From positions 17,309 through 81,308 of the forward strand of contig JBBEBM010000042.1 of the NCBI GenBank assembly GCA_040882355.1: a stretch of DNA of 64,000 bases. Direction: 5' to 3'. Under the pieces are notes generated by a model. That model had not been told where the DNA came from. It searched no databases and saw only the letters and a program-made list of their open reading frames with translations. This document shows positions 1 to 64,000 of the stretch, piece by piece; the first letter of the stretch is position 1, and the number at the start of each line of letters is the position of its first letter. Position numbers and translations under genes: made by a program. Origin of the DNA: Dehalococcoidia bacterium (GTDB lineage: Bacteria > Chloroflexota > Dehalococcoidia > DSTF01 > RBG-16-68-14).

Positions 1-62
1 GTCGCGCTGCGCGATGGACCTGGCGGGATAGCCGGCTCCCGCCCCGGCGAAGCTAAGCCTGC

Positions 63-91
63 TTGACACTAACCGAGGGCGGTGCTAGGTT
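63..91 (+). promoter_or_regulatory. sigma70-like promoter candidate (TTGACA-17nt-TAGGTT) upstream of the bc-complex operon
   Basis: Seen in sequence: TTGACA at 63-68, then a 17-nt spacer, then TAGGTT at 86-91. Confidence 0.3.
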
Positions 92-162
92 GACGTTGGA
101 CTTTGAGCCTTACTTCACAAACGAGGCAGGATCAGCCTCGTGACGGTGAGAGGGAGAGAGCC

Positions 163-267
163 GTGCCGTTCGTGATGGGCGACTTCGCCGAGTTGGGCGC
201 CGTGTTCTTCACGGTGGCCATCTCCATCATCATCATGGTCGTGCTGGGGAACTGGTGGGCGCGCTAG
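163..267 (+). CDS. small single-TM protein (34 aa; alternative ATG at 175) immediately upstream of cytochrome b; possible small bc-complex subunit
   Basis: The RBS-like AGGGAGAGAG is followed by GTG, and the ORF encodes VPFVMGDFAELGAVFFTVAISIIIMVVLGNWWAR. It has one hydrophobic helix and is absent from the ORF track. Confidence 0.3.
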   Translation: MPFVMGDFAELGAVFFTVAISIIIMVVLGNWWAR

Positions 268-291
268 CGCCCGAGTTCGCGAGGGACAGCC

Positions 292-1047
292 ATGGCAGTC
301 ACTGAGCAACCTCGAGGCCCGGGATTCGGTTCGTGGCTCTACGACAAACTCTTCCATAACTACATCTGGCGCTCTATCTTCCGTTCGGGCTACCCGAACA
401 CCCCCCGCAACCAGATGCTCGTCGTGGCCACCAACGTCTTCCTCCACCTTCATCCCACCCGCATCCACAAGACACACGTTCGGATCACCCACACATACTG
501 CCTCGGTGGCATCACCTTCTTCTTCTTCCTCGGACTCACGGTCACGGGCGTGATGCTCATGTTCTACTACCGCCCGTCTGCGGAACTCGCCTTCAGCGAC
601 ATCGCCGCGCTCGAGACCAACGTCCGATTCGGCATGCTGATGCGCAACCTCCACCGCTGGATGGCCCACGGCATGGTGATCTCAGTCTTCCTGCACATGA
701 TGCGGGTGTTCTACACCGGCGCCTACAAGCCACCGCGCGAGTTCAACTGGGTGGTCGGCGTCATCCTGCTCGTGCTGACGCTCGTGCTCAGCTACACCGG
801 CTACCTGCTCCCCTGGGACCAGCTCGCGATCTGGGCGGTGACGGTGGGCATGAACATGGCAGGTTCAGCGCCCGTGCTCGGCGAACAGTCCCGCATGGTT
901 ATGCTGGGCGGGTTCGAAGTGGGGCCGTCGGCGCTGATCCGCTTCTACACCCTCCACGTCATTGGGTTGCCCCTCCTTGCCGCGATCTTCATGGCCGTGC
1001 ACTTCTGGCGCATTCGACGTGATGGCGGGCTGGCCCGGCCTCTGTAA
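292..1047 (+). CDS. petB: cytochrome b (b6-like N-terminal haem-binding subunit) of a bc-type complex
   Basis: The 251-aa translation has the conserved cytochrome b/b6 N-terminal features: multiple TM helices and conserved His. It is followed by a subunit-IV-like gene and a Rieske gene. Confidence 0.85.
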
Positions 1048-1059
1048 GGCGAACGATCG

Positions 1060-2043
1060 ATGGCCGTTGAAGCGCAGACGATAGCGCGGGACACACCGAG
1101 CACTCGGCCGAAGCGGGAGCGCGAGCAAGAGCTCCTCGTCTGGCCGGACCTCGTCTTCGTCGAGTTCATTGCGGCGGTGGTGTTCACCATCACCTTCGTG
1201 ATTCTCTCCATGCTCATCAACGCGCCGCTCCTCGACCGGGCGAACCTGAACATCACGCCCAACCCGTCGAAGGCGCCCTGGTACTTCATGAACTTGCAGG
1301 AGCTCCTGCTCCACATGCACCCCGCTACAGCGGGCGTGATCCTGCCCACCATCGCGATCATCATCCTCGCCGCCCTGCCCTACGTCGACCGTTCGGCCGA
1401 GGGGCAGGGCGTTTGGTTCGGCACCAAGAACGCAGTCAAGATCACGATCTTCTCCGCCGTGTTCGCCGGGGCGCTGATCCCGGCCCTGGTGTTGTACGAC
1501 CAGGGCCGCCACGTCAACGTCACGACCGAAATCGCTCAGCGCTTCGACGCGGACTGGGAGTGGCCGGCCCAGTTAGACATGTTCCGCAACGTGCGCGCTA
1601 TTCAGACCACCTGGACATGGGCGGTCCCGGTTCCAGAAAGCGCCCAGCTCGGCAGCGGCGAACACGACGGCGAGCTCAACTGGCCGCAAGACTTCACTCA
1701 TATTCCGATGCCCTTCAATGGCACCAGCGGGCCCGACTGGATGCAGTGGGACCAGCCAAACTGGCCGGGCTGGATGCTCGCCATGTACTGGTATGATCTC
1801 AACTGGAACTTCCCGGCCTTCCTGGTGGAGCAGATCATCCCGGTTTCCATCATGGTCGGCCTGCCGGTCTTGCTCATTCTGATCCTCAAGAAGATCGGCT
1901 GGGTGGTCACCGTGCGTGACGGCGCGATCGCGCTGTTCACCGGCTTCATGATGACCTACATCGCCCTCACCATCATCGGCGCGGGCTTCCGGGGCGCCGG
2001 GCAGGACCTCGTCATGCCCTGGGACGTCCCGCGGCTGGAGTAG
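1060..2043 (+). CDS. cytochrome b C-terminal / subunit IV-like protein with a PEWY-type Qo motif (APWYF) and an extended C-terminus
   Basis: The translation contains KAPWYFMNLQELLLHMHP, a variant of the PEWY motif. It is a polytopic membrane protein sitting directly after cytochrome b. Confidence 0.7.
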   Translation: MAVEAQTIARDTPSTRPKREREQELLVWPDLVFVEFIAAVVFTITFVILSMLINAPLLDRANLNITPNPSKAPWYFMNLQELLLHMHPATAGVILPTIAIIILAALPYVDRSAEGQGVWFGTKNAVKITIFSAVFAGALIPALVLYDQGRHVNVTTEIAQRFDADWEWPAQLDMFRNVRAIQTTWTWAVPVPESAQLGSGEHDGELNWPQDFTHIPMPFNGTSGPDWMQWDQPNWPGWMLAMYWYDLNWNFPAFLVEQIIPVSIMVGLPVLLILILKKIGWVVTVRDGAIALFTGFMMTYIALTIIGAGFRGAGQDLVMPWDVPRLE

Positions 2044-2044
2044 C

Positions 2045-2749
2045 ATGACCGAGCAAGAGAAGCAGGAACAGCCGGCCGAAGGACCGCCCGCCGCAGAGGG
2101 CGAAGCCGCCGACGCCGAGGCGACCGGCGCCACGGCGGACGCGGCGGGGCGCCGCCCCGCGCGCAAGGAACAGGCCGCGGCGCCCGCTGGGCCCTCGACG
2201 GCCGTCCTCGCCCGGCGCAACGTTCCCGGCGAGCCCGTCGTCTCCCGGCGCACCGTGTTGCGTGTCGGCTTCTGGGCCAGCCTGGGCGCCATGATCGCCG
2301 GCATCGGCGCGTGCAGCCTCGATCTCGTCTACCCGCGAGGCGTCACCGGCTTCGGTGGTACCGTCTCCGCTGGCGAGGTGAGCCAGTACCCGCCCGGCAG
2401 CAAGACACAGGTCCCGGAAGGGCGCTTCTGGGTCGTCAACCTGACGGCGGAGCAGGGTGGCCCCGGACTGCTCGCCCTCTGGTGGAAGTGCCCGCACCTC
2501 GGCTGCACCGTGCCCTGGCGACCCGAGTTCGTCTGGCCCGACCCGACCACGGGCGCGCCAAAGAAGGGCTGGTTCCGCTGCCCGTGCCACGGCTCTACCT
2601 ACACCGACGCCGGCGTCCGTGTGTTCGGGCCCGCGCCCAGGTCCATGGACACCATGGCCATGACGATCGAGAACGGGCGCATCAGCGTTGATACCGGCGG
2701 CGTCACGCCAGGTGGACCGGACAACCCGGACCGCGCGATACGAGTCTAG
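2045..2749 (+). CDS. Rieske [2Fe-2S] iron-sulfur protein
   Basis: It has the CPHLGC and CPCHGS Rieske boxes. Its ATG overlaps the stop of the upstream gene (TAGCATG). Confidence 0.85.
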   Translation: MTEQEKQEQPAEGPPAAEGEAADAEATGATADAAGRRPARKEQAAAPAGPSTAVLARRNVPGEPVVSRRTVLRVGFWASLGAMIAGIGACSLDLVYPRGVTGFGGTVSAGEVSQYPPGSKTQVPEGRFWVVNLTAEQGGPGLLALWWKCPHLGCTVPWRPEFVWPDPTTGAPKKGWFRCPCHGSTYTDAGVRVFGPAPRSMDTMAMTIENGRISVDTGGVTPGGPDNPDRAIRV

Positions 2750-2787
2750 CACCAGCGAACTAGACCAGGAGCGAGCAAAGGAAGCGA

Positions 2788-5088
2788 ATGAACACCAGCA
2801 AGCAGATCAACGCTATGGTGGTCGTCCTCTTCCTTGCCCTGATCACCATCGGCGCCTACGTCGTCTGGGACCCCTTCCGCAGCGAAGCCGCCGAGGACCA
2901 GCAGCTCGATATCACCGTCGAGCGCGGCGCGACGACCTTCGCGCTCAACTGCCGCTTGTGCCACGGCGACCGGGGCGAGGGCGGATCGGATGGCGGACGG
3001 CTGGGGGTGGCGCCCGCGCTCGACCGGGAGGGCCTGCAGGGGATCGAAGGGGGCACGTTCACTGCGGCCGCGCACGCCGCAGCCTTCAAGCTCGTCTCGA
3101 ACACCATCACCTGCGGCCGCGCCGGCACGGCTATGCCTACATGGGGCGCCACTCAGGGCGGCACCCTGAACGAAGAACAGATCCGCCAGCTCACAGTGCT
3201 CATCACCCAGGGCACCCTGGCCGACGGCCGCTCGACGTGGGAGCTGGCGCAGGAGCACGCCGACGAGATCGACGCCGAGTCCACCGCACACGCCGAGCTT
3301 GAGATGCCCGACGGCTTGACCGCCGACGCCGGCGAGATTGTGGTCAGCAGCGCCGAGCTGTTCAACCGGGACCAGTACATCCGCATCGACGAAGAGCGCC
3401 TCTACATCCCCGGCTACCGGCTGGAGGTGCAGCGCGCCGTAAATGGCTCCGCAGGCGCCGAGCACGAAATCGGCACCGCGATCCTCGAAGTAGACGTCGA
3501 GACCGGGGAGACGGTCAAGTTCGCGATCGCGCCGGAAGACACCACCATCTACGTCAGTGGCGTTCGCGGCGTCGAGGTCGACGACGTTCTGCGTAGCATC
3601 GATGTCGGCGACACGATCCGGATCGGCGAAGAGCAGATGACGGTGACCGCCAGCGCTTCCGGCATCCCGACCACCGGTCAGTTCCTCATCGAAGAGATCG
3701 GTAGGACACCGGGCAGCTTCCTGGTGAGCGGCATCGAAGGTATCGAAGCGGGCGCCGTAATCCGGCTCAACGGCGAGCTGATGGTCGTCGAGGCGATTCG
3801 AGACGATGGCGAGACCGCGATCGAGGTCGACGCTAACGTAGACGCCTCCGCCGAGACCATCGCCGTCAGCGACCCCGCCTTCTTCGGCGCCGACTATGTG
3901 ATGCGCATCGGCGACGAGCTCCTCCGCGTGGTCGAGCCCGTCGAAACGGGCCAGGCCCTGGGCGACCCCATCGGCCGCGCAGAGACCACGTTCGCCCTGA
4001 GCGGCACCGAGGGACTCGAAGAAGGAATGATCGTCCGCATCGATAGCGAGCTGATGCGTATCACCGAGCTGACACCGGCGAGCATCGACGTCGATCGCGG
4101 AGCGCCGCTGGAGGAAGAAGGCGACGAAACCGCGCCCGCAGCCCACGACGCCTCCACGCCCATCCTCCTGACCGGCGTGGAGGAAGGCGAAGACCCGGAC
4201 ACCGACCAGACGCTGCTCGAAGCAGCGGACGCCGACGCCACAGCACTGACCGTCAGCGGCACCACTGGCCTCGCCGTCGGGCAGACGTTCCAGCTCGGAG
4301 ACGAAGGCGTGCTCGTCACCGACCTCGAGCCCGCCCGCGCCCGCGTCGAGCGCGCCGTCGAGGACACGGACCTCGCTCACCATACCCGCCGCACCGCGAT
4401 TCACGACGGCAACTTCCTTGAGGTCGAACGCGGCTTCGACGGTAGTAGCGCTTCTGCGCACGACGAAGGCGACCCCGTCAACATGTTCGAGCTCGAAGTC
4501 GAGCGCGCGGCGGAGGGCTCGGAGCTGCAGGAGCACGGAAGGGGCGCGGAGGTATTCCTCGGCAACGGGCTGATGGTCGTCCGTGGCGTCAAGAGCACCG
4601 AACCCGCCGAGCACGAAGACGGCGCCCTGGTGCGCAACTTCCCCATCGCGCCGGACAACCCGGCTGACACCGCCATCGCTTGCGGCCAGCTCGCACCTCC
4701 TGAAGGCCCCGAGCCGACAGCAGGGCCAACGCCCACGGCAGGCGCTGGCACGCCTGTGGACGTGTCCCTCATCGAGTTCGAAGTCATTCCGGATCCGACG
4801 AGTGTGGCAGGAGGCGCCATCAACTTCAACGTCGCGAACGACGGCGAGATAATTCACAACTTCCGCCTCGCACTCACCGATCTCGCCGCCGACGACCTGC
4901 CCACAAGCGGTGGATCGGTAGATGAAGGCGAGTTGGAGGTCGTCGCCACGACGGCCTCCGATCTTGACTCCGGCGGCTCGGAAACCGTGGCTGCGACGCT
5001 CGACGCAGGCAGCTACGTCATGTTCTGTAATATCGTCAGCCACTACCTCAACGGCATGTACGCGGAGTTCGAGGTCACCGGCCAGTAG
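2788..5088 (+). CDS. membrane-anchored mono-haem cytochrome c fused to about seven ~55-aa repeats and a C-terminal type-1-copper cupredoxin domain
   Basis: There is an N-terminal TM helix and a CRLCHGD (CxxCH) motif at nt ~2950 with a Met-Pro ligand region. Repeats of the form hRIGxExhxV span nt ~3370-4680. The C-terminus has cupredoxin ligands: HNF...FCNIVSHYLNGM. Confidence 0.75.
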   Translation: MNTSKQINAMVVVLFLALITIGAYVVWDPFRSEAAEDQQLDITVERGATTFALNCRLCHGDRGEGGSDGGRLGVAPALDREGLQGIEGGTFTAAAHAAAFKLVSNTITCGRAGTAMPTWGATQGGTLNEEQIRQLTVLITQGTLADGRSTWELAQEHADEIDAESTAHAELEMPDGLTADAGEIVVSSAELFNRDQYIRIDEERLYIPGYRLEVQRAVNGSAGAEHEIGTAILEVDVETGETVKFAIAPEDTTIYVSGVRGVEVDDVLRSIDVGDTIRIGEEQMTVTASASGIPTTGQFLIEEIGRTPGSFLVSGIEGIEAGAVIRLNGELMVVEAIRDDGETAIEVDANVDASAETIAVSDPAFFGADYVMRIGDELLRVVEPVETGQALGDPIGRAETTFALSGTEGLEEGMIVRIDSELMRITELTPASIDVDRGAPLEEEGDETAPAAHDASTPILLTGVEEGEDPDTDQTLLEAADADATALTVSGTTGLAVGQTFQLGDEGVLVTDLEPARARVERAVEDTDLAHHTRRTAIHDGNFLEVERGFDGSSASAHDEGDPVNMFELEVERAAEGSELQEHGRGAEVFLGNGLMVVRGVKSTEPAEHEDGALVRNFPIAPDNPADTAIACGQLAPPEGPEPTAGPTPTAGAGTPVDVSLIEFEVIPDPTSVAGGAINFNVANDGEIIHNFRLALTDLAADDLPTSGGSVDEGELEVVATTASDLDSGGSETVAATLDAGSYVMFCNIVSHYLNGMYAEFEVTGQ

Positions 5089-5178
5089 CTCTTGATCGGG
5101 CGCGGCCCGATTGGCTAGACTCAGATTCGGGACGGGCCGCTGGGGCGCGTCCCGCAGCATCGAACAGGGAGCGGGCAA

Positions 5179-5298
5179 TTGGCAAACCAGGTGGGCAAGC
5201 GGTATCAGTGCAACAAGTGCGGCACGGAGATGATCGTCACCAAGGGCGGCGAGGGTGCCCTCTCTTGCTGCGGCGAGCCGATGCAACAGAAGCAGTAA
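5179..5298 (+). CDS. desulforedoxin-like small metal-binding protein (39 aa, CxxC...CC)
   Basis: A GGGAG RBS precedes a TTG start. The product LANQVGKRYQCNKCGTEMIVTKGGEGALSCCGEPMQQKQ resembles desulforedoxin (..[27 protein letters not shown]..). Too short for the ORF track. Confidence 0.55.
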   Translation: MANQVGKRYQCNKCGTEMIVTKGGEGALSCCGEPMQQKQ

Positions 5299-5312
5299 CG
5301 CGGGGGTAAGAC

Positions 5313-5456
5313 ATGTCGAACCAGTTAGGCAAGCGGTTCCAGTGCGAGACGTGCGCCACGGAGGTGCTCTGCATCAAGCCCGGCGACGGCGAAATCGAAT
5401 GCTGCGGCGCGCCGATGCAGCTCCTCCAGCCGAAGGTGCTCCCCTCCGCCGACTAG
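5313..5456 (+). CDS. second tandem desulforedoxin-like protein (47 aa)
   Basis: The product is MSNQLGKRFQCETCATEVLCIKPGDGEIECCGAPMQLLQPKVLPSAD. It has the same CxxC...CC spacing and an RBS-like GGGGG upstream. Confidence 0.55.
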   Translation: MSNQLGKRFQCETCATEVLCIKPGDGEIECCGAPMQLLQPKVLPSAD

Positions 5457-5508
5457 CGCCCCGAACGGATCACCTCACGCGCGACCGCCCCCGGTTGGGG
5501 ACGGTCGC

Positions 5509-7038
5509 TTGCGCACTATGACCCACCTGCTCCTCCACAACGCCCGCGTCCTCACCATGGACCCCCGCCGCCCCCGAGCCAGGGCGGTCGCCGTCCAGGG
5601 CGGGCGCATCGCGGCGGTGGGCACTGAGGTGGAGGCGTTGGCTGCGGCCGGTCCGAACAGCCAGCGCATCGATTGCGCCGGCGGCGCGCTCCTGCCTGCC
5701 TTTATCGACGCCCACTGCCACCTGCTCTCGTACGCGGCCAGCCTGCGATCTGTCGACTGCACGGGCGCACGCAGCATCGATGACATCATGCAGGCGGTCC
5801 GCGATCGCGCCGCCGGGACGCCGCCCGGTCAATGGGTGCGCGCCTTCGGCTACGAAGAGACGTCGCTGCGCGAGGGCCGTCACCCGGACCGCCACGACCT
5901 CGACGCCGCCGCGCCCGACCACCCGGTGCGCCTGGTCCATCGCAGCGGGCATGCGAGTGTGCTGAACAGCGCCGCGCTCCGCAGCGCGGGCATCGACATC
6001 GCCACCGAGGAGCCGCCCGGAGGCGTTATCGAGCGCGACCTCTCGACCGGCGAGCCGAGCGGCGTGCTGCTCGGCATGGAGCGCGTCATCGACCGCATCG
6101 CGCCGCCTCTGCCCTACGAGGCGCTCGCCGCCGGCGTCCGCGAGGCGAGCGGCCGCCTGCTCTCGGCCGGCATCACCTGCGTTGTCGACGCCACCCACAC
6201 CAATGGCCCCGTCGAGTGGGCGCTCTTCGAGCGGCTCATCGCCGGCGGCGCGCTCGATATCGATGTCGTGCTCATGGAAGGCATCGAGCACCTGGGCGAG
6301 CTGCCCGAAAGCGCCGCCGGCGGCCGTCTGCGCCGCGGCCCGGTCAAGATCATCCTCCACGAGCTTGGCGACCACATCGCACCCGACGAAGCCGAGCTCG
6401 CGCGCCAGGTCTGGGCCGTCCACACAGCGGGCCGTCAGGTCGCGATCCACGCCGTCGGCGAACGCACCGTCGCCGCGACCACGAGCGCGATCGAGTCCGC
6501 GCTGCGCCGCCTGCCGCGCGACGACCATCGACACCGCATCGAGCACTGCGGCCTCCTGCCCGAAGGCCTCGCGCCCCGGCTGGCCCGGCTCAGCATCGTC
6601 GTCGTCAGCCAGCCGGGCTTCGTCGCGGAGCGCGGCGAACGCTATCTGCAGCTCGTGCCGCCGGAGCAGCTCGCCTCGCTCTACGCCTTCCGCACGTTGA
6701 CGGAAGCCGGCGTTTCGCTGGCTGCGGGTTCGGACGCGCCCGTGACGGCGCCCGTGCCACTCGCTTCCGTCGCCGCTGCTATCGACCGCGCGACCCCTTC
6801 CGGACGCAGCGTCGGGCCCGAACAGGCAGTCACCGCCGGCGAGGCCATTCGTTGGTGGACGGCCCGCGCCGCGCACTCGGCTTTCCTCGAGAACGAACGC
6901 GGCATGGTCAGGGCGGGCCTGCGCGCAGACCTTCTGCTGCTCGCCGCCGATCCGCTTGACATGACGCCCGGGGACCTGCGCGCGGCAGCCGTCGAGGCGG
7001 TCTGGCAGGGTGGCAAAGCTGCCTTGATCGGCGGCTGA
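5509..7038 (+). CDS. amidohydrolase-family metal-dependent hydrolase (TIM barrel)
   Basis: The translation contains FIDAHCHLL, the HxH metal-binding signature, and is amidohydrolase-like throughout. The start may be ATG at 5518. Confidence 0.8.
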
Positions 7039-7087
7039 AACCTATGTAAACTAACCCCGATTTTCACGACGAAAGGGGAGATGTTTC

Positions 7088-7288
7088 TTGGCGGAAGTCC
7101 ATGTTGGGGAGCACGAGAGCCTCGACGCGGCGCTGAGGCGCTTCACCAAGCGCGTGCAGCAAGACGGCATTCTGGCTGAAGCGCGCCGGCGCGGCGCCTT
7201 CGAAAAGCCCAGCGTGACGCGCAAGAGGAAGGCCGCGGCGAAGCGTCGCAAGTCAGCCCGTACCACCAGTCGCAGCCCCGGTCGCTAG
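7088..7288 (+). CDS. rpsU: 30S ribosomal protein S21
   Basis: The product (L)AEVHVGEHESLDAALRRFTKRVQQDGILAEARRRGAFEKPSVTRKRKAAAKRRK closely resembles bacterial S21. Confidence 0.8.
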   Translation: MAEVHVGEHESLDAALRRFTKRVQQDGILAEARRRGAFEKPSVTRKRKAAAKRRKSARTTSRSPGR

Positions 7289-7308
7289 CTCTCCTCCCTG
7301 TCTCACCG

Positions 7309-7758
7309 ATGTCACTCAAAGAACGGCTCGCCGCGGACCTGTACCATGCCATGCGTCAGCGCGAAGAACTCCGTCGCGATACGCTGCGCATGACGCTCGC
7401 GGCGGTCCACAACGCGGAGATCGAGGCGCGCGCGCAGCTCGACGACGAGGCCATCCTGAACGTGCTCTCGAAGGAGGCGAAGATGCGCCGCGAGAGCATC
7501 GAGGAGTTCAAGAAGGGCGGCCGTCAGGACCTCGTGGACAAAGAGACCGCTGAGCTCGAGATCATCTCCGCCTACCTCCCCCAGCAGCTCTCTCGAGACG
7601 AGATCGTCGAGGTGGCGCGCCAGGTCGTCCAGGAGACCGGCGCCAGCGGCCAGAAGGACATCGGCAAGGTGATGCCGGCGCTCATGCAGCGCCTCCAGGG
7701 CCGCGCCGACGGCCGCATCGCCAGCGAGGTCGTGCGGGAGCTGCTCTCGGGCTCGTAA
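7309..7758 (+). CDS. GatB/YqeY domain protein
   Basis: The 149-aa product has the typical YqeY layout and commonly follows rpsU. Confidence 0.85.
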   Translation: MSLKERLAADLYHAMRQREELRRDTLRMTLAAVHNAEIEARAQLDDEAILNVLSKEAKMRRESIEEFKKGGRQDLVDKETAELEIISAYLPQQLSRDEIVEVARQVVQETGASGQKDIGKVMPALMQRLQGRADGRIASEVVRELLSGS

Positions 7759-7799
7759 GCCTCGGGCACCGTAGCTGCGGGCTGGACGAAGGACATCTC

Positions 7800-7827
7800 G
7801 TAGGGGCGTTCAATTGAACGCCCCTAC
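7800..7827. repeat. perfect 28-bp palindrome GTAGGGGCGTTCAA|TTGAACGCCCCTAC; half-site repeated at 7887-7901
   Basis: Seen directly in the sequence. Confidence 0.6.
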
Positions 7828-7954
7828 CGTCGCGGTCAATCGAGCGTCACAGCTTCCCCGCGTATCCACCTCTGGCCGAAGACTGACGCTGAACGCCCCT
7901 ACCCCGCGGGTCAGGCTTTCCCGCCGCAAGCGGGTCCGCTTCAGACGTAAGCCT

Positions 7955-8023
7955 ACTGATCGACAAGGACCTGCTGATTCAGGTCGTGGCGGACAACCTG
8001 CGGCCGTACCCGCAGTAGCGCTC
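7955..8023 (+). pseudogene. orphan 3' fragment (LLIDKDLLIQVVADNLRPYPQ*) of a paralog of the lipoprotein gene at 33465-34100
   Basis: In-frame translation matches the C-terminus LIDKDLLIQVVAESLQPIPE* of ORF 33360..34100. Both are followed by a copy of the ~190-bp repeat element. Confidence 0.45.
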
Positions 8024-8039
8024 GCGGCGCACGCCGCTG

Positions 8040-8205
8040 CCACCAACCCCTTCGCGGTCTCTCCACCGCGGCCCTACCATAACCTCGACAATCCCGCGCG
8101 GGCATGCAGCGCCCACTGTTCTGGCGCCTGCTTCGCGGAATGGGAGCAATCGACGTGCTTCGCCAGAAGAAGGCGATTTTGCCAAACGTAATGACAAGAA
8201 ACCAT
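8040..8205 (-). repeat. copy A of a dispersed ~190-bp repeat family (core GGCGATTTTGCCAAACGT)
   Basis: It aligns with 34130-34330 in the same orientation and with 23690-24075 in reverse complement. Confidence 0.6.
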
Positions 8206-8346
8206 TGTCCGCCGGATGAAGGGCCCGCCCTTGCGGCCGAGGGCGAGGAAGGAGACGGGAGTCGAACTTCCAGCTTTGAAATCTCGAGCGGCGAGCCGTC
8301 GGACTGCCCCGTCCCGCGCGCCCTGCTATCATAGATCGAGACGCTG

Positions 8347-10551
8347 ATGTCAGGGCGAGCGACGAAGTCGTTGACGCCGCAGCAGTTGCTCCTCTTTGGA
8401 GCAGTGCTGACTGGTGCGCTGGTGCTGGCGCTCTTCCCGTTCTTTCCCCGCCAGCTCCGCGTCAACGAGGGCGATGTCGCCTCGCGCACCATCCGCTCGC
8501 CGCAGGGCGCCACCTTCGAGAGCGAAGTGCTCACCGACCAGGCCCGCGAGGCGGCGGCGCAGGCCGTGCCCGAGGTGCTGGTCTTCGACCCGAACGTCCG
8601 CACCGAACAGGCGGAGAAGCTCGCCACGGCAACGGAAGCCATCGCTCAAGTCCGCGACAACCCCGCGTTGGATGCGACCGTCAAGCGCGCACAACTGCTC
8701 GCCATCGAGAACTTGAGCGGCCTCTCCCGCGGCAGCATCGACACCGTCCTCACCCTGCCGCCCGACCGCTGGCAACGCGTCGCGGGTGAGGCCGAGCAGC
8801 TGCTGGGCCGGTCCATCGGCCAGTCGATCGCGCCGGACGGCGTCCAGGCCGCGCAGGACGGTCTCCTTGAGCAGGTCGGCCTCGCCCTCGCGGCCGACGA
8901 GGCAAACCTTGTCGCCGACCTCGTCCGGCCGCTCGTCGTCGCCACGCTCGTCGTTGACGACCAGGCGACCCAGGGCGCGAGAGGGACCGCCCGCCAGAAC
9001 GTCCAGCCCGTCCAGCAGACCATCGCCGAGAACCAGGTGCTCGTGCAAGAGGGCCAGCCCATCGACCCTACGGCCATCGAGGCGCTTGAGGAGGTTGGGC
9101 TGCTTACCTCTCGCGTCGAGTGGGACAAGCTGGGCGCCGTCGCCGTCGTCTCTGTACTGGCCGCGCTCATACTCACGCTTTACCTCCACCTCTTCCCCGC
9201 GCCCGGCATCACCTCGCCGCGCAACCTGGTCTTTCTGGCGCTGATCGTTGCCCTGCCCGTGCTCCTGGCGAAGGTCTACGTATCGCTCGTACTGCCCGAG
9301 GATGGGCGCCGCTTTCTCATCTACGTCCTTCCCTTCGCCGCCGCGCCCATGCTCGTCGCGACGCTCCTTGAGGCGCGTCTGGCGATCACGATCGCCCTCG
9401 TCCAGATGATGCTCCTCTGCTTCTCAGTCATCTACTTGCCGGACACCGCGATCTCCTCGTCGCTCCAGCCGCTCGAAGTCGGACGGCTGGCGTTGGCCTA
9501 CGGCCTCGGCGCCGTCGCCGGCGTCTTCGCGGTCCAGCGCGCCGACCGCCTCAACCAGTACGTGATGGGCGGCGTTATCGTCGCCATCGTCATGCTCGCG
9601 GGCCTCTTCGCCTTCTGGCTAATCGATCCCGATCGGCGTCCGCTGGACATCCCCTGGATGACCACCGCCGCCGCCATCAGCGGACTGGGCAGCGGCGTGC
9701 TCACGGCTGGCGGGTTCGCCGCCGTCGCCGCGTTCCTGGGCATCACAACGCGCGTCCAGCTCCTGGAGCTGTCGCAGCTCAACGCGCCGCTCCTCCGCCG
9801 CCTCCAGGACGAAGCCCCCGGCACCTTCCACCACAGCATCATCGTCGGCAACCTCGCCGAGCGCGCCGCCGACCTCATCGGCGCCGACGCCCTGCTCGTC
9901 CGTGTCGGCTGCTACTACCACGACATCGGCAAGGCGCTCCAGCCCGGTTTTTACATCGAAAACCAGCTCGGCGGCGCCAATCCCCACGATGAGATGGAGC
10001 CGCGAGACAGCGCCCGCGTCATCCGCCAGCACGTCCGCGGCGGACTAGAGCTGGCCCGCCGCCACGGCCTGCCGGTCAGCGTGCAGGCGTTCATCCCGGA
10101 GCACCACGGCACCAGGCTGATCGCCTACTTCTATCGCGTCGCGAGCCAGAGGGAGGGCAACGTCGACCAGAGCGCCTTCCGCTACCCGGGCCCGCGGCCG
10201 CAGACCCGCGAGACCGCCATCGTCATGCTCGCCGACTCCACCGAGGCGATGGTCCGCGCCAGCGCCGATCGCTCGCCGGAGCGCATCGACGTGCTGGTCG
10301 AAGAGGTGATCGCTGAGCGGTTGGCCGAGGGCGAGTTGGACGAATGCGACCTCACCCTGCGCGACATCCGCACGATCGCCGAGTCGTTCAAGCAGACGCT
10401 TCGCGGCGTCTACCACCCGCGCATCGCCTACCCCGAGGCGACGGAGCAGGAGCGAAGGGCGCTCATCGGCCGCTTCCGGCCGGGACGCCGCGCCGCCCAG
10501 CCGCTCCCCCAGGCGCCCGGCCCGTCCCAGGAACAGCGCCCAACCTGGTAA
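8347..10551 (+). CDS. 7TM receptor with intracellular HD hydrolase domain (PgpH/YqfF-like)
   Basis: It has an N-terminal extracellular region, a 7TM block and a C-terminal HD domain ([18 protein letters not shown]...HHGT). Confidence 0.8.
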
Positions 10552-10603
10552 CACCACTCCAAGCGCCATCAACCTGTGCTGCGGCATTGAACGGCGCTGG
10601 CCG

Positions 10604-10629
10604 TCTGTGCCAATCTGTGTCAATCTGTG
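10604..10629 (+). promoter_or_regulatory. three TCTGTG hexamers phased at exactly 10 bp, immediately upstream of the purQ start
   Basis: gTCTGTGccaaTCTGTGtcaaTCTGTGg at 10604, 10614 and 10624. The same phased motif recurs at 55456-55527. Confidence 0.4.
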
Positions 10630-10639
10630 GCTGAGAGAC

Positions 10640-11344
10640 ATGCGCTTCGCGGTCATCGTCTTCCCGGGCACCTGGAGCGACCACGACTGCCACTACGTCC
10701 TGCGCGACCTGCTCCACCAGGAAGCGGACCTCGTCTGGCACCGCGAGACCGACCTCTCACGCTACGACTGCGTCGTCCTGCCAGGCGGCTTCTCCTACGG
10801 CGACTACCTGCGCTGTGGCGCCATCGCCCGCTTCTCGCCCGTGATGCAGGCCGTCGCGCGCTACGCCGAAGCCGGCCGGCCCGTCATCGGCATCTGCAAC
10901 GGCTTTCAGGTGCTGTGCGAGGCGGGCCTGCTGCCCGGCGCCCTGATGCGCAACGACAGCCTCCAGTTCCGCTGCGTCGACGTCCACCTGCGCGTCGAGA
11001 ACGTCGAGTCGCCCTTCACGCGACTGTGCCGCCGGGGCGACGTGCTGCGCGTGCCGATCGCACACGGCGAAGGGCGCTACTACGCAGACGACGCGACGCT
11101 GGACGAGCTGGAATCGACCGGCCGCGTCGCGTTCCGCTACTGCACTGCGGCCGGCGACGTAACCCCTGCCGCCAACCCGAACGGCTCCCTGCGCAACATC
11201 GCCGGCATCGTGAACGAGCGCGGCAACATCGTCGGGATGATGCCCCACCCGGAGCGCGCCAGCGAACCCCTGATGGGCAGCAGCGACGCCCTGGTCCTCT
11301 GGCGGAGCCTCATCGAGGCGGGCGTGGCCACCGTGGCCGGGTAG
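10640..11344 (+). CDS. purQ: phosphoribosylformylglycinamidine synthase, glutamine amidotransferase subunit PurQ
   Basis: The product begins [20 protein letters not shown] and contains GICNGFQVL (catalytic Cys) and MMPHPERA. The ORF track starts at 10607, but the conserved start is the ATG at 10640. Confidence 0.9.
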
Positions 11345-11377
11345 ACGGCCATCTTGAGGATGGCGATCACGTGCATG

Positions 11378-11402
11378 CCCTCTCCCTCCGGGAGAGGGGT
11401 GA
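11378..11402 (+). terminator. GC hairpin (CCCTCTCCCTCCGGGAGAGGGG) after purQ; candidate intrinsic terminator
   Basis: The sequence is an inverted repeat with no strong T-tract, which is common in high-GC genomes. Confidence 0.3.
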
Positions 11403-11573
11403 CTGAAGGTCGGGGTGAGGGAAGGCGCAGCCTCATCGACGCAGGCGTCGGGGCGGTGGCGGGCTAGCTCGTACGCGTCCTCTGCACCCGGCCATGGCTC
11501 TCGTCCGCGACCCCAGTTGACTTTTGACGCCGGAAGCGCCATCATGGCGCGGGCCGAGCTTGGAGGGAGCAGC

Positions 11574-12200
11574 ATGAACCAGCCTAGCGCCAACTTCACC
11601 TGGGAGGAGTTTCAGTCCAAAGACGGCGCGCCTCTGCCCGAGGCGTTGCGCCCCAACATCGTCTTGCTCTGCAAGAACCTCGAGGTGCTGCGCCGGGCGC
11701 TCGGCGACCGCCCGATCCAAATCGTTTCCGGCCACCGTTCTCCCGCGCGCAACGAGGCTGCGGGCGGCGTGAAGGACAGCCAGCACGTGCAGGCGAAGGC
11801 CGCCGATATCGCGGTCGCAGGCCTGACCAAACTCGAGATCTACTGCACGGTACGGCGGCTGATCGTCGAGGGCGCGATGCACGACGGCGGACTCGGCTGG
11901 TATGATGACCGGCCCACCGTCCACTACGACGTCCGGCCCGGCAGGGTGTGGTACGGCGGCATCAACAACGACGTCCCATTGCCGGACTGCGGGGGCGCGG
12001 CCACGCTCGCACCGCCGCCAGAGGAGGAAGACATGCGTTACCTTGCGGCCACCGTGGACGGCCAGTACATGCGAGTGATCACCAACGGCCCGCAGGCGCG
12101 ATGGGTCACGAACCCGGACGAGGACGCCTACTGGGTAAGCAAGCTCGGCGACCCCGAGGCGGTCGAGCCGGGCGTCGTGAAGGCGCTGCTGGGCCGTTAG
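11574..12200 (+). CDS. peptidase M15-like (D-Ala-D-Ala carboxypeptidase fold) protein with a C-terminal extension
   Basis: It has the M15-family motifs SGHRSPARN...SQHVQAKAADI. The ORF track begins at 11415; ATG at 11574 (MNQPSANFTWEEF) is the likely start. Confidence 0.55.
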   Translation: MNQPSANFTWEEFQSKDGAPLPEALRPNIVLLCKNLEVLRRALGDRPIQIVSGHRSPARNEAAGGVKDSQHVQAKAADIAVAGLTKLEIYCTVRRLIVEGAMHDGGLGWYDDRPTVHYDVRPGRVWYGGINNDVPLPDCGGAATLAPPPEEEDMRYLAATVDGQYMRVITNGPQARWVTNPDEDAYWVSKLGDPEAVEPGVVKALLGR

Positions 12201-12411
12201 ATCGAGGGGCACGGAACACCAGCCGGGCTCACGAGCATCTCGTATCAGAGCCCTCAGCTAACGGCGTGCCAGGGGCGGTCACGCAACGTCATCGAGTCGG
12301 CGCGCGATGGGGCGATGCTTGGTTGACCAGATCCAGCCTACCGATCTGCCTTGATAGGCCGATACCTCCAGTGAAATACTGAGCGCTTGGCGTCTCGGCT
12401 GAAGGTGCATC

Positions 12412-12762
12412 ATGCAGCAACCACAAACGTCGGTGCGGCAGCCCGACGAGACGATCTGTTTCAGTTGCAACGCAACCATTAAGCGGGACGTTGGACTCTG
12501 CCCGCGGTGCGGGACGCGCATCGCCGAAGGGCCGGCTCACACCAGCACCGACCTGAGCCAGCTCGTGCCGCGTACGTCGAGCGCAGCCGAGGACACGATT
12601 GGCGCCGGGCGCTACATTCTGAACTTCCTTCTTGCGGGACTGATCGGCCTTGGCCTCTCCTACTTCCTTCGACGGCAGGGCTGGCTGGCCACCTGGATCA
12701 GCATCCCCATCTGCATCTTGAGCAACATCTACACCTACTACTACCTCACTTCCCACCTCTAG
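12412..12762 (+). CDS. hypothetical Zn-ribbon (CxxC..CxxC) protein with C-terminal TM helices
   Basis: The product contains CFSCNATIKRDVGLCPRCG followed by two hydrophobic helices. Confidence 0.4.
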   Translation: MQQPQTSVRQPDETICFSCNATIKRDVGLCPRCGTRIAEGPAHTSTDLSQLVPRTSSAAEDTIGAGRYILNFLLAGLIGLGLSYFLRRQGWLATWISIPICILSNIYTYYYLTSHL

Positions 12763-12774
12763 GCGCGGAGGGCG

Positions 12775-13365
12775 CTAGTCGAAGTCCAGCACTCCCGTCA
12801 GGCTCAGTACGACGGCCGTCGTGTTGTAGACGGCGTGAAGCGCAATGGCGCCGCCGAACGCGAACCGGCTCCTGCGAGGGAACGGCCCCTCTCCCTGCGC
12901 CCACGCGATCAGCCCCGCGTTCACTCCCAGGCCCGCGGTGAAGCTTGCTACGGCGTGGAGCAGGACTGTCACAGTGAAGCGATACACAACGAACGCCCGC
13001 GACGGGTCCGCGACGTAGATGGTGACGTAGACCACGCTTTCGATCACGCCGAAGCAAAGACCTGAGAGCCCCACAAGGATGGCGATATAGAGCTGGTTCC
13101 GAAGAAAGCCCGGCCACCGCAGGAAGAACAGGTAGACGCCGATCGGCTTCGTCGTCTCTTCGACGATAGGCGCGCCGACGAACGCAAGCAGCAGCGGCAC
13201 GCTCGTGCGCGCCTCCGCCACGAACGCGCCGAGGATGCCGAGCGCCCCGCCCATTAGCGCGAAACCGATCGCCAGCAGGTGGTACCGAAGGCCCGCCGGC
13301 GGCGCGACAGCCTCGCTCGCCGGATCGGAGTCGTTCGCCGTGTGCCGCGCTACGCCGTCCCACAT
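12775..13365 (-). CDS. PrsW/CPBP-like intramembrane metalloprotease
   Basis: It has the EETTK (EExxK), FTAGLGV..H and HAVYN motifs in a polytopic membrane protein. Confidence 0.55.
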   Translation of the reverse strand: MWDGVARHTANDSDPASEAVAPPAGLRYHLLAIGFALMGGALGILGAFVAEARTSVPLLLAFVGAPIVEETTKPIGVYLFFLRWPGFLRNQLYIAILVGLSGLCFGVIESVVYVTIYVADPSRAFVVYRFTVTVLLHAVASFTAGLGVNAGLIAWAQGEGPFPRRSRFAFGGAIALHAVYNTTAVVLSLTGVLDFD

Positions 13366-13511
13366 GGGAAGCCATCTGACATCATGGGCCCAGTATAGTG
13401 GGTGCGCCGCCCGGCCTCAGCGGCCATATGGTTGCCGCGTGCTGCCCGGCAAGAGTATGATCCCGGGCAGTAGCACCGGACCCGCCTGGAGCAGAGAAGC
13501 GTGGTGAAGGC

Positions 13512-14666
13512 ATGATCGTCGGCTCCGAAGACCGCCCCGAAGTCACACCGTACCCCGTTCGGTTCGAAGTTGAGTACCAGGAGCGGCAGTCACGATGGAA
13601 GGCGCTGTTCCGCATTCCGCTGGCTCTGCCCGCATTCCTCTTCGCGTACCTGGCTTTGGGCACTGCCATCTATTCGACGCTCCCCGTGATGTGGATCATA
13701 ATCCTGGTACGGGGACGCATCCCGCGCTGGCTGTTCGATTTCCAGGTCGGCGCGAACCGGTTCTTCGCCCGCACCCAGGCCTACGTCTCCCTGCTCACCG
13801 ACGTCTACCCGGCGTTCGATGGCCCGTATCCCGTCACTTACGGCGTGTCCTATCCGGAGAGGGTATCGCGCCGACAGGTCGTCATCTGGAAGATCGCCAC
13901 CTCGCTGCCCCACTGGCTCATCGTCTTAGTGCTGCAGAACGTGGCGTTCGCGCTGGCAGCCGTCGGCTGGCTCGCCATCCTGTTCACCGGCCAGTTTCCA
14001 AAGGGCCTCCATACCTTCATCGTCGGCGTCATGCGCTGGCGGGAGCGCGTCTATGCCTACTCCCTCTCGCTGACCGACGAGTTCCCCCCGTACAACCTCG
14101 CCGCCGACGCGCCCGCCGCGACCGGCGGCGCCCGCACCGCGTCATCAGCGGTCGGTCTGCTCGTGGTGAGCGGGCTTGTGGCCGGCATCGTCGCGTTGAT
14201 CCTAGCAGTGCCTTGGACCGGCGAGGAACACGTCGTCGATGTCTCATACACCCGCCTCGCCGAGGGCACCCTCGGGCCCGGCGAAGCGCTCGTGCGCGTG
14301 AACTCCGTGGAGGTACAACTCCTGTCCGCGCTCGATCCCGCTGACGACGCCTTCAGCTTTTATGCTCCCCGGCCTGGCAGCAGGCTCGTACTCTTCTCGT
14401 TCCTCCTCACGAATGTCCAGGACAGCGGCGACGCCCCTTACATCTCGATCTCCGGCGATGACTTCCAACTGGCAGTCGCTACAGCGGACGCCAGCGACCC
14501 TCTCCTCGCCGTCATCAACCGGCGCGCGCCTCCGGTGCGGGTCGACCGGGGCGAGACCGTGACGGCGGAGATGGTGTTTGAAGTGCCCGGCGGCTTCCGG
14601 CCAAGCGAGGTATCGTTCGGGCGGCGCGGATTCCTCGGTGACATCGGGATCTTCCGCCTCCACTAG
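13512..14666 (+). CDS. DUF4389-like membrane protein with an extracytoplasmic C-terminal beta-rich domain
   Basis: It has the YP...[33 protein letters not shown] pattern typical of DUF4389. Confidence 0.5.
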
Positions 14667-14710
14667 CTACCGCCACCCCCAGGCCGTTCGCTACGCTGGA
14701 GGCGCGCCCC

Positions 14711-16936
14711 ATGACCGTCGACCAGCGCACGCTCGACCAGATCGCCCTCTCCCGGGACGAGTATCGCCTCGCCTGCGAGCGGCTCGACCGCGAGCCGAAC
14801 GAGGTCGAGCTGGGCATGCTGGGCGCCCTCTGGAGCGAGCACTGCGGCTACAAGAACAGCCGGCCCCTCCTCCGCCTCTTCCCCACCACCGGCCCTCGCG
14901 TCCTCACCAAGGCGGGGGAGGAGAATGCGGGCGTCGTCGACATCGGCGACGGGCTCTGCGTGGCGCTGAAGATCGAGTCCCACAACCACCCTTCGGCGAT
15001 CGAGCCGTACCAGGGCGCGGCGACAGGCGTCGGCGGCATCGTGCGCGACATCTTCGCGATGGGGGCGCGGCCCATCGCCATCTTCGATTCGCTCCGGTTC
15101 GGGCCGCTCTCCGACGCGCGCAACCGCTATCTGATCGGCGGCGTCGTTGGCGGCATCGGCGGCTATGGCAACTGCCTCGGCGTACCCACCGTGGGCGGCG
15201 AGATCGCCTTCGAAGGCTCCTACTCCGGCAACCCGCTCGTCAACGCGATGTGCGTCGGCATCGCCCGCGTCGACAAGCTGCAGCGGGCGCGCGCCGAGGG
15301 GCCGGGCAACATCCTCATGCTCGTCGGCGCCGACACCGGCCGCGACGGCATTCACGGCGCCACCTTCGCCAGCGTCGAGCTGGACGAGCGCTCCGAAGAG
15401 CGCCGGCCGGCTGTGCAGGTGGGTAACCCGTTCCTCGAGAAGCTCCTCATGGAAGCCTGCCTGGAGCTCGCCGAGCAGCACGCGGACTGGATCGTCGGGC
15501 TGCAGGACCTGGGCGCCGCCGGCCTCACCAGCTCCAGCGTCGAGTGCGCGGCCAAGGCAGGCACCGGCCTCGACATCGACGTCTCGCTTGCGCCCAGGCG
15601 CGAGCGCGGCATGACCGCCTACGACCTCATGCTCTCCGAATCGCAGGAGCGCATGCTCGTCATCGCGAAACGCGAGTTCGAGGACGACGTGCGCCGCCTC
15701 TTCGAGCGCTGGGAGCTCCACTGCGCAACGATCGGCGTCGTCACGGACGACGGCATGACCACGGTGCGCGATGGGAGCGAAGTCGTGGCGCGGATACCGG
15801 TCTCGCTGCTCACCGACCCGCCAACGTACTTGCGCGACGGCGTCAAGCCTCGCTGGCTCGACGAGCTGCAGTCGTACGACCTCGCCGCCCTGCCTGACGT
15901 GACCGACGCGAACGATGCCCTGCTGCGCGTGCTCGCTTCGCCCGAGGTGGCCTCGAAGCGCTGGGTCTGGCGTCAGTACGACCACCAGGTGCTCACCAAC
16001 ACCGTCGCCGGGCCGGGCAGCGACGCAGCCGTCATCCGCGTCAAGGGCACGTCCAAAGCGATCGCCCTCAGCACCGATGGCGATGGGCGCATGTGCTTCC
16101 TCGATCCGTACGCCGGCGGCGCGCTTGCGGTCGCTGAGGCGGCGCGCAACGTCGTCTGCGCGGGAGCGGAGCCGCTCGCCCTCACCGACTGCCTCAACTT
16201 CGGCAACCCTGAGAAGCTGGAGGTCTACTACCAGCTCGAGCAGTGCATCCGCGGCATGAGCGACGCCTGCCTGGCGCTCGGCGTCCCCGTCGTCTCCGGC
16301 AACGTCTCGCTTTACAACGAAACGAACGGCGAGGCGATCTACCCCACGCCCGTCGTCGGCATGCTCGGGCTAATCGAAGACGTCGAGCGCGTCGTGCCGA
16401 TGGCGTTCCAGCGCAACGGCGACGAGGTCTTCCTGATCGGCGCGATGCTCACCGGCGACGCCACCAGCCTCGCCGGCAGCGAGTACGCGAAGGTGACGCA
16501 CGACGGCCTTGTCGCTGGCCGGCCGCGCATCGACCTCGATCTCGAAGTGCGCGTCCAGCGCCTGTGCCTGGAGGCGGCCCACCGCGGCCTGCTCGCCTCC
16601 GCCCACGACTGCTCGCGCGGCGGTCTCGCCGTCGCGCTGGCCGAGTGCTGCACGGAAGGCAGCCACGGCATCGACGCGTCCGGCGCAGCCATCGATGGCC
16701 GCATGGACGCCGCCCTGTTCGGCGAGGGGCCATCGCGCATCGTCGTCTCGACCCCGCAGTCCGCGGCCCTCCAAGCGCTCGCCCGGGAGCGCGACGTGCC
16801 CTGCGTCCGGCTGGGGGTCGTGGGCGGCGAGCGCCTCACCCTCGGTCCGTATCTGGACCTCGCCGTCGAGGACCTTCGCGCGGCGTACGAAGGCGGTCTG
16901 CCTGCGGCCCTCGACGCCCAAGAGGCGGCCCGTTAG
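14711..16936 (+). CDS. purL: phosphoribosylformylglycinamidine synthase subunit PurL
   Basis: The 741-aa product has the PurL FGAM synthase II architecture along its full length. Confidence 0.92.
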
Positions 16937-16971
16937 CCGGTCGCCCCGGGCTCAACCCGAAGTTGAGTTTC

Positions 16972-17000
16972 GGTTGACAGGCTGGCATAGAGGTGCTATG
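16972..17000 (+). promoter_or_regulatory. sigma70-like promoter TTGACA-17-TATGCT followed by a ~330-nt untranslated leader
   Basis: Seen: TTGACAggctggcatagaggtgcTATGCT. The next start codon is at 17334. Confidence 0.35.
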
Positions 17001-17333
17001 CTGATAAGGACAATCGAATACCCCGCCTGCCGAATCCCTAAGTGGAACGGGGGACCCACCGAGAACCGGGGTGAATTTCTCCTGACGATCAGGGGAAATG
17101 GCCAGTCCCTTCAGGCCAAACCCGTCAGCTAACCTCGTAGGCATCTGAGGGAAGGCGTCAGCCAGCGTAAACGCGGGACGAGGGCGGCGCTCTCATATTG
17201 CGCTCCTACGTATCCAGCGCGGTTCTGACGCAAGGCCTTCACCTCTCGGTCGTGTCCCCATTCGGTTAAGCCGCAGCAGATATGTGCGGCGCTTCTGGAT
17301 GCCAGGCGGAAGCACAGAGGAGGTGCGCCCCAC

Positions 17334-17810
17334 ATGTCACGCGAAATCGCGAGTCCCGTAGCCCTTGCCAATCGTCCACCCGCTGCAACTGCAGCCTGCC
17401 CTCAGGAAGGCCTGCTTATCACCGCCGACGGCGCCCTCGCTCGCGCCTTCCTCAGCGGGCTAGGGAGCGGCGCCGAACGCACCATCGCCTTCGATGTGCG
17501 GTCGAGTCTTGCCGACGCGAAGGAGCTGGCTGGCGATAGGCGTCGCTGGGTGGCCATCGACCTGAGCGGCGCCGTGCCGCCGGTCGAGGCTGTTGGCATC
17601 GCGCGCCTGCTCTGGCCACAAGCGCGCATCGCCGTACTCAGCTCGTGGTGGAGCGACCAGGACGCCGCCGCCCGCGAGCTGGCGGACACGGTGATCCACA
17701 AGCCGTTGCGCTCGCATGAGATACTCGCATTCTTGAGCGACAGGCCGGTCGCCGTGCCCAATGCAGCGCCGCCAGCGGCTGCGACGCCGCCGCTTCGCAA
17801 CGCAAGCTAG
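17334..17810 (+). CDS. CheY-like receiver-domain protein (stand-alone)
   Basis: REC-like landmarks are present: LLITAD, VAIDLSG, VLSS, HKPL. Confidence 0.45.
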   Translation: MSREIASPVALANRPPAATAACPQEGLLITADGALARAFLSGLGSGAERTIAFDVRSSLADAKELAGDRRRWVAIDLSGAVPPVEAVGIARLLWPQARIAVLSSWWSDQDAAARELADTVIHKPLRSHEILAFLSDRPVAVPNAAPPAAATPPLRNAS

Positions 17811-18487
17811 ACGGCCGGTCGCGCCCCGTTCTCGCGCAGCTCCCACTCCGGCCAGCCCTCCTGCCCGCCGATGAGCGGCACGAAGCGGCACTCGCCCAGG
17901 CGCTCCAACGTCACGCCTCTATCGGAGTTCGTCACCCGCACCAACTGCTGGGCCTTCCGGCTACCCACCGGGATCACCATCCGCCCGCCCATCGCGAGCT
18001 GGTCGACGAGGGAGCGAGGCACCTCGGGCGCGCCGGCGGTGACGATGATCGCGTCGTACGGCGCCTCGTCCGGCCAGCCGAGCGTCTCTTTCGCCGGGTA
18101 CACCCTCACGTTGTTGTAGCCCAGCGCCTTCAGCCGGCTCGCCGCAGACTGAGCCAGCTCCGGAATGCGCTCCACGCTGATCACTTCGCGCGCCAGCAGC
18201 GAGAGCACAGCAGCCTGGTAGCCCGAGCCCGTCCCCACTTCCAGCACCTTCCCGTCGCCTCGAAGCTGCAGCGCCTCCGTCATGATCGCCACCATCAGCG
18301 GCTGCGAGATCGTCTGCCCCTCGCCGATCGGGAGCGGCCGGTCTTCGTACGCGTAGCGGTGCAGGTCAGGGATCACGAAGCGCTCGCGCGGCACGCGCCC
18401 GAACGCCTCCAGCACGCGTTCGTCGCGGATCTCCTTGCGCAGAGCGCGAACCATGTCGGTTCGCGCAGCCTCGAAGTCGATGGGCAC
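17807..18487 (-). CDS. pcm: protein-L-isoaspartate O-methyltransferase
   Basis: It has the SAM-binding motif VLEVGTGSGYQAAVL and the ISQP motif, as in the PCMT family. Confidence 0.88.
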   Translation of the reverse strand: MPIDFEAARTDMVRALRKEIRDERVLEAFGRVPRERFVIPDLHRYAYEDRPLPIGEGQTISQPLMVAIMTEALQLRGDGKVLEVGTGSGYQAAVLSLLAREVISVERIPELAQSAASRLKALGYNNVRVYPAKETLGWPDEAPYDAIIVTAGAPEVPRSLVDQLAMGGRMVIPVGSRKAQQLVRVTNSDRGVTLERLGECRFVPLIGGQEGWPEWELRENGARPAV

Positions 18488-18552
18488 GGCTCCCTCCTCC
18501 CAAGTATCGCGAGCAGGTTAGCACACCGCGCCCGGACCGCCGTCGCGCGCTG

Positions 18553-19704
18553 TCAGGCTCTCGCTCGCTGCCAGAAGTGGCGTTGGATGCGCTCCAGATG
18601 TCCCTCAGGGAGGCGCTGCGCGGTGCCCTCTCTCAGTCCCGTCACGTCCGAGTCGAACGACTGGATCGCGGCGACACGCAGCCACCACTCGAACGTCTGC
18701 AGCACCTCCCAGTAGCGCAGCCGATCCTTATCGATGGGCAGGTGCTTCCGGTAGCCGCGCAGATAGCGCCGCACCAGCATGTACCGGCCGAAGCGGTCGA
18801 GCAGCATGCCGATCACACCGCTCAGCTCGCCGGGCGCCGTGCGCATCAGGACGAGCGTGCTCGCGATGTCGCAGTGCCGGTCGCCCAACGCCGCGCCCGA
18901 CCAGTCGATCACGCTGAGGCGCTGCTCGTCGTCCACAACGATGTTCTGCGGATGGAAGTCGTTGTGGCAGAGCGAAGCCTCCTCCGGCATCACCATCCCC
19001 TTGTGCGCTTCGAGCCAGGCGAGCGCGTCGTCTGTGCCGGTCACACCCATCGCGGCGATGCGACGGCGGAAGTCAACGAGCTGGCGCTCCACGAGCGTGC
19101 CGTCCGCGGGCAACGGACACGCCTCGACAGGAAGCCGGTGCAGATCGGCGTGCGCCTTCGCCATCAGCGGCGTCAGGCCGCGCGCAGAGATGGGGTTCGC
19201 CTGGAGGCGGTCGAGCATCGTCCGGCCGGGCGCGCGCTCCATGATCAGGAACGGCCGCCCGAGCGCACCTGCGCTCGTCTCAATGGCGAGGACCGCGGGT
19301 GCTGGATACCCACGTTCGACCACGAAGCGCTGAACCGCGCCGTCGAACTCGGCTCGCTCGCCCTGTTCGGCGTTGGGGTAGACGCGCAGGATGAGCGGGC
19401 GCGCCCACGCGGGGTCGACGCCGTCGCTCTCCAGGCGGAAGGTGTAGATGTGCGTCTCCCAGCCCGTCTCGATCGCCGCGGGCGCCTCGGCGAAGCGCAG
19501 GTCATCGACGCTGAGCCGCGCCGTCAGGTACGCGAGTAGCGCCGGCGCGACCTGATCGGCCCGGGACGGGTCGCTGGGCACGAGCCACCTCCGGCGCCCA
19601 GTGTAGGCGAGCGCCTCGGGAGGAGCCAACATTGAACCGATGCGGGACCTTAGAGCGGCTTCCAATCCTGACGAAAGGTCGGATGCGTAGGCAATTGACT
19701 CCAT
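18553..19704 (-). CDS. aminoglycoside phosphotransferase (APH)/kinase-like protein
   Basis: The catalytic loop LCHNDFHPQNIVV and the DWSGAALGDRHCDIA motif are present. Confidence 0.75.
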   Translation of the reverse strand: MESIAYASDLSSGLEAALRSRIGSMLAPPEALAYTGRRRWLVPSDPSRADQVAPALLAYLTARLSVDDLRFAEAPAAIETGWETHIYTFRLESDGVDPAWARPLILRVYPNAEQGERAEFDGAVQRFVVERGYPAPAVLAIETSAGALGRPFLIMERAPGRTMLDRLQANPISARGLTPLMAKAHADLHRLPVEACPLPADGTLVERQLVDFRRRIAAMGVTGTDDALAWLEAHKGMVMPEEASLCHNDFHPQNIVVDDEQRLSVIDWSGAALGDRHCDIASTLVLMRTAPGELSGVIGMLLDRFGRYMLVRRYLRGYRKHLPIDKDRLRYWEVLQTFEWWLRVAAIQSFDSDVTGLREGTAQRLPEGHLERIQRHFWQRARA

Positions 19705-20245
19705 GTGCCTGGATGCAAGATGGCCTCCACAATCAGCCCATCGAGTTCTGCTCTGTTCTCAATTGTCGGCTGCGGGTAAGTCCTCTCGTCCAAGTACTCT
19801 GCACGCGGTGCCCTCAATCTATCGTGTACCGACAGGAAGCCCTTGCCAACTGTCATTTCGACACCCGTGAACCGCTTCGCCAAAGTAAAGCCGACTCTGG
19901 CGACAGCCCGGTCGCTCTCAAGCCGCACACGGTAGGCAACGCAGAATCTCTTATGAAGCCATGTCTTCCGTGGGTTGAGATCGAAATACTGGTCGAAGGG
20001 GTCTCATCTACGTGCATTTGGGCGTTCCAGTTGCGATAGCTCGGAAGTAATCTAAGAGCTTCCTCTATCGATCCCTGGATCCCCGCTGCGTAGCTGAACT
20101 CGTTTACCTCAGTCCGGGCGGCTGTATACTCCCGAAGTCGGTGCTCATCTCTTTCTCGGTGACGCCGCTCCTCGCCCGATTGCTTAAGTTCGTCCTCAGC
20201 AAGGGCTCGGCGGAACCGTCCGTCCAAACTCATCATGTCCTCCAC
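19650..20245 (-). pseudogene. low-GC region with two overlapping minus-strand ORFs in different frames (probable frameshifted or degraded gene)
   Basis: ORFs 19853..20245 and 19650..19928 overlap out of frame. GC is visibly lower than in flanking DNA. Confidence 0.25.
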
Positions 20246-20308
20246 AACCTTTTCGCATCCCTCACACCAGCTCCTTCACCTTCTCCGCCGGCGACCGCGT
20301 GACGCGGC

Positions 20309-20672
20309 TTACTTCTCTTGTTCCAGGCGCTCCAGCAGCCACATGCGCGCGAGGGTAGACGCGCCCATCCCCTTCTTGCGTCCCGCCTTCGGGAGTAGAT
20401 CGATTCGTCTTCGCATCGAGGCGCACTCCCGGGATGTGCCCGAGCGGCCGCGTCACCGTCAACCGCTTCAATTCCTTCCACTCGCCGTAGTCCAGCGGGC
20501 TGTGCGTGTCCCGGAACTCCGCCTCTTCTTCGCGCGACGTGAACTCAAGGACTTCGCCGCTCACTTTGGGATGTGTCCGATGCCAATTCCGAGCTTCTTC
20601 TTCGCCTGCCCGATCTTCGTGGTGACGTTGTCCTGGTGCGGACCGAAGCGTGCGAGCTGCTTCTTCAGCCAC
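20309..20672 (-). pseudogene. BrnA-like (RHH/CopG-type) antitoxin gene, copy 1, disrupted by a 1-nt indel
   Basis: It has the N-terminal SREEEAEFRDTHSPLDYGEWKE motif. Shifting frame by one restores a C-terminal RHH, ...KKGMGASTLARMWLLERLEQEK*, ending at TAA 20309-20311. Confidence 0.5.
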
Positions 20673-20967
20673 CTGCCGCTGTAGGCAAGCTCATAGAGCG
20701 TCCAGATAGCATCTTCGGTTCGGCCAAGGGACTGCGCCAGGTTCGCTACATTCGCTCTCGTAGGTACAAGCGACAAGACCAGTTCGATCTCCCCTCGCGT
20801 GTAAGGATCAAAGGCCTTTGGCACTCCTTCTCGTTTGGTTTTCATGGAACTGTCACCTCCTCCAAGGTCGACATCTGCAATCTGGGCAGGATTGTACCAG
20901 ACCAGTGGTCACCCTCACACCGTCTCCTTCACCTTCCCCGCCAGCGACCGCGTGAGCGAGCGCGGCC

Positions 20968-21252
20968 TACTTCTCGTCTTCCAGGCGCTCGAGGAGCCGC
21001 ATACGCGCGAGGGTCGACGCGCCCATCCCGCTTTTTGCGTCCCGCCTTCGAGAGTAGATCGATCGTCTTCGCGTCGAGGCGCACGCCCAGGATGTACCCG
21101 AGCGGCCGCGTCACCGTCAACCGTTTCACTTCCTTCCACTCGCCGTGGTCCAGCGGACTGTGCGTGTCCCAGAACTCCGCCTCTTCTTCACGGGACTTGA
21201 AGCGCGGGATCTTCTTCGGCTTAGGCCCCGGTTTCACGCGTGGTGCAGCCAT
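20968..21252 (-). pseudogene. BrnA-like antitoxin gene, copy 2, frameshift at an A5 run
   Basis: MAAPRVKPGPKPKKIPRFKSREEEAEFWDTHSPLDHGEWKEVKRLTVTRPLGYILGVRLDAKTIDLLSKAGRKK is followed, after a +1 shift at CGCAAAAAG, by GMGASTLARMRLLERLEDEK* (stop 20968-20970). Confidence 0.5.
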
Positions 21253-21261
21253 CCTCAGCGC

Positions 21262-21657
21262 TTAGACACCCTCGCTCGGTTCGCAGACGCGGACGGTTCC
21301 ATCTGGTTCGACGAAGAGCCAGTAGAGCGGCAGGGCCTGCCGCACCCTCGGGCTCACCTTCCTACACTGATGGAGGAATTGCGGGATAGCTGGGACCGCA
21401 AGAGCATACCGACTCGTTTCATCCCTCATTTGCTGCAGGATTTGTCCCAGCCCAGTGCGAAAGTCGAGTCCGATGTCAGCGGTCTGCCCTTTGGCCTCTA
21501 CTACCCATCGCTCTCCTGTTGTAGGGTGGACGCTCGTAAGATCCGCTGTTCCTTCTGAGGTGGGACGAAAGCCGGCCTTGAGGAAATGCGCTTCGATCGA
21601 TTGTTGAACGAATCCCTCATTCGGGTACTCGGTGCCACGACGATAGGTCCGGCCCAT
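21262..21657 (-). CDS. hypothetical protein with a PD-(D/E)xK nuclease-like motif
   Basis: The product contains ...GTADLTSVHPTTGERWVVEAKGQ... (D...EAK). It sits directly upstream of BrnA-like copy 2 and is co-oriented with it. Confidence 0.35.
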   Translation of the reverse strand: MGRTYRRGTEYPNEGFVQQSIEAHFLKAGFRPTSEGTADLTSVHPTTGERWVVEAKGQTADIGLDFRTGLGQILQQMRDETSRYALAVPAIPQFLHQCRKVSPRVRQALPLYWLFVEPDGTVRVCEPSEGV

Positions 21658-21661
21658 CAGT

Positions 21662-23542
21662 CTACACCAGCTCCTTCACCTTCTCCGCCAGCGAGCGCGT
21701 GAAGCCGACGGTCGACGCGATCTCATCGATGGGGGCGTCGCGGATGCCCTTCACCGAGCCGAACTTGCGCAGCAGCGCCCGCTTCCGCTTCGGCCCGACG
21801 CCCGGCACGGCGTCGAGCGCCGACTGCACGGCCGCCTTCTTGCGCAGGCCGCGGTGGTAGGTGATCGCGAAGCGATGCGCCTCGTCGCGGACGCGCTGCA
21901 CCAGGTAGAGCGCCTGCGACGTCCGCGAGAGCACGATCGGCTCCGTCATGTCCTTGACGAACAGCTCCTCGTTGCGCTTCGCCAGGCCCGCCGCCGGGAT
22001 CTGCTCGACGCCCAGGTCGCGCATCGCGTCGAGCGCGGCGTGGAGCTGCCCCTTCCCACCATCGACGATCAGCAGGTCGGGCAGCGTCTGGAACGACGCG
22101 TCCTCGCGCCGGGCCGCGCGGCCCCCCGCCCGTGCGCCGTCATCCTCGCTCGAGCCGTCGCGCTCAGGCGGGGCGGTCGCGCGGCGGAAGCGGCGCTTGA
22201 GCACTTCCGCCATCATGGCGAAGTCGTTCGAGCCTTCGACCGTGCGTATCTTGAAGCGACGGTACTCCTGCGGGCGCGGCTGGCCGTCGGTGAAGACGAC
22301 CATGCTACCGACGGCGTTCGTGCCCTGGATGTTCGAGATGTCGTAGCACTCGATGCGGCGCGGCGAGTCCGGGAGGTTCAGCTCCTCCTCCAGCTCGTCG
22401 AGCGCGGCCTGCGTCTTCGACGTGTCGGCGAGCCAGCGCGCTTTCGCCTGTTCGAGCGCCTCGCGGGCGTTCGCCTCGGCCATCTGAACGAGTTTGCGCT
22501 TCTCGCCGCGCTCGGGCACCAGCAGCCGGACGACGCCACCGCGACGCTCCGTGAGCCACGACGCGAGCAGCTCTGACTCGGGGACGGCGACCGGCAGCAG
22601 GATGCGCTTCGGGATGTAGGTGGCCGAGCCGTAGAACTGCTTGAGGAAGCTGGCGAGCACCTCCGCGTCGGGCTCGTCCTTCGCGCCGTCGAGCGTGAAG
22701 TGGTCGGTGGCGACGAGCTTCCGGCCGCGCACGAAGAGCGCCTGCACCATCGCCTCGGTGTCCGTGCGGGCGAGGCCGAAGACGTCTTCGTCCGCCGGCT
22801 TCGTCGACGCGACGGTCTGCGTCTCGGTGACGCGTTCTATCGCGCGGAGCTGGTCGCGCAGGCTGGCGGCGCGTTCGAACTCCAGCGCTTCGGACGAGGC
22901 GTCCATCTGCGTTCGCAGCGCGCGCACGACTTCGTCGGTGCGGCCTTCGAGGAACATGATCGTCTGGCGGATCACCTCGGCGTACTCCTCCTGCGTGGCG
23001 AACGACGAGCACGGAGCGATGCAGCGGTGGATGTAGTACTCCAGGCACGGCCGAGGGTCGTCGCCGGTGATCACCTTCGTGCACGTTCGCCAGGGGAAGA
23101 GCTTCTTGGTGATGTCCAGCGTCTTGCGCACCGAGCCGGCGCTGGCGTACGGCCCGAAGTAGCGCGCGCCGTCCTTCTCCACGCGACGCGTGATGTAGAC
23201 GCGAGGGAACGGGTCCGTGAGGTCGACCTTCAAGTAGGGGTAGTGCTTGTCGTCCTTGAGGCGCACGTTGTAGAAGGGCTGATGGCGCTTGACGAGCGTC
23301 GCCTCCAGGAAGAGCGCCTCCTGCGCCGTGTGGGTGACGATGTACTCGAAGTCGGCGATGGCGGCGCGCAGGCTGGCGAGCTTCGCCTCCATGCTGTGGG
23401 CGGCGCCGAAGTACGAGCGCATCCGGCTGCGCAGGTTCTGCGCCTTGCCGACGTAGACGACCTGGCCGCGGTCGTTGCGGAAGACGTAGACGCCGGGGCG
23501 CTGCGGCACCGACTTGAGCCGTTCGACCAGCGGTTCGGGCAT
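21662..23542 (-). CDS. uvrC: excinuclease ABC subunit C
   Basis: It has an N-terminal GIY-YIG domain (GVYVFRNDRGQVVYVGKAQNLRSRMRSYF), the UvrC centre and a C-terminal HhH. The product ends ...SLAEKVKELV. Confidence 0.92.
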   Translation of the reverse strand: MPEPLVERLKSVPQRPGVYVFRNDRGQVVYVGKAQNLRSRMRSYFGAAHSMEAKLASLRAAIADFEYIVTHTAQEALFLEATLVKRHQPFYNVRLKDDKHYPYLKVDLTDPFPRVYITRRVEKDGARYFGPYASAGSVRKTLDITKKLFPWRTCTKVITGDDPRPCLEYYIHRCIAPCSSFATQEEYAEVIRQTIMFLEGRTDEVVRALRTQMDASSEALEFERAASLRDQLRAIERVTETQTVASTKPADEDVFGLARTDTEAMVQALFVRGRKLVATDHFTLDGAKDEPDAEVLASFLKQFYGSATYIPKRILLPVAVPESELLASWLTERRGGVVRLLVPERGEKRKLVQMAEANAREALEQAKARWLADTSKTQAALDELEEELNLPDSPRRIECYDISNIQGTNAVGSMVVFTDGQPRPQEYRRFKIRTVEGSNDFAMMAEVLKRRFRRATAPPERDGSSEDDGARAGGRAARREDASFQTLPDLLIVDGGKGQLHAALDAMRDLGVEQIPAAGLAKRNEELFVKDMTEPIVLSRTSQALYLVQRVRDEAHRFAITYHRGLRKKAAVQSALDAVPGVGPKRKRALLRKFGSVKGIRDAPIDEIASTVGFTRSLAEKVKELV

Positions 23543-23689
23543 GGCGATTCCATGGTAGCGAATCGGCCCTCACCCCCAACCCCTCTCCCGCCTTGCGGGC
23601 GAGGGGAGCGGGCCGCGGCCAGAGGGCGCTGCTGATTCTCATCCTGAGCTTGTCGAAGGGTGCCCTCCCTCGGCCCCAGTCCCGCGCGT

Positions 23690-24075
23690 TTTGTGGCAGT
23701 ACGTTTTGCAAAATCGCCTTTTCTGGCGAAGCACCTCGAATCACCTCCTGCGCGGGAGTCTGGCGGGCGGGCGCTGAGCGAAGCACGCCCTCGCCGGCTT
23801 GTCGAGTATGAGGATACGGGCGCGGCGGGAGATCTCGAAGGGGGCGGCGGCAGCGGCAATGCCCGATGCCTTAACCGCGCGTCTTGTGTCATTACGTTTT
23901 GCAAAAGCGCCTTTTTCGAGCGGATCGCCTCGAATCACCCCGCGCGCCGAATCCAGCGCACCGGCGCCGAGCGCTGTACGCCCTCGCCGGGTTGTCGAGT
24001 GTGAGGATACGGGCACCGCGGGAGAGCGCGAAGGGGGTGGTGGCGCGGTGCTTGACATCCGCCGGCGCGGTGGTA
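23690..24075 (+). repeat. two tandem copies (~193 bp each) of the dispersed repeat family (cores ACGTTTTGCAAAATCGCC / ACGTTTTGCAAAAGCGCC)
   Basis: Copy 1 (~23690-23882) and copy 2 (~23883-24075) align with each other and, in reverse complement, with 8040-8205 and 34130-34330. Confidence 0.7.
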
Positions 24076-24079
24076 TGCT
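24052..24079 (+). promoter_or_regulatory. sigma70-like promoter TTGACA-16-TATGCT for the RCC1-repeat gene
   Basis: Seen in sequence at the end of repeat copy 2. Confidence 0.35.
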
Positions 24080-24122
24080 GTGAGGCGATTGGTGGCTGTT
24101 TTCCCCCACACGGAGGTGTGGC

Positions 24123-27100
24123 GTGCGACTCTTGCATATCGTAGCGGCCGTAGCTGGTGCGGTTCTGATCGTAGCCGTTATCCTAAGTGCTTCGTCACGC
24201 CCGGATGCCATTCTGGCCTCTGGCGCAACTGAGATCTCCGCCGGTGGAAGTCACACCTGTGCACGGACAGCGCTTGGAGACGTGAGGTGCTGGGGCCAGA
24301 ACCTGGTAGGACAACTAGGGAACGGTTCGTTCTCGGGGCCAACAGACGCGAATCCAATTCCGGTGGAGGTGTTGGGGCTGGAAGGCAGCGCAGTGATGGT
24401 GTCCGCCGGCGGACTCCACACGTGCGCTGTCACGGTGATCGGCGGCGTGAAGTGCTGGGGCGACAACTTTAGCGGGCAGTTAGGCGATGGCACAACACTG
24501 GAGCAACAGCCCCCTGGCCGGGCGATTCCCGTGGACGTGGTGGGCCTCGGCAGCGGCGTTGAGACTGTCAGCGCCGGCGGCTCGCACACGTGCGCTCTAA
24601 CCGCGGAGGGAGGAGTGAAGTGCTGGGGTGGAAACGAATTTGGACAACTAGGTGATGGAACGACCACTAATCGAGCCTTACCGGTAGATGTGGAAGGGCT
24701 CAGCGAAGGCGCAACGGCAGTGGCGGCGAGTGGTTTCCACAGCTGTGCCCTCATCGCGTCGGGAGGCGTCAAGTGCTGGGGCAATAACCAGGATGGGCAA
24801 CTGGGGAACGGAATGTTTGCTAACAGTGCGATCCCCGTTGACGTGGCCGGGTTAGATGATCCAGTGGTCAAACTAACAGCCGGGTTGGGCTATGATGGCC
24901 ACACCTGCGTCTTAACCGCAAAGGGAGGTGTGCGGTGCTGGGGTGGGAACGAGAATGGACAATTGGGTGATGGAACGACGATTGACAGAAGTACACCAGT
25001 TGGCGCGGCGGGACTTGCAAGCAGCGTGACCGGCGTGTCCGCGGGCGGCGGGGGATCCATCGCGCCGTTTGCAGGACACACGTGTGCGATCACCGAGTCG
25101 GGTGGGCTGAAGTGCTGGGGTGGGAACAACTCTGGCCAGCTGGGCGACGGAACGACTACGCAGCGCCTGGTTCCAGTCGATGTGACAGGATTGAGCGCAG
25201 ACGTGTCTCGCATATCGGCTGGAGGCGGCGGCGGATGGTCGCCGTACAGCGGCCACACATGCGCGGTAGCGACTGACGGCCGCGTGAAGTGCTGGGGCGG
25301 GAATCAGTATGGACAGTTGGGTGATGGTACGGATACCGCTTCCACCTCGCCGGTGGAGGTGGTTGGATTCAGTGTGAAGCCGACGGCTACGCCGACCGGA
25401 ACGTCTACACCGTGCGGGCCAGAAGGATGTCCTACACCGACGACGACCTCGACGCCTACAGCTACGAGAACGCGGACGCCTACGTCCACGCCGACCAATT
25501 CAGCCACTCCTACCATGACGGCCAGTCCCACAGGCTCAGCGACCAGCACTGCGACGAGGACGAACACGAGGACCGCTACGTCTACTCCATCACCGACCGG
25601 AACCCGAACACCCACGCCAACACGGACACCATCCGCCACGCCGACGGCAACCCCTGTGAAGGAGGGCTTGAAGGTGAAGGTGCTGGCACCGAATTTCGTG
25701 AGCCCGGGCCAGACCTTCAATTACGTGGTCACGTATACCAATGGTGCAACTTCTCCTATAGCCGATGCGAAGCTGATCAGCCGGCTTCCATCTACGGCCA
25801 CGTTCAATTGGTCGTGGCCGCCGGGAACCTACGATGCAGAATCGCGTACCGTCTCTTGGGACCTTGGAGCAATCAGCCAGGAGAGCAGCGGATCGTTTTC
25901 GGTTAGTGTCGTGACAAATTGGGGCCTGTCGGTGGGCACAGTCCTGGAGAACCTGGCTAGCGTGGAGCAACAGGGAGCTCCTGCGGAAGCGAGCTCTGCG
26001 CACCAGTCGACAGAAGTCGCTAGCGCTGGTGCGTTTCGGCTGCCGTTTGTTGGCCGCACGAGAGCGTCGACCTACGCTGGTCATGGCGAAGCTCTGGACT
26101 TCTGGATGCACCGCCCATCTGTGGACAACTCATGGAACGGCGAAGTCAGGGCAGCGCAGCGCGGTGTGGTCGTGTACGCGCAGATGAATGTCGCAGGTGG
26201 TTCGAGCTCCGCCTGCCCAGGTAGACCCGTTGGTTACGGCAATCTCGTGGTCCTGGAGCACCACATCAAGGGCGTTCGGTACACCACCCGATATGCGCAC
26301 CTCAGCACCTTCAACGTTAGAGTGGGGGAACAGGTACCGCAAGGGTACCTAGTAGGCACCTACGGCGATACTGGCTGTACTTTTTCGGCGACAGGTGACG
26401 CGAGACACCTTCACTTCGAGCTTCGGAAGGGCGGTGCATTCTGTCCACCACATCCCACGGCCTGCCCGTCAGTCTTCAGTGGCTCTGAGCTGGATATTAC
26501 CGGACTAAGCGGGATAACGAGCGTCGGCAGCCCAAGCGGGGGCGGAGATGCAACGGGGGCTCCGCTTGCTGCTTCGGGCCAGCTCAATCAGACACGGATA
26601 GTGGTGGCCAGCGATCCTAATGCGAAGCATGCCGACCGTGAGTTCGCTGAGCATGGTGACACGGTAAACTTCACTATCGAATTCGAGAACGAGGGTGAGG
26701 GCATCGCTTTCGGTGTCAATGTTGTGGACACGCTGGACCAGGACCTCGATGTTTCTACTCTACTGCTCCCGGAGGGAGAAGGCGGAATCTACGACGCTGC
26801 CACGAGGACAATCGCGTGGGACTTAGGTGAGGTGGGGCCAGGCGAAGGCGGGGAGTTGCACTTCATCGCCAACGTGCACGGCGATGCAGAATGTGGCGAC
26901 GAGGTGATGAACTCGGCGACCGTGAACTTCCCGAGCGTACCGGAAGTGACGACTACGAATGGCGTTTCCGTGGTGGTCATCGGTTCCGGGTGCGACCTCG
27001 ATTCCGACACCTTGCCTGATCTGATAGACAACTGCTCGATAATGTCGAATGGTCCTGCTCAAGCCGCCATTCCTGGCGTAGGGAACCAGACCGACAGTGA

Positions 27101-27707
27101 CAGTGACGGGGATGGAGACGCCTGCGACAATGACGACGACAACGACGGCATGCTGGATGCTTCCGAAGTCTTCTACAGCTGCATGGACCGCGTTGTGGCC
27201 GACGCTTCACTTGACTACGATGGCGATGACCTCGCCAACGCAGCCGAAATGAGCTTGTGGAAGACCTTTGGACTGAGCACGGATCCTTGCGACGCGGACA
27301 CGGACAGCGATGGATGCCTCGACGGGCGAGAGGTACTCACTCAGGCTGGCACGCAGGTGTCCGGCGGCCGCCGGGATCCCCTGTACTTCTGGGACTACTT
27401 CGACGTGCCGACAGGCTTGCCGCCGACGCGCGACGGTGCCGTGAGTGCGGGAGATGTTGCTGGGGTGGTGGCCCGGTTCGGCTCAAACGACGATGCGCCC
27501 GGCACTTTCGATCGCGGGAGCGATCCCCTGTCCGCTCCGCAGGCGCCAGTGCAGCCCTCGGGCGCCCGGGCCAACTACCACCCCGTGTACGACAGAACCG
27601 GCGTGACGCCAGGCGGCGAGACTTGGGATCTCCTGCCGCCGAACGGTTCTATAACGTCGGGAGACCTTGCGGCGGTTGTGGCACAGTTCGGCCACAGTTG
27701 CATCTAG
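24123..27707 (+). CDS. secreted multidomain protein: signal/TM, 7x RCC1 repeats, T/P linker, DUF11-like, M23 peptidase, DUF11-like, TSP3-like Ca-binding repeats, dockerin-like C-terminus
   Basis: RCC1 repeats follow CWGxNxxGQLG(D/N)G. The T/P linker is at nt ~25390-25650. The M23 domain has HLHFEL (nt ~26090-26450). Asp-rich DxDxDGxxD repeats precede the C-terminal ...WDYFDVPTG...AGDVAGVVARFG...SGDLAAVVAQFGHSCI. Confidence 0.7.
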   Translation: MRLLHIVAAVAGAVLIVAVILSASSRPDAILASGATEISAGGSHTCARTALGDVRCWGQNLVGQLGNGSFSGPTDANPIPVEVLGLEGSAVMVSAGGLHTCAVTVIGGVKCWGDNFSGQLGDGTTLEQQPPGRAIPVDVVGLGSGVETVSAGGSHTCALTAEGGVKCWGGNEFGQLGDGTTTNRALPVDVEGLSEGATAVAASGFHSCALIASGGVKCWGNNQDGQLGNGMFANSAIPVDVAGLDDPVVKLTAGLGYDGHTCVLTAKGGVRCWGGNENGQLGDGTTIDRSTPVGAAGLASSVTGVSAGGGGSIAPFAGHTCAITESGGLKCWGGNNSGQLGDGTTTQRLVPVDVTGLSADVSRISAGGGGGWSPYSGHTCAVATDGRVKCWGGNQYGQLGDGTDTASTSPVEVVGFSVKPTATPTGTSTPCGPEGCPTPTTTSTPTATRTRTPTSTPTNSATPTMTASPTGSATSTATRTNTRTATSTPSPTGTRTPTPTRTPSATPTATPVKEGLKVKVLAPNFVSPGQTFNYVVTYTNGATSPIADAKLISRLPSTATFNWSWPPGTYDAESRTVSWDLGAISQESSGSFSVSVVTNWGLSVGTVLENLASVEQQGAPAEASSAHQSTEVASAGAFRLPFVGRTRASTYAGHGEALDFWMHRPSVDNSWNGEVRAAQRGVVVYAQMNVAGGSSSACPGRPVGYGNLVVLEHHIKGVRYTTRYAHLSTFNVRVGEQVPQGYLVGTYGDTGCTFSATGDARHLHFELRKGGAFCPPHPTACPSVFSGSELDITGLSGITSVGSPSGGGDATGAPLAASGQLNQTRIVVASDPNAKHADREFAEHGDTVNFTIEFENEGEGIAFGVNVVDTLDQDLDVSTLLLPEGEGGIYDAATRTIAWDLGEVGPGEGGELHFIANVHGDAECGDEVMNSATVNFPSVPEVTTTNGVSVVVIGSGCDLDSDTLPDLIDNCSIMSNGPAQAAIPGVGNQTDSDSDGDGDACDNDDDNDGMLDASEVFYSCMDRVVADASLDYDGDDLANAAEMSLWKTFGLSTDPCDADTDSDGCLDGREVLTQAGTQVSGGRRDPLYFWDYFDVPTGLPPTRDGAVSAGDVAGVVARFGSNDDAPGTFDRGSDPLSAPQAPVQPSGARANYHPVYDRTGVTPGGETWDLLPPNGSITSGDLAAVVAQFGHSCI

Positions 27708-27939
27708 GGGGCCACGCCCCACACCCGGCGCGAGGCGCCGCCACCGCCCCCTTCGCGCTCTCTCGGCCCGGCCCTACCCTAGACCTCGATAACTAGTCGT
27801 GGGCATGCGCCCGATTCGGGCGCCTCTCAGGTTCGCTCGCGGAGGCCGACTTACGTCATGACCAGCAAAGAGGCGCTCCTGCAAAGATCAATCAAACGCC
27901 CGCCCAGATTCACCACCGGCGCCACGCGGGCCCGGCCAG

Positions 27940-28000
27940 CTTCGGAGGTCGTCCCGTCAGAAAGGCGCTTTTGCCAAACGGCCTGGTCAAACAGAGAGCC
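27940..28000 (-). repeat. partial copy C of the dispersed repeat (GGCGCTTTTGCCAAACGG core)
   Basis: It aligns with the core of the other copies. Confidence 0.45.
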
Positions 28001-28137
28001 TGCCCGCCGCAGGAGGGCTTGCAGGGCAGGGTGGTGGGCGCGACCCGCGACCCGCGAGCCGCGACCCGGGGGCGCTGGTGGTCGCTCGGCGCGCTGTGCG
28101 CTAGACTGACGGCAACCTGGCGCCAAGGGAGGTTCGT

Positions 28138-28746
28138 GTGATGGGATTCCTGAGCTTCTTCGTCGCATCGTGGATCGGGCGGATCATCGGGCTGCTGCTG
28201 TCGCTGGTGATCCTGGCGGTCGCCTTCTTCGGGATCATCGGCGTCCTCGCCGCGACCGGCGGGCCCGGCGCCTGCACGCCCGGAGGCGGCCCAATCACCG
28301 TGAGCGACGCCAACGCCGCCGCGTTCCAGACCAAGTGGGACGCCTTCGCCGGCACGCTGAACAACGGCCAGCCGGCGACCGTCACCTTCAACGAGAGCGA
28401 GGTCTCGTCTCGCGCGAACCAGTGGGCGCGCGACGAGTCGATCGACTTCGACGCCGACATTCTCGTCTGCATCCACGACGGCTCCGGCGAGGCGACGGCT
28501 ACCTTCGGAGGCGGTTGGGTGGACTCAGAGGTGTCGGTCACCGGCACCGTGACCATCGAAGGCACGCACCCGCAGGCCCACGTCGACGACATCGAGCTCG
28601 GCAACGTGCCCGGCTTCATGATCGGGCCGTTCGAGGGTCGGATCGAAGACGCGATCCAGGAGGCGCTCGACATGATCGACCTCGACGAGCACACCTACAC
28701 CGTCACGCTCACCGAAGGCTCCGCGCAGATCGACGGCACGCCGTAG
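28138..28746 (+). CDS. hypothetical N-terminally membrane-anchored protein with a ~170-aa extracytoplasmic domain
   Basis: An N-terminal TM helix (FFVASWIGRIIGLLLSLVILAVAFFGIIGVLAA) is followed by a beta-rich soluble domain. Confidence 0.5.
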   Translation: MMGFLSFFVASWIGRIIGLLLSLVILAVAFFGIIGVLAATGGPGACTPGGGPITVSDANAAAFQTKWDAFAGTLNNGQPATVTFNESEVSSRANQWARDESIDFDADILVCIHDGSGEATATFGGGWVDSEVSVTGTVTIEGTHPQAHVDDIELGNVPGFMIGPFEGRIEDAIQEALDMIDLDEHTYTVTLTEGSAQIDGTP

Positions 28747-28747
28747 G

Positions 28748-28870
28748 GGAGCCGCCGCCAGAGCCCCACCCTGGGTCAAGGGTTCAGGGTCAAGGTTCAA
28801 GCCCGACCCGCAAGAGAGGGGTGGGCTGGCCTCGACCCCCGACCCCCGACCCCTGACCCCTGACCCCTGA
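28748..28870. terminator. imperfect long inverted repeat built from GGGTCAAGG / GACCCCT heptamer repeats between convergent genes; candidate bidirectional terminator
   Basis: gggtcaagggttcagggtcaagg ... cgacccccgacccccgacccctgacccctgacccctgaccctg. Confidence 0.35.
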
Positions 28871-28887
28871 CCCCTGACCCTGCGCCG

Positions 28888-30585
28888 TCAGGCGCAACTG
28901 TGGCCGAACTGCGCGACGGAGGCGGCGATGTCGCCGGCGGTGATCGAACCGTCGGCGGGCTGGAGGTCCCACGGCTCGCCACCCGGCAGGATGCCGCCGC
29001 GCTCGTACGCGCTGTGGTAGGCGGGCGCGGGCGGCGGCGGCGAAAGCGGGTCGCCCGGCTTGCCCGTCGCGCCGAAGCGCGCGACGACGCCCGCGATGTC
29101 GCCGGCGGTGACGGCGCGGTCGCGTGCGGGCGGCGGAGCGCCCGTTGGCACGTCGAAGAAGTCCCAGAGGTTGTTGGGGTCGCGTCGCCCGCCCTCCGTG
29201 GCATCGAGGCCCAGCTCCTGCGCGTCGCTGCAGCCGTCGCCGTCGCTGTCTTTGAGCAGGACAGGCGCCGGCAGCGGGCTGTCGGTCGTCGAGCCGTCGC
29301 CGAGCTGGCCGAAGGCGTTATCGCCCCAGCAGAGGACCGCGCCCGACGCAATCGCGCAGGTGTGCAGCGTACCGGCCGCAACAGCTTCGACGCCGCTGAG
29401 CGCAACGCAGGGCAGGTCGGCGCAGACGGCCACGGGGTTGTGCCAGTCGGTCGTGGTGCCGTCGCCGAGCTGGTTGCTGGCGTTGCGGCCCCAGCAGCGC
29501 GCGCCGCCGTTCGAGAGCGCCGCGCACGAGTGCTCGTCGCCCAAGCTGAGGCCGTCGATGCCCGTCAGCGCGACCCCGCCCGCGCAGTTCGTGCCCACGC
29601 CCGTCGCGCAGACGTCGAAGGGGTTCGCCCGCTGGAACGCCGTGCCTTCGCCGAGCTGGCCGCGGAAGTTCAGGCCCCAGCACTTCGCGCCGCCGTTCGA
29701 CATCAGCGCGCAGCTATGCCTGCCGCCCGCGTCGATGTCGCTCACGCCGGAGAGCAGAGCGCAGCCTGCGCCGGAGCCGAACTGACAGACGTCCGTGGGA
29801 CTGGGGCGCGGGTGAACGGCGGTGCCGTCGCCGACCTGGTTCTCGGAGTTCTGTCCCCAGCACTTCACGCCGCCGTTCGACATCAGCGCGCACGTGTGGT
29901 CGATGCCCGCGGCGATATCGACCACGTCCCCGAGGGCGGCGCAGGTAGCGGCGCTTCCCGTGGCGCAGACCGTCGCCGGCAGCGCGACGTCGAAGGCAAG
30001 GCCGTCGCCCAGCGCGCCCGCGGTGTTATCGCCCCAGCAGCGCGCTTCGCCGCTCGAGAGCGCCGCGCACGAGTGGTCCTTGCCCGCTGCGATCGCCGCG
30101 CTGCTGACACCATCCATGCCGGACACGTGGATCGGCAGCGGGTGCGCGTTCGTGTCCTGCGTGCCGATGCCGAGCTGCCCCTGGTTGTTCGCGCCCCAGC
30201 ACATCACGCCGTTGTCCGTGTTGAGGGCGCACGTGTGGAAGCCGCTCTCGCCGCCCGCCGCGATGGCGATGATGCCGGTGAGCGACCCACCGCCGGCGCA
30301 GCCCGCCCCCGAGCCGCTGGCGCAGACCTCCACGGGCGACGTGCGCATCGCGGCCGAGGTGCCGTCGCCGAGCTGGCCCCAGGTGTTGTCGCCCCAGCAC
30401 TTGACGGTGGTGTTGTCGAAGAGGGCGCAGGTATGGGCGCCGCCCGCCACGATCTCGATGACCTGGGCGCCTGTCGCAGCGGCTTCCGGCGGGCCGCCGG
30501 GCCGTCCGAGCGCGAGGCCCGCCGCCAGCGCCGCTATCGCGACGCCGAACGCCACCCCCACCAGCACCCATCGATTCACAAGCAT
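28888..30585 (-). CDS. secreted RCC1-repeat protein (7 repeats) with a TSP3-like repeat and the same dockerin-like C-terminal module
   Basis: It has an N-terminal signal/TM, CWGDNTxGQLGDG repeats, and the C-terminus DSDGDGCSD...LWDFFDVPTG...AGDIAGVVARFG...AGDIAASVAQFGHSCA, which is homologous to the C-terminus of 24123..27707. Confidence 0.7.
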   Translation of the reverse strand: MLVNRWVLVGVAFGVAIAALAAGLALGRPGGPPEAAATGAQVIEIVAGGAHTCALFDNTTVKCWGDNTWGQLGDGTSAAMRTSPVEVCASGSGAGCAGGGSLTGIIAIAAGGESGFHTCALNTDNGVMCWGANNQGQLGIGTQDTNAHPLPIHVSGMDGVSSAAIAAGKDHSCAALSSGEARCWGDNTAGALGDGLAFDVALPATVCATGSAATCAALGDVVDIAAGIDHTCALMSNGGVKCWGQNSENQVGDGTAVHPRPSPTDVCQFGSGAGCALLSGVSDIDAGGRHSCALMSNGGAKCWGLNFRGQLGEGTAFQRANPFDVCATGVGTNCAGGVALTGIDGLSLGDEHSCAALSNGGARCWGRNASNQLGDGTTTDWHNPVAVCADLPCVALSGVEAVAAGTLHTCAIASGAVLCWGDNAFGQLGDGSTTDSPLPAPVLLKDSDGDGCSDAQELGLDATEGGRRDPNNLWDFFDVPTGAPPPARDRAVTAGDIAGVVARFGATGKPGDPLSPPPPAPAYHSAYERGGILPGGEPWDLQPADGSITAGDIAASVAQFGHSCA

Positions 30586-30729
30586 GCCTTCCAGCGTTAT
30601 GTATTCTAACGCGGGAGGTGGCGAGATGCTACGGGAAGGGCTTGGGTCGCGGCGCTGAAGCGTTTGTCCGATCTCGCCGAGAACGCCGGGCAGATGCCTC
30701 TTCTGACACCAGCGGCTGAATCGTCGGCG

Positions 30730-31755
30730 TCAGGCCGCCTCTCGCTCCGCATCCGGCGAGTACATGGCCGTCCGCGCCAGGCCGCTCATCCGTGCCCGGT
30801 GAAGAAGGGCCGCTTGAGCCGCCAGGACGTTATCGGTGTGGCCACCCCAGGTGGGAAGTGCCGGGTACTGCAACGCCCGCCCGAAGGAGAAGCTCAGTTC
30901 CCACGGGAACGGGCCCCGTGACGCCATCGCATTGAGGTTCCTGCACGCCTCTTCGCCCGACTGGCCTCCAGAGAGAAAGGCGATCCCGGGCACTGCGGCG
31001 GGGACGCAGCGGTGGAGGGCCTTCAAGGTGCGTTCGGCTATCTGGCCGGTGTCTGCTTGAGCCGGGCACTCGCTGCCGGAGGTTACCATGTTGGGCTTAA
31101 GGACCATGCCCTCGAGGAGGCAGTGCTGCGAGACGAGCTGGTCGAATACGCTGTGGAGGACCTCTTCGGTCACCTCCTGGCAACGGTGGATGTCGTGCTC
31201 ACCGTTCATGAGCACTTCGGGCTCGACTATTGGGACGAGACCGGCCTCCTGCGCCAGGGCCGCATAACGGCCGAGCGCGTGGGCATTCGCCTCGATACAG
31301 CCGCGGCTCGGCATGTGCGGCCCGATTCTGATCACGGCACGCCACTTCGTGAAGCGCGCCCCCATCTCGCGGTACTCATCCAGCCGTTCCCGCAGCCCGT
31401 CCAGGCCCTCCGTGACCGTCTCACCGAGCGCTCCAGCAAGGGGCTTCGGGCCGGTGTCCACCTTGATCCCAGGTATGATACCCGAGGCGTTGAGCACGCC
31501 GACGAACGGCCGTCCATTCTCGGTGCTCTGGCGGATGGTCTCATCGACCAGTATGGCGGCGCTTATGTATTCGCCGATGCCCGGCGTGGTAAGGAGCATC
31601 TCCCGGTAGGCCCGCCGGCTATGCTCCGTGGAGTCGATGCCGAACTCCGTGAACCGCTTGGTACATGTCGGCGCCGTCTCATCAACGGCCAGGATGCCCT
31701 TGCCTTCCGCGACCATTGCCCGGGCAGTAGCTTCCAGCTTCTCCTCGATCGTCAT
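30730..31755 (-). CDS. fructose-bisphosphate aldolase, class I (eukaryotic-type)
   Basis: MTIEEKLEATARAMVAEGKGILAVDETAPTCTKRF...ILVDETIRQ matches the class I FBA N-terminus. The ORF track starts upstream, but the conserved start is the ATG at 31755. Confidence 0.85.
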   Translation of the reverse strand: MTIEEKLEATARAMVAEGKGILAVDETAPTCTKRFTEFGIDSTEHSRRAYREMLLTTPGIGEYISAAILVDETIRQSTENGRPFVGVLNASGIIPGIKVDTGPKPLAGALGETVTEGLDGLRERLDEYREMGARFTKWRAVIRIGPHMPSRGCIEANAHALGRYAALAQEAGLVPIVEPEVLMNGEHDIHRCQEVTEEVLHSVFDQLVSQHCLLEGMVLKPNMVTSGSECPAQADTGQIAERTLKALHRCVPAAVPGIAFLSGGQSGEEACRNLNAMASRGPFPWELSFSFGRALQYPALPTWGGHTDNVLAAQAALLHRARMSGLARTAMYSPDAEREAA

Positions 31756-31783
31756 ACTGGCCTTCCCAGCTCCGGCGCCACCG

Positions 31784-33073
31784 TCAGCGGTTGGCGGCGG
31801 GATCAAGCTCCACGACAGACTGAAATCGCTCCACGAACTCCTCCGCCTCCATTTTCGAGGCCGCAGCAAGGTCGCGCAGCAGACTCTCGTCTTCCAGATC
31901 GCTGCGACGTAGCCGGATCATATACTCCCGCGCCACCTCATAGTGCTCCGAGTTGACGTCCACCATGCGGGTGGGGATGCGGCCGGTCTCCGCGTCTCGA
32001 ATATCATCGAACGGCAGGACGCGCAGGCGGCCGTTGTCAAGGCAGACGAGGCCTCCCGCAAGCGTGTCTTCACTCGCATTCTCGTGTAGCAGGAACCGGA
32101 CGGCCCCGTATCCGAGCGTCCGGGTGTAGTCGATGTCAAATGGGATAGGCGCCGCACACCTCAGTTCATAGCCCAGGGTGACCGCCACGAGTGCGAGCGA
32201 CTCACCGCGTTCAGCGAATCGGCGCACGATCTCGCGCTCGAGGATGGACGCAAGAGCGACCTTCTCCAGACGGATGTTACCGTAGGAGTCATAGCCCACC
32301 TCCACGCCGGGGACATTCGCCAGTTGATCCGGGTCCATCCTGGCCGCCACACCTTCGGCGACGACCGCGAGGCCGTAGTCCTGACCAAGCGAACGCCTCT
32401 TTAGGATTGCGCCCTCCACCACCAAGCAGGGGTCCTCGAGGGAGATCTGATTGGCGGGAAACTCCTCCGGAATGATCGTGACGGTGGCGCCTGCTGCTTT
32501 CCCGATTCCCAGGGCTAGGTGCCCGGCCTTGCGGCCCATCACGACGACCAGACACCAGCGGTTGGTCGTGCGGGCCTCCTCCATCAGATTGAGGACCCAC
32601 TGCGTGCCGAGATGGCGCGCGGTCTCAAACCCGAATGTAGGGCCGTTCGCCGGCAGGGGAAGGTCGTTGTCGATGGTCTTCGGAATGTGTGCGACCCGTA
32701 TGCCGCCGCCACGCTGGCACACTTGCGCGGCTGCAGAAGCGGTGTCGTCACCGCCGATGGTGATCAGATGACTCACTCCCAGCTTTGTGAGCGTTTCCAG
32801 GGTCCGCTTCAAATCACTCGCGTTGCGAGTGGGGTTCGCTCGTGACGTCCTGATGATGGACCCGCCCTGGAAGTGGATGCGGGAGACGCCGGCGATGGCC
32901 AGCGGTTGAACCATATCGGTCCGTCCATTGATGAGGTGCTCGAATCCGTCGTAGATGCCGAGAACCTCCACGCCCGCCTTGGCGGATTCTATGACCGCGG
33001 CGCTCAGGGCGCTGTTAATGCCTGGAGCGGGTCCGCCCCCCACCAGGATCCCTAAACGCTGTTCTGACGTCAT
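31784..33073 (-). CDS. 6-phosphofructokinase (PfkA family, possibly PPi-dependent)
   Basis: The translation contains GILVGGGPAPGINSAL...GGDDT... Confidence 0.88.
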   Translation of the reverse strand: MTSEQRLGILVGGGPAPGINSALSAAVIESAKAGVEVLGIYDGFEHLINGRTDMVQPLAIAGVSRIHFQGGSIIRTSRANPTRNASDLKRTLETLTKLGVSHLITIGGDDTASAAAQVCQRGGGIRVAHIPKTIDNDLPLPANGPTFGFETARHLGTQWVLNLMEEARTTNRWCLVVVMGRKAGHLALGIGKAAGATVTIIPEEFPANQISLEDPCLVVEGAILKRRSLGQDYGLAVVAEGVAARMDPDQLANVPGVEVGYDSYGNIRLEKVALASILEREIVRRFAERGESLALVAVTLGYELRCAAPIPFDIDYTRTLGYGAVRFLLHENASEDTLAGGLVCLDNGRLRVLPFDDIRDAETGRIPTRMVDVNSEHYEVAREYMIRLRRSDLEDESLLRDLAAASKMEAEEFVERFQSVVELDPAANR

Positions 33074-33464
33074 CTGCCCGGCTTCCCTTCCGTATCAGAC
33101 GGCTTCCAGATTCAGTTTAGTCCCTTCGGTCAGGTCCTGCCAACAACGGGCTACCGGGTGCGACGGACGGGGCCCATAGGCGCCGCCGGCAGCTATGACA
33201 AGGTGCTCATTCTCTCGAGACACTCATCGGCACCAACCCTCGATCCGCGCCTGCCCTCGAGGCCTTGCTGCGACCCTCGACCCGGGGGAGGAGGGGCAGT
33301 GGGGGGCCTAGTCCGCCTCGCGGCCCCTGCCATCAAGAACTGCAATCACGACGCCGACCATGAATACGAGGGAGATTCGCGTCAGGAGAGAGATGCGCCG
33401 GTCCATGCAGAGTCGCCTTCCTGCTGTGCGCCACCTGTGGCGCCACCGCCCGAGCAGCGCAATC

Positions 33465-34100
33465 ATGCCACCGTCGCGTCCTCATGTCAAGGCCGTTGCC
33501 CTGCTGTTACCGCTAGCGGTCGTCGCTGCTGCTTGGGGCCTCGGGTGCACCGAACCTTCTGGACAGTCCGCTCAGAACCCCTCCGACCCCCGAACGAGTG
33601 CCGATTTTCGGGACCCGGTGGACGACGCGCAGAACGCCGGCGTCTCCGTCTATTGGCTGGGACCGGAGTTTGATGCGGGCGGCCTTCACTTCGCCGTATA
33701 CCCCGAAGCTGACTTCACTGACGACACCGATAGCCGCCATCCGGGGCTGAGCCTGGACTACTTCGCTCGCACTGCGGAAGGCAGCGTGCGCAGTGGCCTC
33801 GAGATGTACTCGAAGGCCGGCAACGGCCCACAGATCATGTTGGAACGAGCGTTGGCTGTGGATGGCGCGCTGGCGGACGAAGTTCAGGTTGGCGGGTGGC
33901 CTGCCCAACTCGTCACTCTGCCATCGCCGTCACGGCCCGTGAACAAGCTGTACCTGTTCGTTGACGTGGGCGACACGGTGGCCATCGTTCAGGCGGCCTC
34001 TGGTGAAACCGGCGTGCCCGGCGCGGACCCCAATCCTCTCATCGATAAGGACCTGCTCATCCAGGTTGTGGCGGAGAGCCTCCAGCCCATCCCAGAATAG
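33465..34100 (+). CDS. hypothetical lipoprotein (signal peptide LLLPLAVVAAAWGLGC)
   Basis: It has a lipobox. ATG 33465 is the likely start (ORF track: 33360). A fragment of its C-terminus is duplicated at 7955-8023. Confidence 0.5.
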   Translation: MPPSRPHVKAVALLLPLAVVAAAWGLGCTEPSGQSAQNPSDPRTSADFRDPVDDAQNAGVSVYWLGPEFDAGGLHFAVYPEADFTDDTDSRHPGLSLDYFARTAEGSVRSGLEMYSKAGNGPQIMLERALAVDGALADEVQVGGWPAQLVTLPSPSRPVNKLYLFVDVGDTVAIVQAASGETGVPGADPNPLIDKDLLIQVVAESLQPIPE

Positions 34101-34129
34101 CGCTCTCCGCGGCCGTGCCATCCGACCGT

Positions 34130-34330
34130 TCGCGCTCTCCCCCCGCGCGCGTATCCTCACACTCGACAACACCGCGAGGGTACGCAGCGCTCAGCGCACG
34201 GGTGCCAGACTCGCGTGAGAGAGGAGATCCGGAGTGTTTCGCCCGAGAAAGGCGATTTTGCCAAACGTACTGACAGGTTTCGCGCGGCTGCACAGCGGCC
34301 ACGCCGGACAATCGGGCATGGGGGCGGGCC
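34130..34330 (-). repeat. copy D of the dispersed ~190-bp repeat family
   Basis: It is the reverse complement of the 23883-24075 copy and is in the same orientation as 8040-8205. Confidence 0.6.
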
Positions 34331-34379
34331 GGGGCCGTCGGGCTTCCAGCTTCCAGAGACCAGGGCGGGGCGGTGTGGG

Positions 34380-35153
34380 TCAGTCCGGCTTGCGGCCGCC
34401 GAAGAGCGCCAGCTCGAAGAGCTTGAAGTAGCAGTCCACGTCCAGATAGCCCAGCTCGCGCAGCCACGCGCACTGGTCCTCGACGGAGGCCAGGATGTTG
34501 GCCTGGCGGTCCTCGCGGTGCACGTACTCCGAGGCGATCTGCGCGCGCGACTTCTCGGCGCCCGCGGCTCGATGGTGGTCGTAATAGCTATCGATGAGCA
34601 GGTCGTCGAAGATGCCCGTCAGCCAGGGCGTGGGCGAGCTGACGTGCTCGATGTTGAGGAAGAAGCCGCCGGGCGAAAGCAGGTCCAGCACCTCCACGTA
34701 GAGGGCTCGCTTGCGGGCGTCACTCAGGTGGTGGATGGCGAAGCCGGACACGACAGCGTCGAAGGGCGCCCGCCTCCGTACCGCGCCCACCCACTCCGGC
34801 TGCGAGAGGTCGGCGGCGACGATCTCGCACTGGTCGCGGCGTCCGGCGAAGCGGGCGCGCGCCTCGCGGAGCATGGGCGCCGAGAAGTCGACGAGCGTGG
34901 CGCGGGCCGTCGGGTAGCGCGTGAGGAGCGCCGCCGCCAGCGTGCCGTCGCCACAGCCCAGGTCGGCGATGCTGGTCATCGGCACGTCTGACGCCTCGAT
35001 CAGGCGGAGCATCGTGTCGATCTGCTCCCGGGCGAGCGGTATCGCCGCCCGCACGCCGTCCAGATAGGCGCGAACGGCGGTTTCGCTCTTCCAGGCGTCG
35101 GCGTGGGAGGCCATGGCCGCACGGTAGCACAGGGCGCGGTCCCAGCCCATCAA
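34380..35153 (-). CDS. class I SAM-dependent methyltransferase
   Basis: It has the SAM-binding motif I, IADLGCGDGTLAAALL. Confidence 0.8.
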   Translation of the reverse strand: MMGWDRALCYRAAMASHADAWKSETAVRAYLDGVRAAIPLAREQIDTMLRLIEASDVPMTSIADLGCGDGTLAAALLTRYPTARATLVDFSAPMLREARARFAGRRDQCEIVAADLSQPEWVGAVRRRAPFDAVVSGFAIHHLSDARKRALYVEVLDLLSPGGFFLNIEHVSSPTPWLTGIFDDLLIDSYYDHHRAAGAEKSRAQIASEYVHREDRQANILASVEDQCAWLRELGYLDVDCYFKLFELALFGGRKPD

Positions 35154-35211
35154 CCTTCGACCCAGAGGGAAGGGGAGGCGGGAGATACGGCCTGTGGCCG
35201 ATAACCCTTAG

Positions 35212-35823
35212 GTGGCCCCTGCGGGCCGCGCGAGGGGTATCGTGAGCGAAGACGAGACGTTCGCACCCGCTGACGACGAAGGCGAGGCGTTGCTGGTCGC
35301 TCGCGCGAAGCAGCGCGAGCCGTCCGCCTGGGCCGAGCTGTACGACGCCCACTACTCGAAGCTCTACCGCTACTGCTACGCCCGCACGGGCGACGAGGCC
35401 ACCGCGGCCGACCTGGCGTCGAAGGTGTTTCTGGAGGCGCTGGAGGGCATCGACCGGTACGAGTTCCGGGGGCGCCCGCTGCTCGCGTGGCTGTACCGCA
35501 TCGCCCGGAACGTGCTCACGGACCACCTGCGCGCCCGCGAGCGCGAGTCGAAGGCGCTGGAGCAGGCGGCAAGCTTGAGCGACCGGCACGACCCGGGCCC
35601 AGACGCCCACGTAGCCGACCGCGAGGACCTGCTGGCCGCGATGAAGCAGCTCACCGAAGAGCAGCAGCAGGTGGTGGCGCTGCGCTACTTCGCCGGATGC
35701 AGCACCCCTGAGATTGCGCGCCTGATGCGACGAAGCGAACGGGCGGTCTACTCGCTGGAGGCGCGCGCGCTGGCATCGTTGCGGCGGCTGCTAGAGCCGG
35801 AGCAGGCGGAATCGGCGGCCTGA
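35212..35823 (+). CDS. RNA polymerase ECF-type sigma factor
   Basis: Sigma-70 regions 2 and 4 are present (FLEALEGIDRYEFRGRPLLAWLYRIARNVLTDHLR; HTH at the C-terminus). Confidence 0.85.
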   Translation: MAPAGRARGIVSEDETFAPADDEGEALLVARAKQREPSAWAELYDAHYSKLYRYCYARTGDEATAADLASKVFLEALEGIDRYEFRGRPLLAWLYRIARNVLTDHLRARERESKALEQAASLSDRHDPGPDAHVADREDLLAAMKQLTEEQQQVVALRYFAGCSTPEIARLMRRSERAVYSLEARALASLRRLLEPEQAESAA

Positions 35824-36009
35824 GCTGTCCAGGGAGACGGATCAGGCGATGGCGCGCCGGCCGTTGGCTCGGCTAGGGAACCCACGTGTCACGTCGTGGG
35901 GCCAGACCTATCGCTCGGGGTCGGCTCGCCGACCTTTCCGCTCAAAATGACAGGAGCACCCGAGGAAAATCGCGCTCCTCCAGCGATAGACGTTCGAGGA
36001 GGTGTCTGA

Positions 36010-36636
36010 ATGGAAGGCACGCTGATAGCAAACACAGCCGCCCTGCGAATTCATGTCCCGCCGCTGAGCGCCCTCCGCCCCAAGTCAGGCACGGAGGACG
36101 CAGAGGCGCGCCTGGTCGAGCGCGCGAAGGAGCGACGGCCGTCCGCCTGGGTGCAGATCTACGATGACCATTACCGGCGTCTCTACCTCTACTGTTACGC
36201 GCGGACGGGTGGCCGAGCGGTCGCAGCGAAGCTGGCGTCGCTGGTATTTCTGCAGGCGCTGAAGGAGATCGACCATCTCGTGCATTGGAGCGGCCAGTCG
36301 CTTCTCGCGTGGCTGTACGGCATGGCACGAAGTCACGTGGATGGGCATATCGAACGGGAGAGTAGCTGCGATCAAGTGGTCGATGCTGACGATGAGGGCC
36401 GGGAGATGGCGTGGATCCGGTCGCTGCCTCGAGAACAGCAGGAGGTGCTGGCCCTGCAATACTACGCGGGCTGCACGACGGCGGAGATCGCGAAGGTGAT
36501 CGAGCGCCCAGAGCAGTTCGTGGAGGGGCTGAAGGCCCGAGCGTTGCGCGGGTTGCTGCACGCGGGCAAGCTGAGACCGGACGCCACGCTCCCTACCGCG
36601 CCAGCCCTCGCTGGCGAGAGGAGAGTCCGGGCATGA
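36010..36636 (+). CDS. RNA polymerase ECF-type sigma factor (paralog of 35212..35823)
   Basis: It has the same domain layout, and its stop overlaps the next ATG (ATGA). Confidence 0.85.
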   Translation: MEGTLIANTAALRIHVPPLSALRPKSGTEDAEARLVERAKERRPSAWVQIYDDHYRRLYLYCYARTGGRAVAAKLASLVFLQALKEIDHLVHWSGQSLLAWLYGMARSHVDGHIERESSCDQVVDADDEGREMAWIRSLPREQQEVLALQYYAGCTTAEIAKVIERPEQFVEGLKARALRGLLHAGKLRPDATLPTAPALAGERRVRA

Positions 36637-37859
36637 ACGAGCTGAGCGACAAGCAAGTGACCATCCTGACCGACTTGCTGGCGGCGCTGGACGGAGGCGC
36701 CGGCCTGGAGGCATGTCTGGCGCGCTTCCCGAATGACGCGCACGCGTTGCGCCCCTACCTGGAGCTGCACACTCAGTTGCTGAGCCAGCAGAAGCCCGCG
36801 CCTTCAGCGGCCGATTACGATGCGGGCCGGGAGGCGCTCCTGGAGCGACTGGCCAGCTCCCCTGCGCCTGCGACGGGGCTCTCGCTCCGTGACACGGTCG
36901 CCGCTGCCTGGACCAGGGTACGACGAGGCGTTCGGCGCTTCGAGCTGAGCGGACGGGGGTTCCAGCCCGCGTTGATGCGCGTCGCGGCATTCGCGGCGAT
37001 CTTCCTGCTTATCGGTGGTGGCACGCTGGGCGCTTCGGCGGCGGCGGGCTTCCGGCCCTCGCGCGCAGTGCTTTCGAGCGTGGGCCTGATGGAACGCCCG
37101 CCGGCGAACGTGGCGCACGTCGAAGGTGACGACGACGCAGGCGCGACGCCCGGGCCGAATCGAGACGACGATGACGGCGGCACGAACGAGCCTGGCGAGA
37201 GCAACGGCGGGGACGATGGCGATCAGGTCGTCCGGCCGCCCGAGAGCGACGGCGGAGACGATGGCGGCGACGGCGACCCATCGCGGCCCGACGACGACCA
37301 AGGCGTCGATGTCCTGCCGACGCTGCCGGGCGGCGTCGACGTGCCACCGATCGAGGCGCCGCCGGTGGTGGTCATCGACCCGACGCCGGCGCCGCTCGAC
37401 CGGCTCTGCATGCCGCGAGATGCCGTGCAGTGGTACCCGCAGCTCGCGCAGTACGTGCGGACATGCACGGCCGACGAGTTCGCCGCGCTGATCGCGCCTC
37501 TGGGCAACACACTGTGCGTGCCGCAGGACCTCGTGTCGCGGCTGCCGTTGCTGCTTAGGGGGCTGCTGCCGGTCTGCAGCAACGCGCAGGCACAGGCGTT
37601 ACCGTGGCTCTTCTTCGCGAAGGGGTATTGCGTGCCGCAGGCGATCGCCCAGCGCGTGCCGGCGACGAGCGCCAATGCACTGCACGTCTGCACCCCCGAC
37701 GCGATCCTCGCGATACTGCTGGAGTCGCTGCCGCAGGACGAGTGTCTCTCCGGCAACCTGCTTGACCCGATCCTCTGTCCGAACGAGGGCAGCGAAGGGA
37801 GCGCGACCGACCCGATCGACGGCTTGCTCGGCGGGCTGGGCCTGACGCTCACCAACTAG
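36633..37859 (+). CDS. putative anti-sigma factor: cytoplasmic N-domain, one TM helix, D/G-rich spacer, Cys-rich extracytoplasmic domain with three C(M/V)P(R/Q)D-type repeats
   Basis: It is translationally coupled to the ECF sigma gene. It has a TM helix (AAFAAIFLLIGGGTLGASAAA) and the repeats LCMPRDAVQWYPQL, LCVPQDLVSRLPLL, YCVPQAIAQRVPAT. Confidence 0.5.
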   Translation: MNELSDKQVTILTDLLAALDGGAGLEACLARFPNDAHALRPYLELHTQLLSQQKPAPSAADYDAGREALLERLASSPAPATGLSLRDTVAAAWTRVRRGVRRFELSGRGFQPALMRVAAFAAIFLLIGGGTLGASAAAGFRPSRAVLSSVGLMERPPANVAHVEGDDDAGATPGPNRDDDDGGTNEPGESNGGDDGDQVVRPPESDGGDDGGDGDPSRPDDDQGVDVLPTLPGGVDVPPIEAPPVVVIDPTPAPLDRLCMPRDAVQWYPQLAQYVRTCTADEFAALIAPLGNTLCVPQDLVSRLPLLLRGLLPVCSNAQAQALPWLFFAKGYCVPQAIAQRVPATSANALHVCTPDAILAILLESLPQDECLSGNLLDPILCPNEGSEGSATDPIDGLLGGLGLTLTN

Positions 37860-37978
37860 CTTCCTGACACGCTGCCCTAGAGAGACGCCCCGATGCGGAG
37901 TCGGGGCGTCTCTCTTTCACCGAGATGGCGCGTAGGGTTGGTATACTGACGTAAGACACTATCGGATAGGGGCATCGC

Positions 37979-38677
37979 TTGTTCATCTACTACCTGGATC
38001 TCCTCGATACCGACTTCCTGCTCTTCCTTTCGTTCGCGGGGGCGGTGACGCTGGCGCTCATCGGAGGCATCGCCTTCCACGAGTTCTGTCACGCCGCGAG
38101 CGCGACTGCGCTCGGTGATACGACAGCGCAGCGGATGGGCCGCCTGACGTTGAACCCGATGGCGCACCTGGACCCGTTCGGGACGCTTCTCCTGTTCATA
38201 GCGGGCTTCGGCTGGGGCAAGCCGGTGCCCGTGAATACGGCGGCCCTTCGCAACGGTCGCACGGGCATGGCGATGGTTGCTGCGGCGGGCCCGCTCTCCA
38301 ACCTGCTGCTGGCGGCCATGCTGGCGGTCCCGATCCGGCTGGGCCTCGCGGACTGGCACAGTCCCTTCGCCGTCATCTCCAGCACGACGTTCTGGACGAC
38401 GGGCGATTACGTCGGGCTGTTCTTGAGCGCGGGGATCCTGCTGAACGTGATCCTGGCCGTCTTCAACTTCATTCCCCTCGCGCCTCTCGACGGCTTCAAG
38501 GTCGCGCTGGGGCTGCTGCCCGCCGACCTGGCGCGGCCGATCGCGGAGATGGAGCGCTACGGGATGGTGATCCTGATGGGGCTCTTCTTCATCGGCCCGC
38601 TCGTGGGGATCAACTTCTTCGACTGGGTGGTGCGGCCGGCGGTGGAGGCGATCGCCGGGACGCTGTTGGGGGTGTAA
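37979..38677 (+). CDS. site-2 protease family (M50) intramembrane metalloprotease
   Basis: It has HEFCHA (HExxH) and the LAPLDGF (LDG) motif in a polytopic membrane protein. Confidence 0.8.
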   Translation: MFIYYLDLLDTDFLLFLSFAGAVTLALIGGIAFHEFCHAASATALGDTTAQRMGRLTLNPMAHLDPFGTLLLFIAGFGWGKPVPVNTAALRNGRTGMAMVAAAGPLSNLLLAAMLAVPIRLGLADWHSPFAVISSTTFWTTGDYVGLFLSAGILLNVILAVFNFIPLAPLDGFKVALGLLPADLARPIAEMERYGMVILMGLFFIGPLVGINFFDWVVRPAVEAIAGTLLGV

Positions 38678-38680
38678 CGC

Positions 38681-39196
38681 TTGCTCGGACGCGGGCTGTA
38701 CCGTAGCCGGCAGTTCTTCTCGTCGCTACGGCCGCGCGTAGACGCGGCAGCGCGCCATGAAGCGTTCGCGCTGCTCTCCGATGGCGAGCGGGCGCTGTTC
38801 GAGACGATGACGCCCCGCGACCAGCAGCACTGCCTGAACGTGTACCGGCGGCTGCGAGACGAAGGGCACGCCGAACGCGACCCAGATGGCCGCAGCCTGC
38901 TGGCCGCGGCGCTGTTGCACGACGCGGGGAAGGGACGGATCGCGCTGTGGCACCGGGTGGTGTTCGTGCTCCTCGAGGCGGGCGCGCCCGGCGTGCTGCG
39001 CCGCGTTGCCGAGCCTGGCGATGGCACCGGCTGGCGGCAGGCACTCCACCGCTGTCTGCACCACGCGGAGCTGGGCGCGGAGGCCGCGCGCAGCGCCGGG
39101 TCGTCCGAACGCACCGTCGCGCTGATCCGGGAAGACGGCAGCGAAGCCCCCCCGGAGCTGCTTCTGGCGCTCAAGGGCGCGGACGACTCGGTCTGA
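38681..39196 (+). CDS. HD-domain phosphohydrolase-like protein
   Basis: The product contains H...LLHDAGK. Confidence 0.55.
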   Translation: MLGRGLYRSRQFFSSLRPRVDAAARHEAFALLSDGERALFETMTPRDQQHCLNVYRRLRDEGHAERDPDGRSLLAAALLHDAGKGRIALWHRVVFVLLEAGAPGVLRRVAEPGDGTGWRQALHRCLHHAELGAEAARSAGSSERTVALIREDGSEAPPELLLALKGADDSV

Positions 39197-39206
39197 GGAG
39201 CTCGTC

Positions 39207-40226
39207 ATGACACGGATCGCGATCATCGGCCTGGGGCTCATCGGCGGTTCGCTGGCGCTTGCGCTCAAGGAGGCGAAACGCGAGGGACTGGAGATCGCCG
39301 GCTGCGACGCCGATCGCGACGTAACAGGTCGCGCGCGCAAGCAAGGTGCGATCGACGTCGATGCCGACGACGCGGCGTCGGCCGTAGAGGGGGCCGCGGT
39401 CGTGGTGATCGCGACGCCGATCCTCAGCGTGCCGAAGGTCATGGAGGAGATGGCGGGCGCGCTGGCGAGCGACGCCGTCGTGACTGACACCGCGAGCACG
39501 AAGCGCCAGGTGCTGCGCTGGGCCGCGGAGCTGTTGCCGGCCGGCGTGAGCTTCGTCGGCGGGCACCCCATCGCCGGCAAGGAGCAGTCGGGGCTGGACG
39601 CGGCCGACGCCGCGCTCTTTCAGGACCGCCCGTGGGCGATCACGCCGTCGATCAGCGCGTCGGAGCGGGCGATCAAGACCGTGGAGAACATCGCCGCGCT
39701 GACGGGCGCGCGGCCCCAGCAGATCGACGCCGAGGAGCACGACAGCTACATGGCGGCGGTCAGTCACCTGCCGCTTGTGGCGACCACGGCGCTCTTCTCG
39801 CTCGCAAGCAGCAGCCAGGCGTGGCCGGAGCTGGCATCGCTGGCGGGCCCCGGCTTTCGCGACACGACACGCCTCGCCTCGACCGACCCCGATCTGAGTC
39901 ACGACATCTGCCTCACGAACCGGGAGAACGTCCTGCACTGGATCGACCGTTATCTCGAGGAGCTGCGCCGCCTCCGCGCGCTCATCGCGGACGGCGATCA
40001 GCAGGACGAGCTGTTCAAGGCCTTCGCCAAGGCGCAGGCCGAACGCGACGCCTTTCTGGAGGCGCCACCGCAGCGCCCAAAGGGAGACGGCCCAAAGGTG
40101 CCGAGCGCGGGCGAGCAGATGATGACGTTCATGATGGGCGAATACCTGACGCGCCGGCAGAAGGACGTCAACGAGATGATCGAGCGTATGGGCCGCGAAA
40201 ACGAGCCGCGGCGAAGGCGGACCTAA
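39207..40226 (+). CDS. tyrA: prephenate (arogenate) dehydrogenase
   Basis: It has an N-terminal Rossmann fold (IAIIGLGLIGGS) and is TyrA-like. Confidence 0.88.
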   Translation: MTRIAIIGLGLIGGSLALALKEAKREGLEIAGCDADRDVTGRARKQGAIDVDADDAASAVEGAAVVVIATPILSVPKVMEEMAGALASDAVVTDTASTKRQVLRWAAELLPAGVSFVGGHPIAGKEQSGLDAADAALFQDRPWAITPSISASERAIKTVENIAALTGARPQQIDAEEHDSYMAAVSHLPLVATTALFSLASSSQAWPELASLAGPGFRDTTRLASTDPDLSHDICLTNRENVLHWIDRYLEELRRLRALIADGDQQDELFKAFAKAQAERDAFLEAPPQRPKGDGPKVPSAGEQMMTFMMGEYLTRRQKDVNEMIERMGRENEPRRRRT

Positions 40227-40229
40227 GCA

Positions 40230-41525
40230 GTGGCCACAAGTGTGACGCGTCCGGCGCGACTGCGGGGCACGGTCCGCGTGCCCGGCGACAAATCGATCTC
40301 GCACCGGACGGCGCTCCTGGGCGCGCTCGCTTCGGGAACCACGCAGGTGCGCCGCTTCCTGACGAGCGACGACTGCCTCTCGACGCTGGCCTGCCTGGAA
40401 GCGATGGGCCTCGAGTACCGGCTCGAAGATCAGGAGCCCGGCGTCGCGACACTGGAGATCGAGGGCGTCGGGCTGCGCGGGCTGCGCGAGCCCGCAGACG
40501 TGCTCGACGCGGGCAACTCCGGCACCACGCTCCGACTGCTTTCGGGCGTGCTCGCGGGTCAGCCGTTCTTCTCGGTGCTGACCGGCGACGAATCGCTGCG
40601 ATCGCGGCCGATGGACCGGATCGTGCAACCGCTGCGGCTGATGGGCGCACAGCTTTGGGCGCGCGACGGCGACCGCAGGCCGCCCCTGGCGATCCGCGGC
40701 GGCTCACTGCACGCCATCCGCTACCGCCTGCCCGTCGCGAGCGCGCAGGTCAAGTCGGCGGTTCTGCTGGCGGGGCTGTTCGCTGAGGGTGAAACGATCG
40801 TGGAGGAGCCGGAACGGACCCGCGACCACACGGAACGCCTGCTGCGCGCGATGGGCGCCGACCTCCAGCGCGAAGGGCCTGGGGTCAAGCTGGCGCCACC
40901 CGAGTCGCTGGAGTCGCTGGACCTGGAAGTACCGGGCGACCTGAGCGCGGCGGCCTTCTGGCTGGTCGCGGCCGTGGCGCACCCAGACGCGGAGATTGTC
41001 CTGCCGGCCGTGGGGGTGAACCCAACCCGAACCGGCCTGCTGGACGTACTATCGATGATGGGAGCGAGCGTCGACGTGGGTGAGCAGCGCATGGCGGGCG
41101 AGGAACCCGTGGCCGACATCACGGTTCGCAGTTCCCGGCTGAGCGGCGTTGACATCGGCGGGGAGCTGGTGCTGCGCATGATGGATGAGGCGCCCGCCTT
41201 CGCCGTCGCCGCGGCGGTGGCAGAGGGCCGCACAGTCGTTCGAGACGCGGCCGAGCTGCGGGTGAAGGAATCGGACCGGATCGCGTCGCTCGTGCGGGAG
41301 TTTTCGAAGCTAGGCGTGAGCATCGATGAGCGGCCGGACGGCTTCGCGATCGAGGGCGGGAGACCATTGAAGGGCGCGGGCGTCAGCGGGGGCGGGGACC
41401 ACCGGCTGACGATGGCGCTTGCGGTGGCGGGCCTGCTGGCGGAAGGAGAGACCGTGGTGGCAGACGACGACTCGGTAGCGGTATCCTATCCTGGGTTCTG
41501 GCGAGATCTAAGGCAGTGCACGTAA
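40230..41525 (+). CDS. aroA: 3-phosphoshikimate 1-carboxyvinyltransferase (EPSP synthase)
   Basis: The product is EPSP synthase-like along its full length (LRGTVRVPGDKSISHR..., LDAGNSGTTLRLL). Confidence 0.92.
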   Translation: MATSVTRPARLRGTVRVPGDKSISHRTALLGALASGTTQVRRFLTSDDCLSTLACLEAMGLEYRLEDQEPGVATLEIEGVGLRGLREPADVLDAGNSGTTLRLLSGVLAGQPFFSVLTGDESLRSRPMDRIVQPLRLMGAQLWARDGDRRPPLAIRGGSLHAIRYRLPVASAQVKSAVLLAGLFAEGETIVEEPERTRDHTERLLRAMGADLQREGPGVKLAPPESLESLDLEVPGDLSAAAFWLVAAVAHPDAEIVLPAVGVNPTRTGLLDVLSMMGASVDVGEQRMAGEEPVADITVRSSRLSGVDIGGELVLRMMDEAPAFAVAAAVAEGRTVVRDAAELRVKESDRIASLVREFSKLGVSIDERPDGFAIEGGRPLKGAGVSGGGDHRLTMALAVAGLLAEGETVVADDDSVAVSYPGFWRDLRQCT

Positions 41526-41568
41526 TTGCTGCGCGTGGGGGAGTGAACATGAGGGCAGGAGGCAAACC

Positions 41569-41835
41569 ATGGCAGCAGAACTCATCCACGTCGGTTTCGG
41601 CAACTTCGTGTCGGGGCAGCATTTGATCGGCATCGCCTCGCCGGGGTCGGCGCCGATCAAGCGGCTAATCCACGAGGGCCGGACCAAGGGCATGACGATC
41701 GACATGACGAGCGGTCGCCGCACCAAAGCGGTGCTCTTCATGGAGAACGGCGCGGTCGTCCTCGCGGCGATCACGCCGGAGACGATCGAAGGCCGCGTAC
41801 GCACCCGCCGCCGGCCTGAGGAGGAGGGTGAATAG
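41569..41835 (+). CDS. remA: RemA/YlzA (DUF370) family protein
   Basis: LIHVGFGNFVSGQHLIGIASPGSAPIKRLIHEGRTKGMTIDMTSGRRTKAV closely resembles B. subtilis RemA. It lies upstream of gmk, as expected. Confidence 0.85.
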   Translation: MAAELIHVGFGNFVSGQHLIGIASPGSAPIKRLIHEGRTKGMTIDMTSGRRTKAVLFMENGAVVLAAITPETIEGRVRTRRRPEEEGE

Positions 41836-42466
41836 CCGAGAGGCGCCCTCTTCTCAACAGGGGCAGGTCGCGGCCGGCCCGCTCCTCGTCGTCATTTCAG
41901 GGCCGTCGGGCGTGGGCAAGGACAGCGTGCTCGCGCGCATGCGAGAGCGCGGCCTGCCGTTTCACTTCACCGTCACGTCAACTACCCGACCCAAGCGCGA
42001 GGTGAACCCCGCCGACCACGAGTTCCTTCGCTTCCTGAGCGAGGAGGAGTTCGAGAAGCTGCTGGCTGACGACGGCCTGCTGGAGCACGCCCAGGTCTAC
42101 GGCTATCACTACGGGGTGCCGAAGGCGCCCGTGCGTGCGGCGCTGGAGCGTAGACAGGACGTGATCGTGCGGGTCGACGTGCAGGGCGCGGCCTCGATCA
42201 GAAAGGTCGCGCCGGGCGCGGTGCTCGTGTTCCTGACGGCGCCGTCTGTTGAGGAACTCGAGACGCGGCTGCGGGCGCGCGGCCTTGACGACCCGGAGGC
42301 GATGCGCCGGCGGCTGGAGAAGGCCTCGTGGGAGCAAGAACAGCTCCCGAACTTCGACTACGTCGTGGTGAACGAGCGCGACCGGCTGGACGAGGCGGTG
42401 GACACGGTGCTGGCGATCGTGACAGCGGAGCGGTGTCGCGTGGGGCGGCAGCGGGTGGTGGTGTAG
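41828..42466 (+). CDS. gmk: guanylate kinase
   Basis: It has the P-loop GPSGVGKDS and the TTRPKR motif. Confidence 0.9.
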   Translation: MNSREAPSSQQGQVAAGPLLVVISGPSGVGKDSVLARMRERGLPFHFTVTSTTRPKREVNPADHEFLRFLSEEEFEKLLADDGLLEHAQVYGYHYGVPKAPVRAALERRQDVIVRVDVQGAASIRKVAPGAVLVFLTAPSVEELETRLRARGLDDPEAMRRRLEKASWEQEQLPNFDYVVVNERDRLDEAVDTVLAIVTAERCRVGRQRVVV

Positions 42467-42594
42467 ACACGTCTGCGGGATAAGTCCCGCACCTTCTCAC
42501 CAGCAAAGCCCGGCCGGCGGATTGCCAGGTGAAGCCTGGCCTTCGAGCCTGCCCAACAAAAGCCTCGCCTACGTATATTGGGTATGCTGCGCGC

Positions 42595-43500
42595 ATGGGC
42601 GAGTCTGTGACCGTGCGCGTGCCCGCTACGAGCGCGAACCTGGGGCCGGGCTTTGATTGCCTCGGGCTGGCGCTGGCGATCACCGCGGACGTGACGATCT
42701 CGCTGGGGGCGGCGCCACGTGAGCCGTCCGGGGGCCTGACGGCGCTGGTAACGGCCGGGGCACGGGCGGCGTATCGCGCCGCGGGCCGGCCGGAGCCGGG
42801 CGACCTAACGGTGACGCTGAAGGGGAGCATCCCGATCGCCCGCGGGCTGGGAGCGAGCGCGGCGGGGCGGGCGGCCGGCCTGGTGGGCGCGAACGCGCTG
42901 ATGGGCGAGCCGCTCTCAACCGACGAGCTGCTGGCGCTGGGGGCGGAGCTGGAGACGCACGCGGACAACATGGCACCCGCGCTCTTCGGCGGGTTTCAGG
43001 CCGTCGCGCGCGAGGAAGGTCGCTGGCTGCACGTCGGCGTGCCGCTGGCTGTCGGTCTGAAGGTCGTGCTCTTCGTGCCCGACTTCGAGATGCCGACGCA
43101 GGAGAGCCGCAGGCGGCTGCCGAAGCAGCTCAGCCGCGAGGACGCGGTGTTCAACTCGCAACGAGTCGCGCTGCTTGTCGCGGCGCTGTCGCAGGGCCGC
43201 TGGGACCTGCTGGATGCGGCGACGCAGGACCGGCTCCACCAGCCCGTCCGCGCCGAGATCTTCCCGGCCCTGAACGACATCTTCGCCGCGGCGAAGCAGG
43301 GGGGTGCTCACGCGGCCTACCTCTCGGGTGCGGGCTCGACGGTCGCGGCGCTCGCGACTGAGGGCGAGGAACGCCCAGACGGGCCTTCTTGCGAACGGAT
43401 CGCGCGGCTGATGCAGCAGGCGGGTGTCGCGCGCGGCTACAGCGGCCGCACGCTGATCACGGAGCCAAGCGCCGAGGGAGCGACCGTACAGCGAAGCTAA
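42595..43500 (+). CDS. thrB: homoserine kinase (GHMP kinase)
   Basis: The product is MGESVTVRVPATSANLGPGFDCLGLAL... The ORF track starts at 42529, but the conserved start is the ATG at 42595. Confidence 0.85.
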   Translation: MGESVTVRVPATSANLGPGFDCLGLALAITADVTISLGAAPREPSGGLTALVTAGARAAYRAAGRPEPGDLTVTLKGSIPIARGLGASAAGRAAGLVGANALMGEPLSTDELLALGAELETHADNMAPALFGGFQAVAREEGRWLHVGVPLAVGLKVVLFVPDFEMPTQESRRRLPKQLSREDAVFNSQRVALLVAALSQGRWDLLDAATQDRLHQPVRAEIFPALNDIFAAAKQGGAHAAYLSGAGSTVAALATEGEERPDGPSCERIARLMQQAGVARGYSGRTLITEPSAEGATVQRS

Positions 43501-44390
43501 CGGTCCGCTTCGTAGATGTCGAGCACCGCGTCTACGCCCAAAGCGAGGCCGACGGCGACAGGCAGGGCGACCGCGACCCAGAGCACCCACGGTGACGGGC
43601 CAGTGCCATCGCGAGCCTCCATACCGTCGCCAGATCGCGAGGCAAGCAGCGCCGCGACCGGAGGCACGATCACGACGTAGAGTGGCAGCGCGGCGGCAGC
43701 GACAACCTCAGCCACTCCGTTGGTGCCGTCCTGGCCCAGGAAGGGCAGTCCGAGGGCGATCGGAACGGCCAGCGTTCCCGCGATGCTGTAGACGGTCAAC
43801 GAAACCGCCGCGGCCACTGTCGATTCAAAGGGAAGCGCAGGCGAACTGGCGAGGCCTCCAAACGAAAGCCGGGGAAGGAGGCGGTCGACCCAGTCGAACA
43901 GCGGGACGATCAGCACGCCGAAAAGGAGGAACACGGCTGCGAACAGCCCGATATTGAGGGCGGGCGGACCGAACCGGTGGAAGTCGGGGTTGTCGCCGTC
44001 GATGATCATCCAGCCGAACGTCGCGAGCAGGAACGCGCCGAAGAGCACGCCTCGCCACGGCCCGGCGGCGGTCAGCCACTGATGGTTCGCCAGGTAGACG
44101 AGGCCGACGATCAGGCCGGTCAGGAGCCCGCCGAAGATGACCAGCTCCAGCGTGCCACCGAGCGTGATCTCGCCGACGACCTGTTCGGCGTCCGTCAACC
44201 CGCCCTGCTCCGCCTCGGGAGCGGCGATGGCGCTGATGCGCATCGCGATGCGCGACCCGATACCTCCGGCAAGCCCGCCCGCGAGGAATCCCGCGAACAA
44301 GGCGATCGTGAGCAACCGCGCGAATGTCCAGGCGGCCCGTTCGAGGGGGTGCGGACGAGCGCCGGACTGCAGCTTTGTTTCGCTGGTCAT
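43497..44390 (-). CDS. hypothetical polytopic membrane protein
   Basis: It has at least six predicted hydrophobic helices and no recognisable catalytic motif. Confidence 0.45.
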   Translation of the reverse strand: MTSETKLQSGARPHPLERAAWTFARLLTIALFAGFLAGGLAGGIGSRIAMRISAIAAPEAEQGGLTDAEQVVGEITLGGTLELVIFGGLLTGLIVGLVYLANHQWLTAAGPWRGVLFGAFLLATFGWMIIDGDNPDFHRFGPPALNIGLFAAVFLLFGVLIVPLFDWVDRLLPRLSFGGLASSPALPFESTVAAAVSLTVYSIAGTLAVPIALGLPFLGQDGTNGVAEVVAAAALPLYVVIVPPVAALLASRSGDGMEARDGTGPSPWVLWVAVALPVAVGLALGVDAVLDIYEADR

Positions 44391-44496
44391 GCTCCCTCCC
44401 GTTCGACGTGGATTGCCGGCATTGTAGCAGCCCGCTAGCCGCTGTTCCTACGCTGGACGGCCATGCGATAGAGTACGACTACAGGTCAGACATCCA

Positions 44497-45741
44497 ATGT
44501 CTCTCATCGTCCAGAAGTACGGCGGCACGTCCGTAGCCGACGCCGAGCGGATCAAGAACGTGGCGCGTCGCGTGGCCGCGCGTCATCGTTCGGGCGACCG
44601 GCTGGTCGTCGTCGTGTCCGCGATGGGTCACACGACAGACGAGCTGCGCGATCTGGCGCTTCAGATCACCGCCCAGCCGAACGCGCGCGAGCTCGACATC
44701 CTGCTCGCGACCGGCGAGACGGTCTCGACGACGCTGGTGGCCATGGCGCTCCACGCGCTCGGCGTCGACGCGATCAGCCTCTCGGGCGCGCAGGCGGGCC
44801 TGACGACGGACCCGGTGCACGGACGCGCGCGCATCCTGCAGCTCCAGCCCGACCGGATCCGCCGCGAGCTGGAGGAGGGCCGCGTGGTGGTGGTCGCGGG
44901 GTTCCAGGGGATCACGGAGGAGATGGAGATCACCACGCTAGGCCGGGGCGCATCGGACACGACGGCGGTGGCGCTGGCGGCGGCGCTGGGCGCGCAGCAG
45001 TGCGAAATCTACACCGACGTCGACGGCGTCTACACCGCAGACCCGCGCATTGAGCCGTCGGCGCGAAAGCTGCGCGACATCAGCTACGACGAGATGCTGG
45101 AGCTGGCCGCTGTCGGCGCGAAGGTGATGCACCCGCGCGCGGTGGAGCTGGGCGCTGTCTACGGCGTCGAGATCGTCGTCGCGTCCAGCTTCAAAGAGGA
45201 GCCCGGCACCCTGATCCACGGAGGCGTGAGCATGGAGCAGTTCAATAAAGTACGCGGCATCGCCCAGGACATGGACGTGGCGAAGGTGACGCTGCGCGCC
45301 GTGCCCGACCGGCCGGGCATCGCCGCGGCGATCTTCGAGCCGCTGGCGGAGCACCACGTCTCGGTGGACACGATCGTGCAGAACGCGAGCCTGGAGCAGC
45401 TCACCGACCTGACGTTCACCGTTTCGAGCGACGACCTGCCGAAGGCGGCGCCGATCGTCGAGAAGCTGGCTCGGGAGATGGGCGCGGGTGAGGTCGTGGC
45501 GGAGAGCGGCCTGGGTAAGGTGAGCATCGTGGGCACCGGCATGCAGTCGGCGCCCGGTTACGCCGCGCGCATGTTCCGCGCCCTCTCCGACGCCGGCATC
45601 AACATCGACATCATCTCGACGGGCGAGATCCGGATCACGTGCATCATTCAGCGCGACGACGTAGAGCGTGCGGTACAGGCGCTGCACAAGGCCTTCGAGC
45701 TGGAGAAGGCGGAGCCGGACGCGCTGGCGCCGAAGGCGTAA
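44497..45741 (+). CDS. lysC: aspartate kinase
   Basis: MSLIVQKYGGTSVADAERI... is followed by two C-terminal ACT domains. Confidence 0.92.
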   Translation: MSLIVQKYGGTSVADAERIKNVARRVAARHRSGDRLVVVVSAMGHTTDELRDLALQITAQPNARELDILLATGETVSTTLVAMALHALGVDAISLSGAQAGLTTDPVHGRARILQLQPDRIRRELEEGRVVVVAGFQGITEEMEITTLGRGASDTTAVALAAALGAQQCEIYTDVDGVYTADPRIEPSARKLRDISYDEMLELAAVGAKVMHPRAVELGAVYGVEIVVASSFKEEPGTLIHGGVSMEQFNKVRGIAQDMDVAKVTLRAVPDRPGIAAAIFEPLAEHHVSVDTIVQNASLEQLTDLTFTVSSDDLPKAAPIVEKLAREMGAGEVVAESGLGKVSIVGTGMQSAPGYAARMFRALSDAGINIDIISTGEIRITCIIQRDDVERAVQALHKAFELEKAEPDALAPKA

Positions 45742-45746
45742 CAACC

Positions 45747-46511
45747 TTGACACCCGATGTTGACGCGCTCGTCGCGCGCTTCGTGCGCGCGTGCCTGGAG
45801 GTGTTCGGCGAGCAGGGCGTCGAGGGGATCGTGCTGCACGGCTCGGTGGTGAAGGGCGGCAGCATCGAGGGCTTCTCGGACGTCGACTTCATGGTCTTCC
45901 TCACGCCGGACGCATTCGATCCGGAGGGAAACCTGCCGGACGACATGGCGTTCGCGATGCAGGAGCGCATCGGCCCGCTGCCGTGGCGCGAGGCGGGCAT
46001 ACTGTACCCGCAGGCCTACTTCTACGACGCGCGCCGGCTGCCCGACTGGTGGTCGGGCCCGGCGGCGGGGTCGTTTAGGGTGCTCTTGGGCAGGCTGCCA
46101 GACGAAGCCGCGCCCACAGCCGAGCGGCTCCGAGCGAGCGCCGCACGCTACCTTCGAGACGAATTGTCGAAACGAATCACCTCGAGCGTGCAGAACTTCG
46201 CGGACGGAGACGACGCATCGCTTTCGCGGCGGGTGCGCCTGCTCGGCACCGACGTGACGCCGGCGGTGTTCTCGCTGGTAACGCCCGCCAGCGACGACCC
46301 GCTCGAGCTGTGGGCGCTTCACAAGTTCGAGGCGCTCGCGCGACTGGAGGCGCTGTACCCGGGCAACGACGGCCCTGCCCTCGGCCGGCGATTCTACGAG
46401 CAGGTGGGCGCGCTCTACGGCCACGAGCCGTTCGACGCGGAGCTGGCGCGGCAGGCGTTTCGCACGGGCGTGGCGTTTCTGCGCTGGGCGGAGAAGGTAG
46501 CGAAGACGTAA
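45747..46511 (+). CDS. nucleotidyltransferase-domain protein (pol-beta superfamily; aminoglycoside/lincosamide NTase-like)
   Basis: It has the motif GIVLHGSVVKGGSIEGFSDVDFMVFL. The start is uncertain (TTG at 45747); the ORF track extends to 45639, overlapping lysC. Confidence 0.55.
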   Translation: MTPDVDALVARFVRACLEVFGEQGVEGIVLHGSVVKGGSIEGFSDVDFMVFLTPDAFDPEGNLPDDMAFAMQERIGPLPWREAGILYPQAYFYDARRLPDWWSGPAAGSFRVLLGRLPDEAAPTAERLRASAARYLRDELSKRITSSVQNFADGDDASLSRRVRLLGTDVTPAVFSLVTPASDDPLELWALHKFEALARLEALYPGNDGPALGRRFYEQVGALYGHEPFDAELARQAFRTGVAFLRWAEKVAKT

Positions 46512-46527
46512 CGAGCAGCCGGCGGGG

Positions 46528-48843
46528 CTAGGCCGCCGCCTGCAACGGCTCGGCTTCGTCGACTAAGAGCTCCCTGAAGACCCGCGCGATGTCGGGGTCG
46601 AACTGGGTGCCGGCTCCCTCCTCTAGTTCTCGCAACACGTGTTCCAGCGTGAGCGCCTTGCGATAGGGGCGATCCAGGACCATGGCGGAATAGGCATCGG
46701 CGATGGCGATGATCCTCCCTAAGACGGGGATCTGCTTGCCCTTGAGGCCACGCGGATAGCCCTTGCCGTCGTAGCGCTCGTGGTGGCAGGAGACGGCCTG
46801 GAGGACGTCTTTGAGTTGCGGTACCTCCCTGATCAGCACCTCGCCGATGACGACGTGACGCTTGATGGCTTCGTATTCATCGGGATCCAACGCAGCTGGC
46901 TTCTTCAGCACTTCATCGGGCACGGCCAGCTTGCCGACGTCGTGGAGGAGGCCGGCGATGCGCAGCGCGCGTTGCGCCTGCTGCGACAGGCCCAAGCGGG
47001 CCGCGAGCTTCATGCCATACTCGGCGACGACGTCGCTATGGTCCTTCGTATAGCGGTCTTTCACATCGATCGCCTGGACGAGGCTGTCCAGCACGCCAAA
47101 GGCTGTATCGCCGCGGCGAGCGTCGGTGATCTGGCTGGCGCCGGGGCGACGGTTCACGCGTTCACGCTTTGCGTGATACATGGCGGCGTCGGCGGCAGCG
47201 ATGAGCTTCTCCAACGTTGTGGCGTCGCGCGGCAGGGACGCGACACCGACCGCGACGCTGACCGGGATTCTGTCGCCCGATTCGGTCCGAAACTCGCTCG
47301 CTCCAAGGAACGTCGCGATGCGCCGGGCCACGGTAAGGGCGGCCCGGTGGCCGCGGCCGGGCAGGACAAGGAGAAACTCATCACCTCCGTAGCGGCTGGC
47401 CAGGTCGCGCGTTTCACAGCTCTCCCGCAAGATACCGCCCACCAGCCGCAGGATATCGTCGCCGGCCGCATGGCCGTACGTGTCGTTGAACAGCTTGAAG
47501 CCGTCGATGTCAGTGAGCACGAGCGAGAGCGGCCGCTTCCGCCCGCGCGCCTCTTCAATAGCCTGCGCCAGGTGGATGTGAGCGCCGCGATGGTTGGCAA
47601 GACCGGTGAGCGGGTCCGTGACGGCTTGCTGATGCTCGACCTCGACGGCGCGCTCCAGCCGTTGCGCATACTCCCGTAGCTGCGTTTGCGAGTCCGCGAT
47701 CTCGCTGTGGGCGTCGGTGAGGTGCTCGTTCAGGCGCTGCAGCTCGGCGGCGTGCGAGCGTAGCTCAAGCTCGGCCTGGCGCCGCTCGGTGATGTCGCGA
47801 AAGCTCCAGACCCGGCCCGGCAGGCCCTCACCCGCCACCAGCGGACGGGACAGCAGCTCGAAGACGCGGCCATCCTTGAAGAAGATCGTGTCGGTAGCCG
47901 TGTCGGTGCTCTGATAGAGCTCGCGGACGGTCGTGGTAAAGCCGTGGGGGTCGTGAAGCTGATCGAGCGTGTGCTTCAGGATTTCGGCGCCGTCGCGTTC
48001 GGCCAGGAGGGCTTCGGGCACGCGCCACATCTCGGCCAGGCGCGAGTTCGCGTAGGACACGCGGCCGGTGTTGGTGACCACCAGAATGCCGTCCTCAGTA
48101 GAGTCGATGGTCGCGCGCAGCGTCGCCTCGCGCTCCCTGAGCGCCTCCTGCGCGCGCTGATGCTCTATCGCAATGCCTGCCAGGTGAGTCGACCGTTCGA
48201 CTCGCCGCATGTCGTGATCCGTAGCGGCGCGCGGCCCGGGCCAGTAGACAGCGAAAGCGCCCAGGACGTCGCCGGCGGCGGAGAAGATGGGCGTGGCGCA
48301 GCACCCGAGCGGGCCGAAGCGGTCGGTCAAGGCGGCCATCGTTTCGCCTAACGGATCGGTGGAGAGGTCGGCGACGACGACCGGCTGCTTGAGGTAGGCG
48401 GCGGCGGCGCAGGGCGACGCGTTCGGACCAATGGGCAGACCGTCGATCGCGTCCTTGTACGCTGGCGGCAGGTTCGGCGCCGCACCAAAACGGAGCTGAT
48501 CTCCTTCCAGGAGCGCGACTGCGCCGAGCGCGTCCGGCGCCTCCTCTTGAACGGCCCTGCAGAGCGCGTCAAGGATGCCTGCGAGGGGAGCGCCGTTGGC
48601 GATCATCTCGAGGATGCGTTTTTCGGTCGCGAGGCGCTCGTAGAGCTGCTTCATCTCCCCCGACGAGATCGTCAGCGCCCGTTCAAGCGTGTAGCGGTCT
48701 TGGTCCGCCTCCCGATAGCTGCGTTGGACGTGCTCCAGGAACGACCGCCAGAGGTCAGTGGTAACGGGGGCGCATTGGTGCCGGAGTCCCAGCCTCCGCA
48801 ACTGGAGCTCGAGCAGCGGATGGAGGTCGTTTTCAGCGTTCAC
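46528..48843 (-). CDS. GAF-PAS-GGDEF-HD-GYP signalling protein (c-di-GMP turnover)
   Basis: It has an RYGGDEF motif and HD-GYP signatures (LLHDVGK...HHERYDGKGYPRGL). Confidence 0.85.
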   Translation of the reverse strand: MNAENDLHPLLELQLRRLGLRHQCAPVTTDLWRSFLEHVQRSYREADQDRYTLERALTISSGEMKQLYERLATEKRILEMIANGAPLAGILDALCRAVQEEAPDALGAVALLEGDQLRFGAAPNLPPAYKDAIDGLPIGPNASPCAAAAYLKQPVVVADLSTDPLGETMAALTDRFGPLGCCATPIFSAAGDVLGAFAVYWPGPRAATDHDMRRVERSTHLAGIAIEHQRAQEALREREATLRATIDSTEDGILVVTNTGRVSYANSRLAEMWRVPEALLAERDGAEILKHTLDQLHDPHGFTTTVRELYQSTDTATDTIFFKDGRVFELLSRPLVAGEGLPGRVWSFRDITERRQAELELRSHAAELQRLNEHLTDAHSEIADSQTQLREYAQRLERAVEVEHQQAVTDPLTGLANHRGAHIHLAQAIEEARGRKRPLSLVLTDIDGFKLFNDTYGHAAGDDILRLVGGILRESCETRDLASRYGGDEFLLVLPGRGHRAALTVARRIATFLGASEFRTESGDRIPVSVAVGVASLPRDATTLEKLIAAADAAMYHAKRERVNRRPGASQITDARRGDTAFGVLDSLVQAIDVKDRYTKDHSDVVAEYGMKLAARLGLSQQAQRALRIAGLLHDVGKLAVPDEVLKKPAALDPDEYEAIKRHVVIGEVLIREVPQLKDVLQAVSCHHERYDGKGYPRGLKGKQIPVLGRIIAIADAYSAMVLDRPYRKALTLEHVLRELEEGAGTQFDPDIARVFRELLVDEAEPLQAAA

Positions 48844-50092
48844 GAATCGTGGTCAACGTCATCGTCTGATTGTGGAGATCGCACCTTCCGTTGGTCAACG
48901 GTGAGATCTCACCGTAGGAGTAGAAGCCGATCTGCTGTGTGCCCTCAGGCAAGACCTCCAGCGTGGCTTCCGTCTCCTCCTCCGTGCGCTCGCCCAGAAC
49001 GAGCCTGCGGCCGACGCAGCTAATCGCTACAGCCAGTGTGGGTTGACCGTCCTTGCAGGCGTCGCGAGTGGCGAGCGCAGCGCCCGACGCGCCATCGACC
49101 AGCCGGTCGAAGTTCGCCCTCATGAGCTGGGCCTGCCATCCCTCAGGGATGTCCCCGGCGAAGGTCATGGACTGCTTGTCCTCGTCTACAGCGAGGATCG
49201 TCCGAACGACGCTGTCGTCGCCGGTCGAGTCTGAGCGCAGCGCGAGAGGAAACAGGAGGGCTGTGGCGGGTAGGCCGGAGGCGCGCTCGCCCAGATACTC
49301 CTTGTAGAGCTCAAGCGCCGGCCTGCCGTCAAGCTCATAGAGGACGTTGTGATCGGAGCGGGTGACGAGCCGTTCCGGGCCAAAGATGTCCCAACCCCCC
49401 TTCGAGCCGTGGCCGACGACCACCCGCTCGCCGTAGAGCCCTGCGGCGGAGACCAGCCCGCTTGCGGGCCGCCCACGTTCGAGCACCCACGTTCGCGCGA
49501 ACCGGTCCGCGTCGCCTGCCAGACCTCCGGTGACGACGACGGCCCGCGGCAGGACGCTGTTGATCCCGCGGACGAGCTCGCTGCCGTTGACGCTGAGACC
49601 GTCGGAGAGCACGAGGACCGCTCGCAGATCAGGACGCGCGAGCTCTTTGGCCAATGTGCGGCCGGCCTCATACGATTCGTCAGCCGATTGGACTGGGGCG
49701 GCCGTGCTGGCGACGGAGCTGTACTCGAACTGAAGGACGCCGACCGCCATGCTACCGTCGGAGATCTTAGCGTCGAAGATCTCGCCCGAGCTGGAGCAGC
49801 CGATGACGTGAGACGAGGGATACGCTTGCACAAGCGCCTCGATGGGTTCCGGGGTATCGACGAATTCGGGCGCGCTGAAGACGATCACGAGCGTCCGATC
49901 GGAATCGAGATCGGGGAACGGCTGCACTGACCAGCCCGTCCGTATCGTGTAGGAAAAGGTTTCGAGCTTCACGGCAGCACCTCCGTCAGGTCGTATCGAA
50001 GCGGAAGAGCGTCTTCCCCACCGATGCAGCAGCGAGACGGACGTCTCCTGCCCGATCATCGACGCGAATGAAGGCGCCGTCGAGTCGGTCAA
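48833..50092 (-). CDS. FIST-domain sensor protein
   Basis: FIST N/C-like organisation. Its stop overlaps the start of the GGDEF gene. Confidence 0.65.
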   Translation of the reverse strand: MTDSTAPSFASMIGQETSVSLLHRWGRRSSASIRPDGGAAVKLETFSYTIRTGWSVQPFPDLDSDRTLVIVFSAPEFVDTPEPIEALVQAYPSSHVIGCSSSGEIFDAKISDGSMAVGVLQFEYSSVASTAAPVQSADESYEAGRTLAKELARPDLRAVLVLSDGLSVNGSELVRGINSVLPRAVVVTGGLAGDADRFARTWVLERGRPASGLVSAAGLYGERVVVGHGSKGGWDIFGPERLVTRSDHNVLYELDGRPALELYKEYLGERASGLPATALLFPLALRSDSTGDDSVVRTILAVDEDKQSMTFAGDIPEGWQAQLMRANFDRLVDGASGAALATRDACKDGQPTLAVAISCVGRRLVLGERTEEETEATLEVLPEGTQQIGFYSYGEISPLTNGRCDLHNQTMTLTTIRER

Positions 50093-50163
50093 GGGGCTGA
50101 TCCTCCGGAGGACAGAGGCACCGCGGGCCCTACAGGCTGAGGAATGCCAACGGACGGGTTAGG

Positions 50164-50856
50164 TCAAGTGATGTATGGAAGGTCAACGCCGTTGGCGCCC
50201 AGGTAGGCCAGGGTCAGCCCGCGTATGTTCTTGCCGACTAACACGGCGAGCATGAAGCGCCAGAAGTTCATCCGCACGGCGCCCGCTGTGATGCCTGCCA
50301 GCTCGAAGAACGGGTTCGGGATGGCGGAGAGGACGAGCAGGGTCACGAAGCCGTAGTTGTCCATCAGCCAGTCGACCCAGCCGATGATGCGCTCGACTAT
50401 CGGGCGGACGAGGCGAGGCGCCTGCACCTGGCCCTCCCGCGCGACCTCCGAGCCGACAGCGCCCGCCCCGTAAGCGGTGATCTCGCCAAGCGCCATGCCC
50501 GTTCCGCCCAGGACGCCCACAATGAAGGGGTTGAGCGTAGCGCCCTGGCTGAGGATCAGGGCCTGGCCGGCGGCGGTGAGGCCGGGCACGGGGATGAAGA
50601 CGGTCGCAGTGCTGGCCAGGTTCGCCAGGAAGACGCCGGGATAGCCGATCGCGGCGAACGCCCCTTCGTCGAGGTCGACCCAGATGGGCAGCAGCAGGAG
50701 CCCAATTGACGGAACGAGGACGAGGGCGCCGACCGCCAGCGCGAGGAGGATCTTGCCGTTCCGGCCCTTGGGCAGGTGGTCGAGGACCCATTGATGGAAG
50801 ACAGCGGCCAGCGGCAGATTGTCAGGCCGGCCGGCGGATTCGGCCTCGCGTTCCAT
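50164..50856 (-). CDS. DedA/TVP38 (SNARE-associated) family membrane protein
   Basis: It shows the conserved DedA hydrophobic pattern with G-rich re-entrant loops. Confidence 0.65.
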   Translation of the reverse strand: MEREAESAGRPDNLPLAAVFHQWVLDHLPKGRNGKILLALAVGALVLVPSIGLLLLPIWVDLDEGAFAAIGYPGVFLANLASTATVFIPVPGLTAAGQALILSQGATLNPFIVGVLGGTGMALGEITAYGAGAVGSEVAREGQVQAPRLVRPIVERIIGWVDWLMDNYGFVTLLVLSAIPNPFFELAGITAGAVRMNFWRFMLAVLVGKNIRGLTLAYLGANGVDLPYIT

Positions 50857-51000
50857 GGGGACAGCTTAACGCACGCCCTACCGCCGCGCCCCACCCCGAG
50901 GTCGTGGGTCGCGGGGCGCGCACGACCGCCTTGCGTGAGTCTGGCGGCGCCTTCTATAGTGCGAAGGCACGCCGCTTCTAGCGATCTTTACCAAGGTGTC

Positions 51001-52029
51001 ATGTACCTACTTCAGAAGCTGAACCGCTACGTCATCCCCCGCACGGAGCTGACCTACCCGTGCCATCAGCTCAAGATGCACCAGAACGCCGCGGCCGCGC
51101 CCGTCGACCACGTCATGCCGGACTTCGAGGACGCCTGCCCGTACGAGTTCAAGGGTGAACAGAGCCGCCAGACGATGGTCGAGGCGCTGAACAGCGTCGA
51201 CTTCGGGCACAAGGTGATCGCGATCCGGCCGAACAACATCCAGTCGAAGTTCTTCCTGGGCGACATCGAGGCGATCATGCTGGGCGCCCCCGACAAGTTC
51301 CACGGCATCATCCTGCCCAAGACGAACGAGCCGGACGACATCGTCTACCTGTCGAAGCTGCTCGAGGCCTACGAGCGCGACGGCGGCTGGACCACGACCG
51401 TGCAGATCGAGGCGCTGATCGAGACGCCGCTGGGCGTGCTCAACGCCTTCAAGATCGCGAGCGCATCGGAGCGGATGGCCGGCCTCATCTTCGGCATCGC
51501 GGACTTCGCGGCGGCGCTGGGCGTGCGCGAGAACGTCGAGAACCAGAACCAGAGCTTCCACTACGCGAAGCAGGCCACGGTCGTCGCGGCGAAGGCCGCC
51601 GGCCTCCACGCCGTCGATAACGCCTACCTGCGGCTGGTGCGCAAAGACACGCCGCCCGAGGAAGAGCAGGAGATCCTGGCCGGCCTGCGCGAGAAGAACG
51701 TCGGCTCGGCGAACCTGGGCATGGACGGCACGTGGGTGATCCACCCGCAGCAGGCGGAGATCGCGAACGAATGCTTCACGCCAACCGAGGAGCAGATCGC
51801 AGAGGCGAAGCACGCCGTTGAGTTCTACCACAAGGCGGGCGGCGGCTCCGTCTACGAGCCGGAGTACGGCAAGTTCCACGACGAGGCGACGATCAAGGCC
51901 TGCCTGATGGACCTGGCGAAGGCCGTGCAGGCGGGCAAGCTGGACGCCTCGTGGTTGACGACGCAGGCGGCGAAGTCGAAGGAAGTGACGGGCTACGACA
52001 TCCTGGAAGTGATGCGCAGGGTCGCCTAA
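51001..52029 (+). CDS. HpcH/HpaI-CitE family lyase (citryl/malyl-CoA lyase-like)
   Basis: The product is CitE/Mcl-like (MYLLQKLNRYVIPRTELTYPCHQ...FEDACPYE...IETPLGVLNAFKIA). The ORF track start at 50776 lies upstream of the conserved N-terminus. Confidence 0.8.
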   Translation: MYLLQKLNRYVIPRTELTYPCHQLKMHQNAAAAPVDHVMPDFEDACPYEFKGEQSRQTMVEALNSVDFGHKVIAIRPNNIQSKFFLGDIEAIMLGAPDKFHGIILPKTNEPDDIVYLSKLLEAYERDGGWTTTVQIEALIETPLGVLNAFKIASASERMAGLIFGIADFAAALGVRENVENQNQSFHYAKQATVVAAKAAGLHAVDNAYLRLVRKDTPPEEEQEILAGLREKNVGSANLGMDGTWVIHPQQAEIANECFTPTEEQIAEAKHAVEFYHKAGGGSVYEPEYGKFHDEATIKACLMDLAKAVQAGKLDASWLTTQAAKSKEVTGYDILEVMRRVA

Positions 52030-52295
52030 ACAGAGAGGCGGACGAGGTGTCGAATACCAGGAAGAAGAGGCCAACGGAACGAAGCCACATCCCAAGCGAC
52101 ATGGCCCAGATTCGGGTGGCGCTAGCGGACACGCTGATAGAGGTCAATTCGACAAGATTGCGACGTCTCTTGGCACCAAAGGGGAAGTTGGTGGATAGAG
52201 AAGCGTTGTTCCATTCGCTTCCGCGGATGGACCCGCCCTTGTCATCTACGATATCAGAGGAACGCAGAGAGCGAATCTGAGTCAGCCTCGTCTTC

Positions 52296-52964
52296 ATGGC
52301 CAATTCGATTCTGGGCAACGATGATATCCGCTCTCACTTCGAAGAGCCCAGAGAAGGCGCCTTGCCCTCCAACACACATCCATGTCAGGCACCTGACGAT
52401 TTCTGCTGGGTTCACAGTTACGCGCTGAGATCGCGCGCGCGGAACCCTCTACTGATCGGGAAGTGGCTGATTCGCGTTACGTGTCAGCATGTGGAGTACT
52501 GCTGGGGTCAAGTGCGGGATGCCACTGAGAACGGATCTCTGGGCTTTGCTGCCAAGGTCTCTACCGACTGGGGAAATCGTAACGATCCAGCCCAGACATG
52601 GCGGCCGAACGATCATATGATCTGCGCCTTCACGCGTGACTGGTCGGACTATGAAGACGTTCGTCGAGTCGCTGGGCGTCTCGCAGAGATCGATGCTGTT
52701 CGAACACAGACTCTACAGTATAAGCTGGACATCGGAACCAGAATGGGAATCTACTCAGGCAATCATCCAGGGCTTGTTGCCCTCTACACAAGCGCTCCAC
52801 CCTATCCGGAGGTCCGTCTCCGCGAAGGACCCCTGGACGAGTTGCGAGCTTTGTTTGAACGTTCCGACGCGACACCCGACCTTACCGGGATATCAGCGAG
52901 TGCGGCGGACATCGAGGAGGCTCGCGAACGGATTACACATGCGGTTCTACGAGTTCGAAGCTAA
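52296..52964 (+). CDS. hypothetical protein in a visibly lower-GC segment
   Basis: 222 aa with no confident family assignment. Its codon usage differs from neighbouring genes. Confidence 0.4.
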   Translation: MANSILGNDDIRSHFEEPREGALPSNTHPCQAPDDFCWVHSYALRSRARNPLLIGKWLIRVTCQHVEYCWGQVRDATENGSLGFAAKVSTDWGNRNDPAQTWRPNDHMICAFTRDWSDYEDVRRVAGRLAEIDAVRTQTLQYKLDIGTRMGIYSGNHPGLVALYTSAPPYPEVRLREGPLDELRALFERSDATPDLTGISASAADIEEARERITHAVLRVRS

Positions 52965-54141
52965 GCGCCTCCTGGCCAAACAGGGCATCGCCACGCCGAA
53001 GGGTGGGCTGGCGAAGACGCCCGCCGAAGCGGAGCGCATCGCCGGCGACGTCAGCGGGCCGGTGGTGCTGAAGTCGCAGGTGCTCTCCGGCGGCCGGATG
53101 AAGGCGGGAGGCGTGAAGTTCGCCGACACGCCCGCGGAGGCGAAGGCCGCCGCGGCCGACATCCTCGCGCTCGAGATCAGCGGGCAGCTCCCCGTCGGTG
53201 TGCTCGTCGAGGCGAAGGCGCCGGTGCGCCAGGAGTTCTTCCTGGGCGTGACCTACGACGCGCTCGCCAAGCAGCCGGTGGCGATCTTCAGTGACATGGG
53301 CGGCATCGACATCGAAGAGGTCGCCGAGCAGCACCCTGACCACGTCGCCAAGGCGCACTTCTCGTCGCTGCTGCCGTTCAGCGACTACCGGATGAAGGAG
53401 CTGGTCTCGTCGCTCGGCATCGGCGGCGGACAGCTCACGGCGCTGACGGGGTTTGGCGCGCGGCTGGCCCGCGCGTTCCTCGATCGCCACCTGACCCTCG
53501 CCGAGATCAACCCGCTCGCCCAGCTTGAGGACGGCTCGTTCGTCGCTCTCGACTGCCACGCGGACATGGAGGAAGAGGCGCGCGACCGCCACGGCGAGCT
53601 GCTCGCCGAGTTCGGCATCGACGCGGACGAGACGCGCCAGGGGCGCCCGCCGACCGACTTTGAGCGGCGCGGCGCGCAGGTCGACGCGGTCGACCACCGC
53701 GGCGTCGCGGGGCGCGTCGTCGAGTTCGAGGGCGACCTGGGCTGCGTGATCGGCGCCGGCGGCGGCAGCCTCACAATCTTCGATGCGATCCGCCGCCACG
53801 GCGGCCACCCGGCGAACTACTGCGAGATCGGCGGCAATCCGAGCGTGCGCAAGGCGTGCGAGCTGACGAAGCTGATCGTGAGCCAGCCGGGCGTGAAGAA
53901 GATCGCCGTGATCATGAACGTGGTGAGCAACACCCGCGTCGACATCGTCGCGCGCGGAGTGGTGAAGGGCGTTGTCGAGTCGGGCTTCGACCCGGCGGAG
54001 AAGATCGCGATCTTCCGCATCCCGGGCGCGTGGGAGGGCGAGGGGTTCAAGATCCTCCAGAAGTACGGCGTGGAATACTGCGACCGCACGGTCTCGATGT
54101 CGGAGGCGGCGCGGCGCGCCGTCGAGAAGCTTCGGGCATGA
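52939..54141 (+). CDS. sucC: succinate--CoA (or malate--CoA) ligase beta subunit, ATP-grasp
   Basis: MRFYEFEAKRLLAKQGIATPKG...VLKSQVLSGGR... matches the SucC/MtkA family. Confidence 0.85.
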   Translation: MRFYEFEAKRLLAKQGIATPKGGLAKTPAEAERIAGDVSGPVVLKSQVLSGGRMKAGGVKFADTPAEAKAAAADILALEISGQLPVGVLVEAKAPVRQEFFLGVTYDALAKQPVAIFSDMGGIDIEEVAEQHPDHVAKAHFSSLLPFSDYRMKELVSSLGIGGGQLTALTGFGARLARAFLDRHLTLAEINPLAQLEDGSFVALDCHADMEEEARDRHGELLAEFGIDADETRQGRPPTDFERRGAQVDAVDHRGVAGRVVEFEGDLGCVIGAGGGSLTIFDAIRRHGGHPANYCEIGGNPSVRKACELTKLIVSQPGVKKIAVIMNVVSNTRVDIVARGVVKGVVESGFDPAEKIAIFRIPGAWEGEGFKILQKYGVEYCDRTVSMSEAARRAVEKLRA

Positions 54142-54323
54142 CTGTCATGCTGAACGAAGTGAAGCATCTGGCCCTCGAGTTCGACGGCCCGTCCATCGTG
54201 AGGGGCCAGACCCTTCGCTTCGCTCAGGGTGACAATGGGGCCTACGGCGTCGAATACTGCGACCGCACGGTCTCGATGTCAGAGGCGGCGCGGCGTGCCG
54301 TCGAGAAGCTGGCCAAGGACTGA
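54139..54323 (+). CDS. small ORF (61 aa) whose last 24 codons duplicate the sucC 3' end
   Basis: Its ATG overlaps the sucC TGA. Nt 54241-54323 are ~90% identical to 54060-54141 (..YGVEYCDRTVSMSEAARRAVEKL..). Confidence 0.3.
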
Positions 54324-54341
54324 TGAGGAAGGAGCCCGGCC

Positions 54342-54548
54342 ATGTGGTGGGAGGACGCGCTGTGGGGATTCTGGAACGGGCTTTCGGCGTGGATCGTGTT
54401 GGTCGCGCACGCGTTCGGCGCGTGGGAGCACTTCCCGTTCTACAACGCCGAACGCGGCGGGAACTGGTACGACTTCGGGTTCTTAATCGGGGCCGGATCT
54501 CCAGTCTTGGGGATATTCGGCGGCTCCCAAGCTCGGAAGGCCGGCTAG
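54342..54548 (+). CDS. small hydrophobic protein (68 aa)
   Basis: An AGGAAGGAG RBS precedes the ATG. The product is MWWEDALWGFWNGLSAWIVLVAHAFGAWEHFPFYNAERGGNWYDFGFLIGAGSPVLGIFGGSQARKAG. Confidence 0.4.
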   Translation: MWWEDALWGFWNGLSAWIVLVAHAFGAWEHFPFYNAERGGNWYDFGFLIGAGSPVLGIFGGSQARKAG

Positions 54549-54552
54549 TGCG

Positions 54553-55449
54553 ATGTCCATCCTTGTAGACGAGAACACGACGTTCATCATCCAGGGGATC
54601 ACGGGCCGGGAGGCGGTGAACATGACCCGCGAGAGCCTCGACTACGGCTCGAAGATCGTGGGTGGGGTGACGCCGGGGCGGGGCGGGCGCGACGTCTACG
54701 GCGTGCCCGTCTACGACACGGTGCGCGAGATCACGTCGCGGCAGCGCGTCGACGGCTCGGTGCTGACGGTGCCGCCCGCGTTCGTGCGCGACGCCGCCTT
54801 CGAGGCGATCGAGTGCGGGATCAAGCTGCTCGTCATCGTGACGGAGCGCATCCCGCGGCTGGAGGTCGCGCAGATCGTGGAGCTGGCGACCATGCGAGGC
54901 GCGCGGCTGATCGGGCCGAACTGCCTGGGAATCATCTCGCCGGGCAAGGCGAAGATGGGCGGCATCGGCGGGCCGGCCAAGGACACGGGCAAGGCATATC
55001 AGCCGGGGCCCGTCGGGGTGATGTCGCGCAGCGGCGGCATGACAACGGAGATCGCGAACGCACTGACGGCGGCCGGCCTCGGCGAGAGCACCGCCGTGAG
55101 TATCGGCGGCGACGCGATCATCGGCTCGACCTACGCGGAGCTGATGCCGCTGTTCGAGGCGGACGCTGAGACGAAGGCGATCGTGATCTACTCGGAGCCG
55201 GGCGGGCCGATGGAGGCGCAGCTCGCCGACTACGTGACGCAGAACAAGTCGCGGCTGCCGATCGTCGCGTTCATGGCGGGCAAGTTCATGGACGCGATGC
55301 CCGGCATGCGCTTCGGCCACGCGGGCACGATCGTGGAGGGCCGGCAGGACACGGCGGCGGAGAAGATCCGACGCCTGAACGAGGCAGGCATCGCCGTCGC
55401 GGAGGAGATCGAGCAGATCCCGGCGCTGGTGGAGGCGCGACTAGGATGA
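54553..55449 (+). CDS. sucD: succinate--CoA (or malate--CoA) ligase alpha subunit
   Basis: It has a CoA-binding Rossmann domain and the phosphohistidine region (..MRFGHAGTIV..). Confidence 0.88.
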   Translation: MSILVDENTTFIIQGITGREAVNMTRESLDYGSKIVGGVTPGRGGRDVYGVPVYDTVREITSRQRVDGSVLTVPPAFVRDAAFEAIECGIKLLVIVTERIPRLEVAQIVELATMRGARLIGPNCLGIISPGKAKMGGIGGPAKDTGKAYQPGPVGVMSRSGGMTTEIANALTAAGLGESTAVSIGGDAIIGSTYAELMPLFEADAETKAIVIYSEPGGPMEAQLADYVTQNKSRLPIVAFMAGKFMDAMPGMRFGHAGTIVEGRQDTAAEKIRRLNEAGIAVAEEIEQIPALVEARLG

Positions 55450-55455
55450 TTTGGC

Positions 55456-55527
55456 CACAGATATCCACAGATGGACACAGACTGCCCCGAGCGACCCTTC
55501 GTCCGATTCCATCTGTGCAAATCTGTG
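55456..55527. promoter_or_regulatory. five TCTGTG/CACAGA hexamers at 10-bp phasing: three on the minus strand (55456, 55466, 55476), two on the plus strand (55512, 55522)
   Basis: Seen in sequence. The same phased triplet occurs at 10604-10629. Confidence 0.4.
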
Positions 55528-55554
55528 GCAGTCCCGGTGCTTGGAGGCGTGCTG

Positions 55555-55776
55555 ATGCCGATGTTCGTACACGTTGAGATCGACGATGACGTGGCTGGGG
55601 ACTCCGAGCTGGCTAAGAAGCTCGTCGAGGTTTGCCCGGTGAACATCTTCGAGCTCGGAACGGACGGACGGGCGCGCATCGTGGAGGAGAACGAGGATGA
55701 GTGTGTGCTCTGCGATCTCTGCATTCAGGCGGCACCCGAGAGTGAGGTGCGCGTGATCAAGCTCTACGAGTCGTAG
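55555..55776 (+). CDS. small ferredoxin-like Cys-rich protein (partial 4Fe-4S-type motifs)
   Basis: A GGAGG RBS lies 6 nt before the ATG. The product contains VEVCPVNIF...ECVLCDLCIQAAP. The ORF track starts at 55471, inside the repeat array. Confidence 0.4.
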   Translation: MPMFVHVEIDDDVAGDSELAKKLVEVCPVNIFELGTDGRARIVEENEDECVLCDLCIQAAPESEVRVIKLYES

Positions 55777-55819
55777 GCGAGGCCGTAACCCCCTTCGAAT
55801 TGCCTACACTGGGTTCCGC

Positions 55820-56752
55820 ATGGATGCGCCAACACTCCCCATCCTCAAAGACGCTGACGTAGCCTCGCTCGTCTCGATGAGCGAGGCCATCGACGTGATC
55901 GAGACGGCGCTGGCGCGCAAGGGCCGCGGCCAGTTCGTCACGCCGCCCCGCCACTACGTGCCGAACAAGAACGGCGCGCTGGTCTTCACGATCGGCGGCG
56001 ACGCCGACGAGGGCGCGATCGGCTTTCGCGTCTACGGCGCGTTCGCCGGCGGCGTCCGCGATAGCCAGGTGGTCGCCGTCTTCGACGCGAAGACAGGCGC
56101 GCTCAAGGGCCTGGTGCTCGGCGAGGTGGTTGGGTCGATGCGCACCGGCGCGATCGGCGGCGTCGCGATGAAGCACGGCGCCAGGCCCGATGCGAGGGTG
56201 GTCGGGGTGATCGGCTCCGGCGAGCAGGCGAGGACGCAGGTCGAGGCGGCAGCGGCCGTTCGCGATCTCGCTGAGGTGCGCGTCTACAGCCGGACACCGG
56301 CGCATCGCGAGGCGTTCGCAGCGAAGATGAGCGAGCGGCTCGGCCTGCCGGTCTTCGCCGTCCCTTCGGCAGAGGAGGCAGTACGGAGCGCGGACATCGT
56401 CGTGACGGCAACGAACAGCGGGACGCCGCTCTTCGACGCGGCGCTGCTGTCGCCGGGCGCGCACGTGAACGCGCTCGGCCCGACGTTCGCGCAGCGGCAC
56501 GAGCTGGACGCGGCGGTCGCTGAGCGGGCGGCGTCGATCTTCACGGACTCGCCGGAGCAGCTCCGCGCCTACCCGGAGCCGTCGTTCCTCGAAGGCACGC
56601 CGCACATAGCGCGCGTCAGCGACCTGGCAGGCCACGTGGCCGGCGGCGCGCCGATTCGGTCATCGGGCGAGGACATCACGCTGTTCCTGTCGGTGGGCCT
56701 GTCGGGCACGGAGGTCGTGCTGGCGGACCTGGCGCTATCGAAGGTGAAATGA
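55820..56752 (+). CDS. ornithine cyclodeaminase/mu-crystallin family protein
   Basis: It has a Rossmann GVIGSGEQA motif and family-typical N-terminal features. Confidence 0.85.
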   Translation: MDAPTLPILKDADVASLVSMSEAIDVIETALARKGRGQFVTPPRHYVPNKNGALVFTIGGDADEGAIGFRVYGAFAGGVRDSQVVAVFDAKTGALKGLVLGEVVGSMRTGAIGGVAMKHGARPDARVVGVIGSGEQARTQVEAAAAVRDLAEVRVYSRTPAHREAFAAKMSERLGLPVFAVPSAEEAVRSADIVVTATNSGTPLFDAALLSPGAHVNALGPTFAQRHELDAAVAERAASIFTDSPEQLRAYPEPSFLEGTPHIARVSDLAGHVAGGAPIRSSGEDITLFLSVGLSGTEVVLADLALSKVK

Positions 56753-57243
56753 AGCCCACGGAAGGGAGTCTGCGTATGGCCATCATAGAGAAGCGTCACT
56801 ATGAACCCCTGATCGACGATCCGGACGATTACCGGCCGAACTCGCAGCTCGCGCTGCTGGCTGACCCAGAGAGCCAGGATGGAGCGTTCGTGAAGGAGAT
56901 GAGCATCCTGTTCGAGACGTGCGCGCCGGGAGATCGGATCCCGCTCCATACGCACCCAATCGAAGAGGTCATCGTAATCGAGGAGGGAGAAGCGGAGGTC
57001 TCCCTGGGCGACGAACGCCAAACAGTGGGCGGCGGCGGCGTCATCTTCATCCCGACTGGCGTGGCGCATGGCCTGCGTAACGCGGGCGAAGCCAACCTGC
57101 GCCTCCTCGCGGTCTTCTCGTCCACCACGATCAGCCTTCAGTACCTGAACCGCAATCCGGCTCCAGGAACAGAGGGTAACGCGCCCCAGCCGCCGGTGTC
57201 GATCGACGTGCACGAGTACCAGAGATCGGTCGATGCGCGCTAG
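56749..57243 (+). CDS. cupin-domain protein
   Basis: Two cupin motifs are present: IPLHTHPIEEVIVIEEGEAEV...IPTGVAHGLRN. Confidence 0.75.
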   Translation: MKPTEGSLRMAIIEKRHYEPLIDDPDDYRPNSQLALLADPESQDGAFVKEMSILFETCAPGDRIPLHTHPIEEVIVIEEGEAEVSLGDERQTVGGGGVIFIPTGVAHGLRNAGEANLRLLAVFSSTTISLQYLNRNPAPGTEGNAPQPPVSIDVHEYQRSVDAR

Positions 57244-58699
57244 CGTCCGCATCGACCCGTACCGGCTGATCGGCGTGATCGACCCGCGCATCTACGGCTA
57301 CTTCATCGAGCACCTGGGGCGCTGCATCTATACGGGCGTCTTCGACCCGGGCTCGCCGCTGGCCGACGAACGCGGCTTCCGGCGCGACGTGCTGGAGGCC
57401 GCGCGAAGGCTCCGGCCGCCGGTCTTGCGCTGGCCGGGCGGCAACTTCGTATCGGGCTATCGCTGGCTGGACGGTGTGGGGCCCGGCCCGCAGCGTCCGT
57501 CGCGACCGGAGCTGGCCTGGCGCACGACCGAGAGCAACCAGTTCGGCACGAACGAGTTCATCGACTACTGCCGCGCGCTCGACACGGAGCCGTACATCTG
57601 CGTGAACATGGGAGACGGCTCGATGCGGGAGGCGGTCGCGTGGGTGGAGTACTGCAACCGCGCGGGCGGCACCCAGTACGCCGACCTGCGCCGTCGCCAC
57701 GGCTACGAGTCGCCGCACGACGTGACGTTATGGGGGCTGGGCAACGAAGTCTACGGCGAGTGGCAGATCGGGCACAAGAGCGCATCCGATTACGCGGAGG
57801 AGGCGCGCGAGTGGGGCAAGCTGCTGAAGTGGCTCGACCCGCGCGTGCAGCTCGTCGCGGCTGGCAGCGACCGGCCGGCCTGGAACTGGGAGCTGCTGAC
57901 GCAGGCGGGACGGGCGATGAACTACATCTCCATCCACTTCTACTTCGGGCCGGACCGCCCCGCCGGCGATGCGTACCATTCGCTGCTCGCGCGCACTGAC
58001 GCAGCGGAGGCGGCGATCCGGGCGCTCTGGGGCCAGGTGCAGGCGGCGCGCATCGAGACGAAGCTGAAGAAAGACATCTGGATCGCAGTCGACGAGTGGA
58101 ACGTCTGGTACCGGACGACGGGCGACTACGGCGACCCCCCGCTGGAGGAGCGCTACGACCTGACCGACGCGCTCACGGTCGCCGGCTTCCTGAACGTGCT
58201 ACACCGCAACGCCGACAAGGTGCGGCTGGCAAACCTGGCGCAGATGGTGAACGTGATCGCCCCGATCATGACGAAGCCGGACGGCGTGCTGCTCCAGAGC
58301 ATCTACTGGCCGCTCGTCGCCGTTGCGGAGCACCGGGGCGACGTGGCCCTCGACGTGTGGAGCGAGAGCGACGGCTTCACGCCTCGCGAAGGCGCGGCGC
58401 AGTCGCCCTACCTCGACGTGTCGGCGACGCTCGACGTGGGCACGAGGACGCTCTACGTCCACGCGGTGAACCGGCATCGAGACGAGGCGGCGGAGGTGCG
58501 GCTGCGGCTGCTCGATGTGATGCCGCAGCCAGAGGGCGCCCTCCACCTCATCACAGCGCCCGACCCAAGCGCGACCAACACGTTCGACCATCCCGACGCC
58601 GTGACGCTGCACTCGCAGCCACTCACGGACCTCTCGAGCGACTGCGTCGTCGAGCTACCGCCGCACTCGGCGGGTACGATCGAGCTACGGCTGGAGTAG
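57233..58699 (+). CDS. alpha-L-arabinofuranosidase (GH51)
   Basis: The product is GH51-like: RWPGGNFVSGYRWLDGVGP...GLGNEVYGEWQIGH. Confidence 0.88.
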   Translation: MRASVRIDPYRLIGVIDPRIYGYFIEHLGRCIYTGVFDPGSPLADERGFRRDVLEAARRLRPPVLRWPGGNFVSGYRWLDGVGPGPQRPSRPELAWRTTESNQFGTNEFIDYCRALDTEPYICVNMGDGSMREAVAWVEYCNRAGGTQYADLRRRHGYESPHDVTLWGLGNEVYGEWQIGHKSASDYAEEAREWGKLLKWLDPRVQLVAAGSDRPAWNWELLTQAGRAMNYISIHFYFGPDRPAGDAYHSLLARTDAAEAAIRALWGQVQAARIETKLKKDIWIAVDEWNVWYRTTGDYGDPPLEERYDLTDALTVAGFLNVLHRNADKVRLANLAQMVNVIAPIMTKPDGVLLQSIYWPLVAVAEHRGDVALDVWSESDGFTPREGAAQSPYLDVSATLDVGTRTLYVHAVNRHRDEAAEVRLRLLDVMPQPEGALHLITAPDPSATNTFDHPDAVTLHSQPLTDLSSDCVVELPPHSAGTIELRLE

Positions 58700-59185
58700 G
58701 CTCCTTCCCTTCCCTTCCCTTTCGTGACCGTCTGAGGATTTTCAACCCTCGGCTTCCATCCAGCAGCGCGTGTCGCCTTGGCGTTGCTCCCACCACACCT
58801 CAGCTGCGAGGAGGGTGCTAGGAGCTGAGGGATTCTCGCCATAGCGAGTCGCCGGAGGCGACATCCCGCAGATGCGGAGCCCCACCGACCGCCATTGGAT
58901 GGGCCACGCTGCACTCACCTTCCCTAGCCACGGGTCCGGCTGCAGACCTTTAGGTCTGCCGAGTCGCCGTCGGTCCGGGCAGGGCTGAAGCCCTGCAGCT
59001 ACCGGCGGCAGCACCCCAGCCTCGGCCAGCGCTCACGAGTAGTGGTTCTCCCCGTGCCGTGTAAGCTTTTCCGCCGCTCGCCGTCTTACTAGTAGAAGCT
59101 GGCGAAACTGCGGAAGCCCGCTTTCCCCAACTCTCAGGTCCCGCCCACAAGGGCCTTGCAACGTCTCTGCGAGGAGGAGTGACGC

Positions 59186-59365
59186 ATGCTGGTGTTATCG
59201 CGAAGGGTCATGGAAGGCGTTGTCCTGTCGGGCAACATCCACGTGCAGGTGTTGTCGATTAAGCGCGGCCGGGTGAAGATCGGCATCACGGCGCCAAGCG
59301 AGGTCGAGGTGCTCCGTGAGGAACTGCGCGGGCGCGAGCTGGAGGGGCTGTCGAGCGATGCTTGA
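59186..59365 (+). CDS. csrA: carbon storage regulator CsrA
   Basis: A GAGGAGGAG RBS precedes the ATG. The product MLVLSRRVMEGVVLSGNIHVQVLSIKRGRVKIGITAPSEVEVLREEL is a strong match to CsrA. It is not in the ORF track (59 aa). Confidence 0.8.
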   Translation: MLVLSRRVMEGVVLSGNIHVQVLSIKRGRVKIGITAPSEVEVLREELRGRELEGLSSDA

Positions 59366-59936
59366 GGTCGCGCCTTCCGAGTCTGCAAGCGAACGGGAGT
59401 TGGTGGAGCGAGCGATCGGACGCGACGGCGACGCGTTCGCGGCGCTCTACGACCGCCATGCCACAGCCATTTATCGGCGCCTTTACAAGCTCGTCGGTAA
59501 CGCGCCGGACGCGGAGGACCTCACGGCCCAGGTCTTCCTGCAGGCCTGGCAGGCCATCGACCGATTCGAGCTTCGAGGGGCGCCGTTTGTTTCGTGGCTG
59601 ATGCGTATCGCGCACAACCTGGCCGTGAGCCACCTACGGCGACACCGGGACCATGCGCAGCTTCCGGAGGCTGCGGAAGGCCCAGGTTCAAGACAGACCA
59701 ATCCGGAGGAGGCGGTCCAGCGCCTTCTGGACGAGGAGCGCGTCCTGCGGGCGCTCCAGAACCTAGGACGCGAACAGCGCCTGGTCGTCGCGCTGCGGGA
59801 GCTTGACAACCTGGACTACCGCGAGGTGGCAGCCATTTTGGGCAAGAGCGTGCCCGCGGTGCGGGTGATCCGGCATCGAGCGATCAACGCCCTACGCAGG
59901 CAGATGGCCCCGGACGCCCAGATGGCCGGCGCCTGA
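59358..59936 (+). CDS. RNA polymerase ECF-type sigma factor; start overlaps the csrA stop (ATGCTTGA)
   Basis: The product is MLEVAPSESASERELVERAIGRDGDAFAALYDRHATAIYRRLYKLVGN... It contains sigma-70 regions 2 and 4. Confidence 0.75.
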   Translation: MLEVAPSESASERELVERAIGRDGDAFAALYDRHATAIYRRLYKLVGNAPDAEDLTAQVFLQAWQAIDRFELRGAPFVSWLMRIAHNLAVSHLRRHRDHAQLPEAAEGPGSRQTNPEEAVQRLLDEERVLRALQNLGREQRLVVALRELDNLDYREVAAILGKSVPAVRVIRHRAINALRRQMAPDAQMAGA

Positions 59937-60039
59937 GGGCGATTCCCGGCCTGACGCCACGGGGAAGCGCATCCTAGGCGTGTGGTACCGTTAGCATGCT
60001 GGAATCCCGTGTTCTCCCAACCCGGGGTGGCTTAGGTTC

Positions 60040-61941
60040 ATGCAAACTACTCAAGCGCCGGAGCGCGAAACGGACGATGTCCTCGTCGTACGGGCGCGGG
60101 CAGGCGATGAAGACGCCTTCGCCCGGCTCTACGAGCGCTACTTTGGCGGGGTCTACGACTTCGTCCTACGGATCGTCCGCAACCCCGACGCCGCGGCGGA
60201 CGTGGTGCAGAGCACCTTCGTGTCGGCCTGGCAGGCGCTTCAGAAGGGGAGCGGCCCTGCGAACTTCAAGGCCTGGCTCCTCGTCACCGCCCGGAACGGC
60301 GCGATCGACGAAGTCCGGCGACGGCAGCGCTTGACTTCGTTGCCGGACGAGGCAAACGATCGGGGCGAGCCCAGCCCCTACGCGGAACTCTCGGCCGGCA
60401 GGTCGTCCGATCCGCTGGCCGTGGCCCAGGAGCGAGAGGTGGCGGAGTTGGTCTGGGGCGCGGCGACCGCGCTGGACCCGCGAGAGTACTCGCTGCTCGA
60501 CATGAACCTCAGACAGGGCCTGAGCGCCGACGAGCTCTCCGACGTGCTGGGCGTGAGCAAGGGCAGCATCTACACCCGACTCTCCCGGCTGCGCGGTTCG
60601 TTGGAAGAGTCGGTCACGTCGTCGTTGCTAATGCGGCGCGGACGGGAGGAGTGCCCCGACCTCGACCTCCTGCTGCTCGAGCTCAATGCAGTCGAGCTGA
60701 CAAAGGACGTACGGCAGAGGATTCAGGCCCACCTCAAGGAGTGCCCTCGCTGTCAGGAGAGCAAACGCCGCTTCGTCTCCCCAATCGAGATCTTCGCCGG
60801 CATCCTGCCCATCGCGGTGCTCCCAGCCGTCCAGGACTCGATCTGGCAGGGCGTGGTAGCCGGGATTGCTGCGGGCGTTGCCGTCGGCCATGGCTTGCTC
60901 GCTGTCCCGCGCCAGTGGTGGGCGGCAAGCTCAACCGCGACGCGAGCCATGGTGGTCACCGTGCCCGGCGTCGTCATCGTGGCCGGCCTCATCCTGGGTC
61001 TCCTGTCGCTGCTCGGAGGTGGAGGCGGGGTCGAGGACCCGGGTGACGTCCACAGCACGAGTCACGAAATCGGCCGGGCCTCCGGCGAAAACGTGGTCCA
61101 GGTCGTTTGGTCCCGTCAGGAGGACGTGCAAGGTTACTCCGTGCGTTGGAGTCAGGCGCCCCGGGACCTGCCGGACGAGGAGACGGATCTCCTGGGAAGC
61201 GCAACCGGGGCGACCAGCCCCGCGCTAGCCGGCGGATCGTGGTACTTCCACCTGCGGACGCAAGGGGACGGCGGCGACTGGACGAGCACGGTGCATGTCG
61301 GACCATTTGTCATCGACGAGACAGGTGAGGTGGCGGGAGCCACGAGCGTTCCGCCCGAAGCTGAAACATCGCCCTCCGAGACGCCCACCCCGAGCTACGT
61401 TCCGACCGCCGCGACTCCCATGTCGCCGCCGGCAATCGCTGCGCCGCGATCGAACGCCGTAGGACCGATTCCGGCCACGCCGAAGACTGCAGCCGCAACG
61501 CCAACCGCTACGCCGTCACCGACCGCGACACCAAGCGCGACTCCGACCGAGACCCCAACCGTGACACCCACGAAGACGCCGACCAAGACACCCACAAAGA
61601 CGCCGACCAAGACACCCACGAAGACGCCGACCACGACACCCACGAAGACGCCGACCGAGACACCAACGCCAACAGCGACGGAGTCCCCTACGCCGCGAGC
61701 GACGCCGACGCCGACCGAAACACCTACGCCAACACGCACGCCGACACCGAGAGAGACGCCTACACCAACTCGGACGCCTATTCCAACACCCTCCGAGACG
61801 CCCACACCAACGAAGACTCCCACGCCTGCCAAGACGCCTACGCCAACGAAAACTCCTGTACCGACAAAGACCCCTACCACGGCCAAGACGCCAACGCCGA
61901 TAGCGATGCCCACCCCCACGCGACCGCCCAACCCCCACTGA
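60040..61941 (+). CDS. single-polypeptide ECF sigma / zf-HC2 anti-sigma fusion with TM helix, conserved extracytoplasmic domain and a long Thr/Pro-rich tail
   Basis: Sigma regions 2/4 occupy aa 1-190. A Cys motif [10 protein letters not shown] is followed by a TM helix. The external domain carries the motif [36 protein letters not shown]. The tail is (TPTKTP)n. Confidence 0.7.
61555..61670 (+). repeat. ~24-bp tandem nucleotide repeat (ACGCCGACCAAGACACCCACGAAG)n encoding TPTKTP units
   Basis: Seen in sequence inside the tail of the 60040..61941 gene. Confidence 0.7.
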
Positions 61942-62048
61942 CGCACCGGCGTATCACAGACCCTGAGCCCCAGAGCCGCCGCCAGTAAGCGGGACAGCCT
62001 CGTCTAGCCTGGGCGGGGGGCCCTAGGAGCAGAACGGGTGTACAATGG

Positions 62049-63572
62049 TTGGCGGGAGCGGCACGGAGTACCACCCACAGGATGGAAATGGAAGTCGAAC
62101 AGCTCACGGACGAGGAGCTGGCCGTCAGGGGAGGTGAAGGCGACCAGGCCGCCTTCACCTCCCTCTACGAGCGCTACTTCCAGCGCATCTATGACTTCGC
62201 GCTGCGCCTCACGCGCGATCACGACGAGGCGGCAGATGTCACACAATCGACGTTCCTCAAGGCATACCAATCGCTCGAGCAGCGAGACCAGAACGCCAGC
62301 TTCAAGTCGTGGCTCTTCACGATCGCCCACCACGATGCGCTCGACCGCATGCGTCGCGGGCGTCGCCTCGTGCGCACCAGCGATGCCCAGGACGAGGAGG
62401 GTCTGGCCGTCCTCGCTTCGGACCGTCTGCGCGATCCGCTGGAAGCGGCCGAGCGAGACGAGATCGGGCGGCTGGTCTGGGAGGCGGCGCGCGGGCTCAA
62501 ACCACGAGAGTACGCGCTGCTCGATCTCTATGTGCGGCAGGGCATGGATCCGGTCGAGATATCGCAGATCACGGGCGTGCGGAGGGAGTCGGTGCATACG
62601 GCGCTGAGCGGCCTGCGCGGCGAGTTCGAGGAGGCGTTCACAGCGCTGATCCTGGTCGCGCGTGGCCGTTCCGCCTGCGAGGAGCTGGCGCAGCTCGCCG
62701 GCCCGCCTTCGCCCAAGGTGCGCGAGCGGGTGATGCGCCACCTGGAGGTGTGCGAAACGTGCCAGGAGAGCCGGCGTCGCTACGTTACGGCCGTCGAGTT
62801 CCTGGGCGCGATGCCACCGGTGGTGGTGCTGCCCGCGCTGCAGGACTCGATCCTGAGCCACGTCCTCACGCACACAGGGACCGCTGCGGACACCGAAGCG
62901 CCCGTTCTGGACGAAGGCTCGCCAGGCGTCGATGCGTTGCGGCGGTTCTGGCTGCGCTGGCGGCTGGCGCTGAGCGCCGCAGCGGTCGTGGTCGCGTCGC
63001 TCCTGTTCTTCGGGGTCGTGATGGCGCAGCGCGGTTCGGGTGGTGGTGAACAGGGCCCCCGCGACCCCCAGGACATCCGCAGCACGTCGCATGAAGTGGG
63101 CGTGCCGTCCCAGGAGCAAGACGTGGTCATCGTCTGGACGCCGCTCGACGACCTGCTGGGCTACTCGGTGCGCTGGAGCCAGGACCCGGACGCGCTGCCT
63201 GACACAACGCGCGACCTGCCCGGCGACGCCGACCGCGCCTGGACCCATCTTGCGCCGGGGAACTGGTACTTCTCGCTGCGGACAGAAGACCAAGACGAGC
63301 AGTGGACGAGCACGGCGCACCTGGGGCCATTCATGATCCGGGGCGACGGGCCGACGCCGACGATCACGGCTTCGCCGACCGTGACGCCCACCGGCGAGGC
63401 GACCCCAGCGCCGACCCGACCGCGGACGCAGCCGCCCGCCGTCGCTCCCAGCGCCACGCCCATCATTATCCGGCCGCCCACGGCAACGCAACAGCCCGCG
63501 CCGCCACCACCCACCGCGACACGCGTACCGCCCACAGCCACTCAGGCGCCGCCGCCCACGCCGACCCCGTAG
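62049..63572 (+). CDS. paralogous ECF sigma / zf-HC2 anti-sigma fusion with the same extracytoplasmic domain and a Pro/Thr/Ala-rich tail
   Basis: It contains HLEVCETCQE, a TM helix (ALSAAAVVVASLLFFGVVMA) and [37 protein letters not shown]. The start may be ATG 62082 (MEMEVEQL). Confidence 0.7.
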   Translation: MAGAARSTTHRMEMEVEQLTDEELAVRGGEGDQAAFTSLYERYFQRIYDFALRLTRDHDEAADVTQSTFLKAYQSLEQRDQNASFKSWLFTIAHHDALDRMRRGRRLVRTSDAQDEEGLAVLASDRLRDPLEAAERDEIGRLVWEAARGLKPREYALLDLYVRQGMDPVEISQITGVRRESVHTALSGLRGEFEEAFTALILVARGRSACEELAQLAGPPSPKVRERVMRHLEVCETCQESRRRYVTAVEFLGAMPPVVVLPALQDSILSHVLTHTGTAADTEAPVLDEGSPGVDALRRFWLRWRLALSAAAVVVASLLFFGVVMAQRGSGGGEQGPRDPQDIRSTSHEVGVPSQEQDVVIVWTPLDDLLGYSVRWSQDPDALPDTTRDLPGDADRAWTHLAPGNWYFSLRTEDQDEQWTSTAHLGPFMIRGDGPTPTITASPTVTPTGEATPAPTRPRTQPPAVAPSATPIIIRPPTATQQPAPPPPTATRVPPTATQAPPPTPTP

Positions 63573-63654
63573 CGAACCGACTGGCGGATCGCGCCAGAGG
63601 ACGGCGCGCGCCACCCACCGATCGAGGCACGTCGGTGCGTGGCGCGCGTAGCGG

Positions 63655-64000
63655 CTAGGTCGTGGCGCGGGTGCCGTCGCCGGAAGAGGTGGCGGCAACG
63701 GCGGTCCGGCGGCGTCGCGCGACGATCGGGGGCGGCGTCGCAACGGGCGATCCCCGAACCGCTGCCTCCACCGGTCGCGAAGGCGCCTCGCTGAGGAAGC
63801 CCCACGCCGAAGCGAGTGCGGTGGCCTCGGAGAGCTGCTTCGTTGCCTTCGTCATGCGCTTCTTCGAGCGCCGCAGCATGGTCGCGGTGCGGCTGGCCGT
63901 GATCAGCGACCGGGCCTGCTCGCCCTGTAGACGTTCCAGATCTTTCGTGGCGTTGCGGGCGGCTTCTCGCAGGTAGCTGAGGTGCTTGTCGACGGTGGGC
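63655..64000 (-). CDS. hypothetical protein, 5'-truncated by the window edge
   Basis: The reading frame stays open on the minus strand from the window edge, past the ATG at 63879, to the stop at 63655, so the gene probably starts beyond 64000 (...LERLQGEQARSLITASRTATMLRRSKKRMTKATKQLSEATALASAW...). No family was recognised. Confidence 0.3.
   Translation of the reverse strand, partial: PTVDKHLSYLREAARNATKDLERLQGEQARSLITASRTATMLRRSKKRMTKATKQLSEATALASAWGFLSEAPSRPVEAAVRGSPVATPPPIVARRRRTAVAATSSGDGTRATT

Follow-up and report, generated by a model that had tools for sequence, protein, structure and literature searches.

Bacterial signalling has its commonest third pillar in ECF sigma factors with their anti-sigma factors, few of whose sensors are known, least of all in the uncultivated Chloroflexota. 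In the SigW/RsiW/PrsW/RasP system of Bacillus subtilis and the SigE/RseA/DegS/RseP system of E. coli an ECF sigma factor is held by a single-pass anti-sigma factor. RasP and RseP have PDZ domains and are encoded apart from the genes of their substrates. The model of regulated intramembrane proteolysis (RIP) for SigW/RsiW and SigE/RseA postulates that a cut in the ectodomain is followed by an intramembrane cut by an M50 protease and by Clp degradation; for RsiW the first cut is made by PrsW immediately outside the membrane and the second by RasP, before Clp peptidases degrade it (PMC8767453).

The anti-sigma factor RsbN of Streptomyces venezuelae is encoded beside its sigma factor BldN (ECF121). 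To our knowledge RsbN homologues have been reported in Streptomyces only, and we know of no RIP step for RsbN and BldN. RsbN has a 117-aa cytoplasmic part, a TM helix at 118-139 and a 272-aa ectodomain, and it is dissimilar to other anti-sigma families (PMC6101532). In this class III anti-sigma factor (PDB 6DXO) helices 1-2 contact sigma-4 and helix 3 contacts sigma-2/sigma-4. FecR and DUF5667 ectodomains are typical of anti-sigma factors. Core site-2 proteases that lack a PDZ domain have about 220-260 aa, e.g. the Methanocaldococcus jannaschii S2P and B. subtilis YwhC.

The DNA analysed here, called the window, is a stretch of 64 kb from a Dehalococcoidia MAG, in which two ECF sigma genes, a gene for a 408-aa membrane protein and an M50 gene are directly observed. 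The original prediction was that these genes form a complete RIP module. We find it reasonably probable that at its core the cluster is an ECF sigma/anti-sigma switch and not a three-part proteolysis cassette. This is an ordinary type of bacterial signalling switch, and its novelty is the variant of the ectodomain. A viral or mobile origin of the cluster was ruled out by the housekeeping genes in the flanks and the uniform composition. The sigma part of the cluster consists of the following features:

35197..35212, + strand: motif GCCGATAACCCTTAGG, which may be the -10 of an autoregulated sigma-operon promoter or a leader element
35212..35823, + strand: sigA, BldN-like ECF sigma factor with Pfam r2 and r4 domains above the cutoffs, putative ancestral partner of the anti-sigma factor
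36010..36636, + strand: sigB, tandem paralogue of sigA, old and evolving faster, translationally coupled to the anti-sigma gene

Both proteins belong to the ECF (group 4) sigma-70 family, having both domains above the Pfam cutoffs of 24 bits for r2 and 25.7 bits for r4_2. The Sigma70_r2 and r4_2 scores are 64.5 and 46.5 bits for sigA and 26.5 and 30.3 bits for sigB, whose r2 is the weaker one. The ORFs and the domains thus agree with the predicted pair of paralogous ECF sigma genes at 35212 and 36010, and the paralogy is direct to see (48% identity over 170 aa, E 4e-45). The start of sigA is more likely GTG 35242 than GTG 35212, which overlaps the final base of GCCGATAACCCTTAGG. At least 12 related loci have this motif conserved 5' of a sigA-type gene; it occurs once in the window, allowing up to 3 mismatches, and it may serve as a promoter or leader element. 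In a search for the -35/-10 pair of the sigma operon the conserved core CCGATAAC alone could be fixed.

The top NCBIfam match of both sigma proteins is TIGR02952, the BldN family equivalog, and the nearest solved sigma factor to sigA is BldN itself (6dxo_A, E 1.4e-26 in the PDB search, ~44% identity in the trimmed alignment). The TIGR02952 cutoff of 206.45 bits is reached neither by sigA (143.9) nor by sigB (77.8), and judged by their sequences the two are BldN-like and not demonstrated members of the BldN family or ECF121. The presence of two sigma paralogues is another difference from BldN/RsbN. Orthologues of sigA in the loci L001, L003, L004 and L006 are 63-93% identical to it. In sigB the IARN..DH.R motif, which is invariant in the other aligned sigma factors, is altered, and sigB has probably diverged from sigA in its promoter-reading regions.

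The second sigma gene had been taken as a sign of recent duplication. This is at variance with a neighbour-joining (NJ) tree, in which one clade unites the second-position sigma factors of the window, L004, L086 and L088 and excludes all first-position sigma factors, a grouping that long-branch attraction among the fast-evolving second sigma factors could influence. The clade is also backed by shared derived residues, and the anti-sigma factors of the loci which share it are only 32–37% identical. With a dN/dS of 0.25 against L004, close to the 0.24 of sigA, sigB is under purifying selection. That value and the retention of the gene in four lineages argue against sigB as a decaying pseudogene. 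The comparisons indicate that the duplication is old, not recent.

The membrane protein is encoded by an ORF at 36633-37859. The stop codon of sigB overlaps its start codon as ATGA (36633-36636), which confirms the predicted coupling, and such sigma/anti-sigma coupling is found in the window, L004 and L088. The protein can be divided into four parts:

36633..36866, + strand: cytoplasmic N-terminal domain (N-domain), aa 1-78, with four helices and a putative role in sigma binding
36966..37088, + strand: TM helix with the juxtamembrane motif (...LLIGGGTLGASAAAGFRPSRAVLSSVG), aa 112-152, a possible site of protease recognition or signal transfer
37098..37382, + strand: acidic disordered stalk rich in Asp, Gly and Pro, aa 156-250, from composition and a pLDDT below 50
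37398..37727, to about 37787 with C371/C382, + strand: Cys-repeat ectodomain of three ~37-aa CxP...C units, from repeat statistics and pLDDT

The N-domain is a compact four-helix unit in a confident AF2 model. Of 80 metagenome loci, 63 have its gene directly 3' of a related sigma gene and 9 more end at a contig edge, and the same order of sigma gene and N-domain protein gene is observed in the window, L001, L003, L004, L006, L085, L086, L088 and the contig of P0004. The pairing is present in every related locus having enough sequence. The part that is co-conserved beside the sigma gene is cytoplasmic, as in anti-sigma factors generally, and the ectodomains are exchanged among members of the family, which bear FecR (PF04773), DUF5667 (PF18915), dockerin-like or other domains. 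To keep the N-domain while the ectodomains are swapped is the pattern of an anti-sigma factor, not that of an effector. The 408-aa protein is therefore very probably the cognate anti-sigma factor, as was predicted, a reading to which its association with the sigma genes gives good support. The sigma alignment, used to scan metagenome contigs, gave access to the wider family, which covers Dehalococcoidia/Chloroflexota genomes and unclassified environmental metagenome contigs; by its sequences the family is widespread and undescribed.

A single hydrophobic segment at about aa 112-139 agrees with the prediction of a single-pass protein, and its Arg-rich N-flank places the N-terminus inside. The TM/juxtamembrane part is the most conserved one (invariant alignment columns, dN/dS 0.065) and is retained in distant family members with unrelated ectodomains; a role in protease recognition or signal transfer would be in line with this. 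The stalk varies in length and composition between homologues, and with 21 Asp, 17 Gly and 16 Pro in 95 residues it corresponds to the Asp/Gly-rich spacer foreseen before the repeats.

The original prediction assigned nine cysteines in three repeats to the ectodomain. The three CxP repeats (C259-MPRD, C295-VPQD and C333-VPQA) are there, but only eight of the nine cysteines of the protein are in the ectodomain (C259, 278, 295, 315, 333, 353, 371, 382), C28 being cytoplasmic. The units hold the pairs C259/C278, C295/C315 and C333/C353, and C371/C382 is an extra, less conserved pair. The mutual alignment of the three ~37-aa units beats that of shuffled sequences (p about 0.0005-0.003), and in the relative P0012 the tandem copies are nearly identical. 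The model of the domain (pLDDT about 87-92) has a short beta-bridge at each Cys, and an intra-unit disulfide (CxP...C) is probable in each of the three units. Searches with aa 250-408 gave no match in Pfam or NCBIfam, among PDB sequences or among solved folds, which bears out the earlier view that this is not a described domain. The rarity of the ectodomain is directly established: 7 cluster representatives among 1.84 billion proteins, all from a narrow clade. It is an undescribed, very rare and clade-restricted domain.

The M50 gene was said to follow the anti-sigma gene immediately. It does lie 3' of that gene, but a gap of 119 nt with a hairpin separates the two:

37879..37915, + strand: GC-rich hairpin of 16 bp with TTT after it, which resembles a terminator at the end of the sigma/anti-sigma unit
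37939..37947, + strand: TGGTATACT, extended -10 of the M50 operon promoter, with invariant TG-TATA-T columns
37979..38677, + strand: M50 (site-2 protease family) gene, PDZ-less, PF02163, first gene of M50-HD-tyrA-aroA-remA-gmk

The 232-aa M50 protein matches PF02163 over residues 24-196 (37.2 bits, cutoff 27.2) as its sole Pfam match. It has both site-2 protease catalytic motifs, HEFCH (HExxH) and NFIPLAPLDG (NxxPxxPLDG), invariant in four orthologues, and a profile search of the PDB gave no match. Like M. jannaschii S2P and YwhC it is a small enzyme that has the HExxH and LDG motifs and membrane segments only, and it differs from them in sitting in a string of aromatic amino-acid and housekeeping genes. 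The hairpin has a fold of -53 kcal/mol (z -3.8), and L004 and L006 have strong equivalent hairpins of other sequence 3' of the anti-sigma stop codon. A simple terminator scan did not call it, because its T-tract is short; termination of transcription here is a prediction. The TG-TATA-T columns of TGGTATACT are invariant in five loci, the remaining flanks having diverged, and the M50 operon would be promoted constitutively.

Could the adjacent M50 protein nevertheless be the dedicated site-2 protease, which cuts the anti-sigma factor in the membrane and frees the sigma factors? The enzyme is predicted to be catalytically intact, and its gene lies 3' of the anti-sigma gene in the window, L001, L003, L004, L006, L085 and 6 close metagenome loci. 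The TM helix of the anti-sigma factor has a helix-breaking GGG and an Ala-rich stretch, features which substrates of site-2 proteases often have. The synteny statistics, which are observed directly, speak against such a cassette. The string M50-(HD)-PDH-AroA-(RemA)-Gmk occurs with no sigma gene nearby in about 80 Dehalococcoidia genomes (L007-L084), conserved in most, and the genes 5' of M50 are diverse in these loci; the link to HD-tyrA-aroA-remA-gmk holds in about 78 genomes without the sigma pair. M50 is absent 3' of all 24 more distant sigma/anti-sigma loci (at least 700 nt of downstream sequence in each), where the downstream genes are diverse. The gaps from M50 to the genes downstream are 3, 10 and 3 nt, against the 119 nt to the anti-sigma gene with the hairpin and the separate conserved -10. 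Moreover the anti-sigma factor is much less conserved than M50 (identity to L004 69-74% vs 95%, dN/dS 0.30 vs 0.10). Neither co-inheritance nor co-transcription of M50 with the sigma/anti-sigma genes was thus found: the M50 gene opens a separate housekeeping operon, its adjacency to the anti-sigma gene is clade-specific synteny, and the cluster is not a dedicated proteolysis module. Nor is it “complete”, since M50, unlike RseP and RasP, has no PDZ domain and the annotated genes around the cluster include no evident site-1 protease. We regard a dedicated cassette as unlikely. Where the sigma factor is at least 60% identical to sigA, M50 adjoins in all 7 loci with enough sequence, and also in L001, L003, L004 and L006, so in this narrow clade there may still be a functional link.

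The reading we prefer, a sigma/anti-sigma switch, hypothesizes that the 408-aa protein is the anti-sigma factor of both sigA and sigB and that the array on the acidic stalk would sense an envelope, redox or ligand signal. Release of the sigma factors would most likely take place by proteolysis at the conserved Gly/Ala-rich TM/juxtamembrane segment, as in RsiW or RseA, and M50 would be only one candidate for the intramembrane cut. The composition of the TM helix is compatible with the RIP route. Differences from RsiW and RseA are that no class I domain (zf-HC2, RskA or RseA_N type) was detected, that M50 is a 232-aa core enzyme, and that a site-1 protease was not identified. The HxxxCxxC motif of class I (RseA, RsiW, RslA, RskA, ChrR) is absent from the N-domain, and its one conserved cysteine, Cys28, is not invariant across the wider family. 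The protein resembles the FecR/DUF5667-type anti-sigma factors in that the same N-domain family bears these ectodomains behind the same kind of sigma factor; it has neither of the two and carries the Cys-repeat array instead.

A class III anti-sigma factor like RsbN would do without proteolysis: three main helices would hold the sigma factor, which would be released when the ectodomain sends a conformational or partner-dependent signal. BldN is the nearest solved sigma factor, and the architecture is that of RsbN (single-pass, about 111 aa cytoplasmic, TM 112-139, 269-aa ectodomain). The N-domain shares with RsbN the lack of similarity to other anti-sigma families. It has conserved helical segments, with invariant Arg66 and Leu69/Leu70 where RsbN has Arg67/Leu70/Val71 as sigma-2 contacts, a likeness of position only. 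Against this, similarity to PDB chains, 6dxo included, is not detectable: searches with the full-length and with narrow and broad N-domain profiles gave chance-level matches only, and the N-domain and RsbN are compared by description. The AF2 model is a compact four-helix unit, not three loosely linked helices, and the very strong TM/juxtamembrane conservation would be left unexplained. We find this mode of release quite doubtful. A further difference from RsbN is the range of the family, which is found here in Dehalococcoidia/Chloroflexota genomes and environmental contigs. That the protein is a sigma-dependent envelope or surface protein, merely co-transcribed, would fit the lack of a known anti-sigma domain in the Pfam, NCBIfam, PDB sequence and fold searches, but is highly improbable given a cytoplasmic N-domain conserved over 60+ loci with exchanged ectodomains, FecR and DUF5667 among them, and a gene translationally coupled to sigma.

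The N-domain gave no match in Pfam, NCBIfam, PDB sequences or solved anti-sigma folds, and for 11 members of the family Pfam gave none even at E up to 10. Word-indexed protein searches with the N-domain alignments gave next to no matches, and low-complexity words that crowded out the signal are the probable reason. The consensus L-x-E-C-L..LE.G....E-x-C-L-x-R-x-P-E-x-A..L-R-P-x-L-E ... G-R..L-L is a usable definition of an unannotated putative sigma-binding module, and it flags anti-sigma factors missed by the current domain libraries. As a caution to annotators, the gene of a site-2 protease may stand beside that of an anti-sigma factor through synteny alone, and such a pair should not be labelled a RIP cassette. 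The free exchange of ectodomains on the N-domain means that sensing is modular. As a tentative extension, the N-domain may define an undescribed class of ECF anti-sigma factors, or the first RsbN-like class III outside Streptomyces, with plug-in ectodomains in Dehalococcoidia/Chloroflexota and metagenomes. Here the ectodomain would be a disulfide- or metal-reactive Cys-hairpin sensor, and one anti-sigma factor would control two sigma factors of different promoter specificity as a two-output switch. If the class III link is true, a mechanism known in Streptomyces only would extend to another phylum.

The ECF sigma/anti-sigma unit of the window is genuine and lies where the original prediction placed it. 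The products of the two sigma genes, sigA (first position) and sigB (second position), both exceed the cutoffs of the Pfam models of sigma-70 regions 2 and 4 and are 48% identical over 170 residues. The predicted ATGA coupling is also present, the stop codon of sigB overlapping the ATG of the gene for the 408-aa protein at 36633-36636. This protein, which is the candidate anti-sigma, shows 100% identity to the hypothetical protein WEE64_07800, encoded on a 104-kb contig of a Dehalococcoidia MAG. The GC content is ~64-73% across the region, and a compositional break is absent.

Features of the window
35212-35823, forward strand: sigA, ECF sigma (ORF and Pfam)
36010-36636, forward strand: sigB, ECF sigma (ORF and Pfam)
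36633-37859, forward strand: 408-aa protein, anti-sigma candidate
37979-38677, forward strand: M50 peptidase
38681-39196, forward strand: HD-domain protein
39207-40226, forward strand: prephenate dehydrogenase (tyrA)
40230-41525, forward strand: EPSP synthase (aroA)
after EPSP synthase, forward strand: RemA-like protein
after the RemA-like protein, forward strand: guanylate kinase (gmk)
60040-61941, forward strand: long protein 1 of a second ECF cluster, 633 aa
62049-63572, forward strand: long protein 2 of the second ECF cluster, 507 aa

The second ECF cluster (59316-63572, forward strand) begins with an ECF sigma gene (59316-59936); each of the two long proteins that follow is a fusion in which an ECF sigma domain at the N-terminus is joined with a zf-HC2 anti-sigma motif, membrane segment, ectodomain and Pro/Thr-rich tail. 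Upstream of the first cluster there is a 246-aa ORF (33360-34100, forward strand) without a Pfam match, the start of which resembles a signal peptide ending in ...AAAWGLGC; its product may be a lipoprotein.

There is a single hydrophobic segment in the 408-aa protein (~aa 112-139), in line with the predicted single-pass topology, and the Arg-rich stretch before this segment puts the N-terminus in the cytoplasm. It matches no Pfam or NCBIfam model and has only six homologues among 5.8 billion clustered proteins. In every related locus with sufficient sequence, the gene immediately before it is of the sigA type (L001, L003, L004, L006, L085, L086, L088 and the contig of the relative P0004). A set of 80 metagenome loci was gathered by a sigma-protein alignment scan of contigs and then searched with an HMM built on the first 79 residues of the protein. 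The N-domain was found in the ORF immediately after the sigma gene in 63 of them, with a median distance of ~90 nt between the two matches, and in 9 more the contig ends less than 350 nt from the sigma gene. The sigmas of these relatives are only 40-50% identical to sigA, and still the N-domain consensus is kept. Behind it the ectodomains are swapped freely: FecR, DUF5667, acidic low-complexity tails, a different Cys-rich repeat and a dockerin-like match that is weak and sub-threshold. This pattern, in which the cytoplasmic head is conserved, the outer domains are exchanged and the gene always follows one kind of ECF sigma, is the hallmark of anti-sigma factors, and from it we infer sigma binding.

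Some members of this family deserve mention. In L098 (564-2009, forward strand) the homologue has another kind of Cys-rich array, in which a ~13-residue unit (FCxxQPDRCxxLxxFC...) occurs ~16 times; it has no match in Pfam. The anti-sigma ORFs of L107, L110 and L122 are short and have C-terminal motifs resembling dockerin or EF-hand repeats, with a Pfam dockerin match in L107 only, weak and under the family cutoff. Cohesin-domain proteins occur among the downstream genes of the wider locus set, which hints at an anchoring pair. In the distant branch of the family, the anti-sigma gene is most often followed by a gene for a SIMPL/DUF541 protein (6 of the 41 ORFs that were scanned, in six of the metagenome loci L102-L159); these may be regulon members.

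The AlphaFold2 model of the N-domain is confident (pLDDT 82-94), with helices at 6-20, 25-31, 33/36-51 and 59-75. Class I anti-sigma models (zf-HC2 and the like) do not match the N-domain even at E up to 10, the HxxxCxxC motif is absent from it, and three profile searches of PDB sequences with the anti-sigma found nothing. On the sigma side, the closest solved protein is BldN of Streptomyces (E 1.4e-26, the next match being at 1e-14), and among the NCBIfam models that of the BldN family scores best, though under its cutoff. The partner of BldN, RsbN, is the founder of the class III anti-sigma domains, reported from Streptomyces only, and consists of 117 cytoplasmic residues, a TM segment at 118-139 and a 272-residue ectodomain (PMC6101532). 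The window anti-sigma has the same layout of cytoplasmic part, single TM and long ectodomain. Its invariant Arg66 and Leu69/Leu70 sit where RsbN has Arg67/Leu70/Val71, which contact sigma-2; this likeness, by position only, may be taken as a lead.

Anti-sigma ectodomains are in general diverse and often unannotated. The nine cysteines ascribed to this one are the total for the protein; eight are in the ectodomain and C28 is cytoplasmic. The three CxP motifs (C259, C295, C333) are in place, and the repeats hold up, the mutual alignment of the three ~37-aa units being better than that of shuffled controls (p 0.0005-0.003); in the relative P0012 the tandem units are almost identical. The Asp/Gly-rich spacer corresponds to a stalk (aa 156-250) with 22% Asp, 18% Gly and 17% Pro. 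There are three to four CxP...C units in the window protein and the relatives P0002-P0004 and P0010-P0012, two in L085 and L090, one in L092, L100 and L101, and none in L006. When 1.84 billion representatives were scanned in full by HMMER with a profile of the ectodomain, seven proteins came up, all of the same anti-sigma kind, and no solved fold matched, so that the domain is indeed not a described one. The model is confident over aa 256-365 (pLDDT ~87-92). In it each cysteine lies in a short beta-bridge, with strands called for both C259 and C278; disulfides within the units would fit. With a dN/dS of 0.43, against 0.065 for the TM/juxtamembrane segment, the ectodomain is faster-evolving than the remainder of the protein.

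The two-sigma layout is also found in L004, L086, L088 and L089. In a neighbour-joining tree rooted with BldN that took in four second-position sigmas, those of the window, L004, L086 and L088, these four group together, apart from a second clade with all the first-position and single sigmas; long-branch attraction is a caveat. Since the second-position sigmas form their own clade and the anti-sigmas of the two-sigma loci share only 32-37% identity with the window protein, the duplication is old and not recent as had been suggested; the single-sigma lineages have probably lost the second copy. sigB is under purifying selection (dN/dS = 0.25), has a region-2 score down to 26.5 bits (Pfam) and is altered at otherwise invariant residues in the IARN..DH.R motif and the region-4 recognition helix. 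sigB may plausibly differ in promoter specificity.

The start of sigA at 35212 is open to doubt because its GTG falls on the last base of a 16-nt motif kept upstream of orthologous genes; the GTG at 35242, with GAGGGG just before it, is more likely. The motif, (G)CCGATA(A/C)CCC(T)TAGG (window 35197-35212), recurs 40-70 nt ahead of genes of the sigA type in at least 12 loci (besides the window L003, L006, L089-L099 and L103), and a degenerate copy, GCGATAGACGTTCGAGGAGG, directly precedes sigB-type genes. Its 3' half is able to pair with the ribosome-binding-site region. The upstream region contains CCGATAAC, and the motif is a candidate autoregulated promoter or leader.

The original prediction also counted the M50 gene as "immediately" following and completing a module for regulated intramembrane proteolysis. 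It is the next gene, but after a gap of 119 nt containing a perfect 16-bp hairpin 3' of the anti-sigma stop (37879-37915); L004 and L006 have hairpins of equal strength and different sequence at the same place. The gaps are 3 nt from M50 to HD, 10 nt from HD to tyrA and 3 nt from tyrA to aroA. An extended -10, TGnTATA(C/A)T, is invariant upstream of M50 in five upstream regions otherwise diverged. Among 80 genome loci from Dehalococcoidia, most have an M50 orthologue (43-59% identical) at the head of an M50-(HD)-tyrA-aroA-(remA)-gmk string; in the 78 that lie outside the close clade there is no related sigma within 7 kb, and the genes upstream of M50 are unrelated to one another. M50 is in turn absent from all 24 of the more distant sigma/anti-sigma loci whose downstream sequence reaches 700 nt or more, and the downstream genes of distant loci are diverse. 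M50 adjoins the anti-sigma gene only in loci whose sigma shares at least 60% identity with sigA. The protein has no PDZ domain (Pfam), and no site-1 protease is evident. Several independent observations thus put M50 outside the sigma module; the cluster is not a complete proteolysis module, and a protease link to the unit is not supported. It should be noted that a 232-aa PDZ-less M50 with a conserved extended -10 is the conserved first gene of the HD-tyrA-aroA-remA-gmk string in the window (37939-38677, the -10 included) and in 78 Dehalococcoidia loci (L007-L084), a membrane protease being linked there with genes of aromatic amino-acid metabolism and housekeeping.

Conservation in the anti-sigma is highest over the outer half of its TM helix and the next residues (GGxLGASAAxGFxPSRxVLS). 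This segment persists even among distant relatives whose ectodomains are unrelated, and its helix-breaking glycines and Ala-rich stretch recall known site-2 protease substrates. On these two grounds we favour a release route in which signal-dependent loss of the ectodomain would come first and an intramembrane cut of the anti-sigma second. In the RsiW pathway, cleavage is followed by Clp degradation (PMC8767453). A non-proteolytic, RsbN-like release of the sigma is possible. That the adjoining M50, catalytically intact by sequence, makes the cut is improbable. As a whole, the unit has a rare new ectodomain, its second sigma is an old paralogue, and its putative sigma-binding head is widespread though not annotated.

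Follow-up and report, generated by a model that had tools for sequence, protein, structure and literature searches.

The window that we analysed, a 64,000-nt stretch of DNA from a Dehalococcoidia bacterium, contains a conserved operon of four genes: one for a Mcl-like acyl-CoA lyase, two for the SucC-like beta and SucD-like alpha subunits of a ligase, and one for a small protein resembling ferredoxin. We consider it probable that this locus is best explained as a whole by a four-gene acid-CoA ligase/lyase operon whose intergenic junctions have, in this Dehalococcoidia lineage, all been colonised by small pieces of foreign or repetitive DNA, with the tail duplication at the end of the beta-subunit gene arising from recombination at a palindrome. 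Most of its features are ordinary; two are curiosities.

The four-gene operon

All four core genes are full length and undisrupted. The first (51001–52029, forward strand) encodes a malyl-CoA-lyase-like protein of 342 aa that matches Pfam HpcH_HpaI (96 bits), in agreement with a preliminary description of this DNA as carrying an HpcH/CitE-type lyase; its scores fall under every NCBIfam cut-off. The closest solved structures are malyl-CoA lyases (4l9y and 5ugr), with residues 16–300 aligned and the C-terminal lid included. Identity is 31% over the full length to the serine-cycle Mcl of Paracoccus and 70–85% to the proteins of Chloroflexota relatives.

The ligase subunits follow on the same strand: a SucC-like ATP-grasp beta subunit (52939–54141, 400 aa), with its true start at ATG 52939, and a SucD-like CoA-binding alpha subunit (54553–55449, 298 aa) with the Pfam domains CoA_binding and Ligase_CoA and a GHAG phosphohistidine motif (RFGHAGT in the translation). 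The fourth gene, also on the forward strand, starts at ATG 55555 (55555–55776) and encodes a small protein of 73 aa that resembles single-cluster ferredoxins; the Fer4 matches are weak, and tblastn matches start at residues 25–31 of the long ORF. The preliminary description missed this fourth conserved member of the operon as well as a second palindrome 3' of sucD (55454–55529; 29-nt arms) that lies between the alpha-subunit and ferredoxin-like genes; the second palindrome is single-copy within the window and has a 26-nt partial match in one relative (L107).

The public scans for relatives were limited to 600 candidate stretches, so close relatives are under-sampled. In 141 related loci among the matches listed, the median gap between the beta stop and the alpha start is −1 nt, and the ferredoxin-like gene directly follows sucD in nearly all related loci with enough downstream DNA; together these identify the operon as ancestrally compact. 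The lyase, the SucC- and SucD-like genes, a low-GC ORF, a duplicated sucC tail, and a 68-aa ORF had all been described previously and are all present, at most 1 nt from where they had been placed. The cluster had been called interrupted twice, and inserts are indeed found at both the lyase/beta and the beta/alpha junctions; the second palindrome past sucD is additional to these.

The cassette between the lyase and beta-subunit genes

The lyase/beta junction is occupied by a cassette (52030–52938) with a GC content of 0.565, compared with 0.63–0.72 (about 0.68) on either side. Its nucleotide sequence has no similarity to the corresponding gap in any of the relatives. In five of these (L086, L100, L109, L156, and L103) the lyase-to-sucC spacing is just 6–72 nt; in others the junction contains RidA-like, VapBC-like, GNAT, or GIY-YIG genes. 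The larger of the two ORFs in the cassette (52296–52964, forward strand; 222 aa), which overlaps the start of the SucC-like ORF by 26 nt, matches Pfam PF08939 (71 bits; cut-off 23) and retains 32 of the 32 residues that are invariant among 15 homologs. The best Foldseek matches to its AF2 model (pLDDT 80.7) are human BLES03 (1ztp), then eIF4E/4EHP, so we describe it as a BLES03/eIF4E-fold protein encoded by a foreign accessory gene. The genes for BLES03-like homologs also have a low GC content and belong to mobile or accessory islands. The low GC content, the presence of unrelated cassettes in this position in relatives, and the mobile contexts of the homologs together identify the cassette as foreign and site-variable. 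The lower-GC 222-aa ORF of the preliminary description is real, lies in a low-GC stretch, is indeed foreign, and is not conserved at this site. The cassette, that is, an antitoxin-like ORF followed by the BLES03-fold protein, was probably acquired horizontally.

The antitoxin-like ORF (52101–52280, forward strand; 59 aa), previously overlooked, shares 31–41% identity with the small ORFs located ahead of PIN-domain toxins at this junction in several relatives (L001, L007, L096, L099, and L101), including a common C-terminal motif (PPLSxTIxEERxxR); neither Pfam nor PADLOC gives a match. This homology, the co-orientation of the two ORFs with a 15-nt gap, and the retention of all family-invariant residues by the BLES03-like protein are what would be expected if the two encoded a new type II toxin-antitoxin system with a BLES03-fold protein in place of the PIN toxin; also, an in silico study proposed a phosphothreonine-lyase activity for BLES03 (PMC4159009). 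We nevertheless regard such a pair as unlikely: BLES03-like genes occur without this partner in L165 and L166, PADLOC does not recognize the pair, phosphothreonine lyases are absent from the top 50 fold matches, and the arrangement is explained just as well by an orphan antitoxin remnant that lies beside a recently inserted gene.

The duplicated tail and the palindrome at the beta/alpha junction

The last codons of the functional beta-subunit gene (direct repeat D1; copy A1, 54064–54131), contiguous with the gene body, recur downstream as a second copy of 23 codons (A2, 54243–54310), both on the forward strand. The copies are identical at 65 of 68 nt (96%), or at ~89% when the divergent last codons are counted, so the earlier figure of ~85% for the last 24 codons was roughly right; chance is excluded as the source of the repeat. 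A2 lies within a 61-aa ORF, as had been described, although its start is the ATG at 54138 instead of 54139 (54138–54323); this ATG shares bases with the stop codon of sucC (ATGA). What the preliminary description missed is that the two tail copies are separated by a 92-nt palindrome (54143–54234; 32-nt arms, 28-nt loop) that begins 1 nt past the sucC stop. The predicted RNA fold of this palindrome has an energy of −65.4 kcal/mol (z = −6.0), and Rfam contains no match to it. In L170, a copy whose arms are 100% identical but whose loop differs is located just past the stop of an unrelated gene; L001–3 and L087 have related copies at the site occupied here, and L175 has a 5-unit array of them; the identical-arm copy at an unrelated locus and the array establish the palindrome as a member of a dispersed repeat family.

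A 68-aa hydrophobic ORF (54342–54548, forward strand), which the preliminary description had correctly located, begins 18 nt past the second tail copy, and the duplicated tail had been attributed to its insertion, that is, to a target-site-type scar of a small membrane-ORF cassette. However, the ORF is found directly after a single sucC tail, without the duplication, in L169 (83% identical; beta subunit 95% identical) and L086 (82% identical), the duplication and palindrome are present without it in L001–3, and it is the palindrome, not the ORF, that sits between the two copies; the duplication therefore accompanies the palindrome and not the small ORF. The scar reading, which we judge extremely unlikely, is ruled out by these empty and filled sites in relatives. 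The ORF itself is a genuine and widely conserved small membrane protein gene that is unrelated to the operon, as judged from its codon differences (19 synonymous, 10 nonsynonymous) and from its homologs (at least 115, with 60–83% identity), one of which is encoded by a stand-alone gene in Arthrobacter; its conservation counts against the preliminary reading of this ORF.

The same tail-palindrome-tail architecture is found in three independent assemblies of one relative (L001–3). The duplication is thus common to relatives that are ~13% diverged and yet absent from L169, the closest relative among the matches listed; the number of palindrome/tail units varies from 1 to 2, with two in L001 and L003. 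Because the sequence is from a MAG, because the copies differ at synonymous sites only, as two strain alleles would, and because L002 differs from L001/L003 in unit number although the encoded protein is the same, an assembly artefact generated from strain variants might be suspected. We think this very unlikely: any assembler requires reads that contain the junction from the palindrome to the second tail, the three assemblies of the relative share this architecture, and the window is colinear, with L169 uniformly closest on both sides. Over 51707–53837, the window has 100% identity to an independent assembly (L168).

We propose that the tail duplication arose from recombination at the palindrome. 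The insertion of the palindrome alone makes no duplication, as the copy in L170 lacks a long one; a candidate route would be an illegitimate or homology-facilitated join, and an alternative likely route would be that a segment made up of palindrome and tail integrated in Campbell fashion, with the highly conserved tail as the site of recombination. Partial duplications of gene ends also accompany inserted DNA at the beta/alpha junction of L004, which has a sucD-head/sucC-tail chimera, and of L091, in which a 27-nt sucD fragment adjoins a palindrome. Once formed, the duplication would be an unstable direct repeat that could expand by unequal crossing-over (the two units in L001/L003) and disappear when the two copies recombine (its absence in L169); because the closest relative lacks the architecture, this account requires that it was either lost there or gained in parallel.

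The tails could also be attL/attR-like repeats, left by a larger element that brought a tail copy with it, integrated site-specifically at the 3' end of sucC, and subsequently lost nearly all of its DNA. The first copy ends in RA-stop in both the window and L002, whereas the second copies end in AKD and RTETRK; the second copy begins, to within ~3 nt, at the same left boundary in the two lineages, both copies resemble functional alleles, and the second runs straight into native downstream DNA (TGATGA, the RBS, and the small ORF are arranged as in L169). However, no integrase or other element gene is found between or beside the copies in any locus, the copies are merely 111 nt apart, relatives that have no insert at all can natively end in 'RA' or 'RSA', and the intervening repeat occurs elsewhere without such duplications, so we assign this history a low probability.

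A2 differs from all functional tails at third codon positions only, and between the lineages that are ~13% diverged it shows one first- or second-position change where ~14 are expected under neutrality; we count this near-exclusive synonymous change against our best explanation. Together with the ATGA overlap and an L002 equivalent that is open, in frame, and starts 4 nt past the stop, the pattern could mean that ORF 54138–54323 is maintained and translated, either as a translational bridge that takes ribosomes past the hairpin and on to the genes downstream or as a beta C-terminus peptide. That seems to us rather unlikely: the middle unit is frameshifted in L001/L003, the ORF is absent from L169, and the palindrome-encoded peptide has only 4 matches in 1.84 billion representatives. 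Gene conversion from the functional copy would be the simplest account of an undecayed A2; it is assumed only, given that copies within a genome (4–5 differences) are not clearly closer than copies between genomes (4–7 differences).

Identity and probable reaction of the ligase

The two subunits are predicted to constitute an ADP-forming acid-CoA ligase from a clade that is uncharacterised and branches deeply within the succinyl-CoA synthetase superfamily. The best HMMs are SucC and SucD, but both subunits score below the equivalog cut-offs (beta, 240 bits vs 370 for NCBIfam SucC; alpha, 291 bits vs 336 for SucD). The two best solved relatives of the beta subunit are succinyl-CoA synthetase beta (174 bits) and the large subunit of citryl-CoA synthetase (162 bits); the alpha subunit scores 248 bits with succinyl-CoA synthetase alpha and 196 bits with the small subunit of citryl-CoA synthetase. 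Some family members carry the JGI name 'succinyl-CoA/citryl-CoA synthetase'. That the ligase is an ordinary TCA-cycle succinyl-CoA synthetase, or the citryl-CoA synthetase of the reductive TCA cycle, is nonetheless improbable, because family members from other phyla also fall under the cut-offs (for SucC and MtkA alike), the family forms a separate clade, no TCA genes are nearby, and the conserved neighbor is a Mcl-like lyase. Citryl-CoA synthetase works with a citryl-CoA lyase that resembles citrate synthase (Hydrogenobacter CCS/CCL, ACLY); the lyase here has the HpcH fold.

The preliminary description had favored malate–CoA ligase plus malyl-CoA lyase over a TCA-cycle enzyme; the Mcl-like lyase and the non-TCA context are retained, but the ligase is not MtkAB. 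For true orthology to serine-cycle MtkAB and malyl-CoA lyase, serving C1 or glyoxylate assimilation, one can cite the lyase, which is closest to Mcl, and its adjacency to the ligase, which resembles that of mtkAB and mcl in methylotrophs (L179). However, the beta subunit falls under every curated cut-off, scores 180 bits against a cut-off of 604 for MtkA, and is 29–32% identical to SucC as well as to serine-cycle MtkA. In an NJ tree with reference MtkA and SucC sequences, MtkA groups with the SucC of E. coli and other proteobacteria (100% bootstrap); the beta subunit belongs to neither, as its family is a separate monophyletic clade (100% bootstrap) outside the SucC+MtkA clade. No serine-cycle genes (sga, hpr, ppc, or glycerate kinase) are found near the operon, while L179 and L181 have such neighbors, and mtk clusters are not known to include the conserved ferredoxin-like gene. 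Orthology is, therefore, highly doubtful.

The clade is widespread but unstudied, with more than 550 relatives of the beta subunit among the matches listed, in four phyla (Chloroflexota, Binatia, Actinomycetota, and Myxococcota). A Mcl-like lyase is encoded within ~6 kb of the ligase in 83 of 130 loci among the matches listed, and directly upstream in 50 of those 83; a second lyase type that adjoins the clade is a close homolog of the Chloroflexus Mcl (4l7z, 478 bits). This association with malyl-CoA-lyase-like genes in most loci suggests that the ligase, without being MtkAB, probably acts with the lyase like a malate (or related hydroxy-acid) thiokinase, a prediction from sequence. Given the gene neighborhood and a lyase that is ~30% identical to Mcl, the ligase would interconvert malate (or beta-methylmalate/citramalate) and its CoA ester, and the lyase would cleave that ester to, or form it from, acetyl-CoA and glyoxylate or pyruvate; the ferredoxin-like partner is without counterpart in known thiokinase/lyase systems.

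The ligase/lyase operon

In the window, part of a Dehalococcoidia MAG, the operon comprises the genes for an HpcH/CitE-fold lyase (51001–52029; 342 aa), a SucC-like ligase subunit (beta; ATG at 52939, stop at 54139–54141; 400 aa), a SucD-like ligase subunit (alpha; 54553–55449) and a ferredoxin-like protein (55555–55776; 73 aa); over 51707–53837 the window is matched at 100% identity by an independent assembly (L168). At least 141 loci have beta, alpha and the ferredoxin-like gene in this order, with a median distance of −1 nt between the beta stop and the alpha start; the compact beta/alpha arrangement is therefore ancestral. The ferredoxin-like gene, the fourth conserved gene of the operon, lies directly 3′ of sucD in nearly all related loci, in four phyla; we know of no thiokinase or succinyl-CoA synthetase operon that has such a partner. 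All of the features listed in a preliminary description made from the sequence alone are present (the lyase, a low-GC 222-aa ORF, the SucC/SucD pair, a duplicated sucC tail, and ORFs of 61 and 68 aa); the list omitted the ferredoxin-like gene and the palindrome that precedes it, a palindrome between beta and alpha, and a 59-aa ORF between lyase and beta.

The ferredoxin-like protein (∼70 aa) has one CP...CxxCxxC cysteine set, that is, it is of the single-cluster type. The palindrome that precedes its gene (55454–55529; 29-nt arms, 18-nt loop) is in the gap from the sucD stop to the ATG at 55555; it occurs once in the window and has a 26-nt partial match in the locus L107. A long ORF called from 55471 begins inside this palindrome, and the true start is the ATG at 55555. 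Upstream of the operon, a gene for a VTT/DedA-like membrane protein (50164–50856) adjoins the lyase and is kept in two related loci (L169 and the P0003 locus); beyond it are two large ORFs on the minus strand (46528–50092), whose products are a 771-aa protein with a sequence resembling GAF/PAS-GGDEF-HD-GYP signalling proteins and a 419-aa protein.

Relatives were drawn from the best 600 candidate stretches of public scans, in which close relatives (>85% beta identity) are under-sampled; among the matches listed, hundreds of beta relatives (62–95% identity) come from Chloroflexota, Binatia, Actinomycetota (mainly Solirubrobacterales) and Myxococcota. The subunits have the architecture of SucCD of the TCA cycle (the Pfam domains ATP-grasp_2, CoA_binding and Ligase_CoA, with a GHAG histidine loop in the alpha translation), and their best HMM and PDB matches are of this type, but they fall below the equivalog scores of the NCBIfam models for SucC (beta, 240 bits; cut-off 370) and SucD (alpha, 291 bits; cut-off 336). 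Beta also falls below the MtkA model NF010647 (180 bits; cut-off 604), as do other members of its clade, the window family (e.g., 185 bits for Solirubrobacterales and 163 bits for Binatia, also below the curated cut-offs). Among solved structures, beta is about equally distant from SCS-beta (3ufx_B, 174 bits) and the large subunit of citryl-CoA synthetase (6hxq_B, 162 bits); alpha scores 248 bits with SCS-alpha and 196 bits with the small subunit of citryl-CoA synthetase.

The preliminary description proposed a phylogenetic comparison with MtkAB and SucCD, and this was run for beta as a neighbour-joining tree (200 bootstraps) of six window-family members from four phyla, the sucC genes of E. 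coli, Tsukamurella and Natrinema, the mtkA genes of Paracoccus aminovorans and Ruegeria conchae, and two Azospirillaceae paralogs, with no CcsA sequence included. The window family is monophyletic and separates from all of the references at 100% support; the MtkA sequences of Paracoccus and Ruegeria group with E. coli SucC, also at 100%. Beta thus falls within neither MtkA nor SucC but in a clade of its own, and it is 29–32% identical to both MtkA and E. coli SucC; by these results the ligase is not MtkAB, and it is not canonical SucCD either. The earlier reading of the ligase as typical of malate–CoA ligase (MtkAB) is contradicted by the score on the MtkA model, by the placement in the tree and by the neighbors: no serine-cycle genes (serine-glyoxylate aminotransferase, hydroxypyruvate reductase, PEP carboxylase) are found around the operon in the window or in the related loci L001, L004 and L169, and such genes are present in the reference clusters L179 and L181. 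That the pairing is not TCA succinyl-CoA synthetase was correctly recognized, given the scores below the cut-offs, the separate clade and the operon partner, which is a lyase similar to malyl-CoA lyase (Mcl); the ligase has no TCA genes as operon partners.

Members of the ligase clade have loose database names (succinyl-CoA or citryl-CoA synthetase, ‘acetate-CoA ligase family’); an exact database look-up of the SucD and SucC products of the window returned no record, and nothing specific on the gene cluster came up in a literature search on Chloroflexi, Binatota and Dehalococcoidia. Another SucCD-like pair, 35–38% identical to the window beta, is found on Azospirillaceae plasmids (L177 and L178), where its neighbors on either side encode an aldehyde dehydrogenase and a molybdopterin oxidoreductase, and a tripartite tricarboxylate transporter is encoded upstream; its annotations disagree, some reading sucC and others ‘ATP-grasp domain protein’.

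The solved structures nearest to the lyase are the malyl-CoA lyases 4l9y and 5ugr (∼115 bits); CLYBL and CitE rank lower. The alignment with 4l9y covers residues 16–300, including the C-terminal lid, and the metal-binding E/D motifs are kept (IEALIET and GIADFAA in the lyase vs FEVIIES and GAADFAA in Mcl). Together with the 31% identity that the lyase shares over its entire length with Paracoccus Mcl from the serine-cycle cluster, these matches bear out the earlier assignment of the lyase to the Mcl type. The lyase reaches none of the cut-offs of the models for haloarchaeal Mcl (77 bits; cut-off 500), CitE (126 bits; 443) and RipC (104 bits; 375). Its subtype is found, among the relatives listed, only in Chloroflexota (70–85% identity); in the other phyla the gene next to the ligase encodes a different lyase, that is, a close homolog (478 bits) of the trifunctional malyl-CoA/β-methylmalyl-CoA/citramalyl-CoA lyase of Chloroflexus aurantiacus (4l7z). 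The window lyase shares the fold and C-terminal lid region of 4l7z but, as a member of the Chloroflexota-restricted subtype, scores only 86 bits with it. An Mcl-like lyase of either type is directly upstream of the ligase in 50 of the 130 loci that have enough upstream DNA and lies within the fetched flank in 33 more. That two non-orthologous Mcl-like lyases are joined to one ligase clade argues for functional coupling; we infer that the ligase and lyase would work like a thiokinase and a lyase on malate or a close analogue (β-methylmalate, citramalate), in either direction.

The nearest known system is MtkAB with Mcl in the serine cycle, as in the plasmid cluster of Paracoccus aminovorans (L179): in both, a two-subunit ligase of the SucCD superfamily is encoded beside an HpcH-fold, Mcl-like protein, and the predicted chemistry is the same (acid + ATP + CoA to acyl-CoA, then acetyl-CoA + oxo-acid). 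However, beta is only ∼31% identical to MtkA and lies outside the clade of SucC and MtkA, the lyase is of a separate subtype, and the operon has the ferredoxin-like gene in place among its conserved members and lacks serine-cycle neighbors. Citryl-CoA lyase (CCL), known from Hydrogenobacter and the ACLY literature, is of the citrate-synthase-like type; the CCS/CCL system thus differs from the operon, in which the partner lyase has the HpcH/CitE fold and is nearest to Mcl. Chloroflexus makes malyl-CoA with a CoA transferase (SmtAB), not a ligase. Judged by sequence, the ligase with its lyase is a new variant within the SucCD/Mtk superfamily, and its conserved ferredoxin-like partner is unusual.

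Cargo at the lyase/beta junction

A low-GC stretch (52030–52938; GC 0.565 vs 0.63–0.72 in the flanking genes) separates the lyase from beta and contains a 59-aa ORF (52101–52280) 5′ of the 222-aa ORF (52296–52964). The lyase abuts sucC (6–72 nt apart) in five related loci (L086, L100, L103, L109 and L156). The cargo in other loci is diverse: a RidA-like gene in the two closest relatives listed (L169, 95%; the P0003 locus, 92%) and in L087; a small ORF and a PIN-domain toxin in seven loci (L001–L003, L007, L096, L099 and L101); a GNAT gene in L004; and DUF4160/DUF2442 and GIY-YIG genes in L012. No nucleotide similarity was found between the 909-nt insert of the window and the cargo at this junction in any relative. 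The preliminary description had taken both the 222-aa ORF and the 68-aa ORF between beta and alpha as interruptions and proposed synteny as a check; among the relatives compared, the variability of this junction agrees with a foreign insert for the 222-aa ORF; the 68-aa ORF is a conserved gene (vide infra).

In L169, the RidA-like gene in the gap between lyase and sucC has a ∼40-nt motif on both sides, TGTCAACGRATAGG...GGAT.A.CGGATGGC (at 2000–2090 and 2550–2640), with a short hairpin after each copy; such flanks suggest that a further family of repeats surrounds inserted genes.

The 222-aa ORF encodes a real protein: it matches Pfam PF08939 (BLES03/DUF1917; 71.3 bits vs a gathering threshold of 23.1), retains all of the invariant residues of 15 homologs and gives an AF2 model with a pLDDT of 80.7, for which the top Foldseek match is human BLES03 (C11orf68; 1ztp; E 1e−7), followed by eIF4E/4EHP. 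Despite this likeness, the protein is only ∼21% identical to human BLES03, is bacterial and belongs to mobile or accessory contexts: its homologs are found in accessory islands with relaxase, excisionase-like, transposase, MerR/HMA and Phd/YefM genes, where they also have low GC. BLES03 has been predicted in silico to be phosphothreonine-lyase-like (PMC4159009); phosphothreonine lyases are absent from the top fold matches of the 222-aa model.

The 59-aa ORF aligns with the antitoxin-like ORFs of the PIN pairs (31–41% identity, with a common C-terminal motif). The cassette therefore resembles a VapBC type II toxin–antitoxin (TA) pair in its small upstream ORF, the homologs of which occupy the same junction in relatives, but differs from it in the downstream gene, which encodes a BLES03/eIF4E-fold protein instead of a PIN nuclease. 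A conserved TA pairing of the BLES03-like gene was considered and rejected, since the pairing does not recur in other genomes (e.g., the BLES03-like homologs in L165 and L166 have no antitoxin-like partner) and the downstream gene is PF08939, not PIN; a PADLOC scan of four small or uncharacterized window proteins gave no matches. A new TA pair formed by the 59-aa ORF and the BLES03-like protein is possible but unsupported. The simplest reading is that a horizontally moving accessory gene landed beside a resident TA cassette or replaced its toxin.

Palindrome, second tail and small ORF at the beta/alpha junction

The 3′ end of beta is present twice, as direct repeats: the functional tail (A1; 54064–54131) and a second copy (A2; 54243–54310) identical to it at 65 of 68 nt. 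The 111 nt between them are exactly filled by a 92-nt palindrome with 32-nt arms (54143–54234) and two spacers. The order is A1, an 11-nt spacer with the stop, the palindrome, an 8-nt spacer, A2, codons for AKD and a stop, TGATGA, a ribosome-binding site, the 68-aa hydrophobic small ORF (54342–54548) and sucD.

The palindrome (RNA fold −65.4 kcal/mol, z = −6.0) occurs once in the 64-kb window and is a member of a dispersed repeat family, with related copies in L001–L003, L087 and L175; a copy in L170 has 100% identical 32-nt arms and a different loop and lies 10 nt after the stop of a glycine-dehydrogenase-like gene. Like REP and MITE repeats, the palindrome is short, non-coding, strongly self-complementary and dispersed; its arms are conserved and its loops variable, it immediately follows stop codons, and it tends to form tandem arrays. 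Unlike those repeats, it is here bracketed by a 68-nt duplication of coding sequence. The family is undescribed: an Rfam search of 50000–56500 (E up to 1) gave no match, and a literature search for the motif gave only irrelevant matches. No partner transposase was identified, and no convincing short target-site duplication is found at the palindrome ends in the window or in the flanks of L002 and L170. In L175, an intergenic five-unit tandem array (180–1160; periods of 153 and 177 nt) has nested palindromic elements, one of them related to the palindrome; this array has been entered in a public collection as a 318-aa ‘protein’ (P0137).

Three independent assemblies with a 90% identical beta (L001–L003) have the palindrome right after the stop and then a second tail, as in the window, with the left boundary of the second tail within ∼3 nt of that in the window; the number of units is one in L002 and two in L001 and L003. 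L087 has a decayed palindrome and no second tail; L169, the closest relative listed, has only one tail, with the small ORF 36 nt further on; L086 has only the tail, the small ORF and alpha; and in the P0003 locus beta and alpha abut. From these layouts, the duplication goes with the palindrome, not with the small ORF, and the earlier proposal that it is the scar of the insertion of a small-ORF cassette fails on L169 and L086, in which the small ORF is accompanied by a single tail.

The 68-aa ORF is 82–83% identical in L169 and L086, with 19 synonymous vs 10 nonsynonymous codon differences, and has at least 115 homologs (60–83% identity), including a stand-alone Arthrobacter gene in an unrelated neighborhood; it matches no Pfam family. 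By codon pattern and distribution it is a true gene, carried by the operon as a lineage-specific passenger outside the conserved system.

The tail duplication behaves as an unstable direct repeat. Across lyase, sucC and sucD, the nearest relative of the window is uniformly L169 (92–95% nucleotide identity), with no mosaic in sliding-window identity; either L169 lost the unit when one copy recombined with the other, or the structure had more than one origin. Recent recombination from a palindrome-bearing donor was rejected on the same uniformity. Three other origins were also rejected: a long target-site duplication made by the palindrome, because the identical-arm copy in L170 has no such duplication; a one-step tandem duplication of tail plus palindrome, which would leave two palindromes (a junction of that type is seen in L004); and a diversity-generating retroelement, because no reverse transcriptase is nearby and the A1/A2 differences (G/C, G/A, C/T) are not adenine-specific. 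No integrase or other element genes lie between or beside the direct repeats in the window, and none were seen in L001–L003.

Elsewhere, partial duplications of gene ends at the beta/alpha junction are found only where foreign DNA is present. In L004 (8498–8648), copies of the sucD head (124 nt) and the sucC tail (45 nt) are fused at a GC-rich microhomology; a tandem duplication across the beta/alpha gap would be expected to create just such a new junction. The 2.6-kb insert of the same locus has two halves that encode proline/threonine-rich membrane-anchored proteins and share a 71-nt repeat. In L091 (1681–1707), a 27-nt piece from inside sucD, which encodes IYSEPGGPM and matches 55186–55212 of the window at 26 of 27 nt, lies after the sucC stop and before a palindromic element.

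Between A2 and each functional tail, all of the differences are at third codon positions: the window A1 and A2 differ by 4 synonymous and 0 nonsynonymous changes, A1 and A2 of L002 by 4 synonymous changes and the boundary codon, and A2 of the window and A2 of L002 by 5 synonymous changes and the boundary codon. Over the same divergence between the window and L002, the spacers and the loop of the palindrome can hardly be aligned. A shared neutral relic at ∼13% divergence would be expected to have many changes at first and second positions. The pattern could reflect gene conversion from A1, recent and independent derivation from functional alleles, or selection on the ORF that crosses the palindrome into A2; we favor gene conversion. 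In a comparison for concerted evolution, all pairs of tail copies have 4–7 differences, and the copies do not sort into orthologs and paralogs because only ∼8 sites vary.

Selection would imply that the 61-aa ORF (54138–54323) is a maintained, translationally coupled mini-gene and A2 is not a dead scar. The ORF starts on the sucC stop (as ATGA) and is open and in frame in a lineage ∼13% diverged; nevertheless, we regard the mini-gene as improbable. If it were real, the ORF could carry ribosomes through the −65 kcal/mol hairpin and keep alpha expressed or, alternatively, encode a peptide that mimics the beta C-terminus, and palindromes inside operons could be ‘domesticated’ by duplication of the end of the preceding gene. 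A −35-like GTGACA at the right end of the palindrome is followed 18 nt downstream, inside A2, by a weak −10-like AATACT (54229–54258); this pair is not conserved in L002 and is probably due to chance.

Meaning for the operon and its hosts

The interruptions are mostly ordinary kinds of selfish or repetitive DNA. The empty, filled and expanded sites form a natural series of how palindromes and small cassettes colonize compact operon junctions without breaking the operon; the series also draws attention to a repeat family not described before and to an accessory gene with the BLES03 fold, and A2 is a small evolutionary puzzle.

The ligase/lyase operon is a useful lead for enzyme work and for annotation. 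Soil and subsurface members of Chloroflexota, Actinomycetota (Solirubrobacterales), Binatia and Myxococcota commonly have a ligase of this clade, and misannotation of the clade as ccsAB could yield false calls of the reductive TCA cycle. The steady linkage of the clade to Mcl-type and ferredoxin-like genes suggests a route, not yet studied, that connects C4/C5 hydroxy-acids with acetyl-CoA plus glyoxylate or pyruvate; such a route would alter reconstructions of carbon flow for Chloroflexota, Solirubrobacterales, Binatia and Myxococcota.

What the first reader, a model, noticed from the sequence alone, without database searches (positions are those of the whole stretch)
58700..59365. Unlisted csrA translationally overlapping an ECF sigma gene, preceded by a 480-bp GGA-rich non-coding region
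A 59-codon gene with a perfect GAGGAGGAG RBS encodes a canonical CsrA. Its TGA overlaps the ATG of an ECF sigma factor (ATGCTTGA), implying co-translation. CsrA is usually linked to fliW or flagellar genes rather than to sigma factors. The upstream 480 bp have no ORF and contain multiple GGA/AGGA motifs, several in potential hairpins (for example CAGGGCTGAAGCCCTG). That region could encode a CsrB-like decoy sRNA, or an autoregulatory leader.
Basis: partly seen in the sequence, partly recalled or inferred. Interest (0 to 1): 0.6.

Follow-up and report, generated by a model that had tools for sequence, protein, structure and literature searches.

The report
csrA gene overlapping an ECF sigma gene
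An uncultured Dehalococcoidia bacterium carries a real gene for the RNA-binding regulator CsrA that overlaps, and is probably co-translated with, an ECF sigma factor gene; this pairing is conserved in relatives and I found no description of it, but the DNA upstream is not a CsrA-decoy RNA.

Summary
The gene-level observation is correct. Positions 59186-59365 encode a canonical 59-aa CsrA (Pfam 65 bits, RNA-binding residues intact, pN/pS about 0.2). Its stop overlaps the start of an ECF sigma gene (59358-59936) in ATGCTTGA.

The same 8-nt overlap recurs in at least six other metagenomic lineages. A 1-nt overlap occurs in a distant relative whose csrA carries an internal duplication. None of 80 GTDB csrA loci has a sigma gene next to csrA, whereas 25 have fliW. 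Wider orthologues of this sigma lack csrA.

The "GGA-rich decoy" reading is not supported:
- GGA density equals the window background.
- The GGA-bearing segment is missing in close relatives.
- Most of these GGAs are predicted to be paired.
- Rfam finds nothing.

The intergenic region resolves into five parts:
- a polypyrimidine tract;
- a fast-evolving segment;
- a palindromic two-hairpin element, inverted in one relative;
- a strongly conserved two-block ECF-type promoter (TGTAAG-N16-CGTC, 59060-59089);
- a leader of about 95 nt, whose Shine-Dalgarno hairpin shows GAGGA in its loop.

Most likely this is one operon. Sigma translation depends on csrA translation, and CsrA may feed back on its own ribosome-binding site. 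That feedback is inferred, not shown.

The parts
58701..58723 (+). Polypyrimidine (CT-only) tract starting two bases after the arabinofuranosidase (GH51-like) stop codon. It is a possible Rho-loading (rut-like) site or a simple-repeat microsatellite.
   Evidence: It is the longest CT-only run in the 64-kb window. The same position holds a 72-nt tract in L165 and an interrupted ~50-nt tract in L166. The upstream gene in L166 is the 92%-identical orthologue. The rut function is inference only.
58724..58931 (.). Fast-evolving, non-conserved intergenic segment.
   Evidence: It is largely absent from L165, L166 and L002, and half deleted in L164. It has 6 GGA in 90 nt, mostly base-paired in the predicted fold. 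The fold z-score is -0.97.
58936..59005 (.). Palindromic element made of two 7-bp GC-rich hairpins: H1 58942-58959 (GCAGACC-TTTA-GGTCTGC) and H2 58979-58996 (GCAGGGC-TGAA-GCCCTGC). A short closing stem flanks them. It probably marks the 3' end of the upstream operon, as a terminator or insulator.
   Evidence: The fold z-score is -3.2 on the + strand and -2.4 on the - strand. Both stems are kept in L164, L165, L166 and L002. The L002 copy aligns better to the reverse complement (score 37 against 17). H2 loops carry 28-34-nt insertions in three relatives. There is no other copy in the window or in the 1.05 Mb of sequence held.
59060..59089 (+). P1, a two-block promoter-like motif: TGTAAGCTTTT-N10-CCGTCTTAC, that is TGTAAG-N16-CGTC, which resembles ECF-type promoters.
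   Evidence: Both blocks show 0-1 mismatch in seven loci, including the distant L085. The 10-nt spacer varies freely in sequence but is fixed in length. The motif is unique in 1.05 Mb. No sigma-70 consensus promoter occurs in the region.
59090..59185 (+). Predicted 5' leader of the csrA-sigma mRNA.
   Evidence: It is 74-76% identical to L165, L002 and L166, about the level expected from the synonymous divergence of csrA, with conserved islands. The fold is not unusually stable, z = +0.5.
59162..59184 (+). Shine-Dalgarno hairpin. CGUCUCUGC pairs with GGAGUGACG, and the loop GAGGA (59171-59175) presents a GGA. It is a candidate CsrA binding site.
   Evidence: RNAalifold predicts this consensus stem. 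All seven pairs are invariant in five sequences even though three of them carry an 8-nt insertion in the loop. GGA lies in the loop in 4 of 5 sequences. There is no covariation, so the support is weak.
59186..59365 (+). csrA (59 aa).
   Evidence: Pfam CsrA scores 65 bits. The protein aligns without gaps to solved CsrA structures. pN/pS is 0.15-0.23 against diverged relatives.
59358..59365 (+). ATGCTTGA, where the sigma start codon overlaps the csrA stop codon by 8 nt.
   Evidence: The overlap is identical in L164 and L165, and reads ATGCTTAA in L002 and L166. Gene calls show the same 8-nt overlap on the P0005, P0013 and P0011 contigs. L085 has a 1-nt overlap, TGATG.
59358..59936 (+). ECF (group 4) sigma-70 factor, 192 aa.
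   Evidence: It has Sigma70_r2 and r4_2 domains. TIGR02937 scores 104.8 bits, above its cut-off of 42.9. The best subfamily match, BldN, is below its cut-off. The protein is 100% identical to an NCBI protein of a Dehalococcoidia MAG.
60040..61941 (+). Membrane-anchored ECF sigma with zf-HC2, a predicted membrane segment and a Pro/Thr-rich tail (ECF52-like). It is syntenic with the csrA-sigma pair.
   Evidence: Pfam and NCBIfam hits are. A large gene follows the pair on the P0005 contig, L001, L002 and L085.
62049..63572 (+). Second ECF52-like sigma/anti-sigma fusion gene. The true start is probably downstream of the listed TTG.

Best explanation
csrA and the ECF sigma gene form one conserved bicistronic operon in a clade of uncultured Dehalococcoidia.

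Transcription most likely starts just downstream of a conserved two-block, ECF-type promoter (P1, 59060-59089). This gives a leader of about 95 nt. Ribosomes load at the strong Shine-Dalgarno GAGGAGGAG and translate csrA. The sigma cistron has no conserved Shine-Dalgarno of its own and starts inside the csrA stop (ATGCTTGA), so it is translated mainly by ribosomes finishing csrA. The two proteins are therefore made together, in a fixed ratio.

By analogy with E. coli csrA autoregulation and with CsrA repression of rpoE, CsrA is proposed to bind the GGA exposed in the loop of its own Shine-Dalgarno hairpin (59162-59184). That would throttle both cistrons at once: a post-transcriptional brake built into a sigma-factor module.

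The other ~360 nt of the intergenic region belong to the 3' end of the upstream arabinofuranosidase operon: a polypyrimidine tract, a variable filler segment and a palindromic hairpin element. They are not a CsrA decoy.

Shown:
- the gene identities;
- the overlap and its conservation;
- conservation of the promoter-like motif;
- the lack of GGA enrichment and of conservation upstream.

Inferred:
- the transcription start;
- which sigma reads P1;
- translational coupling;
- CsrA feedback.
For: Gene identities:
- csrA.
- The sigma factor.

Conservation of the overlap:
- The overlap is seen directly in the sequence.
- It is kept in L164, L165, L002 and L166, in the P0005/P0012 contig, in the P0013 contig and in the P0011 contig.
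- In L085, a duplicated csrA overlaps a 59%-identical sigma by 1 nt.

Translational coupling:
- The sequence ahead of the sigma ATG decays from GGAGGGG to GGAAGCGG, AGAAGAGG and AACGGGCG in relatives. No independent Shine-Dalgarno is conserved.

Promoter P1:
- Both blocks are invariant, the spacer is free in sequence but fixed in length, the motif is present in L085 and it is unique in 1.05 Mb.
- ECF sigma genes are usually autoregulated and co-encoded with their regulators (PMC7826278).

Possible CsrA feedback:
- The Shine-Dalgarno hairpin has GGA in its loop in 4 of 5 sequences.
- CsrA binds GGA in hairpin loops, represses its own translation, and represses rpoE translation in E. coli (PMC7652899).

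Specificity of the linkage:
- 0 of 80 GTDB csrA loci have a sigma gene adjacent, while 25 of 80 have fliW.
Against: - There are no expression data. The transcription start, coupling and CsrA binding are all untested.
- The leader is not unusually structured (z = +0.5). As a whole it is no more conserved than synonymous sites.
- The Shine-Dalgarno hairpin pairs never vary, so nothing covaries.
- L165 has no GGA in that loop. L085 has a different leader with a single GGA.
- A GGA inside a Shine-Dalgarno is expected in any gene with a strong ribosome-binding site, so it is weak evidence for CsrA binding.
- csrA-less orthologues of this sigma (54-63% identity) carry a different upstream motif (CTGCCGAxCCT), not P1. 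P1 may therefore be read by another sigma, for example the neighbouring ECF52-like proteins, and self-regulation is unproven.
- The hairpin around the sigma start has one compensatory pair but non-significant stability, with z between -0.05 and -1.9.
Confidence: 0.55

Rival explanations
1. The operon is real, but CsrA does not regulate the sigma. csrA is simply an output of the sigma-dependent (or ECF52-dependent) response. When the module fires, CsrA is co-produced and reshapes translation of other mRNAs, as the post-transcriptional arm of the regulon. There is no feedback on its own transcript.
For: - The linkage and P1 are conserved.
- The evidence for a CsrA site in the leader is only a GGA within or next to the Shine-Dalgarno, and nothing covaries.
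- L165 and L085 have a single GGA in that region.
- In B. subtilis, csrA lies in a flagellar operon together with fliW and acts on hag, a target outside its own transcript (PMC7652899).
Against: - CsrA proteins studied so far repress their own translation (PMC7652899).
- A Shine-Dalgarno made of GAGGAGGAG is itself a good CsrA ligand.
- A plain output gene would not need an overlap kept across 59-97% sigma identity and across a remodelling of csrA.
Confidence: 0.3
2. One reading: the 58700-59180 region encodes a CsrB/RsmZ-like decoy sRNA that titrates CsrA through multiple GGA motifs in hairpin loops.
For: - A local patch has 6 GGA in 90 nt (58808-58897), in the top 0.8% of + strand windows.
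- Small hairpins there include GTCGCC-GGA-GGCGAC (58848-58862) and a 17-nt loop holding GAGGAGGG.
- The region lies next to csrA.
Against: - Overall GGA count equals background, and 18 comparable patches occur elsewhere on the same strand.
- Most of these GGAs are predicted to be paired.
- The patch is missing from L165, L166 and L002, and is cut down in L164, whose CsrA is 97% identical.
- The fold z-score is -0.97.
- There is no Rfam match at E <= 10 and no promoter or terminator consensus.
- CsrB has 22 GGA in about 370 nt (PMC7652899).
Confidence: 0.05
3. The palindromic two-hairpin element (58936-59005) is a regulatory switch for csrA-sigma, not a passive terminator. It could be an invertible DNA segment or a structured RNA in a longer leader that starts upstream of P1.
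For: - It sits at the same place in five lineages with its stems kept.
- It is found in both orientations in near-identical backgrounds. The CsrA proteins of L002 and L166 differ by one residue, yet the elements are inverted relative to each other.
- The fold z-score is -3.2.
Against: - The flanking inverted repeats are only ~7-11 bp, and the flipped core is only ~60 nt with no promoter-like sequence.
- No recombinase gene lies nearby.
- L085 keeps csrA-sigma and P1 without the element.
- A quasi-palindrome can swap its arms by template switching without any function.
- Its identity to relatives (65-82%) brackets the ~70% expected for neutral sites.
Confidence: 0.07
4. The polypyrimidine tract is transcribed from the minus strand. 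There it reads as (AGGAG/AGGAA)n, giving an unstructured GGA-repeat RNA that sponges CsrA.
For: - The tract is the longest of its kind in the window and expands to 72 nt in L165. By my own count that is about 14 GGA on the minus strand, against 4 in the window.
- It sits next to csrA in three lineages.
Against: - No minus-strand promoter or terminator was found.
- The transcript would be antisense to the 3' end of the arabinofuranosidase gene.
- The tract is absent from the sequenced parts of L002 and L164 and from L085.
- Length variation of the kind seen is typical of simple-repeat slippage.
- A C-rich, G-poor tract just after a stop codon is equally well explained as a Rho-loading site (general knowledge).
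Confidence: 0.03

Closest known systems
Canonical ECF sigma / anti-sigma operons (for example rpoE-rseA, sigW-rsiW)
   Same: A small ECF sigma is co-transcribed with a dedicated partner gene, often with overlapping stop and start codons. A conserved two-block promoter lies upstream. ECF sigmas usually autoregulate and are co-encoded with their regulators (PMC7826278).
   Different: The partner here is upstream of the sigma and is an RNA-binding CsrA, not an anti-sigma protein. No separate anti-sigma gene was recognised next to the sigma; the next gene is an ECF52-like fusion protein. CsrA does not appear in the main text of the ECF classification; its supplements were not available.
E. coli CsrA-RpoE circuit
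   Same: CsrA acts on an ECF sigma at the level of translation, binding sites that overlap the rpoE Shine-Dalgarno and start codon (PMC7652899).
   Different: In E. coli the genes are unlinked and the loop closes through the CsrB/C sRNAs. Here the two genes overlap on one mRNA, and no decoy RNA is evident.
E. coli csrA autoregulation
   Same: The csrA leader carries GGA-containing sites that include the Shine-Dalgarno, and translation is repressed by its own product (PMC7652899).
   Different: It is monocistronic in E. coli. Here any repression would pass on to the downstream sigma through coupling. Binding has not been tested.
B. subtilis fliW-csrA (Hag-FliW-CsrA partner switch)
   Same: csrA is embedded in a specialised operon, next to the component it works with, and acts at near-stoichiometric levels rather than as a free-standing global gene (PMC7652899). 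25 of 80 GTDB csrA loci show fliW adjacency.
   Different: No fliW or flagellar gene occurs in the 64-kb window. This CsrA is 59 aa and lacks the extended C-terminus that FliW binds. Its partner gene is a sigma factor.
CsrB / RsmY / RsmZ decoy sRNAs
   Same: A non-coding region near csrA contains some GGA motifs and hairpins.
   Different: There is no GGA excess, the motifs are mostly paired, the region is not conserved, and there is no Rfam hit.

Membership tests
CsrA/RsmA family (PF02599) | Profile match above the curated threshold | tested here: met
   Pfam CsrA scores 65 bits against a cut-off of 27, E 5.9e-18, covering residues 1-48 of the 53-position model.
CsrA/RsmA family (PF02599) | NCBIfam equivalog TIGR00202 cut-off | tested here: not met
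   66.9 bits against a cut-off of 70.1. The miss is narrow and is caused by the short C-terminus.
CsrA/RsmA family (PF02599) | RNA-binding residues conserved (L2, L4, R6, R7, V40, V42, R44) | tested here: met
   An ungapped alignment to E. coli CsrA 1Y00 over residues 1-50 shows all of them present; I47 is replaced by L. The residue list is partly from PMC7652899 (L4 and R44) and partly from my own knowledge.
CsrA/RsmA family (PF02599) | Homodimer that binds GGA-containing RNA | not testable with these tools
   This needs EMSA or structural work.
ECF (group 4) sigma-70 factors | Only sigma regions 2 and 4 present, with a superfamily model above its cut-off | tested here: met
   Sigma70_r2 69 bits and r4_2 42 bits. 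TIGR02937 scores 104.8 against a cut-off of 42.9.
ECF (group 4) sigma-70 factors | Membership of the BldN subfamily (TIGR02952) | tested here: not met
   136 bits against a cut-off of 206.
ECF (group 4) sigma-70 factors | Adjacent cognate anti-sigma factor | tested here: inconclusive
   No small anti-sigma ORF follows the sigma gene. The next genes are ECF52-like fusions that carry their own zf-HC2 domains. Some csrA-less orthologues have an overlapping 91-aa gene downstream.
ECF-type autoregulated promoter | Two conserved blocks with fixed spacing of 16-18 bp and a free spacer sequence | tested here: met
   TGTAAGGTTTT-N10-CCGTCTTAC (TGTAAG-N16-CGTC) shows 0-1 mismatch in seven loci, with variable spacers. 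The 16-18-bp spacer rule is from PMC7776599.
ECF-type autoregulated promoter | The same motif travels with the sigma gene in orthologues (self-regulation) | tested here: not met
   csrA-less orthologues (L084, L167, L170, L172) have CTGCCGAxCCT instead, not P1. P1 co-occurs with csrA and with the ECF52-like genes.
Translationally coupled gene pair | Stop/start overlap conserved | tested here: met
   An 8-nt overlap occurs in eight contigs and a 1-nt overlap in L085.
Translationally coupled gene pair | Downstream cistron lacks its own conserved ribosome-binding site | tested here: met
   GGAGGGG in the window is replaced by GGAAGCGG, AGAAGAGG and AACGGGCG in relatives.
Translationally coupled gene pair | Downstream translation depends on upstream translation | not testable with these tools
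   This needs reporter fusions with csrA nonsense or start-codon mutants.
CsrB/Rsm-type decoy sRNA | GGA motifs far above background | tested here: not met
   10 per 486 nt against a background of 8.6.
CsrB/Rsm-type decoy sRNA | GGA exposed in hairpin loops or single strands | tested here: not met
   For eight of the ten motifs, one or both G residues are paired with probability above 0.8.
CsrB/Rsm-type decoy sRNA | Conserved wherever the cognate csrA is conserved | tested here: not met
   The segment 58724-58931 is largely absent in L165, L166 and L002.
CsrB/Rsm-type decoy sRNA | Own promoter and terminator; a discrete transcript | tested here: inconclusive
   The consensus scans find none, but those scans do not cover non-canonical signals, and there are no RNA data.

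The most novel reading that the evidence does not exclude
In this Dehalococcoidia clade, CsrA has been recruited as the dedicated, co-encoded regulator of an ECF sigma module, taking the place usually held by an anti-sigma factor. By binding the Shine-Dalgarno hairpin of its own bicistronic mRNA it would set the translation of both itself and the sigma, giving negative feedback on a sigma-driven promoter. A related lineage has gone further and turned CsrA into an internally duplicated, probably single-site protein. If so, this is a protein-only Csr circuit with neither decoy sRNAs nor FliW.
Probability: 0.25. Interest if true: 0.65.

Novelty: new variant of a known kind. Interest (0 to 1): 0.45.

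Why it matters
CsrA biology is known almost entirely from Proteobacteria, where sRNA decoys control it, and from Firmicutes and spirochaetes, where FliW does. ECF sigma factors are known to be controlled by anti-sigma proteins, C-terminal extensions, phosphorylation or transcription.

A conserved csrA-sigma pair with overlapping coding sequences suggests a third arrangement. A post-transcriptional regulator and a transcription initiation factor would be produced as a fixed-ratio unit, and the RNA-binding protein could act as the brake on the sigma.

It would also be a first handle on what CsrA does in Chloroflexota, where I found no study of CsrA function in two literature searches.

The practical value is limited. 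The organism is uncultured and every mechanistic step is inferred. The module is small, however, and could be tested in a heterologous host.

Tried and rejected
- **Rfam.** I scanned 58400-60200 at E <= 10 and the whole window at gathering thresholds. Nothing lies in the intergenic region; the only hit is a c-di-AMP riboswitch at 17018-17158.
- **Promoter and terminator scans.** The sigma-70 promoter and intrinsic terminator scans of 58500-60100 found nothing.
- **Repeats.** BLAST of the intergenic region against the window and all held loci, plus regex searches for the hairpins, found no further copies. A multi-copy REP/MITE family could be neither shown nor excluded.
- **GTDB genomes.** The search with a CsrA profile returned no relative above 59% identity, so the lineage is not represented there. 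It served only as a baseline for gene neighbourhoods.
- **P1 elsewhere.** I looked for P1 upstream of the csrA-less sigma orthologues and elsewhere in the window and found none.
- **BldN promoter.** I tried to retrieve the published BldN promoter consensus for comparison. It is not in the papers held. The comparison of P1 with B. subtilis sigma-X/W-type promoters rests on my own knowledge.
- **Strand of the palindromic element.** I considered strand-specific G-U evidence. I rejected it because the L002 copy is inverted.
- **Structure prediction.** The AlphaFold2 model of the duplicated CsrA from L085 had pLDDT 51 and was uninformative, so I ran no fold search.
- **MAFFT alignment.** MAFFT misplaced the 3' arm of the palindromic element because of the loop insertions. 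I therefore read the pairs directly from the sequences.
- **Missing DNA.** The contigs carrying P0005, P0013 and P0011 could not be fetched, so only their gene coordinates were used.
Full report
**What is there**

The window around the finding reads, left to right:
- an alpha-L-arabinofuranosidase (GH51-like) gene ending at 58699;
- a 486-nt gap;
- a 59-codon ORF at 59186-59365;
- a 192-codon ORF at 59358-59936;
- two large genes at 60040-61941 and 62049-63572.

The 59-codon ORF is a bona fide csrA.
- It matches Pfam CsrA at 65 bits against a cut-off of 27.
- It aligns without gaps to E. coli CsrA over residues 1-50, with L2, L4, R6, R7, V40, V42 and R44 in place.
- It falls just short of the NCBIfam equivalog cut-off, 66.9 against 70.1, because its C-terminus is short.
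- It evolves under purifying selection. pN/pS is 0.15-0.23 against relatives whose synonymous divergence is about 0.3.

GAGGAGGAG lies 7 nt before the csrA ATG.

The downstream ORF is an ECF sigma, with regions 2 and 4 and TIGR02937 above its cut-off. It is closest to the BldN family but below that cut-off. Its ATG and the csrA TGA share the octamer ATGCTTGA. The sigma protein is 100% identical to an NCBI protein annotated from a Dehalococcoidia MAG, on a 104-kb contig. That identifies the source.

**Is the linkage conserved?**

Yes, within a clade.
- Exact-protein look-ups and the sigma search recovered independent metagenomic contigs whose CsrA is 75-97% identical and whose sigma is 69-88% identical. 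On every contig that reaches that far, csrA overlaps the sigma start by the same 8 nt. Two of them use TAA instead of TGA.
- A more distant contig, L085, has a sigma 59% identical. There a 98-aa CsrA with an internal duplication ends in TGATG, overlapping the sigma start by 1 nt.
- So the pairing has outlasted substantial divergence and a remodelling of csrA itself.

It is not general.
- The 80 closest csrA loci in GTDB species genomes are at most 59% identical. None has a detectable ECF sigma next to csrA, whereas 25 have fliW directly adjacent.
- The many Chloroflexota orthologues of this sigma at 54-63% identity lack csrA. They sit between a VWA-domain gene and a Flp/Tad pilus operon.
- The sigma N-terminus MLEVA aligns across both kinds, which confirms the start codon.
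- No fliW and no second csrA occur in the 64-kb window.

**Coupling**

The purine-rich stretch ahead of the sigma ATG is GGAGGGG in the window. It becomes GGAAGCGG, AGAAGAGG and AACGGGCG in relatives, while the overlap is invariant. The downstream cistron therefore has no conserved ribosome-binding site of its own. This is the usual signature of termination-reinitiation coupling.

A hairpin enclosing the sigma start is predicted in the close clade, with one compensatory pair. Its stability is not significant, with z between -0.05 and -1.9, and L085 lacks it. I treat it as suggestive only.

**The 486-nt intergenic region**

It is not GGA-rich.
- It has 10 GGA, against 8.6 +/- 3.3 for same-sized windows on the same strand.
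- A 90-nt patch with six GGA exists at 58808-58897, but 18 similar patches occur elsewhere on that strand.
- In the predicted ensemble, eight of the ten motifs have one or both G residues paired with probability above 0.8; only 58830 and 58854 are about half open.

Aligning the region with five related contigs splits it into parts with very different behaviour.

1. **Polypyrimidine tract, 58701-58723.**
   - It is the longest CT-only run in the window.
   - It expands to 72 nt in L165 and about 50 nt in L166, where the upstream gene is the same arabinofuranosidase.
   - A C-rich, G-poor tract just after a stop codon fits a Rho-loading site or a slippage-prone simple repeat. This is inference.

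2. **Variable segment, 58724-58931.**
   - It holds the GGA patch.
   - It is largely absent from L165, L166 and L002, and half deleted in L164, whose CsrA is 97% identical.

3. **Palindromic element, 58936-59005.**
- It is made of two 7-bp GC hairpins.
   - It folds better than shuffles (z = -3.2) and keeps its stems in all relatives.
   - The L002 copy aligns far better as a reverse complement (37 against 17).
   - Three relatives carry 28-34-nt hairpin insertions in one loop.
   - L085 has no such element.
   - It behaves like a recombination-prone palindrome at the 3' end of the upstream operon, and most plausibly acts as a terminator or insulator.
   - No further copies exist in the sequence I hold.

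4. **Variable spacer, 59011-59059.**

5. **P1, 59060-59089: TGTAAGCTTTT-N10-CCGTCTTAC.**
   - Both blocks show 0-1 mismatch in seven loci, including L085.
   - The 10-nt spacer is free in sequence and fixed in length.
   - The motif is unique in 1.05 Mb.
   - Read as TGTAAG-N16-CGTC, it has the layout of ECF-type promoters. The 16-18-bp spacing is from PMC7776599. Its resemblance to B. subtilis sigma-X/W promoters is from my own knowledge.
   - No sigma-70 consensus promoter is present.

6. **Leader, about 95 nt.**
   - As a whole it is about as diverged as synonymous sites (74-76% identity).
   - It contains invariant islands. Among them, CAACGTCYCTGC can pair with the Shine-Dalgarno AGGAGUGACG.
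   - In the consensus fold all seven pairs are invariant despite an 8-nt loop insertion in three sequences. A GGA sits in the loop in four of five sequences; in the window it is GAGGA at 59171-59175.
   - The leader is not unusually stable (z = +0.5).

**How it most likely works**

One operon is transcribed from P1. csrA is translated from a strong ribosome-binding site, and the sigma is translated by coupling. The proteins are therefore co-produced in a fixed ratio.

CsrA binds single-stranded GGA in hairpin loops. It represses its own translation in E. coli, and it represses translation of the ECF sigma gene rpoE (PMC7652899). The simplest mechanistic proposal is that CsrA binds its own Shine-Dalgarno hairpin and thereby brakes both cistrons. 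ECF sigmas are normally co-encoded with their regulator and autoregulated (PMC7826278). That makes the conserved partner gene a natural candidate regulator.

Two caveats matter.
- A GGA in a Shine-Dalgarno is expected anyway, and nothing covaries.
- The csrA-less orthologues of this sigma carry a different upstream motif. P1 may therefore be read by another sigma, for instance the two ECF52-like membrane-anchored sigmas that travel with the csrA-sigma pair.

The main rival is that CsrA is only an output of the module and does not feed back.

**Comparison with known systems**

The arrangement works like a sigma/anti-sigma operon in layout, and like the E. coli CsrA-rpoE and csrA autoregulatory circuits in proposed mechanism. 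It is a member of none of them. The partner is an RNA-binding protein placed upstream of the sigma, there is no decoy RNA, and there is no FliW.

I found no description of a csrA-ECF sigma operon:
- full-text searches returned nothing relevant;
- the main text of the ECF re-classification does not mention CsrA, and its supplements were not available.

I therefore rate it a new variant of known kinds. The evidence is genomic only, from uncultured organisms.

**Verdict**

- The gene-level observation and the claim about an unusual, conserved linkage hold.
- "GGA-rich" and the decoy-sRNA interpretation do not.
- An autoregulatory leader remains a reasonable but untested inference, confined to 59090-59185.

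Noticed in passing
L085 1125-1421 (also proteins P0128, P0129): This is a 98-aa CsrA with an internal duplication of strands beta2-beta5. The first copy lacks the Arg44 equivalent (VSVVHPS). The second lacks the N-terminal MLILTRK strand. A single chain would therefore keep only one of the two RNA-binding sites of a normal CsrA dimer. A 78%-identical protein with the same layout exists on six contigs, and only these two clusters cover the full length. The AlphaFold2 model was uninformative, pLDDT 51.
   Followed up: partly
protein P0150: This 171-aa protein has two complete CsrA units (both with LILTRK ... ILRGEL) joined by a ~55-aa linker. It is another kind of tandem CsrA.
   Followed up: no
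window 60040-61941 and 62049-63572: Two adjacent proteins each combine an ECF sigma domain, a zf-HC2 anti-sigma zinc finger, a hydrophobic segment and a long Pro/Thr-rich tail. This is the ECF52 architecture, which the literature describes as exclusive to Actinobacteria (PMC5826349). Here it occurs in a Dehalococcoidia MAG, syntenic with csrA-sigma.
   Followed up: partly
window 17018-17158 (+): A c-di-AMP riboswitch (ydaO/yuaA leader) scores 87.8 bits against a gathering score of 38.
   Followed up: no
window 35212-35823 and 36010-36636 (+): Two further ECF sigma genes lie in tandem. The first gives E 7e-32 against the csrA-linked sigma. A purine run, AGAGGGAAGGGGAGG, lies just upstream at 35164-35178.
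   Followed up: no
L170 3057-10585; also L084, L167, L171, L172: Orthologues of the sigma without csrA sit between a VWA-domain gene and a Flp/Tad pilus operon (Flp, RcpC, a CpaE-like ATPase, CpaF, TadB). They share an upstream motif, CTGCCGAxCCT. This suggests that the ancestral role of this sigma is tied to Tad pili.
   Followed up: partly
window 58936-59005 versus L002 22-96: The palindromic two-hairpin element is inverted in L002 relative to the window and to L166, although the L002 and L166 CsrA proteins differ by one residue. In L164, L165 and L166 one hairpin loop holds 28-34-nt insertions made of mini-hairpins (TCGCC-NGA-GGCGA). These resemble 58848-58862 in the window.
   Followed up: partly
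window 58701-58723; L165 16-87: A polypyrimidine simple repeat lies directly after the arabinofuranosidase stop codon. It changes both unit (CCCTT, CCTTT, CCTCT) and length (23 to 72 nt) between close relatives.
   Followed up: partly
window 55471-55776 versus L085 56-277: A small ferredoxin-like gene is syntenic. In L085 only one gene separates it from csrA. The ornithine cyclodeaminase-like, cupin and arabinofuranosidase genes (55820-58699) are therefore an insertion specific to the window's lineage.
   Followed up: no
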